Part shown: in pieces, positions 1-64,000 of the stretch | Layout of the letters: each line of letters starts with the position of its first letter | Position numbering within the stretch: position 1 is the first letter of the stretch | DNA from: a phage | Reading direction: 5' to 3' (one strand) | Sequence record: PX104378.1 | DNA: 64,000 bases | Translations under genes and position numbers: made by a program | The notes under the pieces: generated by a model | Seen by the model: the letters and a program-made list of their open reading frames with translations, nothing else | Told to the model about the DNA's origin: nothing | Database searches by the model: none

Positions 1-1827
<1,827 letters not shown>

Positions 1828-1858
1828 CGATAATGCATAAAAAGATGAGGAAATTCTA

Positions 1859-3853
1859 ATGACTCTATTATCACCGGGTTTCGAAACGAAAGAAACTACT
1901 CTCTCCACTACCATTGTGCAATCTGCGACTGGTCGCGCGGCGCTGGTAGGTAAATTCCAATGGGGTCCAGCTTTCCAGATTATTCAAGTAACTAATGAAG
2001 TTGAGTTAGTTAATAAATTTGGTCAGCCGGATAATAACACCGCAGACTATTTCATGAGCGGGGCTAACTTCCTCCAGTACGGTAATGATCTGCGTGTTGT
2101 TCGTGTATTGAATAAAGAAAAAGCAAAAAACGCAACTACCCTAGCTGGCAACGTAGAGTTTGAAATCACAAACGAAGGTTCAAACTATAAGGTTGGCGAT
2201 ACAATTAAAGTAAAATACAAAAATTCTGAAATTGAAACTGGCGGAAAGATTACAAAAATTTCGTCGGAAGGTAAGATCAAAGGTATTTTTATTCCAACTG
2301 GTAAACTGATTGCACATGCAAAAACAATCGGGGCATATCCAAAACTGGAAGGATACACCGTAGAAATCATTTCTGATAGCGGTAACTCAGGTGCATCGAT
2401 CACTGTATCTGGAATTGTAGTCGACTCCGGTCTTCTGTTAACTGACATGGAAACTTCCCGCGCCAATATAACGAATCAAACTTTCTTGACTAAACTCAAG
2501 AAGTATGATATGCCAGCTGTAAGCGCGATCTATGCTGGTGAGATTGGCAACTCGCTGGAAGTTGAAATTCTGTCGCGTAGTGCGTTTAAGAACACAGCAC
2601 CGGATCTGACCATGTATCCTTATGGTGGCGAGCGCACCGCAGCACGCAACCTGATTCCATATGCACCGCAGAATGATAATCAATATGCGTTCATTGTTCG
2701 TCGCGATGGTGTTGTGGTAGAATCCTATGTATTGTCCACTCTGAAAGGAGATAAAGACGTCTACGGCAATTCTATCTATATGGACGACTTCTTTTCTCGT
2801 GGTGCTAGCCAGTACATCTATGCAACCGCTCAGGGGTGGGTAGATGGCTTCAGTGGCATTATTTCTCTTGCTGGCGGTGTTTCTGCCAACGAAGCAACCG
2901 CTGGTGTTGGTGCTGACCCGTTTGTTAGTGCGATGATGCAAGGCTGGGATCTGTTTGCTGAACGTGAATCTATTCATGTAAACCTTCTGATTGCTGGTGC
3001 ATGTGCTGGTGAAGGTGATGCATTCTCTACCGTACAGAAACATGCTGTTTCTATCGGTGATGAGCGTCAGGATTGCTTAGTAATGGTTTCTCCGCCGCGT
3101 AGCACTGTTGTTAATATTCCGGTGACTACTGCAATTGATAACCTGATTGCATGGCGCGAAGGTTCGGGAAACTATAATGAAAACAACATGAACATTAATA
3201 CCACTTACGCGGTTATTGATGGTAACTACAAGTATCAGTATGACAAATATAACGATGTAAACCGTTGGGTTCCGTTGGCTGCTGATATTGCTGGCTTGTG
3301 TGCTCGTACTGATGCTGTATCCCAGCCGTGGATGAGTCCGGCAGGTTATAACCGTGGTCAGATCATGAACGTGGTTAAACTGGCTATCGAGCCTCGCAAG
3401 GCACACCGTGATCGTCTGTATCAGGCCGCAATTAACCCGGTAATCGGTGCTGGTGGTGAAGGGTTTATCCTGATGGGTGATAAAACCGCTACGACTGTTC
3501 CTAGCCCGTTTGACCGCATTAACGTTCGTCGTCTGTTTAACATGCTGAAAAAGAATATCGGCGATTCAAGCAAATACAAACTGTTTGAAAACAATGATAA
3601 CTTTACTCGCGCTTCCTTCCGTATGGAGGTTTCGCAATATCTCAGCACGATTCGCTCTCTGGGTGGCATTTATGACTTCCGAGTACAATGCGACACCACG
3701 AACAACACGCCGGATGTAATTGATCGTAACGAATTTGTTGCTAGTATGTTCATCAAACCAGCAAAATCGATCAACTATATCATGCTCAATTTCACTGCTG
3801 TTGCAACTGGTGCTGATTTTGACGAAATTATCGGTCCAGCTAACCAGGCATAA
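1859..3853 (+). CDS. 18: Contractile tail sheath protein (gp18-like)
   Basis: 664 aa vs T4 gp18 659 aa; follows terminase as in T4; ATG with SD; TATAAATA upstream. Confidence 0.92.
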   Translation: MTLLSPGFETKETTLSTTIVQSATGRAALVGKFQWGPAFQIIQVTNEVELVNKFGQPDNNTADYFMSGANFLQYGNDLRVVRVLNKEKAKNATTLAGNVEFEITNEGSNYKVGDTIKVKYKNSEIETGGKITKISSEGKIKGIFIPTGKLIAHAKTIGAYPKLEGYTVEIISDSGNSGASITVSGIVVDSGLLLTDMETSRANITNQTFLTKLKKYDMPAVSAIYAGEIGNSLEVEILSRSAFKNTAPDLTMYPYGGERTAARNLIPYAPQNDNQYAFIVRRDGVVVESYVLSTLKGDKDVYGNSIYMDDFFSRGASQYIYATAQGWVDGFSGIISLAGGVSANEATAGVGADPFVSAMMQGWDLFAERESIHVNLLIAGACAGEGDAFSTVQKHAVSIGDERQDCLVMVSPPRSTVVNIPVTTAIDNLIAWREGSGNYNENNMNINTTYAVIDGNYKYQYDKYNDVNRWVPLAADIAGLCARTDAVSQPWMSPAGYNRGQIMNVVKLAIEPRKAHRDRLYQAAINPVIGAGGEGFILMGDKTATTVPSPFDRINVRRLFNMLKKNIGDSSKYKLFENNDNFTRASFRMEVSQYLSTIRSLGGIYDFRVQCDTTNNTPDVIDRNEFVASMFIKPAKSINYIMLNFTAVATGADFDEIIGPANQA

Positions 3854-3926
3854 TCAGTAAATTAGCATAGATTAAAAGTTAAATCAAGCGGGGAGAAAAT
3901 CCCCGCTCTATTAAGGAATATCAATT

Positions 3927-4421
3927 ATGGCACTCGATTTGAATGATATTACACGCGGTTTCGAGTCTGGCGATTTTGCTCGTCCTAACCTGTTTGAAGT
4001 TGAGATCCCATATCTGGGGCAAAACTTTAAGCTGATGTGTAAAGCGGCAACTGTCCCTGCTGCTACCGTAGAAAAAATCGCTGTAGGTTATCAAAACCGT
4101 AAAATTAACATCGCTGGCGACCGTGTATACGACGACTGGACCATCACTGTATTCAACGATGACGCACACAAGATCCGTGATGCTATCGTTGCATGGAGCG
4201 ATCAGACACATGGCACTGGTTCGGCGATCACGGGTGCAACTCCTGCACAATATAAGAAACAAGCTATTGTTCGTCAACTTAACCGTAACACCGAATCAAC
4301 TAGCGAAAAAACATTGTACGGTATTTTCCCGACCAACGTTGGTGAAGTAACCCTCGATTGGGAACAAAACAACGAAGTTGAAACGTTTGAAGTTACTTTT
4401 GCTATCGATTGGGTAGAATAA
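3927..4421 (+). CDS. 19: Tail tube protein (gp19-like)
   Basis: 164 aa, same size and position as T4 gp19. Confidence 0.9.
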   Translation: MALDLNDITRGFESGDFARPNLFEVEIPYLGQNFKLMCKAATVPAATVEKIAVGYQNRKINIAGDRVYDDWTITVFNDDAHKIRDAIVAWSDQTHGTGSAITGATPAQYKKQAIVRQLNRNTESTSEKTLYGIFPTNVGEVTLDWEQNNEVETFEVTFAIDWVE

Positions 4422-4479
4422 ATATATTATCATGCGGGGAGAAGTTCCCCGCTTAATTTCTCCCAATTCGAGGTGAATA

Positions 4480-6045
4480 ATGTTTAGTAGATTAAAAATG
4501 CTTGCGCGTTGGGCTGATTTTGACAACGACAAATACGAAGAACAAATTAAAGATAAAGCAGAGTCTATCGCCGCACCTAAAAACAATGATGGTGCTACGG
4601 AAGTAGAAATTAATGATAACTCTCCGGCTAGCGCGTGGAACTCTCTTACCCAGCAATTTTACAGCACCGACCAGAAAATCAGTACAACTAAGCAATTGGT
4701 TAACACATATCGCGGTTTGATGAATAACCATGAAGTCGAAAACGCTGTACAAAATATCGTTAACGATGCGATTGTATTTGAAGAAGGTCATGACGTTGTT
4801 TCATTAAATCTTGAGGCGACTGGCTTTAGTGAATCTGTAAAAGAGCGCATTCATGAAGAATTTAAAGATCTTTTAAACACTATCCAGTTTGATAAGCGTG
4901 GTCAGGATATGTTCCGTCGCTGGTATGTCGATTCGCGTATTTTCTTCCATAAGATCATCGGTAAAAATCCAAAAGATGGTATCGTAGAATTACGCCAGCT
5001 TGATCCACGAAATCTTGAATATGTTCGCGAGATCATTACAGAAGACACACCGGAAGGTAAAATTTATAAAGCAACGAAAGAATATTTCATTTACACTGTA
5101 GGTAATAGCTCTTATTGCGCAGGTGGTCAAGTATTCTCTCCCAATAGTCGCGTTAAAATCCCGCGTAGTGCTATTACATACGCTCACAGCGGCTTGATGG
5201 ATTGTGATGATAAATATATCATTGGTTATTTGCATCGGGCGGTTAAGCCAGCAAACCAGCTTAAATTGTTGGAAGACGCAATGGTCGTTTATCGTATCAC
5301 GCGTGCACCGGAACGCCGAGTGTTCTTTATTGATACCGGAAACATGAACAACCGCAAGGCTGCACAGCACATGAACTCAGTGGCACAGTCTTTTAAAAAT
5401 CGCGTTGTTTATGATGCATCTACTGGTAAACTTAAAAACCAGCAAGCAAACCTATCAATGACAGAGGACTACTGGTTACAACGTCGAGATGGTAAAGCAA
5501 TCACCGACGTTACTACTTTACCGGGTGCATCCGGTATGAGTGATATCGATGATATTCGCTACTTTAACCGTAAATTATATGAAGCGTTGCGTGTACCATT
5601 GTCACGTAGCAATCTCTCCGATGCTAATATGGTGATCGGTGGTGACGGTTCAGAAATTACTCGCGATGAGTTGGAATTTTCGAAATTCATTAGAACTCTG
5701 CAATCACAGTTTTCGGAAGTATTGCGCGATCCGCTTAAATATAATCTGATTCTCAAAAATGTAATTACGGAAGACGATTGGGATCGTGAAATAAATAATA
5801 TCAAGGTGGTTTTCCATCGGGACTCTTATTATACAGAAGTTAAAGACGCGGAAATTTTAGAACGTCGAATCGGTCTAATCGAACGTATCGCCCCTTACAT
5901 TGGTAAGTATTTCTCTAACCAGACAGTGATGCGTGACATTCTGAAATATACCGATGACCAGATGGACACCGAGAAGAAACAGATCGAAGAAGAAGCGAAC
6001 GATCCGCGCTTTAAACAAACTCCCGATGAAATAGAGGATTTTTAA
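4480..6045 (+). CDS. 20: Portal vertex protein (gp20-like)
   Basis: 521 aa vs T4 gp20 524 aa; SD GAGGTG before ATG. Confidence 0.92.
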   Translation: MFSRLKMLARWADFDNDKYEEQIKDKAESIAAPKNNDGATEVEINDNSPASAWNSLTQQFYSTDQKISTTKQLVNTYRGLMNNHEVENAVQNIVNDAIVFEEGHDVVSLNLEATGFSESVKERIHEEFKDLLNTIQFDKRGQDMFRRWYVDSRIFFHKIIGKNPKDGIVELRQLDPRNLEYVREIITEDTPEGKIYKATKEYFIYTVGNSSYCAGGQVFSPNSRVKIPRSAITYAHSGLMDCDDKYIIGYLHRAVKPANQLKLLEDAMVVYRITRAPERRVFFIDTGNMNNRKAAQHMNSVAQSFKNRVVYDASTGKLKNQQANLSMTEDYWLQRRDGKAITDVTTLPGASGMSDIDDIRYFNRKLYEALRVPLSRSNLSDANMVIGGDGSEITRDELEFSKFIRTLQSQFSEVLRDPLKYNLILKNVITEDDWDREINNIKVVFHRDSYYTEVKDAEILERRIGLIERIAPYIGKYFSNQTVMRDILKYTDDQMDTEKKQIEEEANDPRFKQTPDEIEDF

Positions 6046-6270
6046 ATGAAACAATTTATCGAAGCAATTAAAACTCGCGATCTAACGCTGATCGAAAAAG
6101 AATTTGATAAGATCATGGAGGCTAAAAAAGCCCAGATCATCGAATCCCAGCGTGTCGAAATCGCATCCAGTGTCATGATCGAAGGTGAAGAAGAAAAAGA
6201 CCGCGATGATGAGGACGACGAAGACGAAGATCGCAAAGACGATAAAAAAGACAAAGAAGACGACGAATAA
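6046..6270 (+). CDS. 67: Prohead core protein (gp67-like) with acidic D/E-rich C-terminus
   Basis: 74 aa; TAAATG stop-start junction with gp20; position as in T4. Confidence 0.75.
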   Translation: MKQFIEAIKTRDLTLIEKEFDKIMEAKKAQIIESQRVEIASSVMIEGEEEKDRDDEDDEDEDRKDDKKDKEDDE

Positions 6271-6282
6271 TAGGAAGCCAAC

Positions 6283-6690
6283 ATGATTAAAGATTTTACT
6301 CCTAAAGCTGACTTGGAAACTTTTCTGCCGGAAGCACAGGAAAAATTGGACATGTTGGCTATGTTTGAGTCAGAAGAACTATTGAAAATCGTTGAAGGTA
6401 TCTCCGAAGATGAGCCAGAATTGGCTGTAGCAATGCTGTCTATCATCGATGGAATTACTGTAAACGAAGCAATGGTTAAACATGTAAACGCACGCGGGGA
6501 AGTTGCACGCAAGAAAGATCGCAAAACCCGTGAGCGTAATGCTTACATGACTACTGGCCTAAGCAAAGCTAAACGCCGTCAAATTGCCCGTCGTGCTGCA
6601 AAAACCAAACGTGCAAATCCATCTATCGAACGTCATGCGGAACGTAAGCGCAAAAAAGCAATGCGTAAACGTAAGGCGTTAGGATTATAA
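6283..6690 (+). CDS. 68: Prohead core protein (gp68-like), basic C-terminus
   Basis: 135 aa; position between gp67 and gp21 as in T4. Confidence 0.75.
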   Translation: MIKDFTPKADLETFLPEAQEKLDMLAMFESEELLKIVEGISEDEPELAVAMLSIIDGITVNEAMVKHVNARGEVARKKDRKTRERNAYMTTGLSKAKRRQIARRAAKTKRANPSIERHAERKRKKAMRKRKALGL

Positions 6691-6701
6691 CAGGAAACAA
6701 C

Positions 6702-7397
6702 ATGGAAAAGAACGAATTACTGATCGAACAATGGGGCGTTCCTTGTGCTCGCGGTAGTTCGTCATTGCTTGAATCATTTGATGATAAGGCTACAGGAAAT
6801 CTCTATATTCAAGGGATTTTCCTGCAAGCCGAAACAGTAAACCGTAATAAACGCTGGTATCCTCGCAGCGTTCTAGAAAATGCGGTTACTAAATACATAC
6901 ATGAACAAGTTGAGACACATCAAGCTCTAGGCGAACTTAATCACCCAGCAAGAGCAATGCCAGATCCATCTAATGCTTGCATCATAATTGAAAAATTGTG
7001 GTGGGAAGGTAATAACGTGATGGGTAAAGCCCGTGTTATTGAAGGGGATAAAGGCGCAGGGGATAAACTTGCTGCACTGATTCGCGCTGGCTGGATTCCT
7101 GGCGTTTCCTCCCGTGGGTTGGGTCGGTTGAAAGACTCTGGTCGCGGATACAATATTGTACAGGAAGGTTTTGTGTTGACGGTTGGTGTTGATGTTGTAT
7201 GGGGTCCGAGCGCACCAGATGCGTGGGTAACTCCGGTGGTTGAGTCAACGGATAGCGATTCTAGCGCGTCAGACGCACCAGAAAGCGATAAAACCGAAAA
7301 AGTGACTAACCCTACAGCCTCACAACAAAACATCGTAGAATCGAATAATAGCGCGTTTATGGCGCTCGCAGAAGCGTTATCTAAACGCTATAAATAA
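6702..7397 (+). CDS. 21: Prohead core scaffold/protease (gp21-like)
   Basis: 231 aa; position and size comparable to T4 gp21. Confidence 0.85.
   Translation: MEKNELLIEQWGVPCARGSSSLLESFDDKATGNLYIQGIFLQAETVNRNKRWYPRSVLENAVTKYIHEQVETHQALGELNHPARAMPDPSNACIIIEKLWWEGNNVMGKARVIEGDKGAGDKLAALIRAGWIPGVSSRGLGRLKDSGRGYNIVQEGFVLTVGVDVVWGPSAPDAWVTPVVESTDSDSSASDAPESDKTEKVTNPTASQQNIVESNNSAFMALAEALSKRYK
7389..7396 (+). promoter_or_regulatory. Late promoter (TATAAATA) for gp22
   Basis: Exact TATAAATA upstream of gp22. Confidence 0.6.
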
Positions 7398-7428
7398 TAA
7401 CGTCGTTATCAACAAGAAGGTTATAACC

Positions 7429-8223
7429 ATGCTTAAAGAAATGCTGCTCGAAGAAGCAAAACAGATCACCGTAGACGTTGCTCTCGATGACCTGTTTGAA
7501 TCCGTCGAACTGTCGCCGGAAGTAAAAGAAAATTTTGGTACTATCTACGCTCAAGCGGTAAAAGCTAATGCTGTTGCACTGGCAGAAAGCCACATTGAAA
7601 AAATCGCCGCTAAAGCCGATGAACTGGTAGAATCAAAGGTCGAAGAAGCACGCACCGAGATTGAAACCAAACTGTACGAAGATGCAGATAAATTCCTGAA
7701 TCACTTAGGCGCTAAATGGCTGGCAGAAAATAAAGAAGCCGTTACCCGTAATATTAAAGCGGATCTGTGCGAATCCCTGATTGGTTCTCTGAAAGATGTT
7801 TTCGTTACTCACAATGTTGTAGTACCGGAAGAATCTGTAGATGTTGTTGCTGAACTTGACGAAGCACTGAAAGAAGAAAAAGAGAAAACCGCTGAACTCT
7901 TTGACTCTAAACTGCAACTTGAAAGCGAAATTCGTGGCATGAAGCGCGAACAAGCGATCAATGAAAGCACTCGTGATCTTTCCGATACTCAGAAAGAAAA
8001 AGTAACCGCGCTGATTGAAGGTCTGGAATATAGCGAAACTTTCGATAAGAAATTAACTGCAATTGTCGAAATGGTTGCTAAGAAAGAAGACAAACCAGCG
8101 AAGATTGAAGAATCACTAAATACTGATGCCGACAAGCTGAATGTTATTGCAGAAGCTGTCGAAGAATCAGAGAAAAAGGCAACTGTAGATTCCGGCGTAT
8201 CCCGCTACCTGAATTTCATCTAA
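7429..8223 (+). CDS. 22: Prohead scaffolding protein (gp22-like), acidic coiled-coil
   Basis: 264 aa, E/K-rich helical; TATAAATA upstream; position as in T4. Confidence 0.85.
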   Translation: MLKEMLLEEAKQITVDVALDDLFESVELSPEVKENFGTIYAQAVKANAVALAESHIEKIAAKADELVESKVEEARTEIETKLYEDADKFLNHLGAKWLAENKEAVTRNIKADLCESLIGSLKDVFVTHNVVVPEESVDVVAELDEALKEEKEKTAELFDSKLQLESEIRGMKREQAINESTRDLSDTQKEKVTALIEGLEYSETFDKKLTAIVEMVAKKEDKPAKIEESLNTDADKLNVIAEAVEESEKKATVDSGVSRYLNFI

Positions 8224-8241
8224 TGTAATTCAAATCTACTT

Positions 8242-8249
8242 TATAAATA
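8242..8249 (+). promoter_or_regulatory. Late promoter (TATAAATA) for gp23
   Basis: Exact TATAAATA about 35 bp upstream of gp23 ATG. Confidence 0.65.
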
Positions 8250-8282
8250 CTTTAGGTTAACAACAAACAAGGTTTAAAGAAC

Positions 8283-9881
8283 ATGAAAACTACCAAAGAA
8301 CTGATGGAAAAATGGTCCCCGCTGCTGGAGAACGAAAAACTGCCGGAAATCGCAACTGCGTCTAAGCAGAAACTGGTTGCTAAAATTCTGGAATCTCAGG
8401 AAGCGGATTTTGCTGTAGACCCGATCTATAAAGATGAAAAAGTTGTTGAAGCATTTGGTGGCTTTATCACCGAAGCAGAAGTTGCTGGCGACCACGGTTA
8501 TGATGCATCCAAAATCGCCGCAGGTCAGACTACTGGTGCAATCACCAACGTAGGTCCGGCTGTTATCGGTATGGTTCGCCGTGCTATTCCTAACCTGATC
8601 GCATTTGATATTTGTGGCGTTCAGCCGATGAGCACCCCGACTAGCCAGATCTTTGCAATCCGTTCTGTATACGGTCCAGACCCGCTTGCAGGTGGCAATG
8701 CTCAGAATGTTCGTGAAGCATTCCATCCGATGTATTCTCCGAATGTGTTCCATAGCTCTCTGGCTGCTAAAGATGCAACCACTGGTTCCCCGACTGGTAC
8801 TGCATTCCAGCAACTCCAAATGTCACAAGCAATTCAGCCGGGAGATATTGTACACCATACTTTTGCAGAAACCGGAATTGCATATCTGCAAAACGTACAC
8901 AGTAGCGCAGTAACTCCGTCTAAAGCTGGTTCAGAATCCGAAGATGAAGTGGTCATGAAGCTGATGGAAGAAGGTAAGCTGGCTGAAATCGCTTTCGGTA
9001 TGGCTACTTCCATTGCCGAAATTCAGGAAGGTTTTAACGGTTCCAGCAATAACCCGTGGGCTGAAATGTCAATGCGTATTGACAAACAGGTTGTTGAAGC
9101 GAAATCTCGCCAACTGAAAGCCCGTTATTCTATCGAAGTTGCGCAGGATCTGCGTGCTGTACACGGTATGGATGCTGACGCTGAACTGAATGCTATCCTG
9201 GCTAACGAAGTTCTGCTGGAAATCAACCGTGAAATCGTTGACGTAATCAACTTTACCGCACAGGTTGGTAAAACTGGTATGACTCAGACCGTTGGTTCTA
9301 AAGCTGGTGTATTTGACCTGCAAGACCCGATCGATACTCGCGGTGCTCGTTGGGCTGGTGAATCCTTCAAATCTCTGATCTACCAGATCGACAAAGAAGC
9401 TGCTGAAATCGCTCGTCAGACTGGTCGCGGTGCTGGTAACTTTGTTATCGCTTCCCGTAACGTTGTAAACATTCTGGCTTCTGCTGATCAGGGTATCAGT
9501 GTTGCTATGCAGGGTGCTGCAAAAGGTCTGAATACCGACACAACTAAAGCTGTTTTCGCTGGTGTTCTGGCTGGTAAGTACAAAGTATTCATCGACCAGT
9601 ATGCTCGTCAGGACTACTTCACCGTAGGTTACAAAGGCGACAACGAAATGGATGCTGGTATCTACTATGCTCCGTATGTTGCTCTGACTCCGCTGCGTGC
9701 AACCGATCCGCAGTCTTTCCACCCGGTTCTGGGCTTCAAGACTCGCTACGGCATCGGTATTAACCCGTTTGCAGACAGCAAAACCCAGGCACCGTCCGCT
9801 CGCATCACCTCCGGTATGTTGAGCAAAGACAGCGTAGGTAAAAACGCATACTTCCGCCGTGTATGGGTTAAAGGTTGCTAA
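8283..9881 (+). CDS. 23: Major capsid protein (gp23-like)
   Basis: 532 aa; long identical stretches to T4 gp23 as recalled (MVRRAIPNLIAFDICGVQPM, GIYYAPYVALTPLR, KTRYGIGINPF). Confidence 0.97.
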   Translation: MKTTKELMEKWSPLLENEKLPEIATASKQKLVAKILESQEADFAVDPIYKDEKVVEAFGGFITEAEVAGDHGYDASKIAAGQTTGAITNVGPAVIGMVRRAIPNLIAFDICGVQPMSTPTSQIFAIRSVYGPDPLAGGNAQNVREAFHPMYSPNVFHSSLAAKDATTGSPTGTAFQQLQMSQAIQPGDIVHHTFAETGIAYLQNVHSSAVTPSKAGSESEDEVVMKLMEEGKLAEIAFGMATSIAEIQEGFNGSSNNPWAEMSMRIDKQVVEAKSRQLKARYSIEVAQDLRAVHGMDADAELNAILANEVLLEINREIVDVINFTAQVGKTGMTQTVGSKAGVFDLQDPIDTRGARWAGESFKSLIYQIDKEAAEIARQTGRGAGNFVIASRNVVNILASADQGISVAMQGAAKGLNTDTTKAVFAGVLAGKYKVFIDQYARQDYFTVGYKGDNEMDAGIYYAPYVALTPLRATDPQSFHPVLGFKTRYGIGINPFADSKTQAPSARITSGMLSKDSVGKNAYFRRVWVKGC

Positions 9882-9951
9882 TTAAACTCCGGTCGGGTGC
9901 AATGCCCGACTTATCATAAACCTTATGACAGTGTAAAGTGTTAATTCCAAA

Positions 9952-9982
9952 GGGAAGACTCGAATGGGGTCTTCCCTTTTTG
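9952..9982 (+). terminator. Intrinsic terminator after gp23
   Basis: GGGAAGAC-loop-GTCTTCCC stem followed by TTTTTG. Confidence 0.7.
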
Positions 9983-9997
9983 CGTATTATATCCCGT

Positions 9998-10005
9998 TAT
10001 AAATA
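9998..10005 (+). promoter_or_regulatory. Late promoter (TATAAATA) for the gp23-gp24 insertion genes
   Basis: Exact TATAAATA about 40 bp upstream of ORF 10044..10352, after the gp23 terminator. Confidence 0.6.
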
Positions 10006-10043
10006 AGGTTGCAAGCCTATATTCTAAGGGGAGCGAAAATTAG

Positions 10044-10352
10044 ATGCACACACTTATAAAGACCAAAACTCCAGCCGTTTCCGCGTCGGTAAACTGCGTT
10101 CATAGTACGCATATGACAGTACAGATGACCGTAGAAGGTGCGCGGGAAGGGCAAAAAGTCATTGCGGAAGCCTTGTTAGAAGGTTCCTTAGATGGCAAAG
10201 GTTGGTTCACTATTTCAGAATTGAAAGCTGATGGTAATGAATATGCAACTGATGGTGGAGCGTTTGAAACATTATGGTCATTTATTAGGGCAAAAGTAAA
10301 ATCTGTTTCCAATGATTCTACTGTAACCGTGTATCTTGCTAAACGGGGGTAA
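10044..10352 (+). CDS. Hypothetical late protein
   Basis: 102 aa ORF with ATG start directly downstream of a TATAAATA late promoter. Confidence 0.6.
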   Translation: MHTLIKTKTPAVSASVNCVHSTHMTVQMTVEGAREGQKVIAEALLEGSLDGKGWFTISELKADGNEYATDGGAFETLWSFIRAKVKSVSNDSTVTVYLAKRG

Positions 10353-10359
10353 TTATTAT

Positions 10360-12090
10360 ATGAAGCTAAATCCACAAGCTATCATTAATGCTGGTTCCGT
10401 TAGTGGTGGTTGTTCTGGTGGCGGTATTCAGATCGGAACTAACGTACCTTGCGGAATTAAAAATACTCACCGTTTCGAAAATGAAGAAGCTAGGGATGAA
10501 TATTTTACCGAACATTTTCCAGAATTGGAGAGACTAAAAACAATTATTGTTTGTGGCGAAAAACTCCAATTATGGACGGGTAAAACAGCACAATCTCCCT
10601 ACGATAAATCAAAATGGGTCGATATGACCTGGGTTATTCAGGGTGAACAGGGTATTCCTGGTGAGAAGGGCGAAAATGGACGTGGTATTGCTAGGATCGA
10701 AGCGAGATTGTCCGAGGACGACCGCAACTGGACTCTAGAAGTCACGTACTCAGACGGAACACAGGAGTCTCTTGTATTTCCAGTACCAGAAGTATTAGCT
10801 AACGTTGCGCAGCGTCTATCTGCAATTGAAGTAAAATGGACTACGACGAATCCGATTAATAATCTGGATGTAACCACATCACCCGGACGCTATCCGGTAG
10901 GTGATGCAACCTATGGCAAACCTCCAATGATGGCGAATAAGGGGTCCGCAGATGTATATGTCGTTGATGGTAGCATTCTTCAAGTGGTCCGTTCTATTGA
11001 TGGTGGTGTTTACTCTCGTATCCGACACAATGGTGCATGGCGTGAGTGGAACTCTCAAAGCGGGGAAGGAAGTGGTGGCGGTGGTTTAAATGGTGATCAG
11101 GAGGCGATGTTAACCAGTTTGGGTAAACGTCTACCTGAAATTTCACCCGAAACACTGGACCTAAACACCTTGACTAAACAAGGCCGTTTCTGTTACTTTG
11201 AGGGGTCGGCAAACCGCCCAAATGGAACACAAACACATGGTTCTGTAGATGTTCATGCATGTAAAGATCATGTATTGCAGATCGCAACAAGCATTGATGG
11301 CGTAATGTATCACCGTTCCTATACAAAGAGAACTGATCGATGGACCGAATGGTTACAGATCAGCGATCACACTGGCGGTGCTACCATTTATGCATTCCCT
11401 CGTGTATCAAGCGTGTTTACTACGGCACAAAACCTGATAGAAGTAACTAACCCAGGAACAGGGAACGGTTCATTTTATATTCCGTGGAAATATGTTATTC
11501 ATGATAACTATGGATGCACACCACAAATAAAAGAGCCACAAAGACAGGAAGACGCTGATCATTGGTGGGTCGCGCCTAAATCCGGTAGCTATGATATGGA
11601 ATTGCTTTTTGATATTGGATTTATTAAAACACAACAAACAATTCCACCAATTTTCGTAGTGACCGCATGGCACAGGACCAATGAAGGAAATGAGCGTTTA
11701 GCCGCTCGTTATAATATCGGTTTTGACGTATCAACAAAAAACCAAAAAACCAAATCTCTAAAATTGAGATTGAATCAAATACCATCCGGTGAGATGTTTC
11801 GCTGGCAAGTGACGTTTAGCGGTGGTAGTTGGTCATCAAACGATAACCCAGATGTTTCACTTGTACCATTCCGCACATTGCTGATGGTCGACGAAGTAGA
11901 ACACGACACAGCAAAACGAGTTGGTGCATTGGCGTATAACACATGGGCTAACTTCCAAGCTAAAAAAGGTCTTGCTGCAACCGTAGGTGAGGATGAACTA
12001 CAAAAAGCTCGTCTTAACGCGGTTAAATGGGGTGCTATCATCGAAAGCGTTGAAGCAACTCCGCAAGAAGGCCAGCAACCAGTGCAATAA
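10360..12090 (+). CDS. Fiber-like protein with short collagen-like G-X-Y segment and repeated knob-like modules
   Basis: Start trimmed to ATG after GGGGG SD (table start is TTG); GEQGIPGEKGENGRG segment; two related modules (ILQVVRSIDGGVYSRIRHNGAWREW and HVLQIATSIDGVMYHRSYTKRTDRWTEW); G-rich linkers. Confidence 0.7.
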   Translation: MKLNPQAIINAGSVSGGCSGGGIQIGTNVPCGIKNTHRFENEEARDEYFTEHFPELERLKTIIVCGEKLQLWTGKTAQSPYDKSKWVDMTWVIQGEQGIPGEKGENGRGIARIEARLSEDDRNWTLEVTYSDGTQESLVFPVPEVLANVAQRLSAIEVKWTTTNPINNLDVTTSPGRYPVGDATYGKPPMMANKGSADVYVVDGSILQVVRSIDGGVYSRIRHNGAWREWNSQSGEGSGGGGLNGDQEAMLTSLGKRLPEISPETLDLNTLTKQGRFCYFEGSANRPNGTQTHGSVDVHACKDHVLQIATSIDGVMYHRSYTKRTDRWTEWLQISDHTGGATIYAFPRVSSVFTTAQNLIEVTNPGTGNGSFYIPWKYVIHDNYGCTPQIKEPQRQEDADHWWVAPKSGSYDMELLFDIGFIKTQQTIPPIFVVTAWHRTNEGNERLAARYNIGFDVSTKNQKTKSLKLRLNQIPSGEMFRWQVTFSGGSWSSNDNPDVSLVPFRTLLMVDEVEHDTAKRVGALAYNTWANFQAKKGLAATVGEDELQKARLNAVKWGAIIESVEATPQEGQQPVQ

Positions 12091-12107
12091 TTAGTGAGGG
12101 GTGATCG

Positions 12108-13040
12108 ATGACCGATATTAAAGCAAAGATCAGTAAGTTGCAAAATGAGTTTGTTCAAGGTGAAATTACACATTTCACTGGTAATGAGTCTAATGCTCTA
12201 ATGGAAAGTGATGTTGAAAGAATTTCAAATTCAATAAACACTCAGTTAATTGATCCTGTAATTGATTTTGTTATTGCGTGTGATGACGTAATATCAGAAA
12301 CAGCAAGTTCGGCACACCGAACGGCAGAAGTCGCAAAAAATACGGCTGATGTTGCGGATCGAACGGCAGGGCAATCCATGAGCAAAGCAACTGATGCACT
12401 GACTAAAGCGACTACCGCAGAATCGGAAGCAGCACGAGCACACAGCCGATTGGATGGTTTGAATATTCCACAATTACCAAACCTAGACAATCAAACATGG
12501 AATTGGCTATCACGTTCATTTGATAGTGTCAGTATTAAGCCAGCCGTAGGTGTGACTCTTGTCGATCCGGTAAGCGGAAAACCACACATCACATGGACAC
12601 CAATTAGACAAAACTTTGAAACTGGTCGATATTACGTGGAAGGGCGTTTTGAGGCTAGATTTAAGGTTATGCTTATGGACTGGACACAATCTTCACAAGG
12701 TGGTCATATTCATTATCTAGGCGGTGGTCAAAGTCTGGCGTCATTTAATGGACGAGTAGAACTATCTGGTTTGTCTAACGATGTAATGAAACCAACCAAC
12801 ATACAGGTCAATGCATATACGGCAAAAGATACTCAAGTAATTTTTGGTGCATGTGCTGACGCTGCGATCTCAAATTCTAATGAGATTAAATTAGCGTTCA
12901 TGGTTGATATTGGGTCGGATCGATTTGATAGATTTACAGATCCGGTTTATGTCGACCTTGTTATGACATTCCAGCGTGACGCTAGCGGTAATTTTGGTTT
13001 TGGTACGCTGTTCCCTGAATTAACCCCAAATTCTCCATAA
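12108..13040 (+). CDS. Hypothetical structural protein, N-terminal coiled coil plus C-terminal beta-rich domain
   Basis: 310 aa ORF, ATG with SD; alanine/threonine-rich helical segment. Confidence 0.65.
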   Translation: MTDIKAKISKLQNEFVQGEITHFTGNESNALMESDVERISNSINTQLIDPVIDFVIACDDVISETASSAHRTAEVAKNTADVADRTAGQSMSKATDALTKATTAESEAARAHSRLDGLNIPQLPNLDNQTWNWLSRSFDSVSIKPAVGVTLVDPVSGKPHITWTPIRQNFETGRYYVEGRFEARFKVMLMDWTQSSQGGHIHYLGGGQSLASFNGRVELSGLSNDVMKPTNIQVNAYTAKDTQVIFGACADAAISNSNEIKLAFMVDIGSDRFDRFTDPVYVDLVMTFQRDASGNFGFGTLFPELTPNSP

Positions 13041-13050
13041 GGAGGAATGC

Positions 13051-13203
13051 ATGAGTAAGAAAGAAAACAGCTATGTTATGACTCGTAAGGAATACGACGA
13101 ATTGATGTTAGCATTAGCTTATGCAATTATTCGTTCTGATCATGCAATTAATCTGGTAAACAAAGTTAACCGTAGCGTTGATAATGTTTCTAGGAAGAAG
13201 TAA
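13051..13203 (+). CDS. Small hypothetical protein (50 aa), not in ORF table
   Basis: ATG preceded by strong SD AAGGAGG; translation MSKKENSYVMTRKEYDELMLALAYAIIRSDHAINLVNKVNRSVDNVSRKK; followed by intrinsic terminator. Confidence 0.55.
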   Translation: MSKKENSYVMTRKEYDELMLALAYAIIRSDHAINLVNKVNRSVDNVSRKK

Positions 13204-13211
13204 TTTTATTT

Positions 13212-13240
13212 GGGAATCCTTCGGGATTCCCTTTTCTTTT
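13212..13240 (+). terminator. Intrinsic terminator before gp24 late promoter
   Basis: GGGAATCC-TTCG-GGATTCCC hairpin followed by T-run. Confidence 0.7.
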
Positions 13241-13242
13241 TG

Positions 13243-13250
13243 TATAAATA
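13243..13250 (+). promoter_or_regulatory. Late promoter (TATAAATA) for gp24
   Basis: Exact TATAAATA between terminator and gp24 ATG. Confidence 0.65.
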
Positions 13251-13287
13251 TGATATATCCATTAAGGCAAATACAGGATTCATAAAC

Positions 13288-14529
13288 ATGACTCATATTT
13301 TTACTGAACTGTTGCGGGAATCTACTTCCTCAGTAGCTAACCAGACAGCGCGACCGCAACTATTATCATTAACTCGCGCGGTAAACAACCTGATTTTCTC
13401 TGATCTGGTAGCAATCCAGCCAACGGATCAACCAGTATCTGCATTGTACGGCCTACGTTATCTTAATCATGATGGTCAGATGACTTTCCGAACTGCTGCA
13501 ACCTACGGTGGCGCGGTTGGTGATCGCACAGAGATCGAAGAGTTTTCAAAAGAAAAATCTTATGAAGAAGGCGCACTGTTCAAATCAGGCGATGTTGTAT
13601 ACGAAGTTGTGACCGCTGGTACAGTCGGTGAAGATGCCGCAACTCCAGAAGCTGCGATCTTTAAAGGCGTAATGACAAACAAAATTCGTTTCTATAGCGA
13701 TTGTGCATCGGTAGAATACTTTGAAGATAAAAACACCGAAATTGCGTCTACCTCTATGCAGTTTGACAAGTGGCAAGTTAATGTAGGTTCTCGTAAACTG
13801 AAAACCTCTTTCACCACTGAATTAATGCAGGATCTTGAAGCAAGCCAAATCAACTCTGAAAACTCTGTAATTGATCTTCTGGCTACTGTCGCTTCCGAAG
13901 AGATCAACAAAGATATTATACAGAAGTTGATCACTGTATCATCTCGCTATAAAATTAAAGGGATCACCCCTGATGGCGTACTTTCTCTCGTTAGCGTTCA
14001 GGATGCACCAAAACAAGCTCGCGAACTTTACCGCTATGCTTGCGAAATGAGCAATCAAATGTTGCGGACTTCCTCCTTTGCTGGCACATACGTTTTGGCG
14101 TCTTCTCGCGTGGTTGGCCTCCTGCAATCCACCGGATGGATGGAAGAAACCGACAACGCTCTAAGCGAAGGTCGTCTACGTTGCGGTCTGGAAGTGTATG
14201 CAGACACTGTAACACCTTTCGATTATATGCTCGTTGGTTGTAAGCACATGATCGGTGATATGGAGAGTGTAGGTTCTCTGTTCTACTCCCCATACACAGA
14301 AGCCGATGGTGCTGGCGCGTATAAGAGCGTAATTGACCCTAATAGTTTCCAACATCATGTGGCTATTATGAATCGTTATTCACTCTCTGTCAACCCATAC
14401 ACATCAAAAGTTGATCAGGAAGCACACCAGATCATCAAGGGTGACGATTGGGGTAAAATGGCTGGACGTTCAGAAATGTCCTACATTTTAGGAATCGAAC
14501 TGCCACCGCTTGAGATTGACAACGCTTAA
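13288..14529 (+). CDS. 24: Capsid vertex protein (gp24-like)
   Basis: Start trimmed to ATG (MTHIF) downstream of terminator and TATAAATA; N-terminus colinear with T4 gp24 as recalled (ELLRESTxx ... IQPT.QPV). Confidence 0.92.
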   Translation: MTHIFTELLRESTSSVANQTARPQLLSLTRAVNNLIFSDLVAIQPTDQPVSALYGLRYLNHDGQMTFRTAATYGGAVGDRTEIEEFSKEKSYEEGALFKSGDVVYEVVTAGTVGEDAATPEAAIFKGVMTNKIRFYSDCASVEYFEDKNTEIASTSMQFDKWQVNVGSRKLKTSFTTELMQDLEASQINSENSVIDLLATVASEEINKDIIQKLITVSSRYKIKGITPDGVLSLVSVQDAPKQARELYRYACEMSNQMLRTSSFAGTYVLASSRVVGLLQSTGWMEETDNALSEGRLRCGLEVYADTVTPFDYMLVGCKHMIGDMESVGSLFYSPYTEADGAGAYKSVIDPNSFQHHVAIMNRYSLSVNPYTSKVDQEAHQIIKGDDWGKMAGRSEMSYILGIELPPLEIDNA

Positions 14530-15117
14530 CTAAATATCTAACCAAGACAAGTCAGATCCGCCCAAGATTTTTTCGACGGCGGATCTATTTTCTTGATGAT
14601 ATAAGTTAAAACATGGTATCCCATGTCTACGGGCAACATAAACAGCAATTCGAGTTCCTCCAGAAACAATCCCATTAACTTCTTTCGCCCAAAATAACAC
14701 ACAATCTACAGGATCATCAAGTGTCTCACCTAAGACTTGAGCAACATTTCTAGAAAACAGATTTTGCATGTATAACGGTATAGAACGAGGATTATCATAA
14801 ACGTGTTCTAATTCATCCATCGCCAGATCTTTTTGTTCTAAGGTTTGCCATGCGATCACATCATGACCGTTATGCTTGTGGTCATAAAACTTCCAATTTG
14901 GAATGAAGATTTTTCTATAATCTGGATCGTAATACTTCATGAAAGCATTGTCCATACCGTAAGCCCCTCCAGAATGCGCTACAACGCGATTTTCTGACAA
15001 TACCCTCCCAATGGTACTAGCCATTATCAAAATGTCGCTAGGCGCTTTTCTAGAGCCTATTAAAGCACATCTACGAAGTGGTTTTACTCCAAATAGATCT
15101 TGTAACTGGTCAAACAT
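14530..15117 (-). CDS. Rossmann-fold DprA/Smf/LOG-like (SLOG superfamily-like) protein
   Basis: 195 aa; GSRKAPS ... VVAHSGGAYGMDNAF resembles the DprA/SLOG nucleotide-binding motif; family assignment from motif only. Confidence 0.55.
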   Translation of the reverse strand: MFDQLQDLFGVKPLRRCALIGSRKAPSDILIMASTIGRVLSENRVVAHSGGAYGMDNAFMKYYDPDYRKIFIPNWKFYDHKHNGHDVIAWQTLEQKDLAMDELEHVYDNPRSIPLYMQNLFSRNVAQVLGETLDDPVDCVLFWAKEVNGIVSGGTRIAVYVARRHGIPCFNLYHQENRSAVEKILGGSDLSWLDI

Positions 15118-15500
15118 AATATTTCCTCCATAGAAAGCAATATCATACTACAAGTTAATAACAAATACAAGTATCCGCGTAGCGGAAGCGAGCACAGCGA
15201 GCAATAAAACACTTCCAGTAATTGATTAATAAATGTTCGAAACAAATTTTTATTATTCTATAAGATAAGTCTTCGTTTTGATCATAATTTAATCATACAT
15301 GTAAAAACTACACAAAAGGATATCGCTTCGCGAACTCCTACGGAGTATAACATTTGTGTTACAATATGTATTGATTAATAATTAATCAAAGATACATTTT
15401 CTATGTTCTAAAGATCTTTCTTCGTTTTGATCATAATTTAATCAAACAGTATTAATATTGTGCACATGTAAACTAAAATTATGTCAATAATAGATACGAA

Positions 15501-15528
15501 AAAGCCGCCCCAAAGGACGGCTAATGTT
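15501..15528 (-). terminator. Intrinsic terminator after 15531..15968
   Basis: Minus-strand hairpin GCCGTCC-TTTG-GGGCGGC followed by T-run. Confidence 0.6.
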
Positions 15529-15530
15529 AA

Positions 15531-15968
15531 TTATTTGTTGATAACGATCTGATTTCGGCGAATGGTAACATTACTCTTAGGGATGATCAGATCATCCGGC
15601 ACTACGTTAGTTTTGTATGGCTGGAAGCGAACAAGCATCTGATTGCGTTTAGATCCTTCCTTAATCTTGATTTCCATCTGGATATTGTTGCCTACGTGAG
15701 CAACCGCAATTTCACCTTTATTCTCATAGACCCACTTGCTGGTAACGTCGCCAGCGAAAGCCTTAATAACTTGCAATGCTTCGTCGTATGCGGTAGAGCT
15801 GTGAACGTTCAGAAGACCAGCCGTCGCCAGACGTGAGCAAGTGATCGCCGGAGATTGCCAAACATCAACATTAATTTGCTCAATCAGAGTAACACCGCCC
15901 TGATCAACTGCTTTGAATGCTTCGAACATTGCTTTTTTCATTGCTACGTGGTTTTTACGGAATTTCAT
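15531..15968 (-). CDS. Hypothetical protein
   Basis: 145 aa ORF; ATG with SD AGGTGA; intrinsic terminator downstream. Confidence 0.6.
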   Translation of the reverse strand: MKFRKNHVAMKKAMFEAFKAVDQGGVTLIEQINVDVWQSPAITCSRLATAGLLNVHSSTAYDEALQVIKAFAGDVTSKWVYENKGEIAVAHVGNNIQMEIKIKEGSKRNQMLVRFQPYKTNVVPDDLIIPKSNVTIRRNQIVINK

Positions 15969-16014
15969 AATTAGTCACCTCTATTGATTAGTTATTCAGA
16001 ATATTAATTACAAA

Positions 16015-16290
16015 TTAGGACATTGCCCGTTTGAATGCGTCCATTATAACAGTGTTATTTGGCTTGTCAACACGTTTTTGAACTTTATTTTTAAATTTTT
16101 TGTTGATGTGGTGTTTACGATAAACAACCTTTTCACGGTTGGCGTAAGCCTCTCGTGCATCTTTTACCATCAACCATGCCTTAGCCGCATCTTGTCCGCT
16201 GATCCCGCCAATCTTTTTAGCAATATCAACAAAATTAAGACCGTGGTCTTCGCGTAGCATGTAAACCATTAACGCTGTTTTCTTGTCCAT
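16015..16290 (-). CDS. Hypothetical basic protein, possible helix-turn-helix
   Basis: Start trimmed to ATG (MDKKTAL); its ATG overlaps the stop of the upstream 65-aa gene by 1 nt. Confidence 0.5.
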   Translation of the reverse strand: MDKKTALMVYMLREDHGLNFVDIAKKIGGISGQDAAKAWLMVKDAREAYANREKVVYRKHHINKKFKNKVQKRVDKPNNTVIMDAFKRAMS

Positions 16291-16487
16291 CACTTCGCCC
16301 CATTGACGATTAACAGGATAGTGATCAGTACCGGAAACTGGATCATGACAGTACCAATAAACCGGATAAACGCATTTTCTGACTTCCACACATGACATGC
16401 GACTAGCTGATAGACCATTGTTGCAACCAAAGCCAGAAAATACATCTCGATTGGTGCTTCTTTGATCAATCGTACAATCTCATTCAT
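16290..16487 (-). CDS. Small membrane protein (two hydrophobic segments)
   Basis: 65 aa; ATG with SD GAGGTGA; downstream of a TTGACA/TATAAT promoter. Confidence 0.55.
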   Translation of the reverse strand: MNEIVRLIKEAPIEMYFLALVATMVYQLVACHVWKSENAFIRFIGTVMIQFPVLITILLIVNGAK

Positions 16488-16607
16488 ACTTCACCTCATA
16501 CATTCATAAACACAACAACGAATAGGACAGTAACAGTTATTAAAGCCATTTTCAACCCCATATTCATAATATTTTCCTCATACGGTAACACCCTGTTGTT
16601 GTGTGCC

Positions 16608-16635
16608 ATTATAAGCCACTAAATCACACTGTCAA
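16608..16635 (-). promoter_or_regulatory. Sigma70-like early promoter (TTGACA-N16-TATAAT)
   Basis: Minus strand TTGACA ... TATAAT upstream of the 16290..16487 gene; coords +/-2. Confidence 0.5.
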
Positions 16636-16644
16636 GCACTAAAA

Positions 16645-16672
16645 ACAAAAAAGCCACCCCGAAGGATGGCTG
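16645..16672 (-). terminator. Intrinsic terminator after hoc
   Basis: Minus-strand hairpin GCCATCC-TTCG-GGGTGGC followed by TTTTTTG. Confidence 0.55.
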
Positions 16673-16682
16673 ATAGATTTCA

Positions 16683-17909
16683 TTAAGCAGGAGGCGTTTC
16701 ACGAATGCGTAGAACTCTCTCTAACGTCTCTCGGTCCAGCTTGTGGAACTCTTTGGACTGATACATGAAACCATTGCGAGATTCCATGCAAGTGCAATCA
16801 CTATATTTTTCTTCCGCTGCCGCGATTGTCTCCAGATCTTTGGCGTACTTGCTGGTTGAATAAACTTCTCGGTGACGCCACTCTAAACCAGCCTCATTGA
16901 ATTTAACAATCTCGTCAAATACCCACCATCCAATATAGATGAATGAAGTTTTGCGCCACGGGATCGGGTGCACGTAACGGAACATTTTATGAAGAGATTC
17001 AACAACTTCCATTGAACACTTTCTGCTTGTACGTGCTGCAAGTTCTACTGTTGCGTCTTCGATCTGTTGATATAGTTTAGCAACACACCAGAATTTGGCT
17101 GTATCATCGTAAGTAGCACGCTCTTTGAACAGATGACCGTCTGGCATGATAGAAAATCCTTCCAGTGCTTCTCCGACCTCACTACCGATTAGAGTCGGTG
17201 ACGGTTGCCCTTCGCGCTGCAAATACCAGTTATGTTTGATCGACAATTTAGGCATACCGCTAGAATCGCCTACAATGTCCTCTGACACAACATAATTAAG
17301 TAAGATCTCCTTACCTAGTGCTACGGTCTTTGATTCCACCACATCCTGTTCTACGCTCATTGTTGCCAGCATGATTTTAGTTGATGCGCTATCGGCTGAA
17401 TCTTCCGATTCGCCCCATACTTTGACAGTATACACGCCGTTGTTATCTGCTGTAAATTCTTGGATCGTGATATCCTGTGTCGTGTCTATAACTTCTTCGC
17501 CCTTGCTCCAGCTATAGTGCAATTCATAGTTGTCTGCTGGAGTCTTCCCACCAGAAAATTTTACTGTTGCATGTAATTCTACGTCTGTTTGTGTTGGTAC
17601 GTAGAATTGCGGCGGTTCGGTGATCTTAACGATTAATTCAGCTTCTTCCATACGGAAAACGTCAGATTCTACAGATTCCCCGCTATCGGTATCTTGTACA
17701 GTGACTTTATAGTTACCCGCATTTTCACTTGTTGCACCTGCTACGGTTAGCGTAGCTGTGTTATTTTCGTGTGGTTTGTTGTCTTTTGTCCATGTATAGG
17801 TCAAATTGCTGGGTAATGGTTCGTCACCTGCTATAGTCGCTGTTAAGGTGAAACCATCTCCAGCAAGAAAACATCTTTTGTTAGATTTAATTGATACTGT
17901 GAAAGCCAT
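16683..17909 (-). CDS. hoc: Hoc-like outer capsid protein, Ig-like repeats plus capsid-binding C-terminal domain
   Basis: Start set at MAFTV (T4 Hoc begins M.FTV); C-terminal YVHPIPWRKTSFIYIGWWVFDEI matches T4 Hoc capsid-binding region as recalled. Confidence 0.85.
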   Translation of the reverse strand: MAFTVSIKSNKRCFLAGDGFTLTATIAGDEPLPSNLTYTWTKDNKPHENNTATLTVAGATSENAGNYKVTVQDTDSGESVESDVFRMEEAELIVKITEPPQFYVPTQTDVELHATVKFSGGKTPADNYELHYSWSKGEEVIDTTQDITIQEFTADNNGVYTVKVWGESEDSADSASTKIMLATMSVEQDVVESKTVALGKEILLNYVVSEDIVGDSSGMPKLSIKHNWYLQREGQPSPTLIGSEVGEALEGFSIMPDGHLFKERATYDDTAKFWCVAKLYQQIEDATVELAARTSRKCSMEVVESLHKMFRYVHPIPWRKTSFIYIGWWVFDEIVKFNEAGLEWRHREVYSTSKYAKDLETIAAAEEKYSDCTCMESRNGFMYQSKEFHKLDRETLERVLRIRETPPA

Positions 17910-17922
17910 ATAAAGCCACTCC

Positions 17923-17948
17923 ATAGAAAAGCCGACCCGAAGGTCGGC
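17923..17948 (-). terminator. Intrinsic terminator after the large Hoc paralog
   Basis: Minus-strand hairpin GCCGACC-TTCG-GGTCGGC followed by T-run. Confidence 0.6.
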
Positions 17949-17958
17949 ATTTAATTAA

Positions 17959-20499
17959 TTAAAATAGTTGAGTACCATCGACCAGATAACCATTACGAGA
18001 TTCCAATACATGAGTATTAGAATAGTGATGCAACGAGGCTGCAATAGTCTCGATCTCGTCTGGGTATTTGGTGTGTTCAAAGTCTTCTAACCAGTTAAGC
18101 CCTTCGCGGTTGCAACGATCAATTTCATCAAGTACCCAATAGCCTTGATACTGGAACGAAGTACGACGCCACGGAATCGGGTGTACATAGCGTTTTAATT
18201 TCGCGGTAGTAAACACCACACGAACTTTTTCACTATGTTTAACATGTCCTTCGTCGTCAGTAATTTCTGCATAATAGGTTGCTTGATGTGCATTCTTGCT
18301 AATTCGATCTTGCGGGATAGTATATACCCTATCATTAGCACCTTCAATAACAGTATCCTTACCGCCCTGAATTTTATGCCATTTCCATTGAACTTCTTTT
18401 TCATCATCAACGTGTTCGGCATGAGCTTCTAAGGTAATATCCTGTTTCTGCCCTTCTTTAGCAACCACATCCACCGGATGTTTCAGAATATTGATATTTG
18501 AATGATGAGTCATTGTCACTAATGCAGGATTAGATTCAATGGTATTCTCACCAGCCGTAATTACCGCTGTGTAGCTGCCTACGTCAGACGGTTTTGCGTG
18601 TTCAATGATCAATACATCTGAATTTGCGCCAGGAATAATCTCACCGTCTTTTTTCCATTGATATGATGGTTTAATACCAATAGATGTTTGTGCGGCAGCG
18701 TGTAACATAATTTTTTCATTATATTTCACATGCGCATCTTGTGGGTGAGTTGTGACCTCTAGGTCATTTGGAACAACCGTCACATCGTCGGAGATCAGCA
18801 CACGAACAGCATCCGACATTTTAGAAACTCGATGTTCACCGAATCCAGCCGATACACGGCATGTATAAACGCCAGTAGATGTTAATTGTGCATGGTCTTC
18901 GCCATATACGTTTCGTTGTTCAATTCCTGCCGGGAAAAGATCCACACCATCTTTAAACCAACGGTAGCGAACTGGCAAAGCATCATTAGACGTTGCTGTG
19001 ATGGTCAGCGCCCACTGTCCACCTGAACGAACTTTAACTGCTTTCGGTTGCACAGTGATTTCAAGATTTGCTCTTGAGTTGTCTACCGTCACCTGAACTT
19101 CGTTAGATTCCTTAGAAATACGATGATTCTGTATACCCATAGAAACCTTACATTTATAACGTCCTTCGTCAGATTTGGCGATTGAAGAGAAATGTAATGT
19201 TTTCGAAGTTTTTCCTGGTAACAATTCATCGTCTTTATACCACTGATAATCAAGTTTATAATGCTCATAGGTAGTTTCTGCCTCACAAATTAAAGTTTGT
19301 GAAGAACTAACGCGAACGTTATTGATTGCTTGTGGTTGTTTTGTGATTCTAATTTCAGGAGCGGCACCAACTAAAAGATCGGCCTCGTCCGATTCCGCAA
19401 CCTGATTATCACCGTAAGTCACCTTAGCCTTATATTTCGCCTGACTTAAATCTTGCGTGGCAGGGACAATGTGAAGATCTTTATTAGTTGCGCCAACAAT
19501 TGGTTTAAATTCATCTTCACCATTTTTCTTGATGTACCATTGAACTTTTACCGGTTCGTAGTTGGTTGCAAAATCAACACTGAACAAACCTAAAGCACCC
19601 GCACCCACATTTAACGGTTGTGGTTGTTTAGTGAAGCGGAAAAACGCTCGTCCTTGTATTGTAACATGACAATCTTTTGAATAGATCGTAGTTTCTGCTT
19701 GACGAACTTCAAGACGCCAGACACCCTCATCTTTTTTTGTAACATGCGGTATAATCAGTGCGGTCCCGTCTTGATCCAGTACCATCCTGTCATTATGAAT
19801 CCACACGTAAGACAATGGTCGCGTTTTGTCGTCGGTTGTGACAGACACTTCAAGATCCAATCGCGTGTCCTCTGCCACTGTAACCGCTGATGGGTAATGT
19901 TCCTGAATATGAACTTTAGGAGCATCTTTATTTTGTTCCACTACTACCGGACTGATCCAATAGTGAGAACGTGCATCATCGGTAACAAATACCTTACAAG
20001 TATAGTTACCAAAATCCTCATAACCAACTCGATCTACATGGACATTTTTTTCTCTAACTTTATTAGGATCTAACTGAATATGGTTTTTATACCAAATAGT
20101 ATCAAACTCTTTATCATCTTCGATGAACGGAGTAACAAAAATATCCAATTCTTCGCCTAAACGCTTATAAATGTAGGTAGGAGATTGATCATGTGGTGCA
20201 AGGAAGGTGCGACGTTCAACAAGAATAGGCTTAATATCAACCGATTCAAGCGGATTATCTTTCAGCTTAACTTTCGCTGTATATGTTCCGAATTGATCTT
20301 GAGTCATTTCAGCAATATACAGAGATTGATCTGGTTCTGCAACCTGATCTGATGGTACGCTTTGACCGTTTAGCTTCCATTCTACGATATAGTCTTTAAA
20401 ATCTGCGGTACTTACTACGAGCTTAAGAACAAGTTCATGTCCTACAGACGCGTAGACCGGACCCATAGTTTGATGTAAAATATTGATTTTATCAGACAT
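17959..20499 (-). CDS. Large Hoc paralog (846 aa) with about eight Ig-like repeats and Hoc capsid-binding C-terminus
   Basis: Repeated ~90-aa units with W..Y/C-x-A motifs; C-terminus YVHPIPWRRTSFQYQGYWVLDEI paralogous to adjacent hoc. Confidence 0.8.
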   Translation of the reverse strand: MSDKINILHQTMGPVYASVGHELVLKLVVSTADFKDYIVEWKLNGQSVPSDQVAEPDQSLYIAEMTQDQFGTYTAKVKLKDNPLESVDIKPILVERRTFLAPHDQSPTYIYKRLGEELDIFVTPFIEDDKEFDTIWYKNHIQLDPNKVREKNVHVDRVGYEDFGNYTCKVFVTDDARSHYWISPVVVEQNKDAPKVHIQEHYPSAVTVAEDTRLDLEVSVTTDDKTRPLSYVWIHNDRMVLDQDGTALIIPHVTKKDEGVWRLEVRQAETTIYSKDCHVTIQGRAFFRFTKQPQPLNVGAGALGLFSVDFATNYEPVKVQWYIKKNGEDEFKPIVGATNKDLHIVPATQDLSQAKYKAKVTYGDNQVAESDEADLLVGAAPEIRITKQPQAINNVRVSSSQTLICEAETTYEHYKLDYQWYKDDELLPGKTSKTLHFSSIAKSDEGRYKCKVSMGIQNHRISKESNEVQVTVDNSRANLEITVQPKAVKVRSGGQWALTITATSNDALPVRYRWFKDGVDLFPAGIEQRNVYGEDHAQLTSTGVYTCRVSAGFGEHRVSKMSDAVRVLISDDVTVVPNDLEVTTHPQDAHVKYNEKIMLHAAAQTSIGIKPSYQWKKDGEIIPGANSDVLIIEHAKPSDVGSYTAVITAGENTIESNPALVTMTHHSNINILKHPVDVVAKEGQKQDITLEAHAEHVDDEKEVQWKWHKIQGGKDTVIEGANDRVYTIPQDRISKNAHQATYYAEITDDEGHVKHSEKVRVVFTTAKLKRYVHPIPWRRTSFQYQGYWVLDEIDRCNREGLNWLEDFEHTKYPDEIETIAASLHHYSNTHVLESRNGYLVDGTQLF

Positions 20500-20577
20500 G
20501 TAATATCCTCTTTTTTAATTGCATAACGGAACTACAATTAAAAACATAACAAATATTTCACAACTTTTACACTCTTA

Positions 20578-21303
20578 TTATTTAAGAGTGTGGAATTGGC
20601 TGTGTTTAGTCTCTCTCACCTTGACAGACCCATCGCGTTTGATATAATAGATCAGTGACTTGAGGGTGTCGTGTACATACGCGTGCGGGAAACGCTCTGG
20701 GTACTTCTTCCAATCTGGGGTATTAACGATCCAGTCGAAAATCCACCACGGGCAGGAGTAGTAACCACGACCGCCACCGATCAAGCAAATGGTCGGACGG
20801 AAACCAGTAAGATCACAAAATGAATCAGTGTCATGTGCTGGGGAACGATGCTCTGCTTCGTCAGAGAAAATGTTGGCTACCGGAGATTCCACTTTAACTT
20901 CCGGTGCTTCTTCAACATCTGACTTAACTTCTTCGACCACTGATTCAACTGCCGGAGATTCTTCTTTTGTTTCTTCAATGACGATCTCAGGTTCTTTCAT
21001 TGCTTCAACCAGAGACGGATCAACTTCGTCGAATACCACTTTATCATCTGCGGTATCTGCTGCCAGAATAAGATCGTTAATACTGGTTCCTTCTGCCGGA
21101 GTTTCTTCTTCCATTTCGGAAGCCAGTTTAGTTAATTCGGTTTCTACGAACTCGATCATGTTCTCTAGTGATAGCGTCTTTTTGACCTTGATATCAAATT
21201 GTTTTGCGTAGTCAGCTAATTCTGTTTTAGCTGTTTTCTGTGCTTCTTTGTCGTCGGACGCCGCAATAGCGCGGAGTTCTTCGAAATATTCTTTATCAAA
21301 CAT
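20578..21303 (-). CDS. Acidic hypothetical protein (position of T4 inh region)
   Basis: 241 aa; E-rich central region, Cys/Trp-rich C-terminus; ATG with SD AGGAGA. Confidence 0.6.
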   Translation of the reverse strand: MFDKEYFEELRAIAASDDKEAQKTAKTELADYAKQFDIKVKKTLSLENMIEFVETELTKLASEMEEETPAEGTSINDLILAADTADDKVVFDEVDPSLVEAMKEPEIVIEETKEESPAVESVVEEVKSDVEEAPEVKVESPVANIFSDEAEHRSPAHDTDSFCDLTGFRPTICLIGGGRGYYSCPWWIFDWIVNTPDWKKYPERFPHAYVHDTLKSLIYYIKRDGSVKVRETKHSQFHTLK

Positions 21304-21329
21304 GTTATTCTCCTGATTGGGGGTGTTTG

Positions 21330-21337
21330 TATAAATA
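21330..21337 (+). promoter_or_regulatory. Late promoter (TATAAATA) for uvsW
   Basis: Exact TATAAATA about 35 bp upstream of uvsW ATG. Confidence 0.55.
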
Positions 21338-21373
21338 TTTGTATACTGTATTTATTGAGTGAGGCTATTCGCT

Positions 21374-22876
21374 ATGCAAGATATTAAAATTCACTTTCTG
21401 AACTACTCCCATGTTCAAATTGAATGTAGCGATTCAATTTTATTAGAAATGCGAGATTATTTTAGTTTTGAAGTCGAGGGAGCGCGGTTTCAAAAGCGAG
21501 TAAAATACGGCGGCTGGGATGGGCGTATTCGTCTTTTAGATTACAATGGAAAGTTGCCAATCGGCCTAACTAAAACCGTGGGAATCTTCGCTAAAAATAT
21601 GGGCTATAGCGTATGGGTAGACCCTCGCTTATTCGAAAAAGAACAAGTTACAGAAGAAGAAATTACAAAATGGTGTAATGATCTGGAATTATATTCCGGT
21701 GCTAACAGGATCACCCCGCATTGGTATCAATCAAAGGCTGTCTTTGAAGGTATTCATCATAAACGCCGTATGTTAGTTTTGCCTACGTCCGCTGGTAAAT
21801 CTGCGATTGCTTGTATGTTGTCTCGTTGGTACTTAGAGAACTACGAAGGGAAAGTGCTGATCATCGTTCCTACCACGTCGCTAGTGCTGCAAATGCGTGA
21901 TGATTTTGTTGATTATCGCCAGTTTCCTTATGAAGCAATTCATACTATCATGAGCGGTACTAGTAAACACGTAGGTGATCGCCTGATCGTTGTTAGTACG
22001 TGGCAATCGGCATGTAAACAGCCTCGTGAGTGGTTCCAACAATTCGGGATGGTTATTGTTGACGAATGTCACAAGGCCACTGCTAAAAACCTGCTAAACA
22101 TCGTTACTGACATGGATCATTGCCAATTTAAGATCGGCATGACTGGTTCCCCTCGTGACGGGAAAGCTAACATGATGCAGTATGTCGGGCTTTTCGGTGA
22201 TATTTCTAAGATCGTGAGTATTGACCGCCTGATGGAAGAAGGGCAGGTGACAAAACTGAAAATTAACTGTCTTTTCCTTCGTTATACCGATGAGGAATGT
22301 AGCGCGGTTAAGGGGCGAGAATATGCGGAAGAGATCAAGTATATTACATCTAACCCACGACGAAATAAGTTTGCTTGTAATTTGGCGCTAAAACTCGCTA
22401 AGAAGGGCGAAAACGTATTCCTTATGTTCCGCAATACTAAGCACGGAAAACTTATGTATGACGCGTTACAGAAGGTACACGACAAGGTTTATTATATTGA
22501 CGGTGGAGTTAAGACAGAAGAACGTGATGAATTTAAGAAAATGGCGGAGGGTGACACCGGGATCATTTGTGTTGCGTCTTATGGTGTGTTCTCTACTGGT
22601 GTTTCAATTAAGAATTTGCATCATGTTATTTTCGGTCATCCAGTGAAGGAATCAACTATCGTTCGTCAGAGTATCGGTCGTGCATTGCGTAAACATGGTT
22701 CTAAAGACATTGCAACGGTCTGGGATCTTATCGATCATTTGGCGGTTAAGACAAAGAGCAAGAATGCTAAGAAACAGTTTAGCCACCTTAATTATGCTCT
22801 TAAACATGCCCTTGAAAGAATAAAAATTTACAACACCGATCGCTTCGAATATGTAACGAAAACTATCGAGATTTAA
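21374..22876 (+). CDS. uvsW: UvsW helicase (SF2)
   Basis: Start trimmed to ATG (MQDIKIHF); near-colinear with T4 UvsW as recalled (GRIRLLDYNGKLP, LPTSAGKS, VDECH, GKANMMQYVG, KIYNTDRFEYVTKTI). Confidence 0.95.
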   Translation: MQDIKIHFLNYSHVQIECSDSILLEMRDYFSFEVEGARFQKRVKYGGWDGRIRLLDYNGKLPIGLTKTVGIFAKNMGYSVWVDPRLFEKEQVTEEEITKWCNDLELYSGANRITPHWYQSKAVFEGIHHKRRMLVLPTSAGKSAIACMLSRWYLENYEGKVLIIVPTTSLVLQMRDDFVDYRQFPYEAIHTIMSGTSKHVGDRLIVVSTWQSACKQPREWFQQFGMVIVDECHKATAKNLLNIVTDMDHCQFKIGMTGSPRDGKANMMQYVGLFGDISKIVSIDRLMEEGQVTKLKINCLFLRYTDEECSAVKGREYAEEIKYITSNPRRNKFACNLALKLAKKGENVFLMFRNTKHGKLMYDALQKVHDKVYYIDGGVKTEERDEFKKMAEGDTGIICVASYGVFSTGVSIKNLHHVIFGHPVKESTIVRQSIGRALRKHGSKDIATVWDLIDHLAVKTKSKNAKKQFSHLNYALKHALERIKIYNTDRFEYVTKTIEI

Positions 22877-22882
22877 TAAATA

Positions 22883-22905
22883 GGGGCTTTAATGCCCCTT
22901 TATTC
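22883..22905 (+). terminator. Putative terminator after uvsW
   Basis: AGGGGC-TTTAAT-GCCCCT hairpin followed by TTATTC. Confidence 0.5.
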
Positions 22906-22919
22906 TACGGAGATTAAAA

Positions 22920-23156
22920 ATGATTAGCTTTAAACGTTTTTTGGTTGAGGCCGCTATTGACGGTTTTATGAGTAAGATTTATTCTTGTAATACTATCGAG
23001 GGATTAAATGAACTTGAGGCATATTATGAGAAGCGCAAGAAAGAAACAGAATTGAAACCTGCTGATGATATTTCGATCCGTGATGCTATCGCTGGACGCC
23101 GTAAGCAATTGGAAGCGGACAACGAGCCAGAAGAGGAGCCGGAAGAGGATTTTTAA
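22920..23156 (+). CDS. uvsW.1: UvsW.1-like small protein
   Basis: 78 aa immediately after uvsW as in T4. Confidence 0.7.
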   Translation: MISFKRFLVEAAIDGFMSKIYSCNTIEGLNELEAYYEKRKKETELKPADDISIRDAIAGRRKQLEADNEPEEEPEEDF

Positions 23157-23160
23157 GATA

Positions 23161-23186
23161 TAAAAAAGCCCCATCAATGATGGGGC
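23161..23186 (-). terminator. Intrinsic terminator after uvsY operon
   Basis: Minus-strand hairpin GCCCCATC-ATTGA-TGGGGC followed by TTTTTT. Confidence 0.6.
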
Positions 23187-23219
23187 AAAATAAACCAATT
23201 AAAATCGGTTATCAACAAA

Positions 23220-23396
23220 TTACATTAACAGCATTGTTTGCTCTACGAGTTGTTCTTGTTCTTCGCCGTTCGCATCTTCACTAATCGAACGTTCTGTTAC
23301 TAGCTGTAAGCAGTAGCCAGTGTGAACAACGCCGTTTTCTGTCTGGACGGCTAACGCATCCTCGACAGGTTGTTTACAACAAATACAGATTTTCAT
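23220..23396 (-). CDS. Small Cys-containing protein (58 aa), not in ORF table; position of T4 uvsY.-1/.-2
   Basis: ATG with SD AGGAGG; MKICICCKQPVEDALAVQTENGVVHTGYC...; terminator downstream. Confidence 0.55.
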   Translation of the reverse strand: MKICICCKQPVEDALAVQTENGVVHTGYCLQLVTERSISEDANGEEQEQLVEQTMLLM

Positions 23397-23416
23397 AAAA
23401 TTCCTCCTGCATGTAT

Positions 23417-23824
23417 TTAGCGACCAGATTCCAGCATACGCAATTCTATAGCATTCTTGATCGCAAATCCACGAGATTTAACGATATCAAGTGCGCGACC
23501 AGCGAAATCCATTACCATCTGGTAATATGCAATTTTCGTATCAAGTGGCAAGATCTCGTCGTCTGCTGCCATGACAACTTTCAATTCTGATTTCTCATAT
23601 TCAGCGCGACACCAGTCATCACTACGGTTAGTGTAAAAGTCAAGACGATTTTTCATAGCCTTTTTCTTTTTAGCCTCAAGAGCAATCGTCTCTCTTTTCG
23701 CCTCGCTGTAAATCCTTAACCACTTTGAGTATACTACCGGATTATTCAGCGCCTCCCATTGCAACTTAGTCGCATCGATCTTCATGTCAGCTTCTAATTG
23801 TTCTTTCAAATCGTTTAGGTCCAT
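23417..23824 (-). CDS. uvsY: UvsY recombination mediator
   Basis: 135 aa; colinear with T4 UvsY as recalled (KLQWEA.NN...YSKWL; KSRGFAIK). Confidence 0.93.
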   Translation of the reverse strand: MDLNDLKEQLEADMKIDATKLQWEALNNPVVYSKWLRIYSEAKRETIALEAKKKKAMKNRLDFYTNRSDDWCRAEYEKSELKVVMAADDEILPLDTKIAYYQMVMDFAGRALDIVKSRGFAIKNAIELRMLESGR

Positions 23825-23871
23825 AATATCCCCTTATTCACACTAAGACCTATATCATATCACACACAAAA

Positions 23872-24258
23872 TCACTTTGCAAGTCTTATGCGTAGTTGTT
23901 CAAGATCATCTGGGTTATCTATTACTGAAAAGTAGATTGATACTATGATTGAATTATCGTCGTACTGCGGAGTTACTTCTACTGTCAGGTTTCGGACCCG
24001 TGGTTCATAGTTTCGGATCGCCTCATTGATGTTTTTTGATAAGGTATCCACCGTCAGTGGGTTCATGTTCTCAAACAGTGATTTATTGAGATCACATCCA
24101 AACAGTGGATCAAATGGACGAGATCCCTTGCGAGTAGTAACGATCAGTAGAATAGAATCCTTAACCGCTTTAATCCCTATGTTCTTTTTAACGTCGTTAT
24201 TCCACGATCTGGATATATTGAGATCCAAATCAGTATACATCTGATTAATAGTTGCCAT
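23872..24258 (-). CDS. 25: Baseplate wedge protein gp25-like
   Basis: Start trimmed to ATG (MATINQ; table start is TTG); TTRKGSRPFDP.FGCDL matches T4 gp25 as recalled. Confidence 0.92.
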   Translation of the reverse strand: MATINQMYTDLDLNISRSWNNDVKKNIGIKAVKDSILLIVTTRKGSRPFDPLFGCDLNKSLFENMNPLTVDTLSKNINEAIRNYEPRVRNLTVEVTPQYDDNSIIVSIYFSVIDNPDDLEQLRIRLAK

Positions 24259-24266
24259 GTTATACC

Positions 24267-24896
24267 TCAAAGAATTTTAAGGAAACTGGATAGACCTGAT
24301 AATGAATATACACCAGATTCCCCGCATTCGCACTTGATCGGTACTGCCAGTGTGATTTGATTTCTTGTTAGCTCGTCGATCACTTCTTCCACTTTATCCG
24401 TGGTAAGCATATCCAGCACGCGGTCAAAGTCCTGTGCGTTCAGGTCGTCTATATTGAATTGCTGATCGCCGATCACGATATATTCGATACATGCAATTAC
24501 CATCTGCATAATATCAACATCTTCTGTAAATTTAGGTTGACGAAACTTGATTTTTACTTGTCCTAAGTCCAGAATATACGGTTCAACTTCTGGTATCTGT
24601 GTGCGTGAAACATCAAGAGAATATACTTTCTCTTTATTGCATACACCACATACCCAAGTAGCATCAATTTTCATCTTATTGAGGCTGTGACACCATAAGA
24701 GAAGAAAAATATATTCTGCTTCACATTTCTCTAGCTCTAATGCATTGATCCCCGTACATTCATGTATGATCTCTATAACAACCTCTGACAGCTTGCCAGT
24801 CTCTTTTGCTGCTACCAGTTTTTGAAATTCGCCGAAGGTGAAAGCACGGGCGTGTATCAACTTTTCGCCTAATTGGATCTTGAAAAAGTATTGCAT
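24267..24896 (-). CDS. 26: Baseplate hub protein gp26-like
   Basis: 209 aa vs T4 gp26 208 aa; position between gp25 and gp51. Confidence 0.8.
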   Translation of the reverse strand: MQYFFKIQLGEKLIHARAFTFGEFQKLVAAKETGKLSEVVIEIIHECTGINALELEKCEAEYIFLLLWCHSLNKMKIDATWVCGVCNKEKVYSLDVSRTQIPEVEPYILDLGQVKIKFRQPKFTEDVDIMQMVIACIEYIVIGDQQFNIDDLNAQDFDRVLDMLTTDKVEEVIDELTRNQITLAVPIKCECGESGVYSLSGLSSFLKIL

Positions 24897-24938
24897 AATA
24901 AAACACCCTTTATAAACACATAGAATTATTTAGTATTT

Positions 24939-24946
24939 TATAAATA
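24939..24946 (+). promoter_or_regulatory. Late promoter (TATAAATA) for gp51
   Basis: Exact TATAAATA about 22 bp upstream of gp51 ATG. Confidence 0.55.
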
Positions 24947-24967
24947 CCCGAAAGGGGGGATTATACC

Positions 24968-25738
24968 ATGAATATTATCCGAATAAAACTGCCGGAAGGT
25001 GTGCAGAGATTTAAACCATTCACGGTAAAAGATTATAGAGATTTCCTTCTGGTGTCAACTGAAATTAAGATGAATCCAGAAGAAGAACAAACTATCCTGG
25101 ATGAGCTACTAGAAGAAATATATCCAGATGTAGACCCTGCATTTCGTGAATACATTTTCCTGAACGTTTTTACTAGCTCAATTGGTAAAACTAAGATACC
25201 ACTTTGCTTTACTTGTCCGACTTGCAACAAAGAAAGAAAAATGTTGCTCAACTTACAGGTCGAAGCACTAAAACCAATCGTTCTGGAGGCCGCAGGGCTT
25301 AAAATAACTTTCCGGTATGTTAAACCATCAACCGACTATGCAAAAACGTTTCTGGATGCGATAGAGCGTGTATCTGATGGTATTAATGATTATCTATGGA
25401 CTGAATTACCGGAAGAAGTTAGAGAACAGGTTATCGATTCAATCTCATTTGCTGAATTTGAAGAAGTTGTTAAGCAGATGCACACGATCAAGATCGAACA
25501 AAAGATATCTTGTTGTGAAAGTCATGACCTGAAATACATAGGTCTTCTTCCATTATTCAAATTGTTGTTGAATCCAGATGAGTTATTCATCTTTTATCGA
25601 ATAAACCATCTATTGGCAAAATCAAATTATTCTATCAGTGATCTTATGGATATGTTACCCGTCGAGAGAAACATTGCACTGACACTGGTCGAGAAAGACG
25701 TAAAAGAGGCAAACAATGCAAAGAACGGGGTTTCCTAA
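24968..25738 (+). CDS. 51: Baseplate hub assembly protein gp51-like
   Basis: 256 aa; divergent from gp26 as in T4; TATAAATA upstream. Confidence 0.8.
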   Translation: MNIIRIKLPEGVQRFKPFTVKDYRDFLLVSTEIKMNPEEEQTILDELLEEIYPDVDPAFREYIFLNVFTSSIGKTKIPLCFTCPTCNKERKMLLNLQVEALKPIVLEAAGLKITFRYVKPSTDYAKTFLDAIERVSDGINDYLWTELPEEVREQVIDSISFAEFEEVVKQMHTIKIEQKISCCESHDLKYIGLLPLFKLLLNPDELFIFYRINHLLAKSNYSISDLMDMLPVERNIALTLVEKDVKEANNAKNGVS

Positions 25739-26825
25739 TGTCTCAATAAAACTTTATCAGGATTATGAGGCATTTCTAAATCATCGCTTTATAGAATTGG
25801 GTGCTACCTTTGTTACAATGACTCTGCGTGATTCGATTCGTGGGGTGAACGAAGGATTGTTGCAATTCTATGATAATAAGGCGATGCATACAAAATTAAA
25901 CGGGAGAGAGATCATTCAGATTTCGCTATCCACTGCTAATACAGATGAAGTGTTTAACCGAATCTATGGGATCTCTCATAGTAATGTAACAATTGACCAA
26001 AAATCCGACAACATTTTAACATTCCAGTTAAAGAGCTATCACGAAACACTAAACCTTAAATTTTCTCGCTCATTAACAAATAACGCTGTTAATAACGTAA
26101 CTAGCATGATTGATGCCATCTATAAGGAAGTTCCTTTATGGAAACCTAGTATAAAGGGTGATAACGTTGTTATTCCTCGTTGTCCGTGGGTTAGTACCAT
26201 AAATGACTATATGGATTTTGTGAGGGCATACGGGCAAAGCGTAGAAACCGAGTCTTTCGTGTATTGCTGGGAAGATTTTGATGGTATAACGATCGCTGGA
26301 CACGATACAATATTAAAAAATGAGCCAATACCAGCTATAATCTGTGAGCCTAGACTCATGGGGCAATTTATTGATATGTCGCCTAATCTGATGGTTTTTA
26401 ATTTCGAGTGGCAGACTAAGAGCAATGCTAAAGTTAAAAATTCATTTAGCAATGTGACATACACAGCTATTGATTTTGTTACTAAGCAGTATAATAAAAT
26501 TGTTGTTGGTAATGGGGATAATATTGCACACTTTGCTCATGGTGGCGCTTACGGCGATTTAACTTATAAGAATGCGTTTTTGGAAGGTTCTAAACTTGCC
26601 ACAATAGAACAATATGATTCGTATGCTACCGCCGTGTGTCACGGTAATTTTTCGTTGCGCCCGGGTATGGTTATTCGATTCTTTGATGAGAAACAACAAG
26701 CACGCAATGATTTTATTGTTGACGAAGTTGTGCATGAAATTAGCCGAGAGCAATCATTAACTCACCTGTATATGATCGGTAACAGCGAAGAATTACAGGA
26801 AGTCAAATTTGAAGGTAAGATATAA
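25716..26825 (+). CDS. 27: Baseplate hub protein gp27-like
   Basis: 369 aa; N-terminus MQRTGFPNVSIKL and long blocks match T4 gp27 as recalled. Confidence 0.92.
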   Translation: MQRTGFPNVSIKLYQDYEAFLNHRFIELGATFVTMTLRDSIRGVNEGLLQFYDNKAMHTKLNGREIIQISLSTANTDEVFNRIYGISHSNVTIDQKSDNILTFQLKSYHETLNLKFSRSLTNNAVNNVTSMIDAIYKEVPLWKPSIKGDNVVIPRCPWVSTINDYMDFVRAYGQSVETESFVYCWEDFDGITIAGHDTILKNEPIPAIICEPRLMGQFIDMSPNLMVFNFEWQTKSNAKVKNSFSNVTYTAIDFVTKQYNKIVVGNGDNIAHFAHGGAYGDLTYKNAFLEGSKLATIEQYDSYATAVCHGNFSLRPGMVIRFFDEKQQARNDFIVDEVVHEISREQSLTHLYMIGNSEELQEVKFEGKI

Positions 26826-27343
26826 TGACAGAAACTAAACCTATGTTAAAATTTGTTGTTCCTGTAAAAAAATTAGAGATAAACGGGAAACATATCAAGA
26901 TCCCAAAAATGGGGATTAAGCAACATCGATTATTAAAAGATGTTCGTAGCTGTGATGAAACATTAAAGATTCTTCTTGATTCAATCTGTCCTGGGTTAAA
27001 CGCTGCCGAGTCTGAATTGGTTATGCTTAACCTTTGTGCGTTTAATGGTAAGTGTCTGGAAGAAAAAGATGGTCTTAAGCTGTCTGATGTGTATATTTGT
27101 ACAGAGACGGAATTTACTTTAAATGGTAAAGTCTTTAAATTTAAAAATCCAATGTATACTTCTGACCCCATTATCGATGACGCTGATTTCTTGAGTCATC
27201 ATTATCACGATCCTAGTGTAGACTTCCATGATTTCCCAGCTTTTATTATGGATTGGGCTACAGGATTAAGAAAAACTATTGCACTGGATACACCGGAAGG
27301 TACTATCTATGGTGGAATTAACATATTGGATCGCCTATCATGA
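26825..27343 (+). CDS. 28: Baseplate hub distal subunit gp28-like
   Basis: 172 aa vs T4 177 aa; ATGA start-stop coupling with gp27. Confidence 0.8.
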   Translation: MTETKPMLKFVVPVKKLEINGKHIKIPKMGIKQHRLLKDVRSCDETLKILLDSICPGLNAAESELVMLNLCAFNGKCLEEKDGLKLSDVYICTETEFTLNGKVFKFKNPMYTSDPIIDDADFLSHHYHDPSVDFHDFPAFIMDWATGLRKTIALDTPEGTIYGGINILDRLS

Positions 27344-29073
27344 ATGACGCATTAACATCATTTCGCGGGATGCGCAAGGAAGCGGAAGAAAACCCGATTG
27401 ATAAACTTAACAAATTAGATAAACTTGATTCTATTGATAATTTGCAAGCCGCTACCGAATTGGTGGCGGAGACAGTAGAACAAAAATCTAATGAAGTTGT
27501 TGGTGCGGTAGAGGATAACACCGCAGCCAATGAATTGACGGCAGAGAATACCCAATCTACCGCGGGCAATACCCAAAAAACTTATGAAGAATTGCAAAAA
27601 CTCAATAATTTCTCTTCTCAGATGAATGAGAAATTACGTGGTTTTGGTGTTATGATGGAACGTAGATTTGGTGTTGTCAGTAAAATGGCTAGCGGTATTG
27701 GTGCGATTGAAGAAGCACTGAAAAAACCGGAACAACCGCAAACAATGCCATCACCTCAGCCAGTTTTGCCTACTGTACCGGAACAGCCTAATAATGACAA
27801 CTATCAAGGTCTTCCAAAGAAAAAACCAGATGTTGAGGAACGGAAGAAAAAGAATGCCGCAGATAAGCGCAATGCGGATTCTATGGAAAATCTTCTTAAA
27901 GTTGTTCGTGGAGGATTTAAAGAAACCATAGGTATCTCTAATAAGGTCTTAGGGATGTTATTTAAGATCACCTTGACCGCTATGGCAGAAGCTGCAAAAT
28001 GGGGCGCTATTTTGATGGGTATTGTTTTTGCCATCGACACCCTTATGATTCATTTCAGATATTGGAGTGATTTATTCGAAACAAAATTCGATGAATTTAT
28101 GGATAAGGCCGGAGAATGGGCTGGACCAATTAGTGATATTCTAACAACTATTCGTCAAGTTCGAGATTATTGGTCTAAAGGTGAATATGGAGAATTAATT
28201 AAATCTCTTGTTATGGGTATTGGTGATGCATTCTATAAAACCTTTATACAACTTGATCGAATTATCACTACTGGTATTGCTAAAATTCTTCGCATGATCC
28301 CTGGTATGGGTGATTATGCCGATAAGTTAGAATATGGTGCTTTAAAATCTGCTGTCGCTCAAGGCTATACGCCAAATGAAAGAGAACTCGAATTAATGGA
28401 TAAGGTCGAGTCTGAACACGAAGAGGACAAATACGGGGAGCGTACTGGTTGGACCGGAAAAGCCCGTGATATTGGCGAAGCTATCGGTGATTCTATTAAG
28501 GATAAAGTTAACGAAGGTCTTGTTAGTCTGGGCTGGAGAGATCAAAAGGATGTTGACGCAGAGAAGCGACAAGAAGAATTAAAACGCGGGGAATATGAGT
28601 CTGTTTCTGCTGAACAACGATCTGCTAGTCGTAAACTTAGAATTAAAAGCGAGGGCGCGATCAATAATATTAATGAAGTTATGGAGAACTTGAGCGGTGA
28701 TTATGACAAAGAAAGAATGGGAGAGTTGAAGAAGGATATTGATGTTTACCGTGAGAAAGTTCAAGATCCTACATTAGTTGAAAGTGATCGTTCTCAGTTA
28801 GAGCGTCTTATTGAAAAATTTGATGAGATGTATGCTGATAAAACTAAGGGTGTGGTTCCAGCTAAACCTGTTCCTGCAACTGAAACGGAAACAGCAAAAC
28901 AAGCGGACCGTACTGAACAAATGCAGAAACAAGCTGCAATCCAGCAACAAACGACAAATCAGACCTCAAACGTAAATAATACACAAATTGTAACAAACAA
29001 TAGAACTATTAAACAGGGTGCACCAACAACTAGAATTGATGCCCCCGGTACAATTAATATGGGGAACTTTTAA
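27340..29073 (+). CDS. 29: Tail tube tape measure/baseplate hub protein gp29-like
   Basis: 577 aa vs T4 590 aa; position. Confidence 0.8.
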   Translation: MNDALTSFRGMRKEAEENPIDKLNKLDKLDSIDNLQAATELVAETVEQKSNEVVGAVEDNTAANELTAENTQSTAGNTQKTYEELQKLNNFSSQMNEKLRGFGVMMERRFGVVSKMASGIGAIEEALKKPEQPQTMPSPQPVLPTVPEQPNNDNYQGLPKKKPDVEERKKKNAADKRNADSMENLLKVVRGGFKETIGISNKVLGMLFKITLTAMAEAAKWGAILMGIVFAIDTLMIHFRYWSDLFETKFDEFMDKAGEWAGPISDILTTIRQVRDYWSKGEYGELIKSLVMGIGDAFYKTFIQLDRIITTGIAKILRMIPGMGDYADKLEYGALKSAVAQGYTPNERELELMDKVESEHEEDKYGERTGWTGKARDIGEAIGDSIKDKVNEGLVSLGWRDQKDVDAEKRQEELKRGEYESVSAEQRSASRKLRIKSEGAINNINEVMENLSGDYDKERMGELKKDIDVYREKVQDPTLVESDRSQLERLIEKFDEMYADKTKGVVPAKPVPATETETAKQADRTEQMQKQAAIQQQTTNQTSNVNNTQIVTNNRTIKQGAPTTRIDAPGTINMGNF

Positions 29074-30131
29074 TGAAAATTAGTGTTATCAATGATGCCG
29101 TTGATAGCTTTAAAGCGGGGGTTAAAACCTCCGCTGGTTTTACCTCAAAAAATAAAGGGAAAACATTAACCGCTCAATTCCCCGCTGAACGTGCTAGCGG
29201 TAATGATGCTAGCGGTTATTATATCAACGACTTATATAATAATGGTCTGTTATTCACTGCATACGATTACACATCTCGTACTACTGGATCGCTGCGTGAT
29301 TTCAGGAAAAAGAAAAATGTTGCTAGCGGTTTTGGTGGTAGTGTTAATATCGCTGGTTTTGATTTAAATTTGGGAGGGAGAAATGCTGCATTTGACCGCG
29401 AGGCAATTGCTAATATTCTTCTTCCTCGTAGTCAATCTGACGTTGACGCTGCTAGCCATAAGTTTAATGATGTTGGTGAATCTGTTATTTCTCGCGGCGG
29501 TGGTACTTTAGGCGGTGCTCTTTCTAATATGGCATCTACTGCCGTTTTTGGTGGTATCGAAAGTATTACTGGTGGATACCTTGCCGATCACGGTGAACAG
29601 ATTTATAATACTGCAAGAAGCATGTATGCTGGTGCTGACTCACGAACTAAAAACTACGTATGGCATCTAACCCCACGTAGTATTGAAGACCTTCGTAATA
29701 TTCTGATCATATACGAAACGTTTTTAGAATTGTCTTATGGTTCTAGTGGTATTTCCAGCACCGCAAAAGAATTAAAAGCGGAAGTTGATGCGTGGTATAA
29801 AAATACACTATTGAGAAAATCCACCCCAGAGGAAGCGAAGAGAAATGATACTCTGTTTGAAGGGATCACCGATTTTCTATCAAACGTAATTACTGTATCT
29901 AACCCGACAATATGGATGATCTCTAACTTCGGCAAGCGTACATCGTTTGAAGGGCGTAGCGATGCATTTGGTCCCGCTCAGATCTCAAGTGTACGTCTGG
30001 ACAAGTCGCCGGATGGTAAGTTTAATGGCCTTGCTATTTCTCCTAACTTGCCTAGTACATTTGTTCTGGAAGTATCATTTAGAGAGATCTTGACACTTTC
30101 CCGTGGTACTATATTTGGGAGTGCGGCATAA
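29073..30131 (+). CDS. 48: Baseplate tail tube cap gp48-like
   Basis: 352 aa vs T4 364 aa; coupled to gp29 and gp54. Confidence 0.8.
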   Translation: MKISVINDAVDSFKAGVKTSAGFTSKNKGKTLTAQFPAERASGNDASGYYINDLYNNGLLFTAYDYTSRTTGSLRDFRKKKNVASGFGGSVNIAGFDLNLGGRNAAFDREAIANILLPRSQSDVDAASHKFNDVGESVISRGGGTLGGALSNMASTAVFGGIESITGGYLADHGEQIYNTARSMYAGADSRTKNYVWHLTPRSIEDLRNILIIYETFLELSYGSSGISSTAKELKAEVDAWYKNTLLRKSTPEEAKRNDTLFEGITDFLSNVITVSNPTIWMISNFGKRTSFEGRSDAFGPAQISSVRLDKSPDGKFNGLAISPNLPSTFVLEVSFREILTLSRGTIFGSAA

Positions 30132-31063
30132 TGTTTGATTTAAATGACTTTAACGAACAAGCCGCTAACCTTGACTTTCAGCGATCGAACTTATTCAGCG
30201 TGGCATTTGCCACCACTCCAAGTAATAAGACACAAGCGATCCTAGAAAGTATGGGCGGTGCGGTATATGATATTATACCAAATGCATTAAATGACTATTT
30301 CGGGATTACTCGTGGTGATTATACTGACGCATTAACAAATCTTGCTGTACAGGGTGTTAGGCGTGCTGTTGATTCATCCGGTGTCAAAAAGTATCTTTTA
30401 GGTGCAATGTCATCCCGCGTAGTTCAATCTCTTCTGGGGCAATTTGATGTTGGTACATATGCGCTTGACTGGTTCAATATGGCATATAAGACAAGCGGTC
30501 TTCTGGTGTATGCTGTTAAGGTTCCAGAAAACAGATTGAGTTATGAAATGGACCGTAACCACAATGCGCCAAACATTCGAATTACCGGACGTGATTTTGA
30601 TCCGCTTGTATTGAGCTTTAGAATGGACTCTAGCGCATCAAACTATAGAGCAATGCAGGATTGGGTTAACTCAGTAGAAGACCCTGTTACAGGGCTTCGT
30701 GCGCTTCCTGTTGACGTTGAAGCAGATATTCAGGTTAATTTACATAACCGAATGGGAGTTCCTCACACGATCATGATGTTTAATGGTTGTGTTCCTGTTG
30801 GTGTGAGTGCACCGGAATTAACCTATGAAAATAACAACGAAATCACAACATTCGATGTTACTTTCGCATATCGTTCTATGCAAACTGGTGCTGTAGGAGA
30901 GCAAGCCGCGCGAGAATGGATTGAGGATAAGGCAATAAACGCAATAACAAACACTTTCGGCAATAATTTACTTGATAGTGGGTTATCTGCTGCTGGTAAT
31001 GCTTTATCGCGTCTAAATGGCGTTGGTGGGCGTGTGGTGAATACTGTAACTAACTGGTTCTGA
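30131..31063 (+). CDS. 54: Baseplate tail tube initiator gp54-like
   Basis: 310 aa vs T4 320 aa; terminator follows. Confidence 0.8.
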   Translation: MFDLNDFNEQAANLDFQRSNLFSVAFATTPSNKTQAILESMGGAVYDIIPNALNDYFGITRGDYTDALTNLAVQGVRRAVDSSGVKKYLLGAMSSRVVQSLLGQFDVGTYALDWFNMAYKTSGLLVYAVKVPENRLSYEMDRNHNAPNIRITGRDFDPLVLSFRMDSSASNYRAMQDWVNSVEDPVTGLRALPVDVEADIQVNLHNRMGVPHTIMMFNGCVPVGVSAPELTYENNNEITTFDVTFAYRSMQTGAVGEQAAREWIEDKAINAITNTFGNNLLDSGLSAAGNALSRLNGVGGRVVNTVTNWF

Positions 31064-31068
31064 TAAGC

Positions 31069-31099
31069 GAAAGGCGGGGATTATCCCCGCCTTTTTATT
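31069..31099 (+). terminator. Intrinsic terminator after gp54 (convergent junction)
   Basis: GGCGGGGA-TTAT-CCCCGCC hairpin followed by TTTTTATTTT. Confidence 0.65.
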
Positions 31100-31580
31100 T
31101 TGCTAAATCATTGCAATATTTTAGTGCCTTAGCTTGAAATTCTGCGCTGTTAAGTTCTTCATAACGGGCATAATCACCGTTTAATGCTGCCTTTCTTGCT
31201 TCTTGCTCTATCTGCATGTCAGACATGATAATACACCGATCCCGTGCTTTCATCTTCTCAAGTTGTATAGACTCTTCTTTCTGCTTGCGCAATTCTTCTT
31301 GACGCTTCTTTTCTTCTCGTGCTTTCTCTTCACGCGCTTCTTTGATTGCATCCTTGAACATCTGCGTTTGTGGTGATAAACCAACTTTAACGCGATCCAC
31401 GTCTCGACGTTCCATTTTAGAAATAAAGCACGATTCGATCTGACCATCGCTTGCATATGCTGCTTTACATTCACGAAGCAAGAAAACCGGATCTGATTTA
31501 GCATTCATCATAGCTTCCATGTTAGCACAACCAGTAAGCATGAATGCAGCCGCAAGACCAATCAGTTTAATAATTTTCAT
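31095..31580 (-). CDS. Predicted lipoprotein, charged coiled-coil rich
   Basis: Signal peptide MKIIKLIGLAAAFMLTGC with lipobox LTGC; ATGA overlap with upstream ADP-ribosyltransferase paralog. Confidence 0.65.
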   Translation of the reverse strand: MKIIKLIGLAAAFMLTGCANMEAMMNAKSDPVFLLRECKAAYASDGQIESCFISKMERRDVDRVKVGLSPQTQMFKDAIKEAREEKAREEKKRQEELRKQKEESIQLEKMKARDRCIIMSDMQIEQEARKAALNGDYARYEELNSAEFQAKALKYCNDLAK

Positions 31581-32401
31581 TTAGTCACCTCACCGAAAAT
31601 TGTAAATTGTCTACGATTCTCATCGCCGAAGGATTCTACTACGTCGTTTACCTTTATGCAAGTCCCGCGCGGTAAAATTACTTCACATTCGCAAGGATTC
31701 CACGCAATCGACCCAACAACAAAACCTTTATGATCTTTTACATCAATTACCCATGATACATTACAAGAATGTTGCATCTTTCCGGTCATCGATTCATATC
31801 GATTCTCACAATAAAGGCTAGTGCTGTTTGAAAGCCATCCTCCAAAGATGATCGGTGTCATGCTGGTCGACACAAAGTTTTTAAAGGTAAACTCCTTATC
31901 TTCAATGATACGCTCTATTGTCTGAATGTCAAGATGTTGACCGCGATAAAGAGTACCGTTTAACTTTTCGGTTTTATCCATGACGCAATCCATCAAATCA
32001 ACAATTTCTGATATCTCGTCGGTCATGTCTTCTTCCCCTAAGAGAGCACCATTTACCCATTCGTATTGTTCAGACACATAATCACAGATTGCATTATATT
32101 CTGCTGGGGTTATGTTGTTATGTTTGTAATATTTGAATACATTATCTCCAAAATCTTCGGAGTGTACTTCATACATCACATTAATGATTTTCTTGACAAA
32201 TCCATAATCTTGTGTCTCGCGCTCAAGGAAGCGGATAATCTTCACATAATCATCAAAGTTAATCTGATCGCTGATCATCTCAGTGATCATGTAACCATTA
32301 ATACCCTCAATGCCATATGTTTCGATGTAATTATCCATACGTTCCATCATTGATTCGCGTGAATCTTCTGAAAGACGAAAATCCTGTAATTGTTTGAACA
32401 T
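31577..32401 (-). CDS. Short ADP-ribosyltransferase (Alt paralog, ModA/ModB-sized)
   Basis: 274 aa; C-terminal region paralogous to the adjacent Alt catalytic domain: LYRGQ, FKNFVSTS, IFGGW, ECEVILPRG. Confidence 0.8.
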   Translation of the reverse strand: MFKQLQDFRLSEDSRESMMERMDNYIETYGIEGINGYMITEMISDQINFDDYVKIIRFLERETQDYGFVKKIINVMYEVHSEDFGDNVFKYYKHNNITPAEYNAICDYVSEQYEWVNGALLGEEDMTDEISEIVDLMDCVMDKTEKLNGTLYRGQHLDIQTIERIIEDKEFTFKNFVSTSMTPIIFGGWLSNSTSLYCENRYESMTGKMQHSCNVSWVIDVKDHKGFVVGSIAWNPCECEVILPRGTCIKVNDVVESFGDENRRQFTIFGEVTK

Positions 32402-32420
32402 TTTAAACCTCCCATATAAC

Positions 32421-32453
32421 AGAAAACGGGGCTAGTATAAAACTAGTCCCCGT
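32421..32453 (-). terminator. Intrinsic terminator after alt
   Basis: Minus-strand hairpin AACGGGGACTAGT-loop-ACTAGCCCCGTT followed by T-run. Confidence 0.6.
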
Positions 32454-32479
32454 TTGAGTCAACCATTATTTCTTAAAAA

Positions 32480-34531
32480 TTACATTTTAAATTTATCTGG
32501 CATTGCGTCTACAGATACCAGATCAGCGATAAGCTGACGTAGAGTTGCCTTATCTGCTTTCTTACGTTCGGTTTTAGCTTCGGTAATAAAGCTGGAGAAA
32601 GACAGGTCAGAAGCAGGTTTAACAACACCTTCACGGATGAATGCATCACCGTCCGCGATCATCTCGCCAGATTCTTGTAATGCTGCCAGTTCATTTTTGT
32701 TCATAATATGTGCCTCAATGTAATAAGTTTCTTGTGAATCCGTCGATGCCGTAGCACGAGTTACCGTATCAAAGGATAACACAACACCGCGAGGAAGTAA
32801 AATCTCGCATTCTTTGTAAGCAAATGCTTTGTTACCTACTGGCAATACGGGGATGTTTTCCGCGCCAGCAATGGAGAAAGCAACATTAGCGCCACCTTCA
32901 CCGCGAGATCCAGCCATAGAATCTACACCAGCAACGGCACTAGCCACGTTTGCATTCCAGCCGCCAAAAATGTTAGGTGCAAGGGAAGTGCTCACATAGT
33001 TTTTAAAGTAAAACGCTTTTTGCTTACGTGCAGTTTCCCACATTTGCGACCGGAAGTCCATACCACGATACAGAATAGTACCAGGATCAAGTTTAACGCC
33101 ATAGTTGGAGAAGGCATTATCCAGTGCATCGCACATCTTGACCAATTCTTCTGGATCTGCGATGCCTTCAAACTCTTCCAGCTTACGGTCGGTTAGGAAG
33201 TTGTTCATATTGATGTATGCTGCATCGGCATATTCGCTCAACACAAAACCTTCCGCGCCCGGCAGATCAAGATCAATATCTGCCATCATTTCACCCATGT
33301 TGCTAGCAATTGCTTCAAACATACCGGAAGCAACATTACGTAGGGCATCGGTTTTAATCTGTGTGATGTGACTACGCAGCATTTCAGCTTTTACATCTGC
33401 TGGCATAGACTGGTCTACTCGATCCATTGCCAGGGCGGTGATCTTGTTTTCGAATACTTCCTCGCTCATGATTTCTTTTAAGCGTTTGATTGATGCTGCG
33501 ATAACTTCCGCAGACAACGGATCATATTGATCCTGAACTTTTACCAGTTCGCTTACTGCATATTTTGCATCGGCTTCGCTTTCAAAAATAGTACGCATGA
33601 AACCATAGCGAGTGATAATATCACTTGTCCAGTCATTCAGAGAACGAGCGGTTGAACGTTCTAAGGCTTGACGATCAATCAGAGTATTAAACTGTTTCTT
33701 AGGTTCGGCTTCGGTGATATCTTCTTCTGGTTTAAGATTAATTTTTTCTGGATGATTCACGTAGTCGCTGTTATATGTCGCTTGAGTTTTCAGCATTTCT
33801 TCTTTAGTCAAACGAGATTTAGCCGCTACGCGTTGTTCCGCTTCCGCGTTTCGTTCTTCTTCTGACACAAGACTAGCCGCATACGCCTCATCTTTAGTCA
33901 GAGATTCACCAGTAGCCTTAGATACCCAGCGATCACCTAAATCACTTTCTACTTTAGTGAACAAGGATTCATCAAGTTTAATCCCTTTAATCTTATCAAT
34001 CGCCATCCCGCGACGCTTGACAACAACTAAAGCGATCTTTTTGCTGGTCATTACTTCCTGCTGGAATACTTCAAACTTCGGTGTACGACGCACCAAACGC
34101 TCTATAACGCGCTTAACCAGTTCGGTCTTACCTTTCATGCGGGATACGTTAAAACGGAACATAACAGCGTCTAATTGCGCTTTACGGGCTGTTTCCATAA
34201 CCACATCAAAAGCACTTGCCATAACTGCAATCGGGTTATCGCCTAGACCATTTTTAAGCTGTACAATACGACCGCTTTTGTTCATTTCGCACAGTACAAC
34301 ATGTGCGGTCTTGTCACCCATACGAATGATTTTAGGTGTTTTGTTGGTGAAGTTACAAAGACGGACAATCACATCTTTATCGCGTGTCTGTACTGCAAAA
34401 AGCTGTTTAGGATTCTGCTTAGGCTTTAAGCACTGTACCGGAGCAATACTGCCAAAGTTTTCTTCCTCTTCCGTCAACAGCCATTTCTCGAAAGATTCAA
34501 TCATTAGATCGTCGATTTCTAAGTTAAACAT
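32480..34531 (-). CDS. alt: ADP-ribosyltransferase Alt
   Basis: 683 aa vs T4 Alt 682 aa; position after gp54; R-S-E motifs YRGM, YVSTS, ECEILLPRG. Confidence 0.88.
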   Translation of the reverse strand: MFNLEIDDLMIESFEKWLLTEEEENFGSIAPVQCLKPKQNPKQLFAVQTRDKDVIVRLCNFTNKTPKIIRMGDKTAHVVLCEMNKSGRIVQLKNGLGDNPIAVMASAFDVVMETARKAQLDAVMFRFNVSRMKGKTELVKRVIERLVRRTPKFEVFQQEVMTSKKIALVVVKRRGMAIDKIKGIKLDESLFTKVESDLGDRWVSKATGESLTKDEAYAASLVSEEERNAEAEQRVAAKSRLTKEEMLKTQATYNSDYVNHPEKINLKPEEDITEAEPKKQFNTLIDRQALERSTARSLNDWTSDIITRYGFMRTIFESEADAKYAVSELVKVQDQYDPLSAEVIAASIKRLKEIMSEEVFENKITALAMDRVDQSMPADVKAEMLRSHITQIKTDALRNVASGMFEAIASNMGEMMADIDLDLPGAEGFVLSEYADAAYINMNNFLTDRKLEEFEGIADPEELVKMCDALDNAFSNYGVKLDPGTILYRGMDFRSQMWETARKQKAFYFKNYVSTSLAPNIFGGWNANVASAVAGVDSMAGSRGEGGANVAFSIAGAENIPVLPVGNKAFAYKECEILLPRGVVLSFDTVTRATASTDSQETYYIEAHIMNKNELAALQESGEMIADGDAFIREGVVKPASDLSFSSFITEAKTERKKADKATLRQLIADLVSVDAMPDKFKM

Positions 34532-34571
34532 TTTATATCCTCTAGTTGATAACCTATAAACCTATATTTAT

Positions 34572-34593
34572 GAAAAAGGGGCTTTACGCCCCT
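34572..34593 (-). terminator. Intrinsic terminator after 34598..34810
   Basis: Minus-strand hairpin AGGGGCG-TAAA-GCCCCT followed by TTTTT. Confidence 0.55.
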
Positions 34594-34597
34594 TTTA

Positions 34598-34810
34598 TTA
34601 TAATGCACCATCAAGCAATTGCTCTAAGGTGTATCCTGAATAGTCTTTTTCAATCAGGATATATTTTCCTACTCGTTTAATCCAGCCACGCATTTCAACG
34701 TATTCTGCGTAGTTGATGGTACGAGTTGTTCCATCTTCCAGTAATGCAGTACCGATTTCGTTGATGCGGTCATAAGTTACGTCGGTAATGATGATTTCGA
34801 TGTTAGCCAT
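34598..34810 (-). CDS. Small early protein
   Basis: 70 aa; ATG with SD directly downstream of promoter cassette; terminator downstream. Confidence 0.6.
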   Translation of the reverse strand: MANIEIIITDVTYDRINEIGTALLEDGTTRTINYAEYVEMRGWIKRVGKYILIEKDYSGYTLEQLLDGAL

Positions 34811-34846
34811 TTGATACTCCTTAGTAGTTCGTTTCGGTATGTGTGC

Positions 34847-34875
34847 ATTATAGGGGATCGATGATCCCCTGTCAA
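34847..34875 (-). promoter_or_regulatory. Early promoter cassette P1 (TTGACA-N17-TATAAT, GC palindrome in spacer)
   Basis: Minus strand TTGACAggggatcatcgatccccTATAAT then conserved leader gcacacataccgaaacgaa; drives 34598..34810. Confidence 0.6.
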
Positions 34876-34882
34876 CAACTTT

Positions 34883-35401
34883 TTAGTTATTTTTTAATTG
34901 CTCATCTTGCAATAAAGCAATCACATGCTGGCGATGTTCTTCCGATTGAGGCACACCGAAAAAGTTTGTTTTGTAGAAATACTCTAATCGGTCTTCTCGT
35001 GTGCTCTCTTCCATCATGATCGCGGGTAGTCCGAGATTTCGGAAACGTCGCTTTTCTGCTGGCGTAAAATCGCTGTAATACAGCATAGAATCATCATTAC
35101 CAGCAATGCTAAACTCATCCTTCATGAAGGAGAATATTGCGTTTAAACGCTGTTTACCGTCCACTATTTCGATTTCATAGCGAGAGCCATCATCAATCTT
35201 AGCCATTGCGATAGCACCAACCGGAAAATCATTAATCAGGTTTTCGATAAACATACGTTTGTTTTCGGTGTCCCATACCAAAGGACGCTGATAATCTGGG
35301 TTCATGTTGATATAGCCATCTTCTAACCACGCCTCATAAACAGAGATGACAAAGTTTTTAGTATTGGTATAGTAACGGCGTTTAGGAGTTAAACGGTTCA
35401 T
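34883..35401 (-). CDS. DUF262/ParB-like (GmrSD N-terminal domain-like) protein
   Basis: 172 aa; motifs PDYQRPLVWD and VDGKQRLNA (DGQQR-type); ATGA overlap with upstream ORF. Confidence 0.7.
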   Translation of the reverse strand: MNRLTPKRRYYTNTKNFVISVYEAWLEDGYINMNPDYQRPLVWDTENKRMFIENLINDFPVGAIAMAKIDDGSRYEIEIVDGKQRLNAIFSFMKDEFSIAGNDDSMLYYSDFTPAEKRRFRNLGLPAIMMEESTREDRLEYFYKTNFFGVPQSEEHRQHVIALLQDEQLKNN

Positions 35402-35577
35402 AGTGTGCTTACCTTTTCAATATATGCGTCCGCATACTGGCGAATGCTCATTTCTTCTCGTACTGCTGCTACAAATTCTTTCATGGATTCAAACCATTTG
35501 TAGGTGTCGCGATACATGACCAACTCTTCCCAAGTAAGATCGCAAATCTCTTTACCGTGTAGTTGTGGTGTTATCAT
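35398..35577 (-). CDS. Small hypothetical protein (59 aa), not in ORF table
   Basis: ATG overlaps stop of zinc-ribbon gene (ATGA) and its stop overlaps ATG of DUF262 gene; translation MITPQLHGKEICDLTWEELVMYRDTYKWFESMKEFVAAVREEMSIRQYADAYIEKVSTL. Confidence 0.5.
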   Translation of the reverse strand: MITPQLHGKEICDLTWEELVMYRDTYKWFESMKEFVAAVREEMSIRQYADAYIEKVSTL

Positions 35578-35912
35578 AATATAGTTCTCCTGAATGGATC
35601 ATCACGTAAATCAATATCTTTTAAGAACTCATCCCATGAATAGCGGATATTGTTCTTAATTCTCCAGATAAGCGCAGGGATTGAACGCTCTCCCATCTGG
35701 AAGTATGGATCGTATGATCCGTATGCCCAATATGCTACTACAATTCCACAATCAGCGCAATAGTATTCTATTTCACTTGCTGGCGACAAAAGTCCATCAA
35801 TATGATCAGTGATCTTGCTTTCGATGTTATGGCTATGACAATCAGGGCAACGGATGCAATGACCTTGTTTATCGTAATTTGACGTTAGCGAATACTTAAA
35901 CAATCTCATCAT
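35574..35912 (-). CDS. Zinc-ribbon protein
   Basis: 112 aa; CIRCPDCHSH ... YYCADCG; ATGA overlap with upstream methyltransferase-like gene. Confidence 0.65.
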   Translation of the reverse strand: MMRLFKYSLTSNYDKQGHCIRCPDCHSHNIESKITDHIDGLLSPASEIEYYCADCGIVVAYWAYGSYDPYFQMGERSIPALIWRIKNNIRYSWDEFLKDIDLRDDPFRRTIL

Positions 35913-36625
35913 AGATCCTTATTGGCTTCAAATACTGCCTTTGCGAATCCTCGCGGGGTAAGTGACCTGATAGTCTTTGTTCTGGTTCCTTTCCCGCCTA
36001 GCTTAGAATGCTGTTTACTGTACCCTTTCTCAATCGGCAACGGTTTCTTTTCTGGCATTATAAAGCCTTGTCCGGTCCATAAGCAAGTCTTTTTCGGGTA
36101 CATATCACGGGCGGCAATATACTCAGGAAACGTAGGATGTATATCATCTTCCGGCAAATAACCGCCATATTCCCACGGGTGGAACATGTAATCAGGCTTA
36201 CGCCACATGCTAGAGATAACGCTTACAGGATTCTCTATCATGTAGGGAACTCCTAGCCATTCACCCAAATAAGCGGTTATTTTAGCTGCCCGTACATCAT
36301 GAACTTGAATTAATGGTCCTTGCTCTCGTTTCTTTCGTTCAAAGTGTGCAGCGCCACTAACAGCTAAATTGGTACACGGTGGGAATGCAAAGATAATATC
36401 CGGTTTCCCCCATTCAAGGTCCATTGCTCTTTCCAGCCAATTCAAATCAATCCATGTGTTTACATAGGTAATGTTTGGATGTTCAAATCGGGTATTATAT
36501 TTTTTGTATGTACCGTGGTCGCCGTCGTCAGCATTGAAGCAGATCACCTTATGACCTGCTTTAGCCCATTCTAGCCCCATTATCCCCGATCCGTCAAAGT
36601 TGCAGAATATTAATTTTTGTTTCAT
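35909..36625 (-). CDS. C5-pyrimidine methyltransferase-fold protein (Dcm-like catalytic core, no obvious target-recognition domain)
   Basis: 238 aa; motif I-like FDGSGIMG, motif IV-like FPPCTNLAVSG (Pro-Cys), ENV-like IENPV. Confidence 0.6.
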   Translation of the reverse strand: MKQKLIFCNFDGSGIMGLEWAKAGHKVICFNADDGDHGTYKKYNTRFEHPNITYVNTWIDLNWLERAMDLEWGKPDIIFAFPPCTNLAVSGAAHFERKKREQGPLIQVHDVRAAKITAYLGEWLGVPYMIENPVSVISSMWRKPDYMFHPWEYGGYLPEDDIHPTFPEYIAARDMYPKKTCLWTGQGFIMPEKKPLPIEKGYSKQHSKLGGKGTRTKTIRSLTPRGFAKAVFEANKDL

Positions 36626-36867
36626 ATACGCCCCTTTAACCCAACACAGATTTTAGAAGGTTCTTTACCGTGCCACATTAAGTAAAGTCCGTTAGTGCGG
36701 CCTTGTTTTGTATATGATTCTTTTCTAATCTTCTTATAGTGTCGTGCTTCCTCAACCGATTGTTTAGAATACCAATCATAAAGGAAGATGAACAAAGGCC
36801 AACCATTAGCGGCCTTAATGCAGTTATTAAGAAATTCCTTATTGCGTTTAATTAATTTTCTTTTCAC
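36622..36867 (-). CDS. Small basic hypothetical protein
   Basis: 81 aa ORF; apparent GTG start overlapping stop of upstream gene; start uncertain. Confidence 0.45.
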   Translation of the reverse strand: MKRKLIKRNKEFLNNCIKAANGWPLFIFLYDWYSKQSVEEARHYKKIRKESYTKQGRTNGLYLMWHGKEPSKICVGLKGRI

Positions 36868-37115
36868 GCTGCCCCCGTTGGTTTGATAGTAACAGAATCT
36901 AAAAGACCTTTGTTAGCCAGTTCGCGGCAAGTTTTCAGATCCGCAACTTCCCAGCCAGCCGCAATCAGGTTATCTATGAGGCTGTTAGCAACTTCCTCGC
37001 TCATGAAAGAGCACTGTTTGCCGATGGTGTAGCGTACACGCTGTAATTTCAGTTTACGGAAGCCTTTAACGTTCAGGTCTTTAGCGATTTTCTTTGCGGT
37101 TTCGATGTTAGCCAT
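36864..37115 (-). CDS. Small early protein
   Basis: 83 aa; ATG with SD downstream of promoter cassette. Confidence 0.6.
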   Translation of the reverse strand: MANIETAKKIAKDLNVKGFRKLKLQRVRYTIGKQCSFMSEEVANSLIDNLIAAGWEVADLKTCRELANKGLLDSVTIKPTGAA

Positions 37116-37155
37116 TGTTTGATTCTCCTAAGTGGTATCTCGTCTTGATGGTTGT

Positions 37156-37184
37156 ATTGTAGGGGAGTTATCCTCCCCTGTCAA
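37156..37184 (-). promoter_or_regulatory. Early promoter cassette P2 (TTGACA-N17-TACAAT, palindromic spacer)
   Basis: Same architecture upstream of 36864..37115; coords +/-2. Confidence 0.55.
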
Positions 37185-37198
37185 CACTTTTTATAAAA

Positions 37199-37366
37199 TT
37201 ATTTGTTAATTTCTGGTGCGTTGCTAGGATAGTAACCTTCTTTAACTCCGAGGTATTTCGCAACCATCCCTACAATCTTCTGTGCTACTACAATGTCAAA
37301 TTTCAGATAATCTTCGCCGTGGGTTTCAATGATATATGCTTCACATGCTGCTTTAGTCTCGAACAT
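37199..37366 (-). CDS. Small early protein (55 aa), copy A of a duplicated gene; not in ORF table
   Basis: MFETKAACEAYIIETHGEDYLKFDIVVAQKIVGMVAKYLGVKEGYYPSNAPEINK; about 85-90 percent identical to 40461..40628; promoter cassette upstream. Confidence 0.6.
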   Translation of the reverse strand: MFETKAACEAYIIETHGEDYLKFDIVVAQKIVGMVAKYLGVKEGYYPSNAPEINK

Positions 37367-37399
37367 TTTGATTCTCCTATTTCGTTTCGGTATGTGTGT

Positions 37400-37428
37400 A
37401 TTATAGGGGATCTCCCGATCCCCGTCAA
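37400..37428 (-). promoter_or_regulatory. Early promoter cassette P3 (TTGACG-N17-TATAAT, palindromic spacer)
   Basis: Upstream of 37199..37366; conserved leader. Confidence 0.55.
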
Positions 37429-37442
37429 CAACTTTTTTAAAA

Positions 37443-37724
37443 TTATTCGTGATTAGTTTCGATGTTGTACATTTTGCACCAGTTCAGCCAATCGCCCAGA
37501 TCTTGATAGTTGATGCTTTTATCTGCGGCCATCGTTTTTGTCTTGATACCCATATGTGCGTTATGAGTAAGCATTTTTACAGTGAACTCAATTTTATCGC
37601 CTTTAGCTTTAACATCAACCAGTTTGGTCCACTGGCTACCAGCACCGCGAATGTTCATACCAACGATGTTTCCGATGTATGCTTCTTTGTTTTTCAGGAT
37701 TTCGGTTGCTTTGATGAATTTCAT
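37443..37724 (-). CDS. Small early protein
   Basis: 93 aa; ATG with SD downstream of promoter cassette. Confidence 0.6.
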   Translation of the reverse strand: MKFIKATEILKNKEAYIGNIVGMNIRGAGSQWTKLVDVKAKGDKIEFTVKMLTHNAHMGIKTKTMAADKSINYQDLGDWLNWCKMYNIETNHE

Positions 37725-37757
37725 TTTTGATTCTCCAGTTCGTTTCGGTATGTGTGT

Positions 37758-37786
37758 ATTATGCTATGTTCTTACTTTGGTGTCAA
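37758..37786 (-). promoter_or_regulatory. Early promoter cassette P4 (TTGACA-N17-CATAAT)
   Basis: Upstream of 37443..37724; conserved leader; no palindrome. Confidence 0.55.
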
Positions 37787-37795
37787 CAACTTTTT

Positions 37796-38065
37796 TTAGA
37801 TATTTTCAGAAATAAATTTTAAAACTTGACGTAAATGTTTCTCATCTTTGATGGTAGCCGGAAGTTCTTCTTTTACTTCCTGTGCAAGATAGATATTTCC
37901 GTTCCAAGTGAAAGATCCGTCTTCGTTTACTCGATAGCTGAACATCCACTCGCAATCATTTTCGATTTCATATACACACAGAAGGGTGTAATCGTTAAAG
38001 CTATTGATTTCAAGGTCGAAGCCGTGACGTTTTGCAAAGTTGGTAGTGGTTTTAGTCAGTGCCAT
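37796..38065 (-). CDS. Small early protein
   Basis: 89 aa; ATG with SD downstream of promoter cassette. Confidence 0.6.
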   Translation of the reverse strand: MALTKTTTNFAKRHGFDLEINSFNDYTLLCVYEIENDCEWMFSYRVNEDGSFTWNGNIYLAQEVKEELPATIKDEKHLRQVLKFISENI

Positions 38066-38105
38066 TGTTTGATTCTCCTAAGTGGTATCTCGTTTCGATG
38101 TGTGT

Positions 38106-38134
38106 ATTATGCTATAGGCTAGACCAGGTGTCAA
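38106..38134 (-). promoter_or_regulatory. Early promoter cassette P5 (TTGACA-N17-CATAAT)
   Basis: Upstream of 37796..38065. Confidence 0.55.
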
Positions 38135-38160
38135 CAACTTTTTTTAATTTTTTTGGAAAT

Positions 38161-38184
38161 AAAAAAGCCGACGCTAAGGTCGGC
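38161..38184 (-). terminator. Intrinsic terminator after 38193..38501
   Basis: Minus-strand hairpin GCCGACC-TTAGC-GTCGGC followed by TTTTTT. Confidence 0.6.
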
Positions 38185-38192
38185 TAATAAAA

Positions 38193-38501
38193 TCATTTAG
38201 ACAAATAATCATTCTGTGCAATCCGGTCGGCGTATGCTGGTGTTACGTCAATCGCAATCACTTTAACGCGTGCTTTCTTGCGACCTGGGTTTTCTCGTAA
38301 CCAGTGCTCATGACCGTGAACATTTTTATACTGCGATGCTTCTTCGAAGGTACGGATCGGACCTGGGTAATCAGCGTAAAGGATCTCTAGATCTTCGGTG
38401 ATGTAAAAATATACATCGTAATTGCTGTTCTCTAGCTTAAGCAGAGACTTTCGGAACATTGGGAGATTTTCGCGGGTAAATTCAAAGATATTATCTTTCA
38501 T
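38193..38501 (-). CDS. HxHxHW-family small protein (paralog 1 of 6)
   Basis: 102 aa; YDVYFYITEDL ... HGHEHWL ... VIAIDV; terminator downstream. Confidence 0.65.
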   Translation of the reverse strand: MKDNIFEFTRENLPMFRKSLLKLENSNYDVYFYITEDLEILYADYPGPIRTFEEASQYKNVHGHEHWLRENPGRKKARVKVIAIDVTPAYADRIAQNDYLSK

Positions 38502-38524
38502 AGTATTATCCTCAATAGTTGGAT

Positions 38525-38546
38525 GAAAAGGGGGCTTAACGCCCCC
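38525..38546 (-). terminator. Intrinsic terminator after 38552..38839
   Basis: Minus-strand hairpin GGGGGCG-TTAA-GCCCCC followed by TTTTC. Confidence 0.55.
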
Positions 38547-38551
38547 ATATA

Positions 38552-38839
38552 TTAAAACAGTCCTTCTTGTACGCCGTAGTAGAGTTCGTCGCTGATAATT
38601 TCATTAATGCGACGGTGTGCATATTCCTGATTTGCGAAGTTGTCAGCAAGTTCTACTTTAGTTTCGCCGTCATGAGTCCATTTAGTGATAACTTTACCAT
38701 CTGCAAATTTGAAGTTGAACTCTTTAGCTACTGCATCGCGTACCAGACGTGCAAACTTGTTGTTACGGATTGCATTATCGGTTTCGTGTGCAGCGTGAGC
38801 AAATTTGTTAACTTTCAGCGTGATAGTGATGTATGCCAT
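38552..38839 (-). CDS. Small early protein
   Basis: 95 aa; ATG with SD downstream of promoter cassette; terminator downstream. Confidence 0.6.
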   Translation of the reverse strand: MAYITITLKVNKFAHAAHETDNAIRNNKFARLVRDAVAKEFNFKFADGKVITKWTHDGETKVELADNFANQEYAHRRINEIISDELYYGVQEGLF

Positions 38840-38885
38840 AATTTGATTCTCCTAGTTAGAAAGTGTATCTCGTTTCGATGGGTGT

Positions 38886-38914
38886 ATTATGCTATACACC
38901 CGATCTTATGTCAA
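38886..38914 (-). promoter_or_regulatory. Early promoter cassette P6 (TTGACA-N17-CATAAT)
   Basis: Upstream of 38552..38839. Confidence 0.55.
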
Positions 38915-38920
38915 CACTTT

Positions 38921-39199
38921 TTATAAAATAATTTTTTGATATTTTTCTATGATGTTCGTGTAATCCACATCAACCGCTATCACCGTTGCTTCGAATCCAC
39001 CGTTTAGCCAATGGCTATGGTCATGATCGTGAAAGAAACCAAGACCAGTACGAAGACCTTCTTTATATTCGGCGCGTACATTTAGATCATCATCGATAAA
39101 CAGATAAAACCATGAATTTTTACTAGGATTGATGATACAACCTTTCAGATTAGGGAGAATATCACGACTAAGAATAAACTTATCACCTACTTTGAACAT
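38921..39199 (-). CDS. HxHxHW-family small protein (paralog 2)
   Basis: Start trimmed to ATG with SD GAGGA (table start is GTG); WFYLFIDDDL ... HDHDHSHWL ... VIAVDV. Confidence 0.65.
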   Translation of the reverse strand: MFKVGDKFILSRDILPNLKGCIINPSKNSWFYLFIDDDLNVRAEYKEGLRTGLGFFHDHDHSHWLNGGFEATVIAVDVDYTNIIEKYQKIIL

Positions 39200-39203
39200 A
39201 ATA

Positions 39204-39524
39204 TTAGTCCTCACTTATAAGGTCAAACCAATTGTTTTTCGCATAATGCTTAATGCGTGCTTGATCTGCTTCTGCTGGTGATAGATTCCATGCAACCACT
39301 ACAACTTCTGACGCATCGTCATCCGTTTCTGATACCCAATGATTATGATTCATACAATTGTTTGCTATCGCGTGAGCAAATGATTTCATCACTGGAGACG
39401 TATAATCATAGTAACGGATTTTCAGATTTTCATCAACGTACAAATAGATCGTATAAGGTTTATATTCAGTAACCAGTAACAGACAGTTACGCAATTCTGG
39501 GAAAATATTTTTAGTTAATTTCAT
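39204..39524 (-). CDS. HxHxHW-family small protein (paralog 3)
   Basis: 106 aa; TIYLYVDENL ... NHNHWV ... VVVAWN; ATGA coupling to upstream gene. Confidence 0.6.
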   Translation of the reverse strand: MKLTKNIFPELRNCLLLVTEYKPYTIYLYVDENLKIRYYDYTSPVMKSFAHAIANNCMNHNHWVSETDDDASEVVVVAWNLSPAEADQARIKHYAKNNWFDLISED

Positions 39525-39727
39525 ATTCTAGTTCTCCGTAATACACGGTAATCCATTTTTTCTTCATACTTTGTATCTTTCCAACACACAATCCCGTTTA
39601 CTGTGCAATCTTTGGAATTGACGAATGATTCATATTGTTCTGCATCTTCCATCATTGCATGAGCGGTCTTTTCATCGAATATATCGCAGATCGCTTTATA
39701 TGCTCGATAATCTTTAAATTTGCTCAT
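39521..39727 (-). CDS. MSKFKDY-family small protein (tandem paralog B)
   Basis: Start trimmed to MSKFKDYRAY; paralogous to adjacent 39730..39939. Confidence 0.55.
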   Translation of the reverse strand: MSKFKDYRAYKAICDIFDEKTAHAMMEDAEQYESFVNSKDCTVNGIVCWKDTKYEEKMDYRVLRRTRI

Positions 39728-39729
39728 AA

Positions 39730-39939
39730 TTAAGACCACTCAAGAGTTTTTGAAAACACATCTATCCATTGTTGAGTATATGCGGTTTCTTTCCATGATA
39801 CAATACCAGTCGAATAATGGTTTTTGTTTCCAGAAAAGGACGGGCATTTTGAGGCATCTTCCATCATCTTTTCGGCGAACTCTGGTTCGTATACTCGCAA
39901 GATCTGTTGATATGCTTTATAATCTTTAAATTTGCTCAT
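39730..39939 (-). CDS. MSKFKDY-family small protein (tandem paralog A)
   Basis: 69 aa; MSKFKDYKAYQQIL..EKMMEDAS; overlaps stop of upstream gene. Confidence 0.55.
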   Translation of the reverse strand: MSKFKDYKAYQQILRVYEPEFAEKMMEDASKCPSFSGNKNHYSTGIVSWKETAYTQQWIDVFSKTLEWS

Positions 39940-40204
39940 AATTGTTAACTACCTTATCAGCTTCTTTTATTGTTTTTACATCAACTGCGATAATCCGTAA
40001 AGGTTCGTCGAAGGTCCACCAATGATCGTGATTATCAGCTTGTGATTTATCACCAAAGGAATCACGAATATCATTTTTACATTTATAGCTAATGTGACCT
40101 TCATAGTCAACATAAAGGTAATTATCAAAAATCGGCGTTTTTAAGATCATACCGAAAAATCTTTCTTTGTGTGTCTTATCCAGCGTTGCAGTAATTCGCA
40201 TCAT
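39926..40204 (-). CDS. HxHxHW-family small protein (paralog 4)
   Basis: 92 aa; NYLYVDYEGH ... DNHDHWW ... IIAVDV. Confidence 0.65.
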   Translation of the reverse strand: MMRITATLDKTHKERFFGMILKTPIFDNYLYVDYEGHISYKCKNDIRDSFGDKSQADNHDHWWTFDEPLRIIAVDVKTIKEADKVVNNYEQI

Positions 40205-40216
40205 AATATATTCCTC

Positions 40217-40396
40217 TTAGAAAGGGATGGTCATTTCTTGAGCTTGTACATTCTCGTTAGGATTAAACTTCATCCAACCGATATTGTCTACCAGCATATG
40301 CACATTTTTATCATATCCTACGTGAGTAGTCAATACTGTATGTGCTTTACCTTCAACGATGATTTCCATGTACTTCTGAACTTCGATAGCTTTCAT
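40217..40396 (-). CDS. Small early protein (59 aa), not in ORF table
   Basis: ATG with SD downstream of promoter-like cassette; MKAIEVQKYMEIIVEGKAHTVLTTHVGYDKNVHMLVDNIGWMKFNPNENVQAQEMTIPF. Confidence 0.5.
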   Translation of the reverse strand: MKAIEVQKYMEIIVEGKAHTVLTTHVGYDKNVHMLVDNIGWMKFNPNENVQAQEMTIPF

Positions 40397-40428
40397 TTTG
40401 ATTCTCCGTTTGTTGTCTTGATGGGAGT

Positions 40429-40457
40429 ATCTTACTACTCCCTTTAATCATTGTCAA
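40429..40457 (-). promoter_or_regulatory. Promoter-like cassette P7 (TTGACA, weak -10 TAAGAT, palindromic spacer)
   Basis: Upstream of 40217..40396; degenerate -10. Confidence 0.4.
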
Positions 40458-40460
40458 CGA

Positions 40461-40628
40461 TTATTTGTTAATTTCCGGTGCGTTGCTTGGATAGTAACCT
40501 TCTTTAACACCCAGATATTTTGCAACCATTCCGGTGATCTTCTGTGCTACTACGATATCGAATTTCAGGTAGTCTTCACCGTGGTTTGCTACAATGTATG
40601 CTTCGCATTCTGCTTTAGTCTGGAACAT
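40461..40628 (-). CDS. Small early protein (55 aa), copy B of duplicated gene
   Basis: Start trimmed to MFQTKAECEAY (table start lies inside the promoter); near-identical to 37199..37366. Confidence 0.6.
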   Translation of the reverse strand: MFQTKAECEAYIVANHGEDYLKFDIVVAQKITGMVAKYLGVKEGYYPSNAPEINK

Positions 40629-40662
40629 TTTTGATTCTCCTATATCTCGTTGGTATGTGTGC

Positions 40663-40692
40663 ATTATAGGGGATCGGTGACCCCCCTGTCAA
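40663..40692 (-). promoter_or_regulatory. Early promoter cassette P8 (TTGACA-N18-TATAAT, GC-rich spacer)
   Basis: Upstream of 40461..40628; conserved leader. Confidence 0.55.
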
Positions 40693-40699
40693 CAACTTT

Positions 40700-41002
40700 T
40701 TATTCTTCGTCTTTATCTTTATATGCGTATTTCATAAATTTGTCTGCCACTTCGTCCGCGTTTTCAGGTTCTACGTCTGACGCTAGGACAACAGCTAGTT
40801 CGGTTTTGTCGTTTCCATCATACCAATGATTATGAGTGTCGTTTTCTTCGATATAAAACGAATCATTTGGATATGGGCGACAATATACGTCTAAATTCCC
40901 ATCGATATAAAAGATCCAATCCGAATACAAAATGATTGTTTTAGCCAGATTTTTATTGTCTCTTACAAAAGGTTCCGCGACAAATAGCTTAGTTTGTTCC
41001 AT
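40700..41002 (-). CDS. HxHxHW-family small protein (paralog 5)
   Basis: Start trimmed to ATG after SD GAGGAG (MEQTKLF); IFYIDGNLDV ... DTHNHWY ... VVLASDV. Confidence 0.6.
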   Translation of the reverse strand: MEQTKLFVAEPFVRDNKNLAKTIILYSDWIFYIDGNLDVYCRPYPNDSFYIEENDTHNHWYDGNDKTELAVVLASDVEPENADEVADKFMKYAYKDKDEE

Positions 41003-41018
41003 AGTAATCTCCTCAAAA

Positions 41019-41210
41019 TTATACAACTTCGTAAACTTCCCAATGTCCAACACCGGAACGCTTAACGAAAAGGTTTTCTTTGATGTTATTCATAAACGTC
41101 TGGATGGATTTAATGCGGTTGGAAGGTTTCCAGTCTTCGTTGGCATTGCGGCGATACATAATAACATTACCAGTTCTCTTATATTCAGCAACCATTTTAA
41201 GACCACACAT
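41019..41210 (-). CDS. Small hypothetical protein
   Basis: 63 aa; ATG with SD GAGGA. Confidence 0.45.
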   Translation of the reverse strand: MCGLKMVAEYKRTGNVIMYRRNANEDWKPSNRIKSIQTFMNNIKENLFVKRSGVGHWEVYEVV

Positions 41211-41267
41211 AATATTATCCTCAATTTATGGGAGAGTATTACCCCTCCCAATGATTGTTATATTACA

Positions 41268-41588
41268 TCACACAAAATGGCGTTTCAATGCTTCTTTTGC
41301 GGTTCCGCTAAGACTTTCGATCTCGCCTGGCATAACATCAACTGCCAGAACTTCTACAACATCCTCTGACCCCAACCAGTGAGTATGACCTTTGTAGAAC
41401 TTGATAACCAGACTACCTTCCTCATCCCATTTAACGCTATCGCTAGCCCACCACACATCACCGTCGATAAAGTTGATGTAAAGCACACTACGCCACATTG
41501 AATTAATTACTTTCAATACTGCGCCTTTCATATCTTCCACGGTGTGGTCTTCCATTTTGAAGACCTCGCCTACCTGAACTTTTGCCAT
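41268..41588 (-). CDS. HxHxHW-family small protein (paralog 6)
   Basis: 106 aa; LYINFIDGDV ... GHTHWL ... VLAVDV; ATG with SD AGGTGA. Confidence 0.65.
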   Translation of the reverse strand: MAKVQVGEVFKMEDHTVEDMKGAVLKVINSMWRSVLYINFIDGDVWWASDSVKWDEEGSLVIKFYKGHTHWLGSEDVVEVLAVDVMPGEIESLSGTAKEALKRHFV

Positions 41589-41605
41589 TTAGTCACCTCT
41601 CTTTA

Positions 41606-41785
41606 TTACATAACAATCACGCCAGCCGTTGAAAGTTGATGTTTCAACTGAGCATTTTCTGCTACTGTCAAATCAATGATTTCTTGTGACGCTGCAATCA
41701 TATAACCATTGGTGATATTGTTTTGCATCAGTTCAATGGTTTCTTCGTTGTAGCGGATTTTAGCGATGATTTCGTTGAAGTTCAT
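41606..41785 (-). CDS. Small early protein (59 aa), not in ORF table
   Basis: ATG with SD downstream of promoter cassette; MNFNEIIAKIRYNEETIELMQNNITNGYMIAASQEIIDLTVAENAQLKHQLSTAGVIVM. Confidence 0.5.
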   Translation of the reverse strand: MNFNEIIAKIRYNEETIELMQNNITNGYMIAASQEIIDLTVAENAQLKHQLSTAGVIVM

Positions 41786-41819
41786 GTTTGATTCTCCTAG
41801 TTCGTTTCGGTATGTGTGT

Positions 41820-41848
41820 AGTATAGGGGATCACCGATCCCCTGTCAA
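41820..41848 (-). promoter_or_regulatory. Early promoter cassette P9 (TTGACA-N17-TATACT, palindromic spacer)
   Basis: Upstream of 41606..41785; conserved leader. Confidence 0.55.
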
Positions 41849-41861
41849 CAACTTTTTTGAA

Positions 41862-42338
41862 TTATTTTTCTTGATGCTCGCGCTCGTACTTTTCGAAATA
41901 AAATTCTACTGGCTGGTCGTGGATTGACAGTAAGCCAAAGCGTTTAGCCGCTCGCAACCCCATATTGCGCTGAATGTACTTCTGGAAGTTCTCGCGTATA
42001 CACTTACGCCAGTATTCTAAGCCCATACAGCTTTTATAAAGATTGCATTGCACACACGCCGGATTCATGTTATCAAGTATATCATGCTCCGGTTTATGCA
42101 TTCCTACAACCTTATACTTCCACGATCCATCATCATTACGGGCAATTCGTCCATTTTCATCATAGACTACTTTTGAGCGTCGTAATACTGGTTTGATGTG
42201 GTCTGCGTGCCAGCGATCCCCTAGTTCCTCGCCACAATAGGCACAACGTCCACCATATTTCATTTTCAGGATCTGGCGTTGCTCTTTCTTTGACAATTTT
42301 TTAGGTTTAGGGGCTTTCGCCCCTTCATTATCACACAT
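41862..42338 (-). CDS. HNH endonuclease
   Basis: 158 aa; CAYCGEEL ... HADHIKPV ... CVQCNLYK; 8-nt overlap with DNA ligase stop. Confidence 0.75.
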   Translation of the reverse strand: MCDNEGAKAPKPKKLSKKEQRQILKMKYGGRCAYCGEELGDRWHADHIKPVLRRSKVVYDENGRIARNDDGSWKYKVVGMHKPEHDILDNMNPACVQCNLYKSCMGLEYWRKCIRENFQKYIQRNMGLRAAKRFGLLSIHDQPVEFYFEKYEREHQEK

Positions 42339-43833
42339 CGAATACCTCTTTTACTGTATTTGCAGTGGTCTTGTCGTAGCGAATACGTTTGATGATCGGG
42401 AGAAATAAAGAGAACTCCGGTTCATCTTCTTTACGTGATTTGCTGCGGATATACCCGTTGCATGTCATCTCAATGACTTTTCCAATCAGGTTATGACGGT
42501 CAGCCCATAACATTTCTCGGTCAAGTTCATTTCGACGATCGAACGGAATTACACGTTCGATACCATCATCACCTTTTTCGGTTGTAGTGTCGGTTAATCC
42601 CGATCCGGTGTTAGTCATCATTCGTCCACACGCACTACGGACAGTAAAACCGCCTACCTTATTGGGGTCTTTACTATGCGGATATACATCAACAATTTCC
42701 GCGTCGAAGTCAATCACTTCTTTAAATTTAACCTGATCTTTACTACGGCGATCTTCAAATACACCATGCAGATTTTTAAGGATAATACCTTCTAAGCCCA
42801 TGTTTACATAGCGATGATATACTTCGCGAGCTTCATCGATATTGTTAACTACAGTATTTTCGATTATCTGAACACGAGGATCGTTAAGTTCTTCAACAAT
42901 CTGTTTTAGTTCTTCGAATCGATCTTTATATTGCTTCGTTGCTCTCTCGTTTCCGTAATACACATCACGGTCGATAACATCCCAGACAGTGTAAACAATA
43001 CATTGGGCTTCTTCTTTTGGAATAGTTCCTTTCAGTGATTTGTTGAGGATACCATTTCCGGTCTGACGATCCGCAACAACGGATTCTTTTACTGCTTCCG
43101 CTACTGGCGTTAATGGTATTTCCTCTTCTTCAAATATCCATGACAGAGTACCATCATAAACGCTCTCAACGAAGTTCTGCGCTGGTGTTTGCGAAAGGGT
43201 AGGCATATATACCAATTCGCCATCTAGAACAATTCCACGGCCTCGTAGACGCTCTAAAACAGAAAACAAATCATCCAGCCCCTGGTAGGTATTACCTGAA
43301 CGGGTATAGATTGCTAATGTTTCCCCGTCAATATCAGCCATACCACGAGCGCCATCACTTTTAAGCTGTGCATATGCCGGATATTTGATATTAGCAATAG
43401 CCTTATCAGAATATGACGATGCAAGGTGGCATGGTTGCTGGGGGATCAGTTTCTTCCATACCTTGTTTGCAGTGGTAGCGGAACAACCGCATTCCAGATC
43501 ACGATTCAGGACCATCATTGCAACTTTAGCATCATCTTCTGACAAGCAAGTCAGAGTATCGGTAACTAGCTGTAATGCTGCATTACCAGTTACTTGACGC
43601 GTGGCAAGTTTATTTTTAAAGACCTGCAATGCACCGGATAAAGACAATACAGACGAATAGCGCGATGGTTTATCGTATTTCTTTACGCCAAACGTAACCT
43701 GTTTGCAATATGCCAGATAAAAGCATTCTTTCAGCGTTTCATTGCTTGCAGATTCTTTCAGGATCTTTTCTTTCAGCGATGTTTTGTCGGTCGCTGCAAG
43801 CTGGTTAATGATATTAAGAATTGACATTTTCAC
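42331..43833 (-). CDS. 30: ATP-dependent DNA ligase (gp30-like)
   Basis: 500 aa vs T4 487 aa; adenylation motif KSDGAR (KxDGxR); N-terminus colinear with T4 gp30 as recalled. Confidence 0.9.
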   Translation of the reverse strand: MKMSILNIINQLAATDKTSLKEKILKESASNETLKECFYLAYCKQVTFGVKKYDKPSRYSSVLSLSGALQVFKNKLATRQVTGNAALQLVTDTLTCLSEDDAKVAMMVLNRDLECGCSATTANKVWKKLIPQQPCHLASSYSDKAIANIKYPAYAQLKSDGARGMADIDGETLAIYTRSGNTYQGLDDLFSVLERLRGRGIVLDGELVYMPTLSQTPAQNFVESVYDGTLSWIFEEEEIPLTPVAEAVKESVVADRQTGNGILNKSLKGTIPKEEAQCIVYTVWDVIDRDVYYGNERATKQYKDRFEELKQIVEELNDPRVQIIENTVVNNIDEAREVYHRYVNMGLEGIILKNLHGVFEDRRSKDQVKFKEVIDFDAEIVDVYPHSKDPNKVGGFTVRSACGRMMTNTGSGLTDTTTEKGDDGIERVIPFDRRNELDREMLWADRHNLIGKVIEMTCNGYIRSKSRKEDEPEFSLFLPIIKRIRYDKTTANTVKEVFDV

Positions 43834-44293
43834 CTCGTTTTGTTAAACGTTCACGAATATCATTGAGGATACTACAAAATTCCGATTCGGTCAATATGGT
43901 CTTTAACGGATCAGTTCCACCTATGCTATGACGCAATTTCTTATTTCCGGTAGCGAGTAATGCTTTACAAAATTCTGGGTTATTCCGTGCCATCGTAACA
44001 AATGCCAGATGTACCAGTCTGTAATAATGCTCACTCATTCTATGAATCGGGCGACCCTGAAAATATAGCATGTGATTCTCTATCTTTTCAGCCCTTCCGG
44101 TTCTTTTTGCTTTGCCACCGTGCATCAAAAAGATTTCTCTTTGTCTCTGAGGGTTCTTAAATCTTAGCCCCTGTAAAAATCCTTCTGTGCTGTTAATATC
44201 GCAACCAAATAGACGGAATGGTCTTTTATTGAAATTACTCAATTCACCCGATGGATAAGGTCCACCCGCATAGATATCAATTTCAGAAGTCAT
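43814..44293 (-). CDS. NADAR (YbiA-like) domain protein
   Basis: 159 aa; GELSNF..PF..G..FLQGLRF pattern typical of NADAR/DUF1768 N-glycosidase fold. Confidence 0.6.
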   Translation of the reverse strand: MTSEIDIYAGGPYPSGELSNFNKRPFRLFGCDINSTEGFLQGLRFKNPQRQREIFLMHGGKAKRTGRAEKIENHMLYFQGRPIHRMSEHYYRLVHLAFVTMARNNPEFCKALLATGNKKLRHSIGGTDPLKTILTESEFCSILNDIRERLTKRGENVNS

Positions 44294-44447
44294 TGAAACT
44301 AATCTCGCTAATCATAGAGAACGGATCATAATCGTCATGAGGAATATCGATAGTAATCGAATGAGGATTTACCCATACACCAAACTGGTCTTCTTCGGTG
44401 AATACTTCGGTATGGATTTCGTGGATGTTTACATTCATAGTTTTCAT
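44283..44447 (-). CDS. Small hypothetical protein (54 aa), not in ORF table
   Basis: ATG with SD AAGGA; overlaps NADAR start by about 11 nt; MKTMNVNIHEIHTEVFTEEDQFGVWVNPHS... Confidence 0.4.
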   Translation of the reverse strand: MKTMNVNIHEIHTEVFTEEDQFGVWVNPHSITIDIPHDDYDPFSMISEISFNDF

Positions 44448-44529
44448 AATAAAATTCCTTAATAATCAATAACTTACAAAATCATATAGCCAAAATATAG
44501 GCGGGATTATTTCCCGCCGTTTAAAATCA

Positions 44530-44853
44530 TTAACCGTAAACTACCACAATATTCTGTTTGTGCGTTACAGTCCATTTCAGGTCGATCTCTTCTTCCTTCT
44601 TAACGCCGTTAATAACGTCTGGATGAGGAACTTTATTCATCTTGCCATGTGGCAGTAGAACAATTTTACCCAGCAATTCTTTATCTACAGTTTCACCAAT
44701 ATCAATAATCTTACCTACCAGCGGAATCTCGCCCATAGTGCGCTTTTGCTCAATAATGATCCCCATAGAGCTTTTTACTTCGGTCCCTGCGCTTTCTGCT
44801 TTAGCTTCGATAATTACATAATCACCAAGTGCTTTAGGAGTTTTAACGGTCAT
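44530..44853 (-). CDS. 31: Co-chaperonin GroES-like (gp31-like)
   Basis: 107 aa vs T4 gp31 111 aa; GroES-like length and position next to cd. Confidence 0.75.
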   Translation of the reverse strand: MTVKTPKALGDYVIIEAKAESAGTEVKSSMGIIIEQKRTMGEIPLVGKIIDIGETVDKELLGKIVLLPHGKMNKVPHPDVINGVKKEEEIDLKWTVTHKQNIVVVYG

Positions 44854-44894
44854 AATTTTATTACCTCTTCAAATCAATACAGTTTAATGATGAA

Positions 44895-45209
44895 TTATTT
44901 ATAAATTTCGACGATCTGCGCTGGAGTCAGCCCGTCTACATTAATCAGACTATCAAGCCCAAAACTACGGAAACCTTCAACTGCAATTTCATATACTGGC
45001 AAAGATGTTTCTGATTCTTTACGCGGTTTTTCAACATTCGGAACTAACCACTTTTCGTATGTTTCAAACGGCATCAGTGCCGGATCTCTCGTAGCGATCA
45101 TCTCGCGGACAGTACCATCTTTCTTAGTAAACTGCAAAGAGTGAGTACCGACCGAAAACATTTTCTTTAGTGCTTCACGAAGTGCGATATTATCAATTTG
45201 TTCGGTCAT
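44895..45209 (-). CDS. Hypothetical protein
   Basis: Start trimmed to ATG (MTEQI; table start is TTG). Confidence 0.5.
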   Translation of the reverse strand: MTEQIDNIALREALKKMFSVGTHSLQFTKKDGTVREMIATRDPALMPFETYEKWLVPNVEKPRKESETSLPVYEIAVEGFRSFGLDSLINVDGLTPAQIVEIYK

Positions 45210-45708
45210 TATCAATACCCTTCAAATCAGTCAATAATGCTTTTGGAATACGCGTGATCGTAATATCTGCATTATTAAGAATATCAGCCCAATCACGCCC
45301 ACCATTTCGATCATATGTGTCGCAATAGTATAGATGTTTAATTCCACTGTTTGCAATTGCTTTAGCGCAATCTGGACACGGTGAAGCAGTACACCACATA
45401 CTAGCACCTTCAATCGATACACCGCTACGGGCAGCAAACAAAATAGCATTTAATTCAGCATGGATCTCGTTTTTCTGTGACCATGCACTATGTTCTGGTC
45501 GTTTTTCTGGGATCATTTTGCCGTCATCATCCAGCCAACCGCTTTTATGTGCATGACAGCTACAATTTACTTGCCCTGCTGGAGTGCCGTTAAATCCAGT
45601 AGAAATGATTCGCCCGTCTTTTTCAATTAGTGCGCCTACCTTCCACGAAACGCATTTAGAGTTCTTTGCGATTAGATAGGCGATCTGCATGTAAGTTTGT
45701 GACAACAT
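45193..45708 (-). CDS. cd: dCMP deaminase
   Basis: 171 aa; zinc-binding HAE (EIHAELNAI) and PCxxC (SPCPDCAKAI); N-terminus QIAYLIAKNSKC..SWKVGALIEK matches T4 Cd as recalled. Confidence 0.92.
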   Translation of the reverse strand: MLSQTYMQIAYLIAKNSKCVSWKVGALIEKDGRIISTGFNGTPAGQVNCSCHAHKSGWLDDDGKMIPEKRPEHSAWSQKNEIHAELNAILFAARSGVSIEGASMWCTASPCPDCAKAIANSGIKHLYYCDTYDRNGGRDWADILNNADITITRIPKALLTDLKGIDNDRTN

Positions 45709-45729
45709 AATATAATCCTCACATATTAA

Positions 45730-45933
45730 TTAACCGTATACGCGAAAGTATTCTACTGATCCGTCGCTATACTGTTTTACATTGAATGTATTCACACCAT
45801 GATCATTGCTCATAATGACATATACACTACGACGCTCATCACCAAACGGGTTAACTGGTGCGGGTTCAATTTCAACATTAAAACCACGTTTAGCAAGTGC
45901 TTCGCCTAATTGCTTGAGTTTATCGGTAAACAT
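45730..45933 (-). CDS. Small hypothetical protein
   Basis: 67 aa ORF, ATG; 1-nt overlap with pseT stop. Confidence 0.5.
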   Translation of the reverse strand: MFTDKLKQLGEALAKRGFNVEIEPAPVNPFGDERRSVYVIMSNDHGVNTFNVKQYSDGSVEYFRVYG

Positions 45934-46811
45934 TAAAAGTCTCCGTAGTTAACCTGAAAACATTCTACACCAATTGATCGGTACATGTCAACCACTTGAT
46001 CACGGTCATCTACTGCCAACACAACATGATAACGCGGTGCAATTTCAGAGAAGAAAATCTCTTTCTTCACTTCATGATCAGGACGACGATCATTAGTTTC
46101 ACGTTGAAAGTGATCACTAGGTTCGATACCTTGTTCACGCAACCATTGCAGCGTATCTTCCTCGCAAACATCCTCACGTCCTGAGCACGTAATGATACGA
46201 TAGCCATTATCACGATACAGTTTAAGCATTTCGATCACTTGCGGACGCGGTTTATCTTCTTTGACCTTTGTCCAGTCAAACGGATGACGACCGCCCTTAT
46301 CCGCTAATGTTCCATCAATATCAAAGATCACTGCCTTCGGCAGCATGGTATTCGGTTTGTATACTTCTTGACCCATATATTCCTGCATCAGATAAAATTG
46401 GTTACGCAAATGAGAAAGTGGAATTGCTTTCTCGCCGCGATAGAAATTACGTTTCTTTAGTGTCTCAAATGATTCATTGAACACTTGTTCAGTATACACC
46501 GCGTTAAATTCTTTTGCAAGTTCTTTGTAGAATACACGATGTTTTTCTTTCAGGTTGGTATCGGAGATAATGATACTCAATCCGCGTGATAGAGTCTCAC
46601 GAGCAATCATTCTCTGAATAGACTCTACCAGCTTTTCTTTTTCCTTAGTATACTTGTATTTCAAAAGTGAGTCAACACCAAACAACATAAGACGAAGATC
46701 ATCGCGATTCACATTACGATAATTACTAAACCGTTTACATGTTTCCATAGCCCATGTAGTTTTACCGGACCCAGAACAACCAACGGTTAAAATCACTTCA
46801 CATTTCGGCAT
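45933..46811 (-). CDS. pseT: Polynucleotide 5'-kinase/3'-phosphatase
   Basis: Start trimmed to ATG (MPKCEV) with SD; P-loop GCSGSGKTTWA; HAD phosphatase motif VIFDIDGTLA; C-terminus GVECFQVNYGDF as in T4 PseT as recalled. Confidence 0.92.
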   Translation of the reverse strand: MPKCEVILTVGCSGSGKTTWAMETCKRFSNYRNVNRDDLRLMLFGVDSLLKYKYTKEKEKLVESIQRMIARETLSRGLSIIISDTNLKEKHRVFYKELAKEFNAVYTEQVFNESFETLKKRNFYRGEKAIPLSHLRNQFYLMQEYMGQEVYKPNTMLPKAVIFDIDGTLADKGGRHPFDWTKVKEDKPRPQVIEMLKLYRDNGYRIITCSGREDVCEEDTLQWLREQGIEPSDHFQRETNDRRPDHEVKKEIFFSEIAPRYHVVLAVDDRDQVVDMYRSIGVECFQVNYGDF

Positions 46812-47263
46812 TATTTCTCCTTCGGTTTGCACCGTTCCTCATTAAGTTCTTTGCGATAATAACACATGATCAACTTACTTTCAAGTGTATATCTCTTAAT
46901 ATCCGCAAGCCAGACTCTGAATTTTTGGGAGTCCTCCCACGACATAGAAACTCTAGGTTTACCGTCTATTGTATCCACTTTCAGGTTAATGTCAACTTTT
47001 TCTATTGGTGCTGGTAGTGGAGGATGTAATTTCGGTTCCTGTGAATAATGGTCCATTGTACACGAAGAAAGAGCAAATACAATAGGCACAGCGAAGACAT
47101 GGATTATGGCGGTCTGAAAATTCTTATGTGCTTTCTTAAACATCCAGTGTATCACGAAAATTGAAAACACCATAAGGATAATAATGCTTGCACCTATCCC
47201 CAGATAATCAACCAGATTAAAATTGCTTATCTGCTCTTGCGTAGGCAATATTTCTATGCTCAT
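46811..47263 (-). CDS. Membrane/lipoprotein, probable o-spanin (possible internal start near 47143)
   Basis: Hydrophobic segment then lipobox-like ALSSC; ATGA coupling with upstream i-spanin candidate; T4 has pseT.3/pseT.2 spanins at this position. Confidence 0.45.
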   Translation of the reverse strand: MSIEILPTQEQISNFNLVDYLGIGASIIILMVFSIFVIHWMFKKAHKNFQTAIIHVFAVPIVFALSSCTMDHYSQEPKLHPPLPAPIEKVDINLKVDTIDGKPRVSMSWEDSQKFRVWLADIKRYTLESKLIMCYYRKELNEERCKPKEK

Positions 47264-47583
47264 TTAGTAGCCTCCTTTAATTCTTCGGTAAACTCCTTAA
47301 ATGAATCATTAAGCTGTTTCTCTACCAACTTGGGTTTTTGTGCTACTACATAGCCTCGTGTAGCGTCTTTCATTGCTTTGTTTTGTTCTTCGGCAAACTT
47401 AGTTCTTATTCCGTACATCTCCTTTTGTAGTGAGTCTACGACCTTCATCTTTTCATCTGTCTTTTTCTTATACTCTGTAAATTCCTGATTCAGTCGATCT
47501 ACCTCCTTTTTATTTTCCCACCACATATTGCCACCTATCCCCAACAACACAGATATGATAACAATGTATATCAGCTTTGACAT
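47260..47583 (-). CDS. Probable i-spanin (N-terminal TM plus coiled coil)
   Basis: Start trimmed to ATG (MSKLIYIVIISVLLGIGG) with SD GGGGG; charged helical C-terminal part. Confidence 0.5.
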   Translation of the reverse strand: MSKLIYIVIISVLLGIGGNMWWENKKEVDRLNQEFTEYKKKTDEKMKVVDSLQKEMYGIRTKFAEEQNKAMKDATRGYVVAQKPKLVEKQLNDSFKEFTEELKEATK

Positions 47584-47596
47584 ATTACCCCCAACG

Positions 47597-47621
47597 ACAA
47601 AAGGCGGGGAACTAGCCCCGC
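47597..47621 (-). terminator. Intrinsic terminator after rnlA
   Basis: Minus-strand hairpin GCGGGGC-TAGT-TCCCCGC followed by CTTTTG. Confidence 0.55.
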
Positions 47622-47627
47622 TTATTA

Positions 47628-48797
47628 TTACCAATCAATCTTATCAGCCGGAATTAGTTTCTTATAATTCCGTAGATAGTAAGTTTTCATTGAAGCCAGA
47701 ATACGGTCATAATCAAGACCATCAAATGCAATCATCAGACACATGAAAATATATGCTTGTGCATCACCATGTTTACGTGATTCGATAGTCGCATTGGATG
47801 CATATGTCTTTCTGTCTTCTCCCGCGTGTGCGTTATAAAATTCTGTTGCTGTCGTAAAGGCATTGCGAAGAATGGACCTGAATGCTTCCTCGAATAGCTC
47901 GATTCGTTCCAGTGCTTCCGGTTCGCCTTCATATGCAGCACGCAAATCATCGGTTTCGCTTTCTACGACATAGTAGATCAGGTTATTAGGAAACATCGAT
48001 GTGTTTTTAATGTTATGCACACCAATATACCATTCACTCTTCACCTTGAACATTTGACCGTCTTTAGTGCGTGCAACAATTCCTTCGATACCTTCTGCGG
48101 TCCTAACTTCATCAAGAATATTGCTAAAACGCGCTGAATCAACCTGTAACGCATTTACCATATGAGGACGTAGGATTGCATCAGCAAATAGCATTTGATG
48201 CGGTACATACTCTCCTGTGACGTTATGGCGTACATTCAGAAGTGTCAGCGACGGTTCAGAATATTCTACAACAATTCGGTTGCTGGGTGCTGTATATTCA
48301 AAGTTGAAAGTATAATCAGACCCAATATCGGCGATCTTAGCGCGTAGATCCGCATACTTCTCTGAATACAGAAGACCGTTTGCTCTCTCTGCCTGGCTTG
48401 AGTACAAGGCCGCTTTAGACTTCAACTGAACATAGCCGTTATCAATGTATGTGCTTACTAGACTACCGTCCATTTTGTCCATGACCATTTCCACATCTTC
48501 CGGCTTAAAGCGAGCGCGATCATTCTCACCCAAATTAAAAAACTTCTCCATAGGACGAGATGCAATGCGGACCGGACGACCTTTATCGTCAATTTCAAAC
48601 ATGATCCCGCGACACTCTAACGCATCTGGTTTATTCCACATTTCCGGTTTGCTCAAGTACAGATAGCTAAAAATGCGCATACGGGTTTGCATCGCCGTAA
48701 TTTCATCTTTGTAATAGAACGTATCAGATCCGTCACATAGTGCCATCAGATTTTTGAACAATGCTAAAATTTTTTTGTTGTTTTCTTTTGTTGACAT
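47628..48797 (-). CDS. rnlA: RNA ligase 1
   Basis: 389 aa; ligase motif KMDGSL; long identical block PDALECRGIMFE...VRIASRPMEKFFNL to T4 Rnl1 as recalled. Confidence 0.92.
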   Translation of the reverse strand: MSTKENNKKILALFKNLMALCDGSDTFYYKDEITAMQTRMRIFSYLYLSKPEMWNKPDALECRGIMFEIDDKGRPVRIASRPMEKFFNLGENDRARFKPEDVEMVMDKMDGSLVSTYIDNGYVQLKSKAALYSSQAERANGLLYSEKYADLRAKIADIGSDYTFNFEYTAPSNRIVVEYSEPSLTLLNVRHNVTGEYVPHQMLFADAILRPHMVNALQVDSARFSNILDEVRTAEGIEGIVARTKDGQMFKVKSEWYIGVHNIKNTSMFPNNLIYYVVESETDDLRAAYEGEPEALERIELFEEAFRSILRNAFTTATEFYNAHAGEDRKTYASNATIESRKHGDAQAYIFMCLMIAFDGLDYDRILASMKTYYLRNYKKLIPADKIDW

Positions 48798-49194
48798 AAT
48801 TTGTGTTCCATTCCGGTTTAAATTTGGTGATCAAAACAGGTTCTTCGATATCGGCAGTGCTTATAATATCTTTACCCGTTGGATTCTCTATGTACAACTC
48901 AAAGCACTGGCGGTAATAGAATGTTACTGTCTTCCCTTCCTCTAGCGCCTTATGAATATTCTTACTCTTGCGAGTATCCGCCGTTGGTGTCTGTCTGTTA
49001 ATGCTAGTCCGGTAATAGTTGATCCGCTTTCTGAGATTAACAGTCTGACCAATATATACCAGTTCATCATCAACCACAATAGCGTAAAGAACATTTAAAC
49101 GGTTCTTCTGAGGCGGTAGAATCACATCACCATCTTTACACTCTAAACATGAATATTTAACGAATCCATAGTTTTCTATTAGCTCATTAATCAT
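48733..49194 (-). CDS. denA: Endonuclease II (GIY-YIG)
   Basis: 153 aa; VLYAIVVDDELVYIGQTVNLRKRINYYRT matches T4 EndoII GIY-YIG core as recalled; C-terminal extension overlaps rnlA start. Confidence 0.9.
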   Translation of the reverse strand: MINELIENYGFVKYSCLECKDGDVILPPQKNRLNVLYAIVVDDELVYIGQTVNLRKRINYYRTSINRQTPTADTRKSKNIHKALEEGKTVTFYYRQCFELYIENPTGKDIISTADIEEPVLITKFKPEWNTNYVNKRKQQKNFSIVQKSDGTM

Positions 49195-49214
49195 TATCCT
49201 TTCCTCACGTCACA

Positions 49215-49238
49215 ACAAAGGCGGGATTTCTCCCGCCC
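49215..49238 (-). terminator. Intrinsic terminator after 49245..49643
   Basis: Minus-strand hairpin GGCGGGA-GAAA-TCCCGCC followed by TTTGTTG. Confidence 0.55.
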
Positions 49239-49244
49239 ACCTTA

Positions 49245-49643
49245 TTAACTTTCCAGAATATCGCGAGCTTCGTTACGCTCCTTGATGATTTTCAGGACAA
49301 ATTCCAGTTTTTCTTTGTTCAGTGTTCCGTTTTCCATTGCTTCTTTGACGGTAAACACTCCGCCACCTTGCCCGTATACAGTGACAGTGATTTCACCTAA
49401 CATCGTGGTATGAAAACCGCCAATTTTCGGTGATTCGAAAGAAACAATTACCTCGCGGACAGTATTACCGTCGTTGATTTCTGAGAGGGTAATGTCGTTT
49501 TTGTAGGCGGTTGCTTTAACCATACGGATCAGCATAGTCTGATCTGGGGAGATGGTCATTTTGTCCATTGCATGTTGCAATGCAGCGTAACCGAAAACTT
49601 TAACGAAATCCAGAACGTCTTTGCGAGTTTGAAATTTAATCAT
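49245..49643 (-). CDS. Hypothetical early protein
   Basis: 132 aa; ATG with SD downstream of promoter cassette; terminator downstream. Confidence 0.6.
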   Translation of the reverse strand: MIKFQTRKDVLDFVKVFGYAALQHAMDKMTISPDQTMLIRMVKATAYKNDITLSEINDGNTVREVIVSFESPKIGGFHTTMLGEITVTVYGQGGGVFTVKEAMENGTLNKEKLEFVLKIIKERNEARDILES

Positions 49644-49684
49644 CTTGATACTCCTTAGTAAGTTAGTTTCGTTTCGATGGGGGT

Positions 49685-49713
49685 ATATTACTACCCCCGT
49701 TCCATGCTGTCAA
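49685..49713 (-). promoter_or_regulatory. Early promoter cassette P10 (TTGACA-N17-TAATAT, palindromic spacer)
   Basis: Upstream of 49245..49643; -35 abuts stop codon of upstream gene. Confidence 0.5.
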
Positions 49714-49932
49714 CTACTTTTTAATGACAAGTTCGAATTTTGCTACCTTGCGTCCTCTTTTATTGAAAGCAACCCACGGACGGTTTTCAATGTAGAACAA
49801 TTCTTCGCCAATAAAGAATACTGGCTGATTGTAAAGGCGACCCATCAGGTCACGCTGGCGAATGGTAGTAGATTCGTATACTTCTCCTACTACAAAGTGT
49901 TTGCTGATAGAGTCGGTGCAAGTAAATTTCAT
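49714..49932 (-). CDS. Small early protein
   Basis: 72 aa; promoter cassette upstream. Confidence 0.55.
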   Translation of the reverse strand: MKFTCTDSISKHFVVGEVYESTTIRQRDLMGRLYNQPVFFIGEELFYIENRPWVAFNKRGRKVAKFELVIKK

Positions 49933-49965
49933 TTTGATTCTCCTTTGTTTCTTTTCGATGGGGGT

Positions 49966-49994
49966 ATATTACTACCCCCGTTATTCAGTGTCAA
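49966..49994 (-). promoter_or_regulatory. Early promoter cassette P11 (near copy of P10)
   Basis: Upstream of 49714..49932. Confidence 0.5.
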
Positions 49995-50001
49995 CTACTT
50001 T

Positions 50002-50220
50002 TTACTTGTTGTATTCATTCCACCATTGGGTGAGCTTATCAATTATTTTTGTGTTTCTATCCAACTTATCCCACCGTTTTCGAGGGTTTATCAACCGGAA
50101 TAGGTAAGGTGTACTTGTTAAGTGGACTCGGTCAATATAGTGATTGATGTACTGTTTTTCGATTCTAAGTTTCATCTTTTTACGATGAAAATATGCAATG
50201 ACTTGTTCTTCTGTTTCCAT
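50002..50220 (-). CDS. Small early protein
   Basis: 72 aa; promoter cassette upstream. Confidence 0.55.
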   Translation of the reverse strand: METEEQVIAYFHRKKMKLRIEKQYINHYIDRVHLTSTPYLFRLINPRKRWDKLDRNTKIIDKLTQWWNEYNK

Positions 50221-50244
50221 ATGTTCCTCCGTTTCGATGTGCGT

Positions 50245-50273
50245 ATTATGCTATGGCAAGATCCTATTGTCAA
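50245..50273 (-). promoter_or_regulatory. Early promoter cassette P12 (TTGACA-N17-CATAAT)
   Basis: Upstream of 50002..50220. Confidence 0.5.
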
Positions 50274-50284
50274 CACCCAATAAC

Positions 50285-50308
50285 AAAAAAGTCGCCACTA
50301 TGGGCGAC
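50285..50308 (-). terminator. Intrinsic terminator after 50321..50797
   Basis: Minus-strand hairpin GTCGCCC-ATAG-TGGCGAC followed by TTTTTT. Confidence 0.6.
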
Positions 50309-50320
50309 TTTGAACAAACA

Positions 50321-50797
50321 TTAATCATGACCGTGATTTGCAATATCCGCTCGCGTCGTATCTTTGTGATTTCCTACGTCAAAGACACGATAACCATTTT
50401 CACGCAAAACTTTAATCACTTCTGGGTTATCTTCGAATACTCCCACCACTTCATCTTTATCAAATGATTTAATTACTTCCAGTTTGATGTGATAGTCTTT
50501 ACGGGAATCGGTACGGCCTCTCATAAAGATTTTATCAAAACACACCCCGTTAGAAATTAACCAATCCAGTGTTTCCATGTAAGCATGTGAACTTCGTCCG
50601 GTGAGGATGTAAATCAAATGCCCGTTGTCGGAAAGAGCATTGATAACACGGATTACATCGTAAATGGGGGAATCTCCCCCACATGCCTTGTTATATTCGA
50701 TCCATGACTCGACTTTATCAAGATTTTCGGTTGGCATCTTTGCTAGTCGATGCGTTGGATCTGTGATCGTAAAATCTAAATCGACAAAATATATCAT
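50321..50797 (-). CDS. HAD-like phosphatase/nucleotidase-like protein
   Basis: 158 aa; N-terminal VDLDFTITD resembles HAD motif I; ATGA coupling to nrdB. Confidence 0.45.
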   Translation of the reverse strand: MIYFVDLDFTITDPTHRLAKMPTENLDKVESWIEYNKACGGDSPIYDVIRVINALSDNGHLIYILTGRSSHAYMETLDWLISNGVCFDKIFMRGRTDSRKDYHIKLEVIKSFDKDEVVGVFEDNPEVIKVLRENGYRVFDVGNHKDTTRADIANHGHD

Positions 50798-51954
50798 AGA
50801 TATTTCCCGAATCGGTTGTAGTCGTCGTCTGTTAAATCGGTATTAACCTGAGATACCAGATACATGATCTCTACTTCTTGCGCCGCGTTTTGAACTTCGT
50901 CAGAGTTTAACCACTTACGCATCCACGGTAAAGGATGACGACGAACACTAAACGGGCTTTTCAGTCCGGCAGCACGCATACGGGAATCTGCCAGGTATTC
51001 TACATAGGTTTTCAGAATTTCCGGTGACAGATTAGGAATTGCCCCCATTGCGAATAAGTGATCTACCCATTCTTTTTCTTGCTCGACAACATCCAGAAAG
51101 ATTTTCGTTGCTTCGTCTTCAAGTTCTTCCGCAATCTGTTTCCACTCATCACCATCAGCCCCCGTTTGCCATTGACGAATAATGTATTGTGTGCCTTTTA
51201 AGTGAAGTTGTTCATCACGCGCAATAAATTTCATGATCTTCGCGTTGCCTTCCAGTAAACCACGTTCGGCAAAGCTGAAAGTACACGCAAAGGACACATA
51301 AAAACGGATTGCTTCCAGTGCATTGACGCAGTGTGCACACAGATAAATCGAAGCCATCAGATCTCGTTTTGTATCTTCAAAAAATCTTCTTGCATCATCT
51401 AATGCTGTCGGGTCGTCTCGTTCTTCCCAATAGCGGAGATCTTCTTTTGCGTTCTCATACTTACGAATCCAATAGAGAACATCATCATAATATTGCCCGA
51501 TAGATTCTGCTCGCTTCATGATAGCCGGGTTATCGATGATCTGGTCGAACTCACTAGCCGGATCAATGAAACAGTTACGCATAATGTGAGTATAACTGCG
51601 GCTATGAATCGTTTCGCTGAATGTCCATGTTTGCAACCATGTATCAAGAGTCGGATCGGATACAATTGGACCAAATGCTGCGGACGGTGCGCGACCTTGA
51701 ATAGAATCAAGTAATGTCTGATACTTCAAGTTTTCTGTGAAGAAACGCTTTTCAACGTCACCCATATTAAGATATTGAATACGGTCGGTTGCAAGTGAAA
51801 TTTCTTCGGGACGCCAGAAAAATGACAGAGATTTTTCGATCAGTTCTTCAAATACTTGATGACGCTGAATATCATAGCGAGCGATACCCAACCCACTACC
51901 CAGAAACATCGGTTCGTTCATAATATCAACATGTTCGCGGTTAAATACGCTCAT
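50794..51954 (-). CDS. nrdB: Ribonucleotide reductase beta subunit
   Basis: 386 aa vs T4 NrdB 388 aa; ferritin-like fold; position before nrdA. Confidence 0.88.
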   Translation of the reverse strand: MSVFNREHVDIMNEPMFLGSGLGIARYDIQRHQVFEELIEKSLSFFWRPEEISLATDRIQYLNMGDVEKRFFTENLKYQTLLDSIQGRAPSAAFGPIVSDPTLDTWLQTWTFSETIHSRSYTHIMRNCFIDPASEFDQIIDNPAIMKRAESIGQYYDDVLYWIRKYENAKEDLRYWEERDDPTALDDARRFFEDTKRDLMASIYLCAHCVNALEAIRFYVSFACTFSFAERGLLEGNAKIMKFIARDEQLHLKGTQYIIRQWQTGADGDEWKQIAEELEDEATKIFLDVVEQEKEWVDHLFAMGAIPNLSPEILKTYVEYLADSRMRAAGLKSPFSVRRHPLPWMRKWLNSDEVQNAAQEVEIMYLVSQVNTDLTDDDYNRFGKYL

Positions 51955-51969
51955 TAATTCACCTCACTA

Positions 51970-52137
51970 TCACTTTTTAACACAAAAGAACTTAGTATTT
52001 CTGTTTATTTCGTTATCCTGTTGCAATTCCTGCACGGCTTCAAAACAACTTTGATGTGATGAAAACTCCACGCTGGTAACAGTTCCTTTATTATATAAGC
52101 CTACGCTAACGGAAAGCAATAACCATATTGTGGCCAT
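51970..52137 (-). CDS. Small protein (55 aa), tandem paralog; not in ORF table
   Basis: MATIWLLLSVSVGLYNKGTVTSVEFSSHQSCFEAVQELQQDNEINRNTKFFCVKK; start overlaps stop of upstream paralog. Confidence 0.5.
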   Translation of the reverse strand: MATIWLLLSVSVGLYNKGTVTSVEFSSHQSCFEAVQELQQDNEINRNTKFFCVKK

Positions 52138-52310
52138 TAGTTCACCTTCTGCTTTTCAACACAGTACAGATTCATAAAGCGTTTATTGTCTTCGCGGATA
52201 ATCTCGCGAGCTTTAACGCAATCCTGCTTTGTTGCAAATTCAATGCTTGACATATTTCCGTAATTATACATTGAATTGCTGATTGCAATCAATAACCATA
52301 CAGTAGCCAT
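52137..52310 (-). CDS. Small protein (57 aa), tandem paralog; not in ORF table
   Basis: MATVWLLIAISNSMYNYGNMSSIEFATKQDCVKAREIIREDNKRFMNLYCVEKQKVN; hydrophobic N-terminus. Confidence 0.5.
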   Translation of the reverse strand: MATVWLLIAISNSMYNYGNMSSIEFATKQDCVKAREIIREDNKRFMNLYCVEKQKVN

Positions 52311-52477
52311 TATTCGACAACCTCAAAGCATTTATCATCAGGAAGAATAGCCCATTCTACGCCGTATTCATCCTCAACGTAGTAGCAAGCCCCATCATGT
52401 CGAGCATCATATACATCACCGACAACAAAGCTATCGGCTAGTTCAAAATCTACAGCAACACATTTTAATTTGATCAT
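52310..52477 (-). CDS. Small protein (55 aa)
   Basis: Start trimmed to ATG (MIKLKCVAVDF) with SD GAGGA; promoter-like element upstream. Confidence 0.5.
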   Translation of the reverse strand: MIKLKCVAVDFELADSFVVGDVYDARHDGACYYVEDEYGVEWAILPDDKCFEVVE

Positions 52478-52508
52478 AATAAAATCCTCACTTGTTTTTG
52501 ATGGTTGA

Positions 52509-52537
52509 ATTATAGCGGGGATTTCTCCCCGCGTCAA
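52509..52537 (-). promoter_or_regulatory. Promoter-like cassette P15 (TTGACG-N17-TATAAT, palindromic spacer) just after nrdA stop
   Basis: Upstream of 52310..52477; the hairpin may double as a post-nrdA structure. Confidence 0.45.
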
Positions 52538-52545
52538 CACTTATT

Positions 52546-54789
52546 TTACAGCTTGCAAGATGAACATTCGCTAGCGTCTTCCGTACCATCAGCACCATCA
52601 CGCACGTTAGCGTAATACAGTGTCTTGAGGCCGTAATATTGAGCAAACAACATATCATCTAATACATCAGCAATATCGACTTTACCAGTCTTATAAGTGC
52701 TTGGATCGTAGGATGTATTGGAACTAATCGCCTGATCTACAAACTTCTGCATGATCGCTGCCAGTGTCAGATAAGGCTTGTTACCTTTCTTGATCAGTGT
52801 CCAAAGCAGGTCAATAACATCAGCATTATTCTCTACGTTCGGAATAACCTGATTAAATTGCCCTTCTTTCGATCCTTTAACCGATACAATCCCGCGAGGC
52901 GGTTCAATACCGTTTGTACTGTTAGACACCTGAGAAGACGACTCACAAGGCATCAGCGCCGAAAGCGTACTGTTACGAATGCCATATTTTTTCAGGTCTT
53001 CGCGCAGTTCTTCCCAATCCATCTCATACACCGGGTCAACCAGTTCATCTACTGTCTTTTTGTACCAGTCGATAGGCAGTTCACCGCGTCCATAACGTGT
53101 TTCGTGTATCAGTTCGCAAGCACCTTTCTCTTTAGCCAGTTGCACACTAGCCTTAATCAGAGCATATTGCAAGCGTTCAAACGTTTTATGCGTAAACTCG
53201 TTAGCGTCTTCATATGTGAAGAAATTATCCGCCAGATATGATGCAAAGTTAGTCACACCAACACCCAGAGAGCGACGTTTTTTGGCTGTCAGAGCTTGTT
53301 CTACAGGATAATCCTGATAATCTAACAGGTTGTCAAGTGCACGCACCATAACCATAGCGATCCGCTCTACTTCTTCCATATTTTCGATATCGAAATTACC
53401 TAAAACATATGCTGCCAAAGTACATAGGCTGATCTCTGAATCATCACGACCCATCGGTTTTGTCGGCAGAGCAATTTCACAACACAGGTTAGATTGTTTA
53501 ATCGGTGCTACATTACGAATAAACGCCCCGTGATTGTTCATGTTGTCTGTGAACGCTGGATAGATTCGACCAGTGTTAAAACGTTCAATTGCCACCGCTA
53601 AAAACAGGTCTTCGGCTTTAACACGAGTTTTACGAACACTCGGATCTTTTTCCAGTTTTTCGTAAAGCTGGCGGAAACCTTCCTCATCTCGGAAGTACAG
53701 ATCCCACAACAAGCCACCCGCAACATCTGGACTAAACAGAGTAATGTAATCCCGTTTAAGGAATCGCTCTACCATCAGGTTATTAATCTGTACGCCGTAG
53801 TCAAGATGGCGAATGCGGTTATCTTCCACGCCCTTATTGTTCTTTAACACAATCAGACTTTCAAACTCTAAATGCCACATTGGGTAATAGAGTGTCGCTG
53901 CCCCGCCACGAATACCGCCTTGTGAGCATGACTTAACGGCAGTCTGAAAATGTTTCCAGAATGGGATAACGCCAGTATGACGAACTTCACCATGCCCGAT
54001 CTTAGATCCTTCCGCGCGAATCATACCAGCATTGATACCGATGCCAGCACGCTTGCTAATATACTTGATGATTGCATTTGCGGTTTCATTAATACCCTGC
54101 AATGAATCATCAGATTCGATCACCACACACGAACTAAATTGTCGTGTTGGAGTACGCACACCAGCCATAATCGGAGTAGGCAGAGAGATTTGCTTATTCG
54201 CAACAGCATTATAAAAATCAATCACATGTTCAAGTCGATTTTCTGTCTCTTCTTGATGCAAGCACATACCGATCAGCATATACGCAAATTGCGGTGTTTC
54301 GATGATTTTCTTAGTGCTGCGATCCTGAACAAGATACTTCTCTTTTAACTGCATTGCACCCGCATAGGTCATTTTAAAATCAAGTTTATGGTCGATGAAT
54401 TTCTCCAGATATTCCACTTCTTCACGGGAATATTTTTGCAGAATTTCGCGATCATATTTTCCGGTTGCAATATTACGCTCAATATGGCTATAAAAATCAA
54501 TAGGTTGGAATTGACCGTATACTGATTTACGAAGTGCGAACATTGCAAGGTTACTTGCTACATATTGATAATCAGGTGTTTCTACAGTAATGTTATCTGC
54601 GGCGACCTTAATCAATACTTTCTGGATATCATTGGTAGACATACCTTCTGTCAGAAGTGGTTCAACCATATCAAACAATTCATATGGATCAACGTTATGA
54701 CCTTCGGCTGCCGCTTCCAGAATTTTCATTACTTTTTCTTTTTCAAACGGAACAGTCAGACCGGAAGACTTAACAACATTTTTAATCAT
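52546..54789 (-). CDS. nrdA: Ribonucleotide reductase alpha subunit
   Basis: 747 aa vs T4 NrdA 754 aa; ATP-cone N-terminus; C-terminal CSSCKL redox tail. Confidence 0.92.
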   Translation of the reverse strand: MIKNVVKSSGLTVPFEKEKVMKILEAAAEGHNVDPYELFDMVEPLLTEGMSTNDIQKVLIKVAADNITVETPDYQYVASNLAMFALRKSVYGQFQPIDFYSHIERNIATGKYDREILQKYSREEVEYLEKFIDHKLDFKMTYAGAMQLKEKYLVQDRSTKKIIETPQFAYMLIGMCLHQEETENRLEHVIDFYNAVANKQISLPTPIMAGVRTPTRQFSSCVVIESDDSLQGINETANAIIKYISKRAGIGINAGMIRAEGSKIGHGEVRHTGVIPFWKHFQTAVKSCSQGGIRGGAATLYYPMWHLEFESLIVLKNNKGVEDNRIRHLDYGVQINNLMVERFLKRDYITLFSPDVAGGLLWDLYFRDEEGFRQLYEKLEKDPSVRKTRVKAEDLFLAVAIERFNTGRIYPAFTDNMNNHGAFIRNVAPIKQSNLCCEIALPTKPMGRDDSEISLCTLAAYVLGNFDIENMEEVERIAMVMVRALDNLLDYQDYPVEQALTAKKRRSLGVGVTNFASYLADNFFTYEDANEFTHKTFERLQYALIKASVQLAKEKGACELIHETRYGRGELPIDWYKKTVDELVDPVYEMDWEELREDLKKYGIRNSTLSALMPCESSSQVSNSTNGIEPPRGIVSVKGSKEGQFNQVIPNVENNADVIDLLWTLIKKGNKPYLTLAAIMQKFVDQAISSNTSYDPSTYKTGKVDIADVLDDMLFAQYYGLKTLYYANVRDGADGTEDASECSSCKL

Positions 54790-54859
54790 ATTACCTCACT
54801 TCATATTTTAGCAGGAACAAGTTTATCCTCCATATTGGGGGGCTTTCGCCCCCTTTTGT

Positions 54860-56092
54860 TTATACTGCCATTTGAGCGGTGATTGCTGGATGGCTTTGAT
54901 AGTTGTGAATTTTAAAGTCTTTCGGAGTCTTTGTCAATACCTCATCTAAAGATTTAAATTCCGGCAACTCAATTGTTGGTTTATCAAACGGAACACGGCT
55001 TAACTGTTCAATAACTTGATCAAAATGGTTTTTGTAAATGTGAGTATCTCCACCAGAGAAAATCAGTTCTCCTACCTCAAGATCACACATTTTCGCTATG
55101 ATGTGAGTTAACAGCGCATAGCTGGCAACATTAAAGGGCAAGCCCAAAAAGCTGTCTACGCTTCGCTGAAACCACATACAAGACAGTTTACCTTCATTGA
55201 CATAGAATTGCACGAACGGATGACATACACCTAATACAGCATTATGTGTTCCTTGTACGTTCCATGAGTCAATAATGATCCGGCGATCCGTTGGATTGTT
55301 TTTAATTTGTTCAATCACGTTTTGTAATTGGTCTTCCCAAATCTTCGGGCGATAGACATATTCTTCATCGTCTTTAGTGCTCGATGTGTCTACGTCCATA
55401 CTAGCAAAAATCGTGGTATCTGGTGCTAAAATATCCCCACCCAGATAATCACTATCAAGTAGATAACCGAAATAACCATCATCTACCCATTCCTGGAATC
55501 CCCACAAGCAATATGCATCATTAACAAAATTAGATTGAGTCTTCCAGTGGTCTGCTACTAAGAATAGATTATATTCAGAATCAAACTCTTCATAACGCAT
55601 ACCACGCCAGATAGCACATAAACGGTCTTCTGTGTCGTTGGTTGGCGTAAAGTCTTCTACCCACGGGTGTTTAAATGTATGTGTATATTTGCTCTTAACG
55701 CGCTTAATTTTGATTTCACCGTGTGGGTGAATCGGTTTGCGTCGCCACGCCATACCATACATATTGCCGACATTATAACCATTGAATCGCAAAGGATTCT
55801 TTTCTTTCATATCAAGACAGTTGCCGCGCCAAATGTCGAAGGCTTCTTCGTCAAACTTACCGCGTGTAATTTCCTGTAAGCGACGGCGGTCAAGTGATCC
55901 CTCCATAAACCATATCAACTCGCCAATTACAGAGGCTGTAGCCATCTTTTTAGTGGTCAGTAAGGGGAAACCCTTTCTTAAATCAATTCGCATCTCTGCG
56001 CCGAATTTAGAGAGCGTACCTACCCCCGTGCGGTCTTCACGAGGCCAGCCATTATCAAGAACATCACGCAACAGTTTCAAATATTCTTTCAT
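54860..56092 (-). CDS. td: Thymidylate synthase with about 130-aa internal insertion
   Basis: 410 aa; TS motifs DRTGVGT, ELIWFMEG, RRIIIDSWN, VCHPFVQFYV, SVDSFLGLPFNVASYALL, GDTHIYKNH; insertion between MYGMAWRR and DQLQNVIEQ. Confidence 0.9.
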   Translation of the reverse strand: MKEYLKLLRDVLDNGWPREDRTGVGTLSKFGAEMRIDLRKGFPLLTTKKMATASVIGELIWFMEGSLDRRRLQEITRGKFDEEAFDIWRGNCLDMKEKNPLRFNGYNVGNMYGMAWRRKPIHPHGEIKIKRVKSKYTHTFKHPWVEDFTPTNDTEDRLCAIWRGMRYEEFDSEYNLFLVADHWKTQSNFVNDAYCLWGFQEWVDDGYFGYLLDSDYLGGDILAPDTTIFASMDVDTSSTKDDEEYVYRPKIWEDQLQNVIEQIKNNPTDRRIIIDSWNVQGTHNAVLGVCHPFVQFYVNEGKLSCMWFQRSVDSFLGLPFNVASYALLTHIIAKMCDLEVGELIFSGGDTHIYKNHFDQVIEQLSRVPFDKPTIELPEFKSLDEVLTKTPKDFKIHNYQSHPAITAQMAV

Positions 56093-56333
56093 CCCACATC
56101 ACCTTTTTCTTATTGATTGCTTTCTTACGCAGTTTTGCGACTGTCTCGTCAATATCGATAAAGACAACGCCAGGATCGAATACAGTAACAGGTCTTGAAA
56201 TGTCGCTATTTTCCTGTACTGGAAGCCATGACGCTTTAGCTTCATCATAGAGATATTGTAACCCGTAATAATCTACGGCTACTGCGTAGTTTTCACTGGT
56301 AGCTGACCATAATTGAATAATGGTTATTTTCAT
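56064..56333 (-). CDS. Hypothetical protein (frd.x-like position)
   Basis: Start trimmed to ATG (MKITIIQLW); overlaps td start by 29 nt. Confidence 0.45.
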   Translation of the reverse strand: MKITIIQLWSATSENYAVAVDYYGLQYLYDEAKASWLPVQENSDISRPVTVFDPGVVFIDIDETVAKLRKKAINKKKVMWDERIFETVA

Positions 56334-56425
56334 TATTGTTCCCGTCCACAATGTAAACACCGACTACCAGCAAACATCAAAGATTCACCACAATGTTTGC
56401 ACTCATAATCTGTCAGAATTTTCAT
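56333..56425 (-). CDS. Mini zinc-ribbon ORF (30 aa), not in ORF table
   Basis: MKILTDYECKHCGESLMFAGSRCLHCGREQ with two CxxC pairs; sits between frd stop and next ATG with 1-nt overlap. Confidence 0.35.
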   Translation of the reverse strand: MKILTDYECKHCGESLMFAGSRCLHCGREQ

Positions 56426-56426
56426 G

Positions 56427-56996
56427 TTACGCCTTCTTACGTTCCAAAATTTGCTCACTGATCAGGTAATTATCAAGGAAGTAATTATGTTCTTCTTTGG
56501 TTACAAAGTCAAAATATAATTCCTGAATCATTTCCTTAGAGATACCAACATCATATTCAAATGGATCGTTGATTCCTGAACGTTGAACATACGTTAACAC
56601 AATACGGTCCGAAAAGTCAACCGCTTTTTCAATCAGGGAAGGTCCACCGATAACACTTACCAAACCTTGCGTTTTCTCCAGGACTTTTAACAGATCCTTT
56701 AATTCAATTCCAGTATACACATCTGGTTGGTCGCCGTTTTTGGCTTTCGGTGTCGGCTTGCTGGCATCGGTACTAATAACCACATTCACACGACCTTCCA
56801 GTGCTTTAGGAAGACTTTCAAAGGTATTACGTCCCATTACAACCGCCGCAAGACCAACATCTCCCATAGTGCGCATTTTAAAGTTTTCCATATCTTTTTT
56901 GATTGGACGACCCCACGGTAAACCGCCTTTAAAACCAAACGCCCAATTTTCATCTGACATTTTAGTGTCACCAATCGCAAATACACATTGAATCAT
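56427..56996 (-). CDS. frd: Dihydrofolate reductase
   Basis: 189 aa vs T4 Frd 193 aa; DHFR hallmarks LPW, VVMGRNTFESLP, VIGGPSL. Confidence 0.9.
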   Translation of the reverse strand: MIQCVFAIGDTKMSDENWAFGFKGGLPWGRPIKKDMENFKMRTMGDVGLAAVVMGRNTFESLPKALEGRVNVVISTDASKPTPKAKNGDQPDVYTGIELKDLLKVLEKTQGLVSVIGGPSLIEKAVDFSDRIVLTYVQRSGINDPFEYDVGISKEMIQELYFDFVTKEEHNYFLDNYLISEQILERKKA

Positions 56997-57009
56997 AATA
57001 TATCTCCTA

Positions 57010-57339
57010 TCAGATCATTTTAAAGTAGTTTTCGTTAACGTTTTCTTCATTAATTTCTGATTTAAACACTGTGCCATCATCAGGACAGACATAATATCGT
57101 TCTGAATAGTCACGATACTTTTTCAGTAGGCTGACACCAACGTTAACACCATTTTCCCAGAAACGAAAGATAATTTTATCGGCAGTGTAACGATAATCAC
57201 TTTGAATCAGGCTACCATCACCGCGACGAGACTCATAAATTGTAATACAATTGCGGTTGGCTGTATTAAGACATTCCTCAATAGTACCACAAGACAGAAT
57301 TTCGATTGATCCGTTAACTTCTTGTTCTACAGTCCACAT
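57010..57339 (-). CDS. Hypothetical protein
   Basis: 109 aa ORF. Confidence 0.5.
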   Translation of the reverse strand: MWTVEQEVNGSIEILSCGTIEECLNTANRNCITIYESRRGDGSLIQSDYRYTADKIIFRFWENGVNVGVSLLKKYRDYSERYYVCPDDGTVFKSEINEENVNENYFKMI

Positions 57340-57361
57340 AATGTAATCCTCACTTTGTATT

Positions 57362-57685
57362 TCACTGTTTTTTGCTCATATTATATGCTTCTAGTGACAG
57401 GTCGTCAACCATCGAAGAAATCTCATTAAGAAAATCTTTTTCCATATATGCCATCAAAGAGTTTGATTCTTTGATATGTTGTATAGCAGTCTCACTTAGA
57501 ACTCCTTCCCCTAAAAATAATGCAACAAGAACACTATCTGGGATATGAATCTCATCATAATCATCGATTCCTTTCTGTACTCGAATAGTGGCTTTTGTTG
57601 TGTTGTGTGTCATGTCTAATTTTGAGAAAAGTTCTACGTTCGGATACTTGTTACTTTTCTTATGCAGTGTCGCGTTCAATAACAT
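57362..57685 (-). CDS. Hypothetical early protein
   Basis: Start trimmed to ATG (MLLNATL; table start is TTG) with SD GGAGGA; promoter cassette upstream. Confidence 0.55.
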   Translation of the reverse strand: MLLNATLHKKSNKYPNVELFSKLDMTHNTTKATIRVQKGIDDYDEIHIPDSVLVALFLGEGVLSETAIQHIKESNSLMAYMEKDFLNEISSMVDDLSLEAYNMSKKQ

Positions 57686-57715
57686 AGGCAAGTTCCTCCA
57701 TTGTTTCGATGTTTG

Positions 57716-57744
57716 TATTATACAATACTATGTTACTTTGTCAA
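57716..57744 (-). promoter_or_regulatory. Early promoter cassette P13
   Basis: TTGACA with TAATAC/ATAATA-like -10 upstream of 57362..57685. Confidence 0.45.
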
Positions 57745-58323
57745 CTCTTTTTCAAAAGATTTTACGATATACATGATAGTGCTCAATTCGGACGGTGCTA
57801 CTGTTTCTGTGTAGCCATCCGGCATATCTTTTTTTGAGATATAGGAAGTTTTACCTTTCATCGCTTCCTTGATCTTGTTCTCTAATTCTAAGATCTTTTG
57901 ACCGTCTTGTAAAGTCAATTCATAAAAGATCTCATGGTCGAATTTAGAAACACGAGATTGGTCTTTCATTCGTGCTTTAGTTGTTAAGTTAGTTATTCCA
58001 AATTTAACACCAACAAAATTATTATTGTTGATTAGTCTCTGGATATACAGAGTTCCAATTTTTAATGTATTGTATCCATAGTGGGCACATTTAGGGCAAC
58101 GTCTTCCTTTCTGAAACTCCATTATTGGTTGAGTGTATGTATGCCCTTCGCTACATGTCAAATTTAATTTTGTCTTATTACCTTTCCATTCTCCAATGAA
58201 TCCATTGAAGGTTATATTTTCTTTTTCAAAGACTGGTTTCAATCTTTCATAATATTCAATTGGCGATATAGAACGATTGCTTTTTCTTACCCATTCAATC
58301 TCATGTGCTTGACGTACTAACAT
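57733..58323 (-). CDS. Hypothetical protein with zinc-finger-like CxxC...CPKC and possible degenerate GIY-YIG-like segment
   Basis: Start trimmed to ATG (MLVRQ) with SD GGAGGA because the longer table start lies inside the promoter -10/-35; KIGTLYIQRL..FVGVKFGITN. Confidence 0.5.
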   Translation of the reverse strand: MLVRQAHEIEWVRKSNRSISPIEYYERLKPVFEKENITFNGFIGEWKGNKTKLNLTCSEGHTYTQPIMEFQKGRRCPKCAHYGYNTLKIGTLYIQRLINNNNFVGVKFGITNLTTKARMKDQSRVSKFDHEIFYELTLQDGQKILELENKIKEAMKGKTSYISKKDMPDGYTETVAPSELSTIMYIVKSFEKELTK

Positions 58324-58353
58324 AATTTTATCCTCCGTTGTTTCGATGAGTTC

Positions 58354-58381
58354 ATTATACATTACCTCGCCAACATGTCAA
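58354..58381 (-). promoter_or_regulatory. Early promoter cassette P14 (TTGACA-N16-TATAAT)
   Basis: Upstream of 57733..58323; overlaps the longer table ORF start, which was therefore rejected. Confidence 0.5.
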
Positions 58382-58407
58382 CACCTTTTTCATAAATTTT
58401 TAGGCAA

Positions 58408-58432
58408 TAAAAAAGCCTCCCCGAAGGGAGGC
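58408..58432 (-). terminator. Intrinsic terminator after gene 32
   Basis: Minus-strand hairpin GCCTCCC-TTCG-GGGAGGC followed by TTTTTT. Confidence 0.65.
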
Positions 58433-58443
58433 TGTAAAATTCA

Positions 58444-59391
58444 TTACATCGCTAACAGAGAGTCCAGGTCATCCAGATCAGAAGCGGAGGAAGTACCGCC
58501 ACCCAGGTCCAGAGATGCCATCAGATCATCAGCGGAAGAATCGGATGTTGTGCTAGTTGCGGTAGTACCAGCGTCGAATGCATTCATCTGTGCATCGAAA
58601 TCGTCAAGCTGGTTGTTAATCGCTGCCGCAGCACCAGAAGCCGCAGCACCAGCTACCAGGCTTACACCTTTAACTTTCTTAAATTTAGCATCCAGTTCCT
58701 CGAAAGATTTAAACTGGTCTTTTGCTACGATAACATCAATATCTACCATGTTTTCGAACAGATATTTCTGGAATGCTTCATCTTCGATGTTCGGAATCGC
58801 TGATTGCTGCATGAAACGTGAATCATCGTAGTTCAGGAATTTATCTACTTTCTTAGCTTTCAGAAGGAAGTTAGCGCCTTCGAACGGACATACGATGTTT
58901 ACAGGTTTTTCGCCCAATTCCGTGTTTACGTTGCTCATTGCCAGAATCTTATCATAAATTTTCTTACCGAAGCGGTATTTAAATACTTTACCTTCGTTTT
59001 CCGGCGCTTTCGGATCTTTCATTACCAGAATGTTTGCGAAGTAAGAAGATTTACGCTTAACATCTTGATATTCTTTATTGTTGGTGTTGTACAGATCATT
59101 TTCGCTAATGTATTTGCACACAGGGCAAGAATCAAAATCACCGTGGGTGCTAGGGCAGTTTTCCCAATAATACTTACCATTTACTTTGAAAGAATGGTTT
59201 ACAAGGTTGATGATCGGTAAACCGTCTTCGGTGCGTGCTGGAAGAAAACGAATCACCGCTTCACCGTTACCCGCCGCGTCAGTTTTAATCTTCCACTCTT
59301 TCGGATCTTCTTTGGAGAAGCCGTTGCTACCTTTCAGTGCTGCCAGTTGAGCTTGCAGTTTGGAAGAATCTTGACGACGAAAAATGTTCAT
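58444..59391 (-). CDS. 32: Single-stranded DNA-binding protein gp32
   Basis: Start set at MNIF with SD AAGAGG; extensive identity to T4 gp32 as recalled ([31 protein letters not shown]); acidic C-terminus; terminator downstream. Confidence 0.95.
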
Positions 59392-59457
59392 AATTATACC
59401 TCTTTTATACATTAACTATTAATTTGCTAGACTATTATACAGATTTAAATTTACTTG
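59392..59457 (-). promoter_or_regulatory. AU-rich 5' leader of gene 32 (candidate translational operator)
   Basis: 66-bp strongly A/T-rich region between gp59 stop and gp32 ATG, ending in SD AAGAGG. Confidence 0.4.
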
Positions 59458-60138
59458 TCAACTATTTGTTTCGGCTTTTAATTGAGATATTTCTTTACAC
59501 TCTTTAACTACTTTAACAAATAATGCTCTTGCTTTTGCGGCGTCAATAACAAGTAGTTTCTTGTACGCCTTCATTTTAACACTATAAGTTTGCCAAATCA
59601 AGTCTTTGGCTACCTTGTCGTGTTCGTCGATTATATTTAGAAAGCTATCTAACAACATAAACGACTCAAACGATATAATCCGATTTTGCAGTAGTTTAAA
59701 GATACCGCTAGTTTCGGTTGCGGGATTGTATGTAATTAGCTCTTTAAGAGTAACCCCGCGTTTCTCTGAGAAGTATACCAGACTTTTAATGTCATCGTCA
59801 AATCGTGTTGCAGCATCAGTGATCTTACCGATATACTCCATGTAAAATCCGTATGCGTCAACATCGGTGATTTCACCTACCCATGCATCGGTATTAGCTA
59901 CCAGATTGCTTAGGAATAGGAAGTATAATTCTCTTAGATTGTACTTTTCCGCTAATTTTGCGAAATAATACTTATCTCTGCGTTTATTGAATGCGGCATC
60001 AGACAACCGCATCCTCCAATTGTATTTTACGCAATCATAACGCCCGTTCATATGAGCTTTCATCATGCAATATAACATATACACAGATTTAGCATTAATT
60101 CGCATATCTGGATCTGGAGGAAGACGGTTTCTGATCAT
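59458..60138 (-). CDS. 59: Helicase loader gp59
   Basis: 226 aa; colinear with T4 gp59 as recalled (KSVY.LY.M.K.HMNG.YD..KYNW.MR.SDAA..KRRDKY.F.KL.EKY; IISFE.F.LLDSFLNIID). Confidence 0.92.
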   Translation of the reverse strand: MIRNRLPPDPDMRINAKSVYMLYCMMKAHMNGRYDCVKYNWRMRLSDAAFNKRRDKYYFAKLAEKYNLRELYFLFLSNLVANTDAWVGEITDVDAYGFYMEYIGKITDAATRFDDDIKSLVYFSEKRGVTLKELITYNPATETSGIFKLLQNRIISFESFMLLDSFLNIIDEHDKVAKDLIWQTYSVKMKAYKKLLVIDAAKARALFVKVVKECKEISQLKAETNS

Positions 60139-60147
60139 ACATACCCC

Positions 60148-60417
60148 TTAAATATCGAGAGTGTTGGTCGGTTCGTCGATCACTCCCTTCCTGAGCGTTC
60201 TATTCACTATACATTCTTGTGTGATCTTGTCAATAATGGACACCGGAATATACTTCTGATAGTGACCATATTCTATAGAGTTTTCCTCTACAAACTGAGT
60301 TGTCGCTTCAAGATAAGTCAATCCCTCTTCAACAACCAGTTTTTCGATTGCAAGACCGTTTGCTGTTTTATTCGCGGCTTTTACCGCATGTTCATTAAGC
60401 ATTGAACACCCGATCAT
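60148..60417 (-). CDS. 33: Late transcription co-activator gp33-like
   Basis: C-terminal YLEATT.F.EENSI and position after gp59 as in T4; start uncertain (alternative ATG at 60402). Confidence 0.75.
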   Translation of the reverse strand: MIGCSMLNEHAVKAANKTANGLAIEKLVVEEGLTYLEATTQFVEENSIEYGHYQKYIPVSIIDKITQECIVNRTLRKGVIDEPTNTLDI

Positions 60418-60670
60418 AGAGTTCTACCGCTTCATCGCGTTCTGCTTCGAAGGTTTCTCGCTGTTGCTGGTGATACAGTTTAAACAGAATGCCCCACATT
60501 TTACCATCTACGCCTAATTCTTCTTTAGCACGCTGTTTGATCTCTTTGATCTTATCGCCATATGCTTCTTGAATGGTTTTCTGATCGCTGGCTTCTTTAA
60601 TCAGTTGTGCCAGGGTATTTCCGTGCACTGCTTCGTCAAATACTACTTTTTCTTTTTTCTGTTCAGTCAT
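60395..60670 (-). CDS. dsbA: Small protein at dsbA position (dsDNA-binding protein DsbA-like)
   Basis: 91 aa, charged helical; assignment by size and position only. Confidence 0.5.
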   Translation of the reverse strand: MTEQKKEKVVFDEAVHGNTLAQLIKEASDQKTIQEAYGDKIKEIKQRAKEELGVDGKMWGILFKLYHQQQRETFEAERDEAVELYDRVFNA

Positions 60671-60674
60671 AATA

Positions 60675-61274
60675 TTAACCCTCTTTAGTCATTAATTGAA
60701 AACCACGTTCAGCTTTTGAGATTTCGCTAGGACTTAAATCGTCACCCACATATTCTAGCATCATTTCTCGGATAATGTCAAGTGCTTTTTCATCACCTGA
60801 TTTTAACTCGAACTCAAGTTCATAATGAGCAGTGTCGCCCAATCCTTCGCCTACTTTGCCATAATAGAAAGTGTCTTTGCACATTTCCACTATACCGCAA
60901 CCCATATCTAGAGTCAATGACTTGCGATATGTCATTACTTGCATTATTGTAGTGATATAGTCGGAGTTTACCCCTAGACTATCAATAAAATGGACGAACT
61001 CATCCCAATTTGAAAATGTCATTTCCTCGCGGTTGAATAGTCCAGATTCATTATCACCCATTTTGACCATGATCTCTGATTTTCGACAGTCAAGTCGTGC
61101 ATAAATTCCTTTTTGACGTAGCGCATGATCTTCGGTATCATAATAAAATTCGTGTTTTAGAATGTTATCACGGTCTACGAGATTGTACCCGTCATACATT
61201 GCTACCCACAAATCACAGATGGTTTCGACGCCAATTTGTGAGTGTGCATAGTATTTTAATTCAAGTTCTTTCAT
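60675..61274 (-). CDS. CYTH-like (triphosphate tunnel metalloenzyme-like) protein
   Basis: 199 aa; N-terminal ELELKY (ExExK) and C-terminal YELEFEL (ExExE) acidic-strand motifs typical of CYTH domains; motif-based only. Confidence 0.5.
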   Translation of the reverse strand: MKELELKYYAHSQIGVETICDLWVAMYDGYNLVDRDNILKHEFYYDTEDHALRQKGIYARLDCRKSEIMVKMGDNESGLFNREEMTFSNWDEFVHFIDSLGVNSDYITTIMQVMTYRKSLTLDMGCGIVEMCKDTFYYGKVGEGLGDTAHYELEFELKSGDEKALDIIREMMLEYVGDDLSPSEISKAERGFQLMTKEG

Positions 61275-61284
61275 GTGTCAACCC

Positions 61285-62232
61285 TTAGAACTCACCAATT
61301 TTCTGCAACATTTTAACTAACGCATTTGTTACAAAATAGTTATAAATTTTACCGCGTGGTGCTGGTTTAGATTTTTCCCATGACTCCAGAATCTGATTCT
61401 GAATATTGTCTGGGATGTAATCGAAATCAATAAGTTCGCGGTTTTCATCAAATCGACGTGCTTCTTCCTCTGTCATCAAAGACTTTGGATCTTCGGCATC
61501 GAAGATTTGCTCTAACCATTTGGTCGCAACTGGTTTAGCTCGTTCACCTTCCAATCGAGAGATAATAAAATCACTACGGCACTTGACAGAAGCTACACCG
61601 TCTTTTGCGTCACCCTTAACACATTTTACCATAAGGTCTTTGTACGGGCTACCGTATTTGCATTTCTTCCATGCTTTTTGTACTGGTGCCCACTGCTTCA
61701 CATTTTTGTATTTGTGCAACTGTGTGTAGTCACCATCGCCGGAGTTGATCAGCACCTGACGACCTTCTACAGAAAACTTTTTAGTTAGCACAGCGATTAT
61801 ATCATCCGCTTCAACTTTGTCAACCTTAATAACGTGATAAGGCATGTTCTCTTTAAACTCTTCGGTGATCTTATTGATCGCAGCAAAGATCATCTCCCAA
61901 TCACGCGGATCTGCGTCTCGTTTTTCCTTACGGTTGCGTTTATAGTAAGGGGCGATATCACGTCGCCAGTAACCTTTGCTTGAATCAAAAGCAAGTACCG
62001 TAATAGGGTATTGCTCTTTGAATTTTGTCATATTATAACGCATGGTGTCAAGAATAAGATGACGGATCATGCCTTCACTAATAGGATCTTCCGGTTTAAA
62101 GGTATGCGAGATAGTAGCAATCATAAGCTGCGACATATCAATCAAATGCACACCTTCCGGTAGTTTATCTTCTGGGTCATCGAAGAAATCATTAAGTGTA
62201 GCGGTAGTTTTTGTAAACGGGTTATACGTCAT
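61285..62232 (-). CDS. rnh: RNase H (5'-3' exonuclease/flap endonuclease)
   Basis: 315 aa vs T4 RNase H 305 aa; blocks YMPY.V...DK.EADD.IAVL.KKFS.EG, DGD.TQLHKY.NVKQW.P, VKVRSDF, IDFDYIPDNI match T4 as recalled. Confidence 0.93.
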   Translation of the reverse strand: MTYNPFTKTTATLNDFFDDPEDKLPEGVHLIDMSQLMIATISHTFKPEDPISEGMIRHLILDTMRYNMTKFKEQYPITVLAFDSSKGYWRRDIAPYYKRNRKEKRDADPRDWEMIFAAINKITEEFKENMPYHVIKVDKVEADDIIAVLTKKFSVEGRQVLINSGDGDYTQLHKYKNVKQWAPVQKAWKKCKYGSPYKDLMVKCVKGDAKDGVASVKCRSDFIISRLEGERAKPVATKWLEQIFDAEDPKSLMTEEEARRFDENRELIDFDYIPDNIQNQILESWEKSKPAPRGKIYNYFVTNALVKMLQKIGEF

Positions 62233-62234
62233 AA

Positions 62235-62420
62235 TTAAGTTCTCTCCACTCTCACAACAACATATTCGCCAAACGAGTTAGATACTTCACGATCATAACC
62301 GTACTTCTCCATAACTCGCAGAATTGCATTGTTTAATTCGGCACGGAAATAATTGTAATCCTTATCTGGGATTCTGTCAACTATCCATTTTGCACCGTCT
62401 GACAAATCAACTTTAACCAT
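62235..62420 (-). CDS. Small hypothetical protein
   Basis: 61 aa ORF immediately downstream of rnh. Confidence 0.45.
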   Translation of the reverse strand: MVKVDLSDGAKWIVDRIPDKDYNYFRAELNNAILRVMEKYGYDREVSNSFGEYVVVRVERT

Positions 62421-62458
62421 AATATATCATCCTCTTTTGTTTCTATCAAGCCTTATTT

Positions 62459-62466
62459 TATAAATA
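62459..62466 (+). promoter_or_regulatory. Late promoter (TATAAATA) for gp34
   Basis: Exact TATAAATA about 30 bp upstream of gp34 ATG. Confidence 0.6.
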
Positions 62467-62494
62467 TGAACATACTATAAAAGGAGACCCAATA

Positions 62495-64000
62495 ATGGCA
62501 GATTTTTCTCAACATTTCAAGGCCACATTTGGCTTTGACGCTGGTAATGAAAAGGTCGTCAATGTAGCATTGGCTGATAAGAATGTCAACACCGATGCGG
62601 TCAACGTTGAATTTTTCAATTACCATAATGGTATTACTCAGTATGACACAACTCGCGGTTATGATCAATACGGAACTACAATCTATCAAAACCGTCCGTA
62701 TTATGCAAAAGAAGATATCACAAAGCCAGCAGGTGATTTTGACCCGACTAAATGGCAAGCACTGCGCACCGATCCACGTTGGGATTATATTGCAGCAACT
62801 TCCGGTGATACTCCTTTAAAGTCTGGTGATTATATCGCAGCAGATGGTCAATTTGCAAACTTGACTTTCTCCATGCCAAACAAACCAGCAGAGGGAGACA
62901 CTATAACAGTAAAAGATATCGGTGGCAAGTGTGGTGTTAATGAATTATCGTTCTTGAGTTCAGGTCATGAGTTTTATCATAACGGTAATGTGTATAACCG
63001 CAAATGGTATTGCACTACCCCGTATGCAATGAACTATTTCATCTTTGTTCGTAATCGTTGGCATGTTTATCAGACAGGAACAGAGCCACGCGGTGTGTAC
63101 GCACAGCCAGCGATTGATGCTATTCAAATGCAGAATGGTGATCAGGTATTTCGTCGTAGTTCGTTGGGTAATATTACCTTAGTGCTTCCTAAGTTTGCCA
63201 ACAATGGCGACATGATCCAGACCACAGACCTTGACGGGTTAACCGCAACCAACCACGTTACGGTTAAAGTTCATGAGCACGCAGAAGAACAATCAATTGG
63301 CACGTTCGGATTAAAAGAGATTATCGGTAAGCGTAGCGGTCATGGTGTATTCATCTTTGATAAGCCTGAAAACTTATGGCGTGTGTGGGATGGTGATCAG
63401 TCTGTTCGTCTTAAACCGATCATCGATGACACTCGCTTGCAACCTAATAGTTATGTTGCTGTATTTGGTGATCATGATGTTACTCTGACGCTACCGACCA
63501 ATGTCGAGCCGGGTGATCGTATTCAAGTTTCTATGCAGTATATGCACGGAAACCAGAATTGCCGTATTATCACCGCCGCAGAGGATACAAAAATCCTTAT
63601 GCAGAAAAATATGGTTCAGTTTCCTAAGCGTAGCGAGTACCCATTCAACGGGACCGAGACATGGAAGGAAGTGTCTGAATTGTCGTTCAATGCGGCTAGT
63701 GATTATGTACCTTATCTGGAGTTCTCTTATTCAGAAGGTGATGATGGTAAAAAACACTGGTTGGTAGCACATGCTCACCCGATTGTAGAACGAGTAGATC
63801 CGACTCGTAAAGCGCGTGTTGGTGTAATTGCACTGGCTACCCAGACTGAAACGAATAAAAACCATGAAGAGAATCCTAGCGACGAAGTTGCAGTAACACC
63901 AAAAATGCTGGCTAATAAAACCGCCAACGAAACTCGACGCGGTATTGCTCGCATTGCGACTCAGGAGGAAACGCATCAAGATACTGGTTCCAGCTTCCTG
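62495..64000 (+). CDS. 34: Long tail fiber proximal subunit gp34 (5' partial, runs off window end)
   Basis: Not in ORF table because no stop in window; SD AAGGAG then ATG; translation MADFSQHFKATFGFDAGNEKVVNVALADKNVNTDAVNVEF... colinear with T4 gp34 N-terminus as recalled, ending TETRRGIARIATQEE; TATAAATA upstream. Confidence 0.9.
   Translation, partial: MADFSQHFKATFGFDAGNEKVVNVALADKNVNTDAVNVEFFNYHNGITQYDTTRGYDQYGTTIYQNRPYYAKEDITKPAGDFDPTKWQALRTDPRWDYIAATSGDTPLKSGDYIAADGQFANLTFSMPNKPAEGDTITVKDIGGKCGVNELSFLSSGHEFYHNGNVYNRKWYCTTPYAMNYFIFVRNRWHVYQTGTEPRGVYAQPAIDAIQMQNGDQVFRRSSLGNITLVLPKFANNGDMIQTTDLDGLTATNHVTVKVHEHAEEQSIGTFGLKEIIGKRSGHGVFIFDKPENLWRVWDGDQSVRLKPIIDDTRLQPNSYVAVFGDHDVTLTLPTNVEPGDRIQVSMQYMHGNQNCRIITAAEDTKILMQKNMVQFPKRSEYPFNGTETWKEVSELSFNAASDYVPYLEFSYSEGDDGKKHWLVAHAHPIVERVDPTRKARVGVIALATQTETNKNHEENPSDEVAVTPKMLANKTANETRRGIARIATQEETHQDTGSSFL

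What the first reader, a model, noticed from the sequence alone, without database searches (positions are those of the whole stretch)
39521..39939. Tandem MSKFKDY paralogs inside the His-cluster gene array
Two adjacent 68/69-aa genes begin MSKFKDYRAYKAICDIFDEKTAHAMMEDAEQYESF and MSKFKDYKAYQQILRVYEPEFAEKMMEDASKCPSF, then diverge. Together with the His-cluster family and the duplicated 55-aa gene this marks the 37-41.6 kb interval as a duplication-prone diversifying locus.
Basis: seen in the sequence. Interest (0 to 1): 0.4.

Follow-up and report, generated by a model that had tools for sequence, protein, structure and literature searches.

The report
Tandem paralogs of small phage gene
Two neighbouring genes of about 70 codons in an RB49-like (T4-type) coliphage are real, ancient duplicates of an uncharacterised early-gene family; this is an ordinary feature of an already described hypervariable genome region, and the second copy carries a private frameshift in this genome.

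Summary
On the minus strand, copy A (39730-39939, 69 aa) and copy B (39521-39727, 68 aa as read) are homologous (46% identity, E=7e-18). Both match PHROG 8471, which has no known function.

The window is a Krischvirus (RB49-like T4-type phage). The pair are orthologs of RB49 ORF202/ORF201. They lie in the ligase-alt hyperplastic region already described with its PeSL promoter/stem-loop cassettes.

The homology is full-length, not N-terminal only. B's divergent tail comes from a +1 frameshift in an A-run (A6 here, A5 in relatives). No other public record shares it.

The duplication is old (dS saturated). A is conserved and strongly constrained (pN/pS 0.095). B is the exchangeable copy:
- deep mosaic alleles confined to a gene-sized divergence island
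- absent in JSE and KMB43
- fused with A in one metagenomic contig

The AF2 model is a confident four-helix domain with no significant PDB match. Distant homologs sit at the left-end early region of T7-like phages, near a SAM lyase. The likely role is an immediate-early, host-directed small protein; this is inferred, not shown.

Ordinary and largely already known; low interest.

The parts
39730..39939 (-). Copy A, 69 aa (MSKFKDYKAYQQILRVY...TLEWS). Ortholog of RB49p202 / phi1p202. The conserved paralog.
   Evidence: ORF. phrog_8471 E=1.1e-36. Present in 57 phage records at 88-100% aa identity. pN/pS 0.095 over 16 distinct sequences. AF2 pLDDT 94.4, four helices.
39521..39727 (-). Copy B as read in this window, 68 aa. 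Ortholog of phi1p201 / JK32_00201 (allele class B1). Residues 58-68 are out of frame.
   Evidence: ORF. 100% identical to JK32 copy B over residues 1-57 only. phrog_8471 E=1e-29, matching residues 1-57.
39511..39727 (-). Extent copy B would have in the ancestral frame: 71 aa, ending ...KWITVYYGELEYEIN, with a 14-nt overlap onto the next gene.
   Evidence: Deleting one A restores a protein identical to JK32 copy B. The intact C-terminus is conserved in a distant podovirus homolog: P0012 aligns through its residue 79 with the B1 alleles.
39556..39561 (-). Homopolymer run (A6 on the coding strand) that causes the +1 frameshift in copy B. It is A5 in relatives and A4 in metagenomic contig L028.
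   Evidence: The nine best phage matches all show a 1-nt gap here. There is no exact match to the A6 version in IMG/VR. It is the only uncompensated in-CDS frameshift in 19.3 kb colinear with JK32.
39919..39943 (-). 25-nt 5' segment of copy A (AATT + ATGAGCAAATTTAAAGATTAT), identical to that of copy B. It also holds the stop codon of the upstream H-x-H-W gene.
   Evidence: (longest identical run 25; P about 0.009).
39707..39731 (-). The matching 25-nt 5' segment of copy B. A's stop codon TAA lies 2 nt before B's ATG.
39926..40204 (-). Upstream gene, 92 aa, H-x-H-W ('His-cluster') family. Its last 14 nt overlap A's start.
   Evidence: phrog_15972. AF2 pLDDT 86.
39204..39524 (-). Downstream gene, 106 aa, H-x-H-W family. 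Its ATG overlaps B's stop (ATGA as read).
   Evidence: phrog_9345.
38921..39199 (-). Last gene of the unit, 92 aa, H-x-H-W family.
   Evidence: phrog_17255.
40630..40704 (-). PeSL cassette upstream of the unit. It has a perfect sigma-70 consensus (TTGACA-18-TATAAT at 40692-40663) with a G/C stem-loop in the spacer. This is the inferred early promoter for the 55-aa, 59-aa, His-92, A, B, His-106 and His-92' genes.
   Evidence: Repeat family D2. Promoter scan 12/12. PeSL definition from PMC2839356 and PMC4122927.
38865..38934 (-). Next PeSL downstream: the distal boundary of the unit and the right-hand boundary of the cassette replaced in phage JSE.
   Evidence: Repeat family D1. Promoter 11/12 at 38914-38886. 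JSE homology resumes at 38956.

Best explanation
SHOWN
- The two ORFs are real protein-coding genes and full-length paralogs of one small family (PHROG 8471).
- They lie head to tail in the ligase-alt hyperplastic region of a Krischvirus (RB49-like T4-type coliphage).
- They are packed tightly with flanking H-x-H-W genes: a 14-nt overlap, a 2-nt gap and an ATGA overlap. The nearest strong promoter is a PeSL sigma-70 promoter about 0.7 kb upstream.
- The duplication is ancient.
- Copy A is kept in every Krischvirus record that carries the family (57 records) and is under strong purifying selection.
- Copy B is the exchangeable, dispensable copy. It has several deeply diverged and mosaic alleles confined to a gene-sized divergence island. 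It is missing in JSE and KMB43, and fused with A by unequal crossover in one metagenomic contig.
- In this window B is truncated by a +1 slip in an A-run, which replaces the conserved last helix.

INFERRED
- The products are soluble four-helix proteins of about 70 aa, made immediately after infection by host RNA polymerase.
- They act by binding a host protein (host takeover or counter-defence). A and B would provide two specificities on one scaffold: a conserved hydrophobic core with a variable surface and charge.
- Variation at B arises by homologous recombination in conserved flanks and between the paralogs' near-identical 5' ends, not by fresh duplication.
For: Paralogy: BLASTP E=7e-18. 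Both copies, and all distant homologs tested, match phrog_8471.

Identity of locus: 90-99% DNA identity to 59 Krischvirus records. RB49p202/p201 and phi1p202/p201 are syntenic. The locus lies between DNA ligase and alt. PeSL repeats flank it, as published.

Real genes:
- A pN/pS 0.095; B1 0.23; B2 0.13.
- Homologs occur in unrelated phage families.

Old duplication: A vs B dN about 0.5 with dS saturated.

B as exchangeable cassette:
- The B CDS is 55-73% identical to RB49, Skers and G2248, inside flanks of 92-100%.
- Allele classes and absence in JSE and KMB43.
- JSE cassette replacement, bounded by the A/B junction and a PeSL.
- Mosaic alleles P0014, P0015 and P0019.
- A/B hybrid in L028, and an A-like conversion tract in L025's B.
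- piN 0.151 for B vs 0.038 for A in the same 19 genomes.

Frameshift.

Fold: AF2 pLDDT 94.4, pTM 0.82, helices 8-14, 19-30, 43-46, 55-66. BFVD neighbours with TM 0.77-0.79 are uncharacterised T7-like phage proteins.

Early expression and host-directed role (contextual evidence only):
- Perfect sigma-70 promoter at 40692-40663, and no convincing promoter directly before A or B.
- Podovirus homologs are among the first genes at the left genome end, a few genes (2 to 4) upstream of a SAM lyase.
- The proteins are hydrophilic with no TM segment, and pI ranges from 4.6 to 9.1 across members.
Against: - There is no direct evidence of transcription, translation or any phenotype.
- Neighbours of the podovirus homologs are themselves unannotated, apart from the SAM lyase.
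- Shine-Dalgarno motifs before A and B are weak and far from the ATG, so translation depends on assumed coupling.
- dN/dS never exceeds 1 (maximum about 0.68 regionally). B's diversity could be relaxed constraint plus recombination rather than an arms race.
- The frameshift could be a single sequencing error.
- The L028 hybrid comes from a 1-kb short-read contig.
Confidence: 0.75

Rival explanations
1. The frameshift in copy B is a sequencing or assembly error. The real phage encodes the intact 71-aa B1 protein, so the window has two fully functional paralogs.
For: The change is a single base in a homopolymer (A5 to A6), the commonest kind of sequencing error. Removing it restores a protein identical to JK32 copy B. 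No other record or IMG/VR contig shares it.
Against: Across 19.3 kb colinear with JK32, this is the only uncompensated frameshift inside a CDS, so the assembly is not generally error-prone at homopolymers. The same run is independently A4 in contig L028. B is demonstrably dispensable, being absent in JSE and KMB43.
Confidence: 0.35
2. The pair is a recent or ongoing tandem amplification ('accordion' expansion) under current selection, as 'duplication-prone locus' implies.
For: The arrangement is head to tail with a 212-nt period and a 25-nt identical 5' segment. Other paralogs lie nearby.
Against: Synonymous sites between A and B are saturated, and nucleotide identity is only 59%. Both copies are at the same position in RB49, phi1 and about 54 other records. 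No genome surveyed has three or more copies. The copy-number change observed is loss (JSE, KMB43, L028).
Confidence: 0.04
3. A and B work as obligate partners of the flanking H-x-H-W proteins (cognate pairs such as inhibitor/enzyme or toxin/antidote). The interleaved array would then be one functional system.
For: The order is His-92, A, B, His-106, His-92', with overlapping or abutting stop and start codons in one transcription unit. In JSE, A is again directly followed by an H-x-H-W gene.
Against: In the distant RB49-like contig L010 the single family member is not next to an H-x-H-W gene. Podovirus loci that carry the family have no H-x-H-W ORF at all. The H-x-H-W family is confined to Krischvirus-like contigs, while PHROG 8471 is not. 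A persists when B and the adjacent His gene are swapped.
Confidence: 0.1
4. Copy B is sensed by, or targets, a variable host defence system. Its allele turnover, deletions and recurrent A-run frameshifts would be escape or adaptation events in an arms race.
For: There is a gene-sized divergence island with deep, mosaic alleles. B is absent in two phages. Independent A4 and A6 length variants occur at one run. The family has an immediate-early position next to an anti-restriction-type SAM lyase in podoviruses.
Against: No dN/dS above 1 anywhere. No link to any known defence or anti-defence family. The same pattern is expected for a weakly selected accessory gene in a recombination-rich region. 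Only two frameshift events are known, and one may be an error.
Confidence: 0.25
5. The similarity is chance, or the ORFs are non-coding.
For: The ORFs are short, have no Pfam domain and have weak ribosome-binding sites.
Against: E=7e-18 between the copies. Strong purifying selection. Homologs in Autographiviridae and metagenomes with conserved core residues A22, M25, D28, A29, F35, I46, V47, W49, T52 and W58. A confident AF2 fold.
Confidence: 0.01

Closest known systems
RB49 ORF202/ORF201 (RB49p202, RB49p201), phi1 ORF202/ORF201 and JK32_00202/00201: annotated hypothetical proteins of Krischvirus
   Same: Orthologous genes at the same position between DNA ligase/HNH and alt, in the same order and orientation. 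Window A is identical to JK32 A. Window B is identical to JK32 B over residues 1-57.
   Different: RB49's A lacks the stop and runs 85 aa into B. RB49's B is the other deep allele (58% aa identity) with an MGIQSQFKDY N-terminus. The window's B carries a private +1 frameshift.
PHROG 8471 (phage orthologous group, function unknown)
   Same: Both copies and every distant homolog tested match it.
   Different: This is only a sequence cluster; it says nothing about mechanism. The paralogy, the allele structure of B and the podovirus early-region context are not part of its description.
PeSL + ORFan cassettes of the RB49/phi1 hyperplastic regions (Arbiol et al. 2010, PMC2839356; Comeau et al. 2014, PMC4122927)
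   Same: Same genome region (the ORF192-211 cluster), and the same near-perfect sigma-70 promoter with a G/C stem-loop repeated between small ORFs. One boundary of the JSE replacement lies in a PeSL.
   Different: Neither A nor B has its own PeSL. They sit inside a seven-gene unit between two PeSLs. B's allele boundaries coincide with the gene's own start and stop, and inter-paralog 5' homology is also used. Neither paper mentions paralogs or duplications here.
Class I (immediate-early) accessory genes at the left end of T7-like phages, around the T3-type SAM lyase
   Same: Distant family members are roughly the third gene from the left end, a few genes (2 to 4) upstream of a SAM lyase, in Yersinia phage ISAO8 and metagenomic relatives. 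The Krischvirus copies are likewise driven by host-type early promoters.
   Different: No member has been characterised. There is no sequence or fold relation to Ocr, SAM lyase, gp0.7, gp2 or other known T7 early proteins.
[not shown]
   Same: A compact bundle of four to five short helices of similar size.

Membership tests
PHROG 8471 | Significant full-length match to the family HMM | tested here: met
   A: E=1.1e-36, residues 1-68. B: E=1e-29, residues 1-57 (the tail is frameshifted). All 10 members of alignment A3 match.
Krischvirus ORF202/ORF201 ortholog pair | Same syntenic position (ligase-HNH ... alt) and near-identical sequence | tested here: met
   Copy A is 88-100% identical in 57 records. 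Copy B is 96-100% identical (residues 1-57) in 22 records.
PeSL-ORFan cassette (Arbiol 2010) | Located in a hyperplastic region of a T4-type genome | tested here: met
   Lies between gene 30 (ligase) and alt. This is the ORF192-211 cluster named in PMC2839356.
PeSL-ORFan cassette (Arbiol 2010) | ORF immediately preceded by its own PeSL (sigma-70 promoter plus G/C stem-loop) | tested here: not met
   The nearest PeSLs are at 40630-40704 and 38865-38934. Before A there is only a 9/12 match that overlaps its start codon.
PeSL-ORFan cassette (Arbiol 2010) | Excision as PeSL mini-circles | not testable with these tools
   Needs inverse PCR on infected cells.
Recent tandem (accordion) amplification | Near-identical copies and variable copy number above two | tested here: not met
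   59% nt identity with dS saturated. Copy number is 2, 1 or a 1-gene hybrid, never more than 2.
Gene under positive diversifying selection | dN/dS > 1 overall or in a region | tested here: not met
   Pairwise omega is 0.11-0.42. The regional maximum is 0.68. Site models were not run: too few alleles, and recombination is present.
DNA-mimic anti-restriction proteins (Ocr/ArdA type) | Strongly and consistently acidic surface | tested here: not met
   Net charge ranges from -6.4 to +2.7 across members, and A is about neutral. No Pfam or PDB match.
Known defence-system proteins (PADLOC) | HMM match | tested here: not met
   No hit at E up to 1. No anti-defence HMM library was available, so membership of known anti-defence families is only partly tested.
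Cognate pair with flanking H-x-H-W proteins | Conserved co-occurrence or adjacency across lineages | tested here: not met
   Not adjacent in L010. No H-x-H-W ORFs in four podovirus loci that carry the family.
[not shown]
   [not shown]

The most novel reading that the evidence does not exclude
PHROG 8471 is an uncharacterised immediate-early effector family shared by T4-like and T7-like enterobacterial phages, and it engages a variable host defence or host factor. In Krischvirus the duplicated copy B is then the arms-race partner. It would be repeatedly swapped between deep alleles, converted by copy A, deleted, or switched off at a short A-run (A4/A5/A6) when its product becomes a liability, for example as a trigger of abortive infection.
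Probability: 0.25. Interest if true: 0.5.

Novelty: already known. Interest (0 to 1): 0.2.

Why it matters
As it stands, this is a clean worked example of how small accessory genes evolve in a T4-type hyperplastic region. One paralog is frozen. The other is traded as a gene-sized allele cassette, converted by its neighbour, lost, or frameshifted.

It also corrects two things an annotator would get wrong. B's C-terminus in this genome is out of frame. And the family is not Krischvirus-specific: it extends to the left-end early region of T7-like phages.

If the family turns out to be a host-takeover or counter-defence factor, the natural series would be ready-made material for mapping specificity. 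That series is B1, B2, mosaic alleles, delta-B (JSE, KMB43) and the frameshifted B found here.

Tried and rejected
- Pfam, NCBIfam, PADLOC and PDB-sequence searches gave nothing significant for A, B or the family profile.
- The afdb50 Foldseek library was unavailable.
- BFVD returned only uncharacterised phage proteins.
- The exhaustive profile search returned a 1862-aa hit, P0011. It is a low-complexity coiled-coil repeat protein and was discarded as compositional.
- IMG/VR held only two Krischvirus loci.
- PHROG scans of the neighbours of the podovirus homologs found only 'unknown function' families plus the SAM lyase, so guilt by association is weak.
- Literature searches found the two PeSL papers but nothing on ORF201/202, and no Krischvirus transcriptomics or function.

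Considered and rejected, with reasons in the rival explanations: recent amplification, chance similarity, and obligate partnership with H-x-H-W proteins.

Programmed +1 frameshifting at the A6 run is mechanistically possible, because tRNA-Lys can re-pair on AAA. I found no evidence for it, and every relative encodes the protein in one frame.

Full report
**What is there**

The finding's coordinates hold two head-to-tail ORFs on the minus strand:
- Copy A, 39730-39939: 69 aa, MSKFKDYKAYQQILRVYEPEFAEKMMEDASKCPSFSGNKNHYSTGIVSWKETAYTQQWIDVFSKTLEWS.
- Copy B, 39521-39727: 68 aa as read, MSKFKDYRAYKAICDIFDEKTAHAMMEDAEQYESFVNSKDCTVNGIVCWKDTKYEEKMDYRVLRRTRI.

BLASTP gives 26/57 identities with no gaps, E=7e-18. 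Both match phrog_8471, 'unknown function' (E=1.1e-36 and 1e-29). Nothing in Pfam matches.

**Where it is**

The surrounding 5 kb is 90-99% identical to 59 Krischvirus records, the RB49-like T4-type coliphages. The closest is Shigella phage JK32 at 97.7%.

The genes lie between DNA ligase (gp30) plus an HNH gene and the alt ADP-ribosyltransferase. They are orthologs of RB49p202/p201 and phi1 ORF202/ORF201.

This is the ORF192-211 hyperplastic region (HPR) described by Arbiol et al. 2010 (PMC2839356). It is populated by PeSL cassettes, which combine a near-perfect sigma-70 promoter with a G/C stem-loop. Comeau et al. 2014 extended the description (PMC4122927).

I recover these cassettes as repeat families D1/D2 at about 37135, 37367, 37725, 38085, 38865, 40630 and 41787. 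They carry 11-12/12 promoter matches on the minus strand.

**Anatomy of the transcription unit**

There is no convincing promoter directly before A or B. The nearest strong one is TTGACA-18-TATAAT at 40692-40663.

The inferred unit contains, in order:
1. the 55-aa gene (40461-40628)
2. the 59-aa gene (40217-40396)
3. His-92 (39926-40204)
4. A
5. B
6. His-106 (39204-39524)
7. His-92' (38921-39199)

It ends at the PeSL at 38865-38934.

The junctions are tight. His-92's stop lies 14 nt inside A. A's TAA is 2 nt before B's ATG. B's stop overlaps His-106's ATG. Shine-Dalgarno motifs are weak, so translational coupling is likely; this is an inference.

**The 'then diverge' part is a frameshift**

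tblastn with copy B found 22 records at 96-100% identity, but every alignment stopped at residue 57.

JK32 has GAAGAAAAATGG (A5) where the window has GAAGAAAAAATGG (A6; plus-strand T-run at 39556-39561). JK32 therefore reads ...KYEEKWITVYYGELEYEIN, 71 aa. Removing one A makes the window's B identical to JK32's.

That native C-terminus aligns with A's ...YTQQWIDVFSKTLEWS. It includes the nearly invariant family residue W58. It is also conserved in a distant podovirus homolog: P0012 aligns through its residue 79 with the B1 alleles.

The A6 variant is private to this genome:
- The nine best phage matches all show a 1-nt gap at this site.
- IMG/VR has no exact match to the A6 version.
- In 19.3 kb colinear with JK32, it is the only uncompensated frameshift inside a CDS. 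The assembly is therefore not generally error-prone, although a single error cannot be excluded.

The same run is A4 in a metagenomic contig (L028), which shifts the frame the other way.

**Selection and age**

I extracted A and B from the window, 16 phage or IMG/VR loci and 4 metagenomic loci, and used Nei-Gojobori counts.

| Comparison | Result |
|---|---|
| A orthologs | pN/pS 0.095 over 16 distinct sequences |
| B1 alleles | pN/pS 0.23 |
| B2 alleles | pN/pS 0.13 |
| B1 vs B2 | dN 0.33, dS 1.4 |
| A vs B | dN about 0.5, dS saturated |

Both are therefore real, constrained genes, and the duplication is old.

In the same 19 genomes, A has a mean pairwise aa identity of 0.93 (piN 0.038, piS 0.30). 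B has 0.75, with a minimum of 0.55 (piN 0.151, piS 0.40). Regional pN/pS in B peaks at 0.63-0.68, in the loop before the IV.W motif and in the C-terminus. It never exceeds 1.

**B is an exchangeable cassette**

A sliding-window comparison shows flanks at 92-100% identity and a sharply bounded island of 55-73% identity that coincides with the B CDS. This holds against RB49, Skers and G2248.

Allele classes of B:
- B1, the window type: 22 records.
- B2, the RB49 type: 32 records. The N-terminus is either MGIQSQFKDY (with a MSIQSQFKDY variant) or, in four records, MSKFKDY.
- Absent: JSE and KMB43.

Further evidence of exchange:
- In JSE the segment 39720-38957 (B, His-106 and His-92') is replaced by a different cassette. 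One boundary is at the A/B junction TTAATTATGA and the other is in the PeSL at 38865-38934.
- Metagenomes add mosaic alleles. P0019 combines a B1 N-terminal half with a B2 C-terminal half. P0014 and P0015 are further mosaics.
- L025's B carries an A-like tract at codons 9-13.
- L028 has a single hybrid gene, with A's upstream context and first 13 codons fused to a B body. This is the product expected from unequal A x B crossover. It comes from a 1-kb short-read contig, so treat it with some caution.
- In the window, A and B share a 25-nt identical run at the 5' end against 59% identity overall (P about 0.009). That fits micro-conversion, or shared constraint on the initiation region.

RB49-type A alleles have lost the stop codon and extend to 85 aa across B's start.

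**The family beyond Krischvirus**

The first searches found almost only Krischvirus sequences.

A profile search of 1.84 billion representatives gave nine true hits plus one coiled-coil false positive, P0011. A second profile search gave 31 clusters.

Where the distant members sit:
- One member (P0009) is a single copy in the same ligase-alt HPR of a more distant RB49-like contig.
- Most others are on podovirus-type contigs of about 42-45 kb. These are among the first genes at the left end, a few genes (2 to 4) upstream of a SAM lyase. Examples are L012, L022, L023 and Yersinia phage ISAO8 gp03.
- One is in Enterobacter phage SDFMU_Pec, at 3.7 kb in the genome.

All of these match phrog_8471. 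Conserved positions are A22, M25, D28, A29, F35, I46, V47, W49, T52 and W58.

**Structure and properties**

AF2 on a 5-sequence alignment gives pLDDT 94.4 and pTM 0.82, with helices 8-14, 19-30, 43-46 and 55-66. The window's frameshift removes the last of these helices.

- BFVD: the closest non-self neighbours are uncharacterised proteins of the T7-like phages phiAS7 and fHe-Yen3-01, with TM 0.77-0.79.
- The proteins are hydrophilic with no TM segment. pI ranges from 4.6 to 9.1 across members. That argues against a conserved DNA-mimic or DNA-binding surface, and for a stable core with a variable surface.

**Relation to the His-cluster neighbours**

Adjacency with A/B is not conserved in L010. 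No H-x-H-W ORFs occur in the podovirus loci. I therefore do not treat them as obligate partners.

**Interpretation**

Shown:
- The pair are real, full-length, ancient tandem paralogs in a known HPR.
- A is conserved. B is an exchangeable, dispensable copy that is frameshifted here.
- Variation arises by recombination in conserved flanks, at a PeSL, and between the paralogs.

Inferred, at moderate to low confidence:
- They are immediate-early, host-directed small binding proteins (host takeover or counter-defence).
- A and B provide two specificities.

The more adventurous reading is that B is an arms-race target or trigger that gets switched off at the A-run. I give that about 25%.

**Verdict**

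The genes, their family cluster and the plasticity of the region are already on record. The additions here are:
- the frameshift correction
- the asymmetry between A and B
- the evidence for inter-paralog recombination
- the link to T7-like early regions

Interest is low (0.2).

Noticed in passing
window 37198-37441 and 40460-40704 (minus strand): A whole PeSL plus 55-aa-ORF cassette is present twice: a 172-nt segment at 85% identity plus the adjacent PeSL copy. The 55-aa proteins are MFETKAACEAY... and MFQTKAECEAY.... This looks like a duplicated PeSL-ORFan module of the kind proposed to move via mini-circles.
   Followed up: partly
[not shown]
   Followed up: partly
window 39926-40204 compared with phage Phi1 (L014): Phi1 carries a deeply divergent allele of the His-92 gene. 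Identity is 45-78% in 60-nt windows, inside flanks of about 98%. This is a second gene-sized allele island, directly next to copy A.
   Followed up: no
L028 (Logan SRR21291472 contig), 524-721: A single A/B hybrid gene replaces the tandem pair: A's upstream context and codons 1-13 fused to a B-type body. Its A-run is A4, so its C-terminus is frameshifted in the opposite direction to the window's.
   Followed up: partly
P0005 (66 aa; on a 123-kb contig, sources Logan and ENA): A copy-A variant that is out of frame after about residue 40 (…SFSGNKKSLFYWDCIVERN…). Copy A can therefore also appear frameshifted in some assemblies. I did not check whether this is a real mutation or an error.
   Followed up: no
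L003 (RB49) 3001-3258; also Makalu_003, FL37 and L026: In RB49-type genomes copy A has lost its stop codon. It extends to 85 aa and overlaps the first 41 nt of copy B in another frame.
   Followed up: partly
window 41862-42338 (minus strand): An HNH endonuclease-like ORF of 158 aa sits between the DNA ligase gene (42331-43833) and the hyperplastic region. It is conserved in RB49, JSE, JK32 and the distant contig L010.
   Followed up: no
window 35909-36625 (minus strand): A 238-aa ORF annotated in relatives as a putative C-5 cytosine DNA methylase, at the alt-proximal end of the same hyperplastic region.
   Followed up: no
L012 3212-3610; L022/L023 genes next to the family member: In the podovirus relatives the PHROG 8471 gene is followed by either a pentapeptide-repeat protein (L012) or a DUF7267 protein (L022, L023). 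A 262-277-aa ORF and a SAM lyase come next. This is a conserved but unannotated immediate-early block.
   Followed up: partly

What the first reader, a model, noticed from the sequence alone, without database searches (positions are those of the whole stretch)
41862..42338. Free-standing HNH endonuclease immediately upstream of, and overlapping, DNA ligase
A 158-aa HNH protein overlaps the ligase stop by 8 nt. Free-standing HNH genes in T4-like phages are typically mobile homing endonucleases; here it marks the boundary between the conserved ligase and the hypervariable small-gene array, so it may contribute to that region's plasticity.
Basis: partly seen in the sequence, partly recalled or inferred. 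Interest (0 to 1): 0.35.

Follow-up and report, generated by a model that had tools for sequence, protein, structure and literature searches.

The report
Fixed HNH nuclease gene after ligase
This is a real, intact HNH nuclease gene, the already annotated ORF212 of RB49-type coliphages, that follows the DNA ligase gene in every known relative, so here it behaves as a fixed, conserved phage gene rather than an actively jumping homing endonuclease.

Summary
A 158-aa HNH protein is encoded at 41862-42338 on the minus strand, and its ATG overlaps the ligase TGA by 8 nt. Both genes are on the minus strand, so the HNH gene lies downstream of the ligase, not upstream.

The window is a Krischvirus (RB49-like) genome and the gene is RB49 ORF212, annotated "HNH endonuclease" in RefSeq.

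- **Fixed in the lineage.** It sits at this site in all 59 Krischvirus records that carry the full ligase. A metagenomic relative in which both ligase and HNH are about 70% identical also keeps the pair.
- **Under constraint.** dN/dS is 0-0.06, the same as the ligase. All catalytic and zinc-binding residues are conserved.
- **Not a T4-type homing enzyme.** It lacks the NUMOD DNA-binding modules of T4 MobE and has no homolog in most other T4-like phages.
- **Mobile ancestry is plausible.** Relatives at 35-50% identity are scattered through other phages. They also show presence/absence between trbC and traN in conjugative plasmids.
- **Array plasticity is already explained.** A PeSL promoter/stem-loop lies 13 nt after the HNH stop. 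PeSL recombination was shown experimentally at this locus (Arbiol 2010).

Verdict: ordinary and already known. The homing reading is not supported for this lineage, and the biological role remains untested.

The parts
41862..42338 (-). HNH nuclease gene (158 aa), equal to RB49 ORF212 / RB49p212 / phi1p212
   Evidence: ORF. Pfam HNH 27 bits. phrog_2118 E 8e-55. Annotated 'HNH endonuclease' in the RB49, Phi1 and JSE RefSeq records. AlphaFold model mean pLDDT 92.8.
42033..42245 (-). HNH catalytic core, residues C32-K102: zinc ligands C32/C35 and C95/C98, H44-A-D46-H47, N90, N99. Contains a variable beta-hairpin insertion (about residues 54-80).
   Evidence: These residues are invariant in 35 family members. 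The model has a strand-strand-helix arrangement: E44-47, E53-57/E75-80, E91-94, H96-102. Best PDB fold matches are HNH nucleases, all weak with E >= 0.05.
42331..43827 (-). DNA ligase gene 30 (498 aa from the ATG at 43827; the ORF listing extends it to a GTG at 43833)
   Evidence: Pfam DNA_ligase_A_M E 5e-22. Annotated gp30 in RB49/Phi1/JSE. Same start in all relatives.
42331..42338 (-). 8-nt overlap ATGTGTGA (HNH start codon plus ligase stop codon)
   Evidence: Read directly. Invariant in 5 Krischvirus sequences. The 70%-identical relative L006 has a TAATG overlap instead.
42345..42351 (-). Shine-Dalgarno-like AAAGAGG, 6 nt before the HNH ATG, inside the ligase coding sequence
   Evidence: Sequence. 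A ribosome_binding_site is annotated at the same place in phage Ec_Makalu_002.
42310..42323 (-). GC-rich hairpin GGGGC-GAAA-GCCCC, starting 13 nt after the HNH ATG. It lies inside an 8-codon insert (DNEGAKAP) that the 70% relative lacks. Function unknown.
   Evidence: Fold of 42270-42375, z = -2.44. Invariant in Krischvirus. Absent from L006.
41820..41848 (-). PeSL (early promoter with stem-loop): TTGACA-GGGGATCGGTGATCCCC-TATACT, with an A/T-rich stretch upstream. It lies 13 nt after the HNH stop and is likely the terminator/attenuator of the ligase-HNH transcript and the promoter of the small-gene array.
   Evidence: Pattern search: 7 matches against 0.31 expected. Best sigma-70 match in the region, 11/12. 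Hairpin in the centroid fold. Fits the PeSL description in PMC2839356.
41606..41785 (-). First gene of the variable array (59 aa, RB49 ORF209-like). ORFan210 and ORF211 of phi1/RB49 are absent here.
   Evidence: phrog_14803. Comparison with RB49, Phi1, JSE and Makalu_002.

Best explanation
The feature is ORF212 of RB49-type (Krischvirus) phages. It encodes a small zinc-stabilised beta-beta-alpha-metal (HNH, PF01844, McrA/Cas9-like) nuclease.

Expression (inferred from sequence): it is the last gene of the 30.3-30 (ligase) transcription unit. It is translated by coupling to the ligase through the ATGTGTGA overlap and its own AAAGAGG ribosome-binding site. The unit is closed by the PeSL stem-loop 13 nt after its stop codon.

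Activity (inferred): the catalytic D46-H47, N90 and N99 and the four zinc cysteines are intact, so the protein most likely nicks or cuts DNA.

Evolution (shown): the gene is fixed and inherited vertically with the ligase under strong purifying selection.

Origin (inferred): its family is scattered through unrelated phages and conjugative plasmids, so it probably entered as a free-standing mobile HNH gene. It has since been retained because it is useful to the phage, or because it still gives its carrier an advantage in mixed infections.

It is not needed to explain the plasticity of the neighbouring gene array, which is accounted for by PeSL-mediated recombination.
For: Identity:
- Pfam HNH above threshold and phrog_2118 at E 8e-55.
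- Catalytic and zinc residues invariant in 35 homologs.
- Confident model, pLDDT 92.8. The best PDB fold neighbours are the Gme HNH nicking endonuclease, Cas9 HNH domains and Cap5, all weak at E >= 0.05.

Fixation:
- Present at 96.6-100% nucleotide identity next to the ligase in 59/59 Krischvirus records.
- The 60th ligase match is a 1.5-kb RB49 fragment that ends before the site.
- Also present in IMG/VR and metagenome Krischvirus contigs.

Constraint:
- Makalu_002 differs at 16 synonymous and 0 non-synonymous sites.
- dN/dS is 0-0.06, against 0.016-0.07 for the ligase.

Depth:
- Contigs L006/L007 have a ligase C-terminus at about 70% aa identity and an HNH at about 70%, still abutting.
- dN to L006 is 0.26 for HNH and 0.22 for the ligase.

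Expression context:
- No strong sigma-70 site or TATAAATA late promoter lies upstream of the gene.
- The PeSL lies directly downstream.

Family mobility:
- Homologs at 35-50% identity lie in unrelated contexts in siphoviruses and in Morganella phage vB_Mm5.
- 2683 plasmid records hold a homolog, 2434 of them conjugative.
- There is presence/absence between trbC and traN in F-type plasmids.
Against: - No biochemical or genetic data exist for this protein or for any close homolog found here, so nuclease activity and the biological role are inferred.
- Fixation with purifying selection does not by itself exclude an endonuclease that still homes into rare, unsampled HNH-less relatives.
- GC3 of the gene (0.44) is somewhat higher than that of neighbouring core genes (0.32-0.37), a weak hint of foreign origin.
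- PDB fold matches are weak (best E 0.049).
Confidence: 0.75

Rival explanations
1. It is an active, selfish free-standing homing endonuclease. It cuts the ligase region of HNH-less relatives in mixed infections and is copied in by double-strand-break repair.
For: - It is free-standing and wedged against a conserved gene.
- Petrov 2010 appears to list it among putative HEGs (that the 'other HNH' entry is ORF212 is my inference).
- The family shows presence/absence between conserved genes in F-type plasmids.
- A homolog at about 50% identity sits at a different locus in Morganella phage vB_Mm5.
- GC3 is slightly atypical.
Against: - No HNH-less allele was found among 59 phage records, 2 IMG/VR contigs, 3 metagenome contigs and 2 divergent contigs.
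- Divergence and constraint equal those of the ligase, with no sign of a recent sweep.
- There is no NUMOD, AP2 or other recognised DNA-binding module, unlike T4 MobE, and no similarity to MobE.
- True T4-type HEGs vary even between the closest relatives (PMC2993671).
Confidence: 0.15
2. The HNH nuclease contributes to the plasticity of the adjacent array, for example by cutting PeSL stem-loops or cruciforms and so starting PeSL-PeSL recombination and mini-circle formation.
For: - The gene lies directly beside a PeSL at the locus where mini-circles were observed (PMC2839356).
- There are weak profile matches to PHROG families named 'endonuclease VII', a structure-specific nuclease (phrog_1035 at E 1e-9).
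Against: - PeSL-mediated shuffling is reported for T4/PST and KVP40/nt-1 (PMC4122927).
- The HNH family was found in only 158 phage records, with only 60 Escherichia-named records against 336 Escherichia-named ligase matches. Most T4-like phages therefore lack it.
- Krischvirus has its own gp49 endonuclease VII.
- PeSLs are spread over the genome, not only next to this gene.
Confidence: 0.05
3. It is a functional partner of the ligase, forming a nick-and-seal pair for repair, recombination-dependent replication or programmed nicks. That would explain the coupled translation and co-inheritance.
For: - The start overlaps the ligase stop.
- The pair is conserved down to 70% identity.
- The two genes evolve at equal rates.
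- The nearest solved fold is a nicking HNH enzyme (4h9d).
Against: - Overlapping starts and stops are the norm in this gene block; 30.3 and 30 overlap as well.
- Other family members are not next to ligases.
- T4 and 77 distant T4-like ligase loci, together with the Aeh1-like loci, have no such neighbour.
Confidence: 0.05

Closest known systems
RB49 ORF212 (RB49p212, NP_891783) / phi1 ORF212 / JSE EpJSE_00219, annotated 'HNH endonuclease'
   Same: It is the same gene: 98-100% amino-acid identity, the same position after gene 30 and the same 8-nt overlap.
   Different: Only the last codons and the downstream cassette differ. The window and Phi1 end ...EHQEK* followed by a PeSL. RB49 and JSE end ...ENKE* followed by ORF211. 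The window also lacks ORFan210.
T4 Mob free-standing HNH homing endonucleases (e.g. MobE)
   Same: Both are free-standing HNH (PF01844) genes placed between genes of a T4-type phage.
   Different: MobE is 232 aa and carries a NUMOD3 DNA-binding motif. ORF212 has none, and there is no meaningful pairwise similarity (best E 0.017 over 38 residues at non-equivalent positions). Mob genes are patchy among close relatives (PMC2993671), whereas ORF212 is fixed.
Small stand-alone phage HNH nucleases such as Geobacter Gme HNH nicking endonuclease (PDB 4h9d), and Cas9/McrA-type HNH domains
   Same: They share the beta-beta-alpha-metal core and the CxxC...CxxC zinc site. These are the top PDB fold matches.
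   Different: The matches are weak (E >= 0.05, TM 0.3-0.5). ORF212 has a ~27-residue beta-hairpin insertion and a conserved C-terminal helical extension (W110-R111 ... F146-Y-F148-E149) that has no solved counterpart. It is not next to terminase genes.
HNH genes of conjugative plasmids (between trbC and traN in pSLT-type IncF, between traX and traY in I-type, in IncHI2; pHCM1 HCM1.27c)
   Same: They belong to the same protein family at 38-45% identity over about 85% of the length. The RB49 RefSeq note itself cites HCM1.27c.
   Different: They sit in plasmid transfer operons rather than a phage early operon, and they show presence/absence polymorphism there, unlike in Krischvirus.
T4 endonuclease VII (gp49)
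   Same: Similar size (157 aa) and a zinc-bound HNH-like core. There are weak PHROG 'endonuclease VII' matches.
   Different: There is no Pfam Endonuclease_7 hit and it is not among the top 50 PDB fold matches. Krischvirus encodes its own gp49 ortholog (44.6% identical to T4 gp49).

Membership tests
HNH / beta-beta-alpha-metal nuclease superfamily (Pfam PF01844) | Profile match above the curated threshold | tested here: met
   27 bits against a cut-off of 21.4, E 5e-6. Only the N-terminal half of the profile aligns, because an insertion splits the motif. phrog_2118 E 8e-55.
HNH / beta-beta-alpha-metal nuclease superfamily (Pfam PF01844) | Catalytic D-H, structural N and metal-binding N/H, plus a CxxC...CxxC zinc site | tested here: met
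   C32, C35, H44, D46, H47, N90, C95, C98 and N99 are invariant in 35 sequences.
HNH / beta-beta-alpha-metal nuclease superfamily (Pfam PF01844) | Beta-beta-alpha fold | tested here: met
   Model pLDDT 92.8 with strands followed by helix 96-102. Best PDB neighbours are all HNH nucleases, but with weak scores.
HNH / beta-beta-alpha-metal nuclease superfamily (Pfam PF01844) | Metal-dependent DNA cleavage or nicking | not testable with these tools
   Needs purified protein.
Free-standing homing endonuclease gene (T4 mob/seg type) | Sporadic presence/absence among closely related genomes at an otherwise conserved site | tested here: not met
   Present in 59/59 Krischvirus records (about 53 distinct phages once six GenBank/RefSeq duplicates are removed) and in all related contigs.
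Free-standing homing endonuclease gene (T4 mob/seg type) | Nuclease domain joined to a sequence-specific DNA-binding module (NUMOD, AP2, HTH) | tested here: not met
   No Pfam domain other than HNH. T4 MobE scanned the same way shows NUMOD3. The conserved C-terminal helices could still bind DNA, so this applies to recognised modules only.
Free-standing homing endonuclease gene (T4 mob/seg type) | Cleaves the endonuclease-lacking allele and is inherited above Mendelian frequency in crosses | not testable with these tools
   No HNH-less allele is known, and the test needs a constructed deletion and mixed infections.
Free-standing homing endonuclease gene (T4 mob/seg type) | Family members occupy different intergenic sites in different elements | tested here: met
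   Different contexts in vB_Mm5, Sasha, eiAU, HK225 and Bas78 and in plasmids. Presence/absence between trbC and traN.
Terminase-associated HNH (HK97 gp74 type) | Gene adjacent to terminase or portal genes | tested here: not met
   The neighbours are the ligase and small ORFans. Only the Bas78 homolog lies near a terminase gene.
T4 endonuclease VII (gp49) | Orthology to gp49 or substitution for it | tested here: not met
   Krischvirus has a separate full-length gp49 homolog. No Endonuclease_7 Pfam hit.
PeSL element (for 41820-41848) | Consensus sigma-70 promoter combined with a G-run/C-run stem-loop and an A/T-rich upstream tract, at an ORFan boundary in a hyperplastic region | tested here: met
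   TTGACA-17 nt-TATACT with GGGGATC...GATCCCC in the spacer. Matches the description in PMC2839356. Promoter and terminator activity were not tested here.

The most novel reading that the evidence does not exclude
ORF212 may be a structure- or site-specific nickase with a dedicated phage function linked to its neighbours. One possibility is that it cuts PeSL hairpins or cruciforms and so starts the cassette excision and mini-circle formation seen at this locus. Another is that it makes nicks that the co-translated ligase reseals. More broadly, the family shared by phage early operons and plasmid transfer operons may act on DNA that has just entered a cell.
Probability: 0.07. Interest if true: 0.6.

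Novelty: already known. Interest (0 to 1): 0.13.

Why it matters
It matters little beyond correct annotation. The useful points are these:
- A free-standing HNH gene in a T4-type phage should not be called a homing endonuclease by default. This one is fixed and as constrained as the essential ligase beside it.
- The plasticity of the adjacent gene array already has an experimentally supported cause, PeSL recombination.
- The same small HNH family is very common in conjugative-plasmid transfer operons and has no assigned function. Anyone who wants to characterise it has a tractable phage model in RB49 or phi1.

Tried and rejected
- **Endonuclease VII substitute:** rejected. Krischvirus has its own gp49.
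- **Terminase-associated HNH:** rejected on gene context.
- **T4 Mob-like HEG:** rejected. No NUMOD module and no similarity to MobE.
- **Defence-system nuclease:** only marginal PADLOC matches to PtuB and Cas9 HNH cores, E >= 5e-4. NCBIfam matches are far below their cut-offs.
- **Solved structures:** sequence search of the PDB found nothing below E 0.19. Foldseek against the PDB found nothing below E 0.049. BFVD returned only unnamed or generic 'HNH endonuclease' and 'endonuclease VII' viral proteins.
- **Intermediate relatives or HNH-less alleles:** the IMG/VR scan gave only two near-identical Krischvirus contigs and four Aeh1-like phages with no HNH. The metagenome scan gave three 99% Krischvirus contigs and 77 distant ligases (at most 42% identity) with no HNH nearby.
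- **Apparently frameshifted copy (L022):** it has three 1-nt homopolymer deletions and an inverted junction. I treat it as a sequencing or assembly artefact, not a pseudogene.
- **Own promoter:** no strong sigma-70 or TATAAATA promoter specific to the HNH gene was found. MotA-type middle promoters were not scanned.
- **Literature:** searching for this HNH in F-type tra operons found nothing relevant.

Full report
**What the window is**

Megablast of 41000-44400 finds 60 phage records at 95-99% identity, all RB49-like coliphages of the genus Krischvirus (RB49, Phi1, JSE, GEC-3S and others). The best match is Shigella phage JK32 at 98.9%.

On the minus strand the gene order is pseT, cd, 31, a small ORF, 30.3, 30 (DNA ligase), the HNH gene, then an array of small ORFs.

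**Checking the observation**

The ORF at 41862..42338 (minus strand) encodes 158 aa.
- It matches Pfam HNH (PF01844) at 27 bits against a cut-off of 21.4.
- It matches phrog_2118 'HNH endonuclease' at E 8e-55.
- It has 179 database homologs at E <= 1e-5.

The ligase ORF ends at 42331. The HNH ATG (42336-42338) and the ligase TGA (42331-42333) lie in the string ATGTGTGA, an 8-nt overlap. AAAGAGG lies 6 nt upstream of the ATG.

So the ORF, its family and the overlap are real. The word 'upstream' in the finding is wrong in the gene sense. Both genes are on the minus strand and the HNH gene follows the ligase.

**Identity**

The gene is RB49 ORF212 (RB49p212, 'HNH endonuclease; similar to Salmonella enterica hypothetical protein HCM1.27c'), phi1p212 and EpJSE_00219.

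Petrov et al. 2010 list one 'other HNH' putative homing endonuclease gene in both RB49 and phi1 (PMC2993671, Table 5). I infer that this is ORF212. The other HNH gene singled out in RB49, ORF040, is unique to RB49 (PMC2839356).

**The protein**

An alignment of 35 family members shows these residues invariant: C32-A-Y-C35-G, H44, D46-H47, R53, N90, P93, C95, C98-N99, K102, and a C-terminal R111 ... F146-x-F148-E149.

This is the McrA/Cas9-type HNH signature with a four-cysteine zinc site. A variable beta-hairpin insertion (about residues 54-80) splits it, which explains why only half of the Pfam profile aligns.

The AlphaFold model is confident (mean pLDDT 92.8, pTM 0.81). Foldseek against the PDB returns only weak matches, and the best are all HNH nucleases: the Gme HNH nicking endonuclease 4h9d, Cas9 HNH domains and CBASS Cap5, with best E 0.049. 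Sequence search of the PDB finds nothing significant. BFVD gives only generically named viral HNH proteins.

The catalytic machinery is intact, so nuclease activity is the reasonable inference. It is not shown.

**Is it mobile in this lineage?**

Presence:
- The HNH DNA is found in 59 phage records, each time next to the ligase, at 96.6-100% identity.
- The ligase is found full-length in the same 59. The 60th near-identical match is a 1.5-kb RB49 fragment (AJ550428) that does not reach the site.
- Six records are GenBank/RefSeq duplicates, so about 53 distinct phages all carry the gene.
- It is also present in two IMG/VR contigs and three metagenome contigs of Krischvirus.
- One of those, L022, has three single-base homopolymer deletions and an inverted junction. 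I read that as a sequencing or assembly artefact.

Constraint:
- Many genomes differ by 10-16 nucleotides yet encode an identical protein.
- Nei-Gojobori estimates give dN/dS of 0-0.06 for HNH, 0.016-0.07 for the ligase and 0-0.08 for 30.3, with similar dS.

Depth:
- Two metagenomic contigs (L006/L007) carry a ligase C-terminus about 70% identical and, abutting it with a TAATG overlap, an HNH protein about 70% identical.
- dN to L006 is 0.26 for HNH and 0.22 for the ligase.

The pair has therefore been inherited together well beyond the sampled genus, at equal rates. A selfish gene that had merely reached fixation would be expected to decay. This one is as constrained as an essential neighbour.

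**Beyond the lineage**

- T4 has alt.1 and alt after gene 30, not an HNH.
- Four Aeh1-like phages and 77 distant T4-like ligase loci have no homolog nearby.
- Only 158 of 50,697 phage records hold a homolog. Only 60 of these are Escherichia-named records, against 336 Escherichia-named records with a ligase match. Most T4-like coliphages therefore lack the family.
- The nearest non-Krischvirus phage copy is in Morganella phage vB_Mm5, also Straboviridae, at about 50% identity. It sits at a different locus near td and regB.
- Other homologs (35-45% identity) lie in early or replication regions of siphoviruses: Sasha, eiAU, the HK225 nin region, and Bas78 upstream of terminase.
- The family is very common on plasmids: 2683 records, 2434 of them conjugative.
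- Plasmid contexts include trbC-traN in pSLT-type IncF plasmids, traX-traY in an I-type transfer region, and IncHI2 plasmids.
- At the trbC-traN junction many F-type plasmids lack the gene. The matched span is 1043-1062 nt, against 1518 nt in the query.

At the family level a history of insertion between conserved genes of mobile elements is well supported. In Krischvirus the gene is fixed.

**Comparison with known T4 homing enzymes and other HNH classes**

- T4 MobE, scanned the same way, is HNH plus NUMOD3. ORF212 has no such module and no meaningful similarity to MobE.
- It is not an endonuclease VII replacement. Krischvirus phage Delraymugoa has a full-length gp49 homolog 44.6% identical to T4 gp49.
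- It is not terminase-associated.
- PADLOC and NCBIfam give only marginal matches to HNH cores of PtuB, retron and Cas9 proteins.

**The boundary and the plasticity claim**

Thirteen nucleotides after the HNH stop lies TTGACA-GGGGATCGGTGATCCCC-TATACT (41848-41820, minus strand). It is a consensus sigma-70 promoter with a G-run/C-run hairpin in its spacer and an A/T-rich tract upstream. This is a PeSL as defined by Arbiol et al. 2010 (PMC2839356).

That paper showed PeSL-PeSL recombination and encapsidated mini-circles for ORFan210, the cassette that lies next to ORF212 in phi1 and RB49.

The alignment of five genomes shows exactly this pattern:
- All are collinear through the ligase and HNH.
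- The window, Phi1 and Makalu_002 end ...EHQEK* followed by a PeSL.
- RB49 and JSE end ...ENKE* followed by ORF211, whose 3' end carries the same AAAAATAATTCAAAAAAGTTGTTGACAGGGG sequence.
- In one search, 22 of 59 records match only from query position 17, which is consistent with the RB49-type end (the RB49-type sequences in the alignment diverge from the window there). The other 37 match the window-type end.
- The window lacks both ORFan210 and ORF211.

The HNH gene does mark the boundary. The documented cause of plasticity, however, is the PeSL. PeSL shuffling is also reported for T4/PST and KVP40/nt-1 (PMC4122927), in lineages that mostly lack this HNH family.

**Expression (inferred)**

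No strong sigma-70 site or late-promoter TATAAATA precedes the gene. The overlap and the ribosome-binding site indicate translation coupled to the ligase on the same early or middle transcript. The PeSL hairpin is the likely 3' end.

A conserved hairpin, GGGGC-GAAA-GCCCC, lies 13 nt into the coding sequence (z = -2.44). It sits in an 8-codon insert that the 70% relative lacks. Its role is unknown.

**Verdict**

The feature is real and correctly recognised as an HNH gene overlapping the ligase. It is an already annotated gene, fixed in the genus and under strong constraint.

The homing-endonuclease reading is a reasonable account of where the gene came from, but not of how it behaves in this lineage. 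The suggested contribution to array plasticity is unsupported, and a demonstrated mechanism already explains that plasticity. The actual substrate and biological role remain unknown and need experiments.

Noticed in passing
window 38193-41588 (minus strand): ORFs 38193-38501, 38921-39214, 39204-39524, 39926-40204, 40700-41053, 41268-41588: Six small proteins (92-117 aa) in the array downstream of the HNH gene are paralogs. They are 24-31% identical, with an invariant H-x-H-W motif followed by a (V/I)(I/L)A-x-D-V segment. PHROGs has them only as unknown-function families. The 'hypervariable array' is therefore partly a tandemly diversified gene family.
   Followed up: partly
window 39521-39739 and 39730-39939 (minus strand): Two adjacent ~70-aa ORFs both contain the stretch SKFKDY(R/K)AY near the N-terminus and look like another tandem paralog pair.
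   Followed up: no
window 34847-34875 and 37156-37184 (minus strand): Two more PeSL-type elements have the same architecture as the one after the HNH gene: TTGACA-GGGGATCATCGATCCCC-TATAAT and TTGACA-GGGGAGGATAACTCCCC-TACAAT.
   Followed up: no
window 41786-41861 compared with L016 (RB49), L017 (Phi1), L018 (JSE): The window lacks both ORFan210 (present in Phi1, RB49 and JSE) and ORF211 (RB49 and JSE). A single PeSL is left between the HNH gene and the ORF209-like gene. This is the product expected from the PeSL-PeSL excision described by Arbiol et al. 2010.
   Followed up: partly
window 42310-42323 (minus strand): A GGGGC-GAAA-GCCCC hairpin starts 13 nt after the HNH start codon. It is invariant in Krischvirus and lies in an 8-codon insert that the 70%-identical relative L006 lacks. 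It could be an mRNA stabiliser or attenuator, but this is untested.
   Followed up: partly
L100 3986-4405 (pSLT-type IncF plasmid), L102 3986-4435, L101 3878-4411: The same HNH family (38-45% identity) is embedded in transfer regions of conjugative plasmids. It occurs in 2683 plasmid records and is present or absent between trbC and traN in F-type plasmids. No function is assigned.
   Followed up: partly
L022 (MAVA01000210.1) 435-1029: This metagenome contig has a 99% identical ligase end. Its HNH gene carries three 1-nt homopolymer deletions, and its 3' part is joined to the ORF208/209 region in inverted orientation. This is most likely a sequencing or assembly artefact rather than a pseudogene.
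   Followed up: partly
window 43827-43833: the ORF listing starts the ligase at a GTG (43833, 500 aa). All annotated relatives start at the ATG two codons later (43827, 498 aa, MSILNIIN...).
   Followed up: yes
L001 6494-7009 (Morganella phage vB_Mm5): A 171-aa ORF annotated 'terminase large subunit' lies directly after the HNH homolog and before regB in a T4-like early region. This is probably a mis-annotation or a gene fragment.
   Followed up: no

Follow-up and report, generated by a model that had tools for sequence, protein, structure and literature searches.

The window analyzed here is a stretch of 64,000 nt of phage DNA (PX104378.1), to which all positions refer. At 43814..44293 on its minus strand we observed a 159-aa open reading frame (ORF) with an ATG start, exactly where the initial annotation had placed it. 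The 1.5 kb surrounding this ORF are 97.5–98.4% identical to RB49, JSE, Phi1, GEC-3S and about 55 more genomes, and the source of the window is a Krischvirus, that is, an RB49-like T4-type coliphage. The encoded protein shares 99.4% identity with RB49 gp30.3, and the RB49 records annotate the ORF as gene 30.3. When comparing the gene with its RB49 counterpart we found 10 nucleotide differences, which lead to one amino-acid change. Homologues were detected in 1510 phage records by tblastn, and a search among 1.84 billion clustered proteins returned 971 representatives at E ≤ 1e-3. From the ratio of nucleotide to amino-acid differences and from this large number of homologues we conclude that the ORF is a real gene under purifying selection. 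We identify it as the orthologue of T4 gene 30.3 (adfN) in Krischvirus.

At its 3′ end the gene overlaps the start of gene 30, which encodes the DNA ligase. Such an overlap had been noted from the sequence and is real, but it comprises 14 nt (43814..43827, minus strand; ATGTCAATTCTTAA) and not about 20 nt. The larger value holds only if the GTG start at 43833 given in the mechanical ORF list is used, and this GTG is part of a Shine-Dalgarno-like GAGGTG sequence. The ligase ATG (43827..43825) sits 5 nt downstream of the GAGG at 43836..43833, inside gene 30.3. As the GTG lies within GAGGTG and the ATG is the start annotated for RB49 (AJ550428 and NC_005066), we assign the ligase start to the ATG, which gives the overlap of 14 nt. 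Directly upstream of gene 30.3 and on the same strand lies a 54-aa ORF at 44283..44447, also present as first described, the last 11 nt of which overlap the 30.3 start. It matches phrog_15277 (E 1.2e-41), corresponds to gene 31.-1 in the RB49 annotation and, within the phage collection, is confined to the 60 genomes of Krischvirus. Two nucleotide differences separate it from its RB49 counterpart, both non-synonymous. By position gene 31.-1 is an operon neighbor of 30.3, which does not imply a functional link. Genes 31.-1, 30.3 and 30 are probably translated as one string via their overlapping stop and start codons.

Immediately after gene 31, between this gene and 31.-1, a consensus scan alone identified a strong terminator-like GC hairpin (44500..44518, minus strand; GGCGGGAAATAATCCCGCC), followed by a T-rich tail to about 44490. 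Judged by its sequence, this hairpin may form the upstream edge of a transcription unit composed of 31.-1, 30.3 and 30. No convincing sigma-70-like promoter was found between the hairpin and gene 31.-1. Scanning positions 42000–45500 yielded 10 sigma-70-like sites compared to 9.8 in shuffled sequence; as such sites are no commoner than in shuffled sequence, we claim no promoter for this region. Further genes of the neighborhood were recorded as well. Directly downstream of the ligase gene, a 158-aa HNH endonuclease ORF (41862..42338, minus strand; PF01844) has its start overlapping the ligase stop by 8 nt. The RB49 annotation of its counterpart, also an HNH endonuclease, notes similarity to a Salmonella plasmid protein, and for this reason we regard the ORF as likely to be a mobile homing-type insertion. 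On the other side, 44895..45215 (minus strand) encodes the 106-aa gp31.1 orthologue, which matches the Pfam family WYL_2 (Sm-like SH3 beta-barrel; E 1e-9) and for which the RB49 record gives no more than ‘conserved hypothetical protein’. T4 annotates an out-of-frame ORF, 30.3′, within its gene 30.3 (locus L001, 2634..2861). The sole ORF of at least 40 aa inside the window gene is located on the opposite strand (44002..44160, 52 aa) and is probably no gene.

In both T4 and the window, gene 30.3 is located between gene 31 and gene 30. However, the window locus is more compact: 30.3 overlaps the ligase gene directly, whereas T4 carries 30.2 and 30.1 in between, and T4 genes 30.4–30.9 and rIII are absent, with the Krischvirus-only gene 31.-1 found instead. 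Krischvirus is listed within the Straboviridae without a Tevenvirinae rank (taxonomy line of the record). At the protein level, T4 AdfN (152 aa) and the window protein (159 aa) align over the full length with 39% identity (BLASTP E 9e-31), and the window ORF extends 7 residues past the T4 end. Both belong to PF08010, and common to both are a single-domain NADAR core, the catalytic Glu, the signature His, the LSNF motif and the C-terminal helix.

The family assignment is clear from the PF08010 (Phage_30_3) profile, which the protein matches with 131.7 bits (cutoff 36, E 2.2e-38) over profile positions 2–138 of 138, and from phrog_652 (E 4e-45). The relationship to NADAR enzymes, which the initial annotation had read from a sequence pattern, was reproduced by profile searches only in part. 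The direct match to Pfam NADAR (PF08719, DUF1768) reaches 15.5 bits and stays below the gathering score of 35.1 (E 0.021), so that profile search alone leaves the NADAR claim formally unproven. A profile built from 76 family sequences, on the other hand, retrieves Escherichia coli YbiA (E 0.0023) in an alignment that keeps the LSNF and E-x6-K motifs in register, and 18 of these 76 sequences individually match Pfam NADAR below E 0.01, the best of them at 1e-6. Single-sequence phmmer against PDB sequences returned no NADAR match. Its hit to the D-alanine carrier-protein ligase 7vhv (E 4e-4, in a low-information stretch) was supported neither by the fold search nor by the family profiles and was discarded. 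Using P0008, a member with a NADAR hit, as a sequence bridge to 8bau and 8bat gave only a weak match to YbiA, too weak for mapping the ADP-ribose contacts of PnNADAR (R79, W89, R93, D130 and W133) onto the window protein one by one. We also predicted the structure with AlphaFold2 on the basis of 13 sequences and obtained a model with a mean pLDDT of 93.7 and a pTM of 0.88. Foldseek searches with this model retrieved YbiA (E 3e-6, TM 0.66) and 8bau (E 1e-3, TM 0.61), and the protein is thus predicted to adopt the three-dimensional YbiA/NADAR fold. In metagenomic relatives (P0058, P0061, P0140, P0019 and P0020) the gp30.3-type NADAR domain occurs in tandem duplicates and fused to a calcineurin-like metallophosphoesterase, to BspA-type leucine-rich repeats or to a prolipoprotein diacylglyceryl transferase, the last of which is possibly a gene-call fusion. 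P0024, P0038 and P0077 possess N-terminal regions of ~300 aa without a Pfam match.

Regarding the residues more closely, we found all elements of the NADAR pattern that had been proposed, namely G16-E-L-S-N-F21, P25-F26 and E37-G-F-L-Q-G-L-R-F45, although three residues and not two separate GELSNF from PF. Within this pattern the LSNF motif (L18-S19-N20-F21; 44231..44242, minus strand as for all following codons) aligns to FSNF of E. coli YbiA in the profile search and is well conserved among 167 family domains (L in 154, S in 157 and N in 159). According to the BLASTP alignment to T4, E37 (44183..44185) is equivalent to the catalytic Glu36 of AdfN, and Glu occupies this position in 161/167 domains. 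The same residue corresponds to E43 of PnNADAR and E88 of the E. coli C7 NADAR, for which the catalytic role is described (PMC11825919, PMC11543638). H122 (43928..43930), located in the last strand within LRHSIGG, aligns to T4 H123, is invariant in A1 and A2 and is conserved as His in 160 of the 167 domains. The C-terminal helix (residues 136–157; 43823..43888) is intact according to DSSP on the AlphaFold2 model. While the catalytic Glu (E37) and the signature His (H122) are thus kept, the phosphate-binding Lys is replaced: at the position of T4 K43, PnNADAR K50 and E. coli C7 K95 the alignment places R44 (codon AGA; 44162..44164).

The last-strand residue separates the NADAR families and bears on two further assignments of the protein. 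Four NADAR families are distinguished, among which the gp30.3 proteins are referred to as ‘phage NADARs’ (PMC11543638, PMC11125620, PMC12945103), and the last strand carries His in phage NADARs, Glu in YbiA and Asp in DarG1 (PMC11543638, PMC11125620, PMC12945103). One could suppose that the window protein is a metabolic N-glycosidase of the YbiA type, acting on intermediates of the riboflavin pathway or on free NAD/ADP-ribose metabolites and not on DNA. We consider this highly improbable, as the window protein, like all gp30.3 proteins, has His in place of the Glu that defines the YbiA family, and the experimentally characterized T4 orthologue has DNA as its substrate and shows a defense phenotype. 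Moreover, YbiA too hydrolyzes ADP-ribosyl-guanine in vitro (PMC11125620). It gives no protection against DarT1 in cells (PMC11125620). The antitoxin DarG1 (E. coli C7; Geobacter lovleyi, 8bat; Schuller et al., Mol Cell 2023, PMC11543638) is encoded beside DarT1, has a last-strand Asp and comprises 229–234 aa with extra N-terminal elements (PMC12945103). In contrast, the window gene has 31.-1 and the DNA ligase gene as neighbors and no toxin gene beside it, and its product carries His and consists of the 159-aa core without an N-terminal extension. Taking these three differences together, we classify the protein as an orphan antitoxin-like enzyme and not as DarG1. Phage orphan NADARs with anti-DarTG1 activity are also represented by AdfN-Bas32 (T5-like) and AdfN-Bas60 (Vequintavirinae). 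These two fall in different NADAR branches, go back to separate acquisitions and need no T-even context, whereas the window protein belongs in the gp30.3 cluster of the T4 superfamily.

For the T4 protein the biochemical role is well documented. T4 gp30.3 was renamed AdfN (anti-DarT factor NADAR) by Johannesman et al. (Nat Commun 2025; PMC11825919) and is a guanine-specific DNA ADP-ribosylglycohydrolase that neutralizes DarTG1 (Nat Commun 2025, Toxins 2024, Mol Cell 2023). In vitro it hydrolyzes ADP-ribosyl-guanine but not ADP-ribosyl-thymine or ADP-ribosyl-cytosine (PMC11125620, PMC12945103). It strips ADP-ribose from DarT1-modified DNA in vitro and shows no binding to DarT1 (PMC11825919). 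Deletion of adfN renders T4 sensitive to DarTG1 in the T4-GT7 background, AdfN in trans rescues RB69 on DarTG1 cells, and the E36A and K43A variants give partial rescue only (PMC11825919). An independent transposon screen found adfN to be conditionally essential on DarTG1 hosts. RB69 naturally carries a defective gp30.3 allele without the C-terminal helix; the loss of this helix correlates with DarTG1 sensitivity, and a truncation experiment on the T4 protein is reported in the same study (PMC11825919). The assumption made from the sequence, that NADAR enzymes reverse DNA ADP-ribosylation by DarT-type toxins, is therefore confirmed by the published data on T4 gp30.3. Its extension to this gene as a possible anti-defense factor is supported as well: the PF08010 family, the fold and the residues are observed in the window protein, and the anti-DarTG1 role would follow by analogy with the T4 orthologue. 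However, full AdfN function is limited to T-even infection (PMC11825919), and the behavior of the T4 protein is for this reason not certainly transferable to RB49-type phages. RB49 and Krischvirus are mentioned neither in the AdfN paper and its supplements nor in the supplements of Schuller et al., and a literature search that combined DarTG with Krischvirus or RB49 returned no experiment in which a phage of this genus, or one of its proteins, had been challenged with DarTG.

The substitution of the phosphate-binding Lys deserves closer evaluation. R44 is a conservative exchange and a variant inside the gp30.3 family, and it gives no ground for excluding the protein from it. In the census of the 167 aligned family domains this position is occupied by Lys in 151 and by Arg in 10 cases (about 6% Arg), and R44 is fixed among the Krischvirus sequences examined. 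Since Arg forms occur in several dissimilar sequences that retain Glu and His, Arg looks like a tolerated minority state. On the other hand, the corresponding exchange K95R in the E. coli C7 NADAR preserved hydrolysis in vitro but abolished the rescue of cells from DarT1 (PMC11543638). R44 in place of T4 K43 could accordingly point to an attenuated or retargeted enzyme, which would act poorly on the studied E. coli DarT1 and be tuned to another guanine ADP-ribosylating toxin, to a DarT1 variant or to ADP-ribosylated RNA. Such an RNA target would fit the observation that NADARs of all four families, with T4 among those tested, remove ADP-ribose from guanosine in RNA (PMC12945103), and in the superfamily as a whole activity in vitro does not predict protection in vivo (PMC11125620). 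Yet Glu and His are kept in the diverse representatives with Arg, gene 30.3 is under purifying selection within Krischvirus, and the fold and all other functional residues of the window protein are intact, so that we regard attenuation or retargeting as unlikely. We are similarly doubtful, and slightly more so, that R44 marks a functionally distinct AdfN subclass, for instance one whose efficiency or substrate range has shifted (towards further DarT1 variants, different guanine ADP-ribosylating toxins or RNA) or one that does without the T-even-specific cofactor apparently required by T4 AdfN.

The presence of two ADP-ribosyltransferases in this genome had also been pointed out, and both could be located in the window. 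The larger one (683 aa; 32480..34531, minus strand) matches PF03496 and is annotated as Alt in RB49, and the second (274 aa; 31577..32401), also a PF03496 match, follows immediately downstream on the same strand. Alt and Mod of T4 act on proteins, in which they modify arginine and to which they attach RNA. It is conceivable that the 30.3 product reverses or edits the modifications set by the phage's own two Alt-like enzymes, whose genes lie 10–12 kb away in the same window. Beyond this shared presence we found nothing in favor of a functional link and rejected it. The genes share no operon or other linkage, with about 10 kb and many genes in between; characterized NADARs remove ADP-ribose from bases (guanine and, in some families, cytosine), which leaves no chemical rationale for such a partnership, and DarT1 fully explains the phenotype of T4 AdfN. 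Hence we give this idea hardly any credence.

Taken together, our findings establish family membership, fold and residue conservation for the window protein, and its substrate (ADP-ribosyl-guanine in DNA) and anti-DarTG1 role are suggested by the T4 orthologue. We consider it very probable that the protein is a free-standing ADP-ribosylglycohydrolase of the NADAR fold, an AdfN orthologue that restores DarT1-modified guanine in phage DNA. When a phage infects a DarTG1 host, DarT1 attaches ADP-ribose to N2 of guanines in its DNA, and replication is blocked. According to the proposed mechanism, the window protein would bind the base-linked ADP-ribose through E37, R44 and H122 and cleave the N-glycosidic bond at N2 of guanine, leaving unmodified guanine so that replication could proceed. 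It would thus act enzymatically on the modified DNA and not by binding the toxin.

The family, fold, catalytic residues, activity and anti-defense role of gp30.3/AdfN were published between 2012 and 2025, and in this respect the finding is not new. The only unexpected trait of the gene is the Lys-to-Arg variant; otherwise it is one more orthologue of a published family. [quoted passage not shown] The natural Lys-to-Arg exchange is of interest here, as the same change uncoupled activity in vitro from activity in vivo in the E. coli C7 NADAR.
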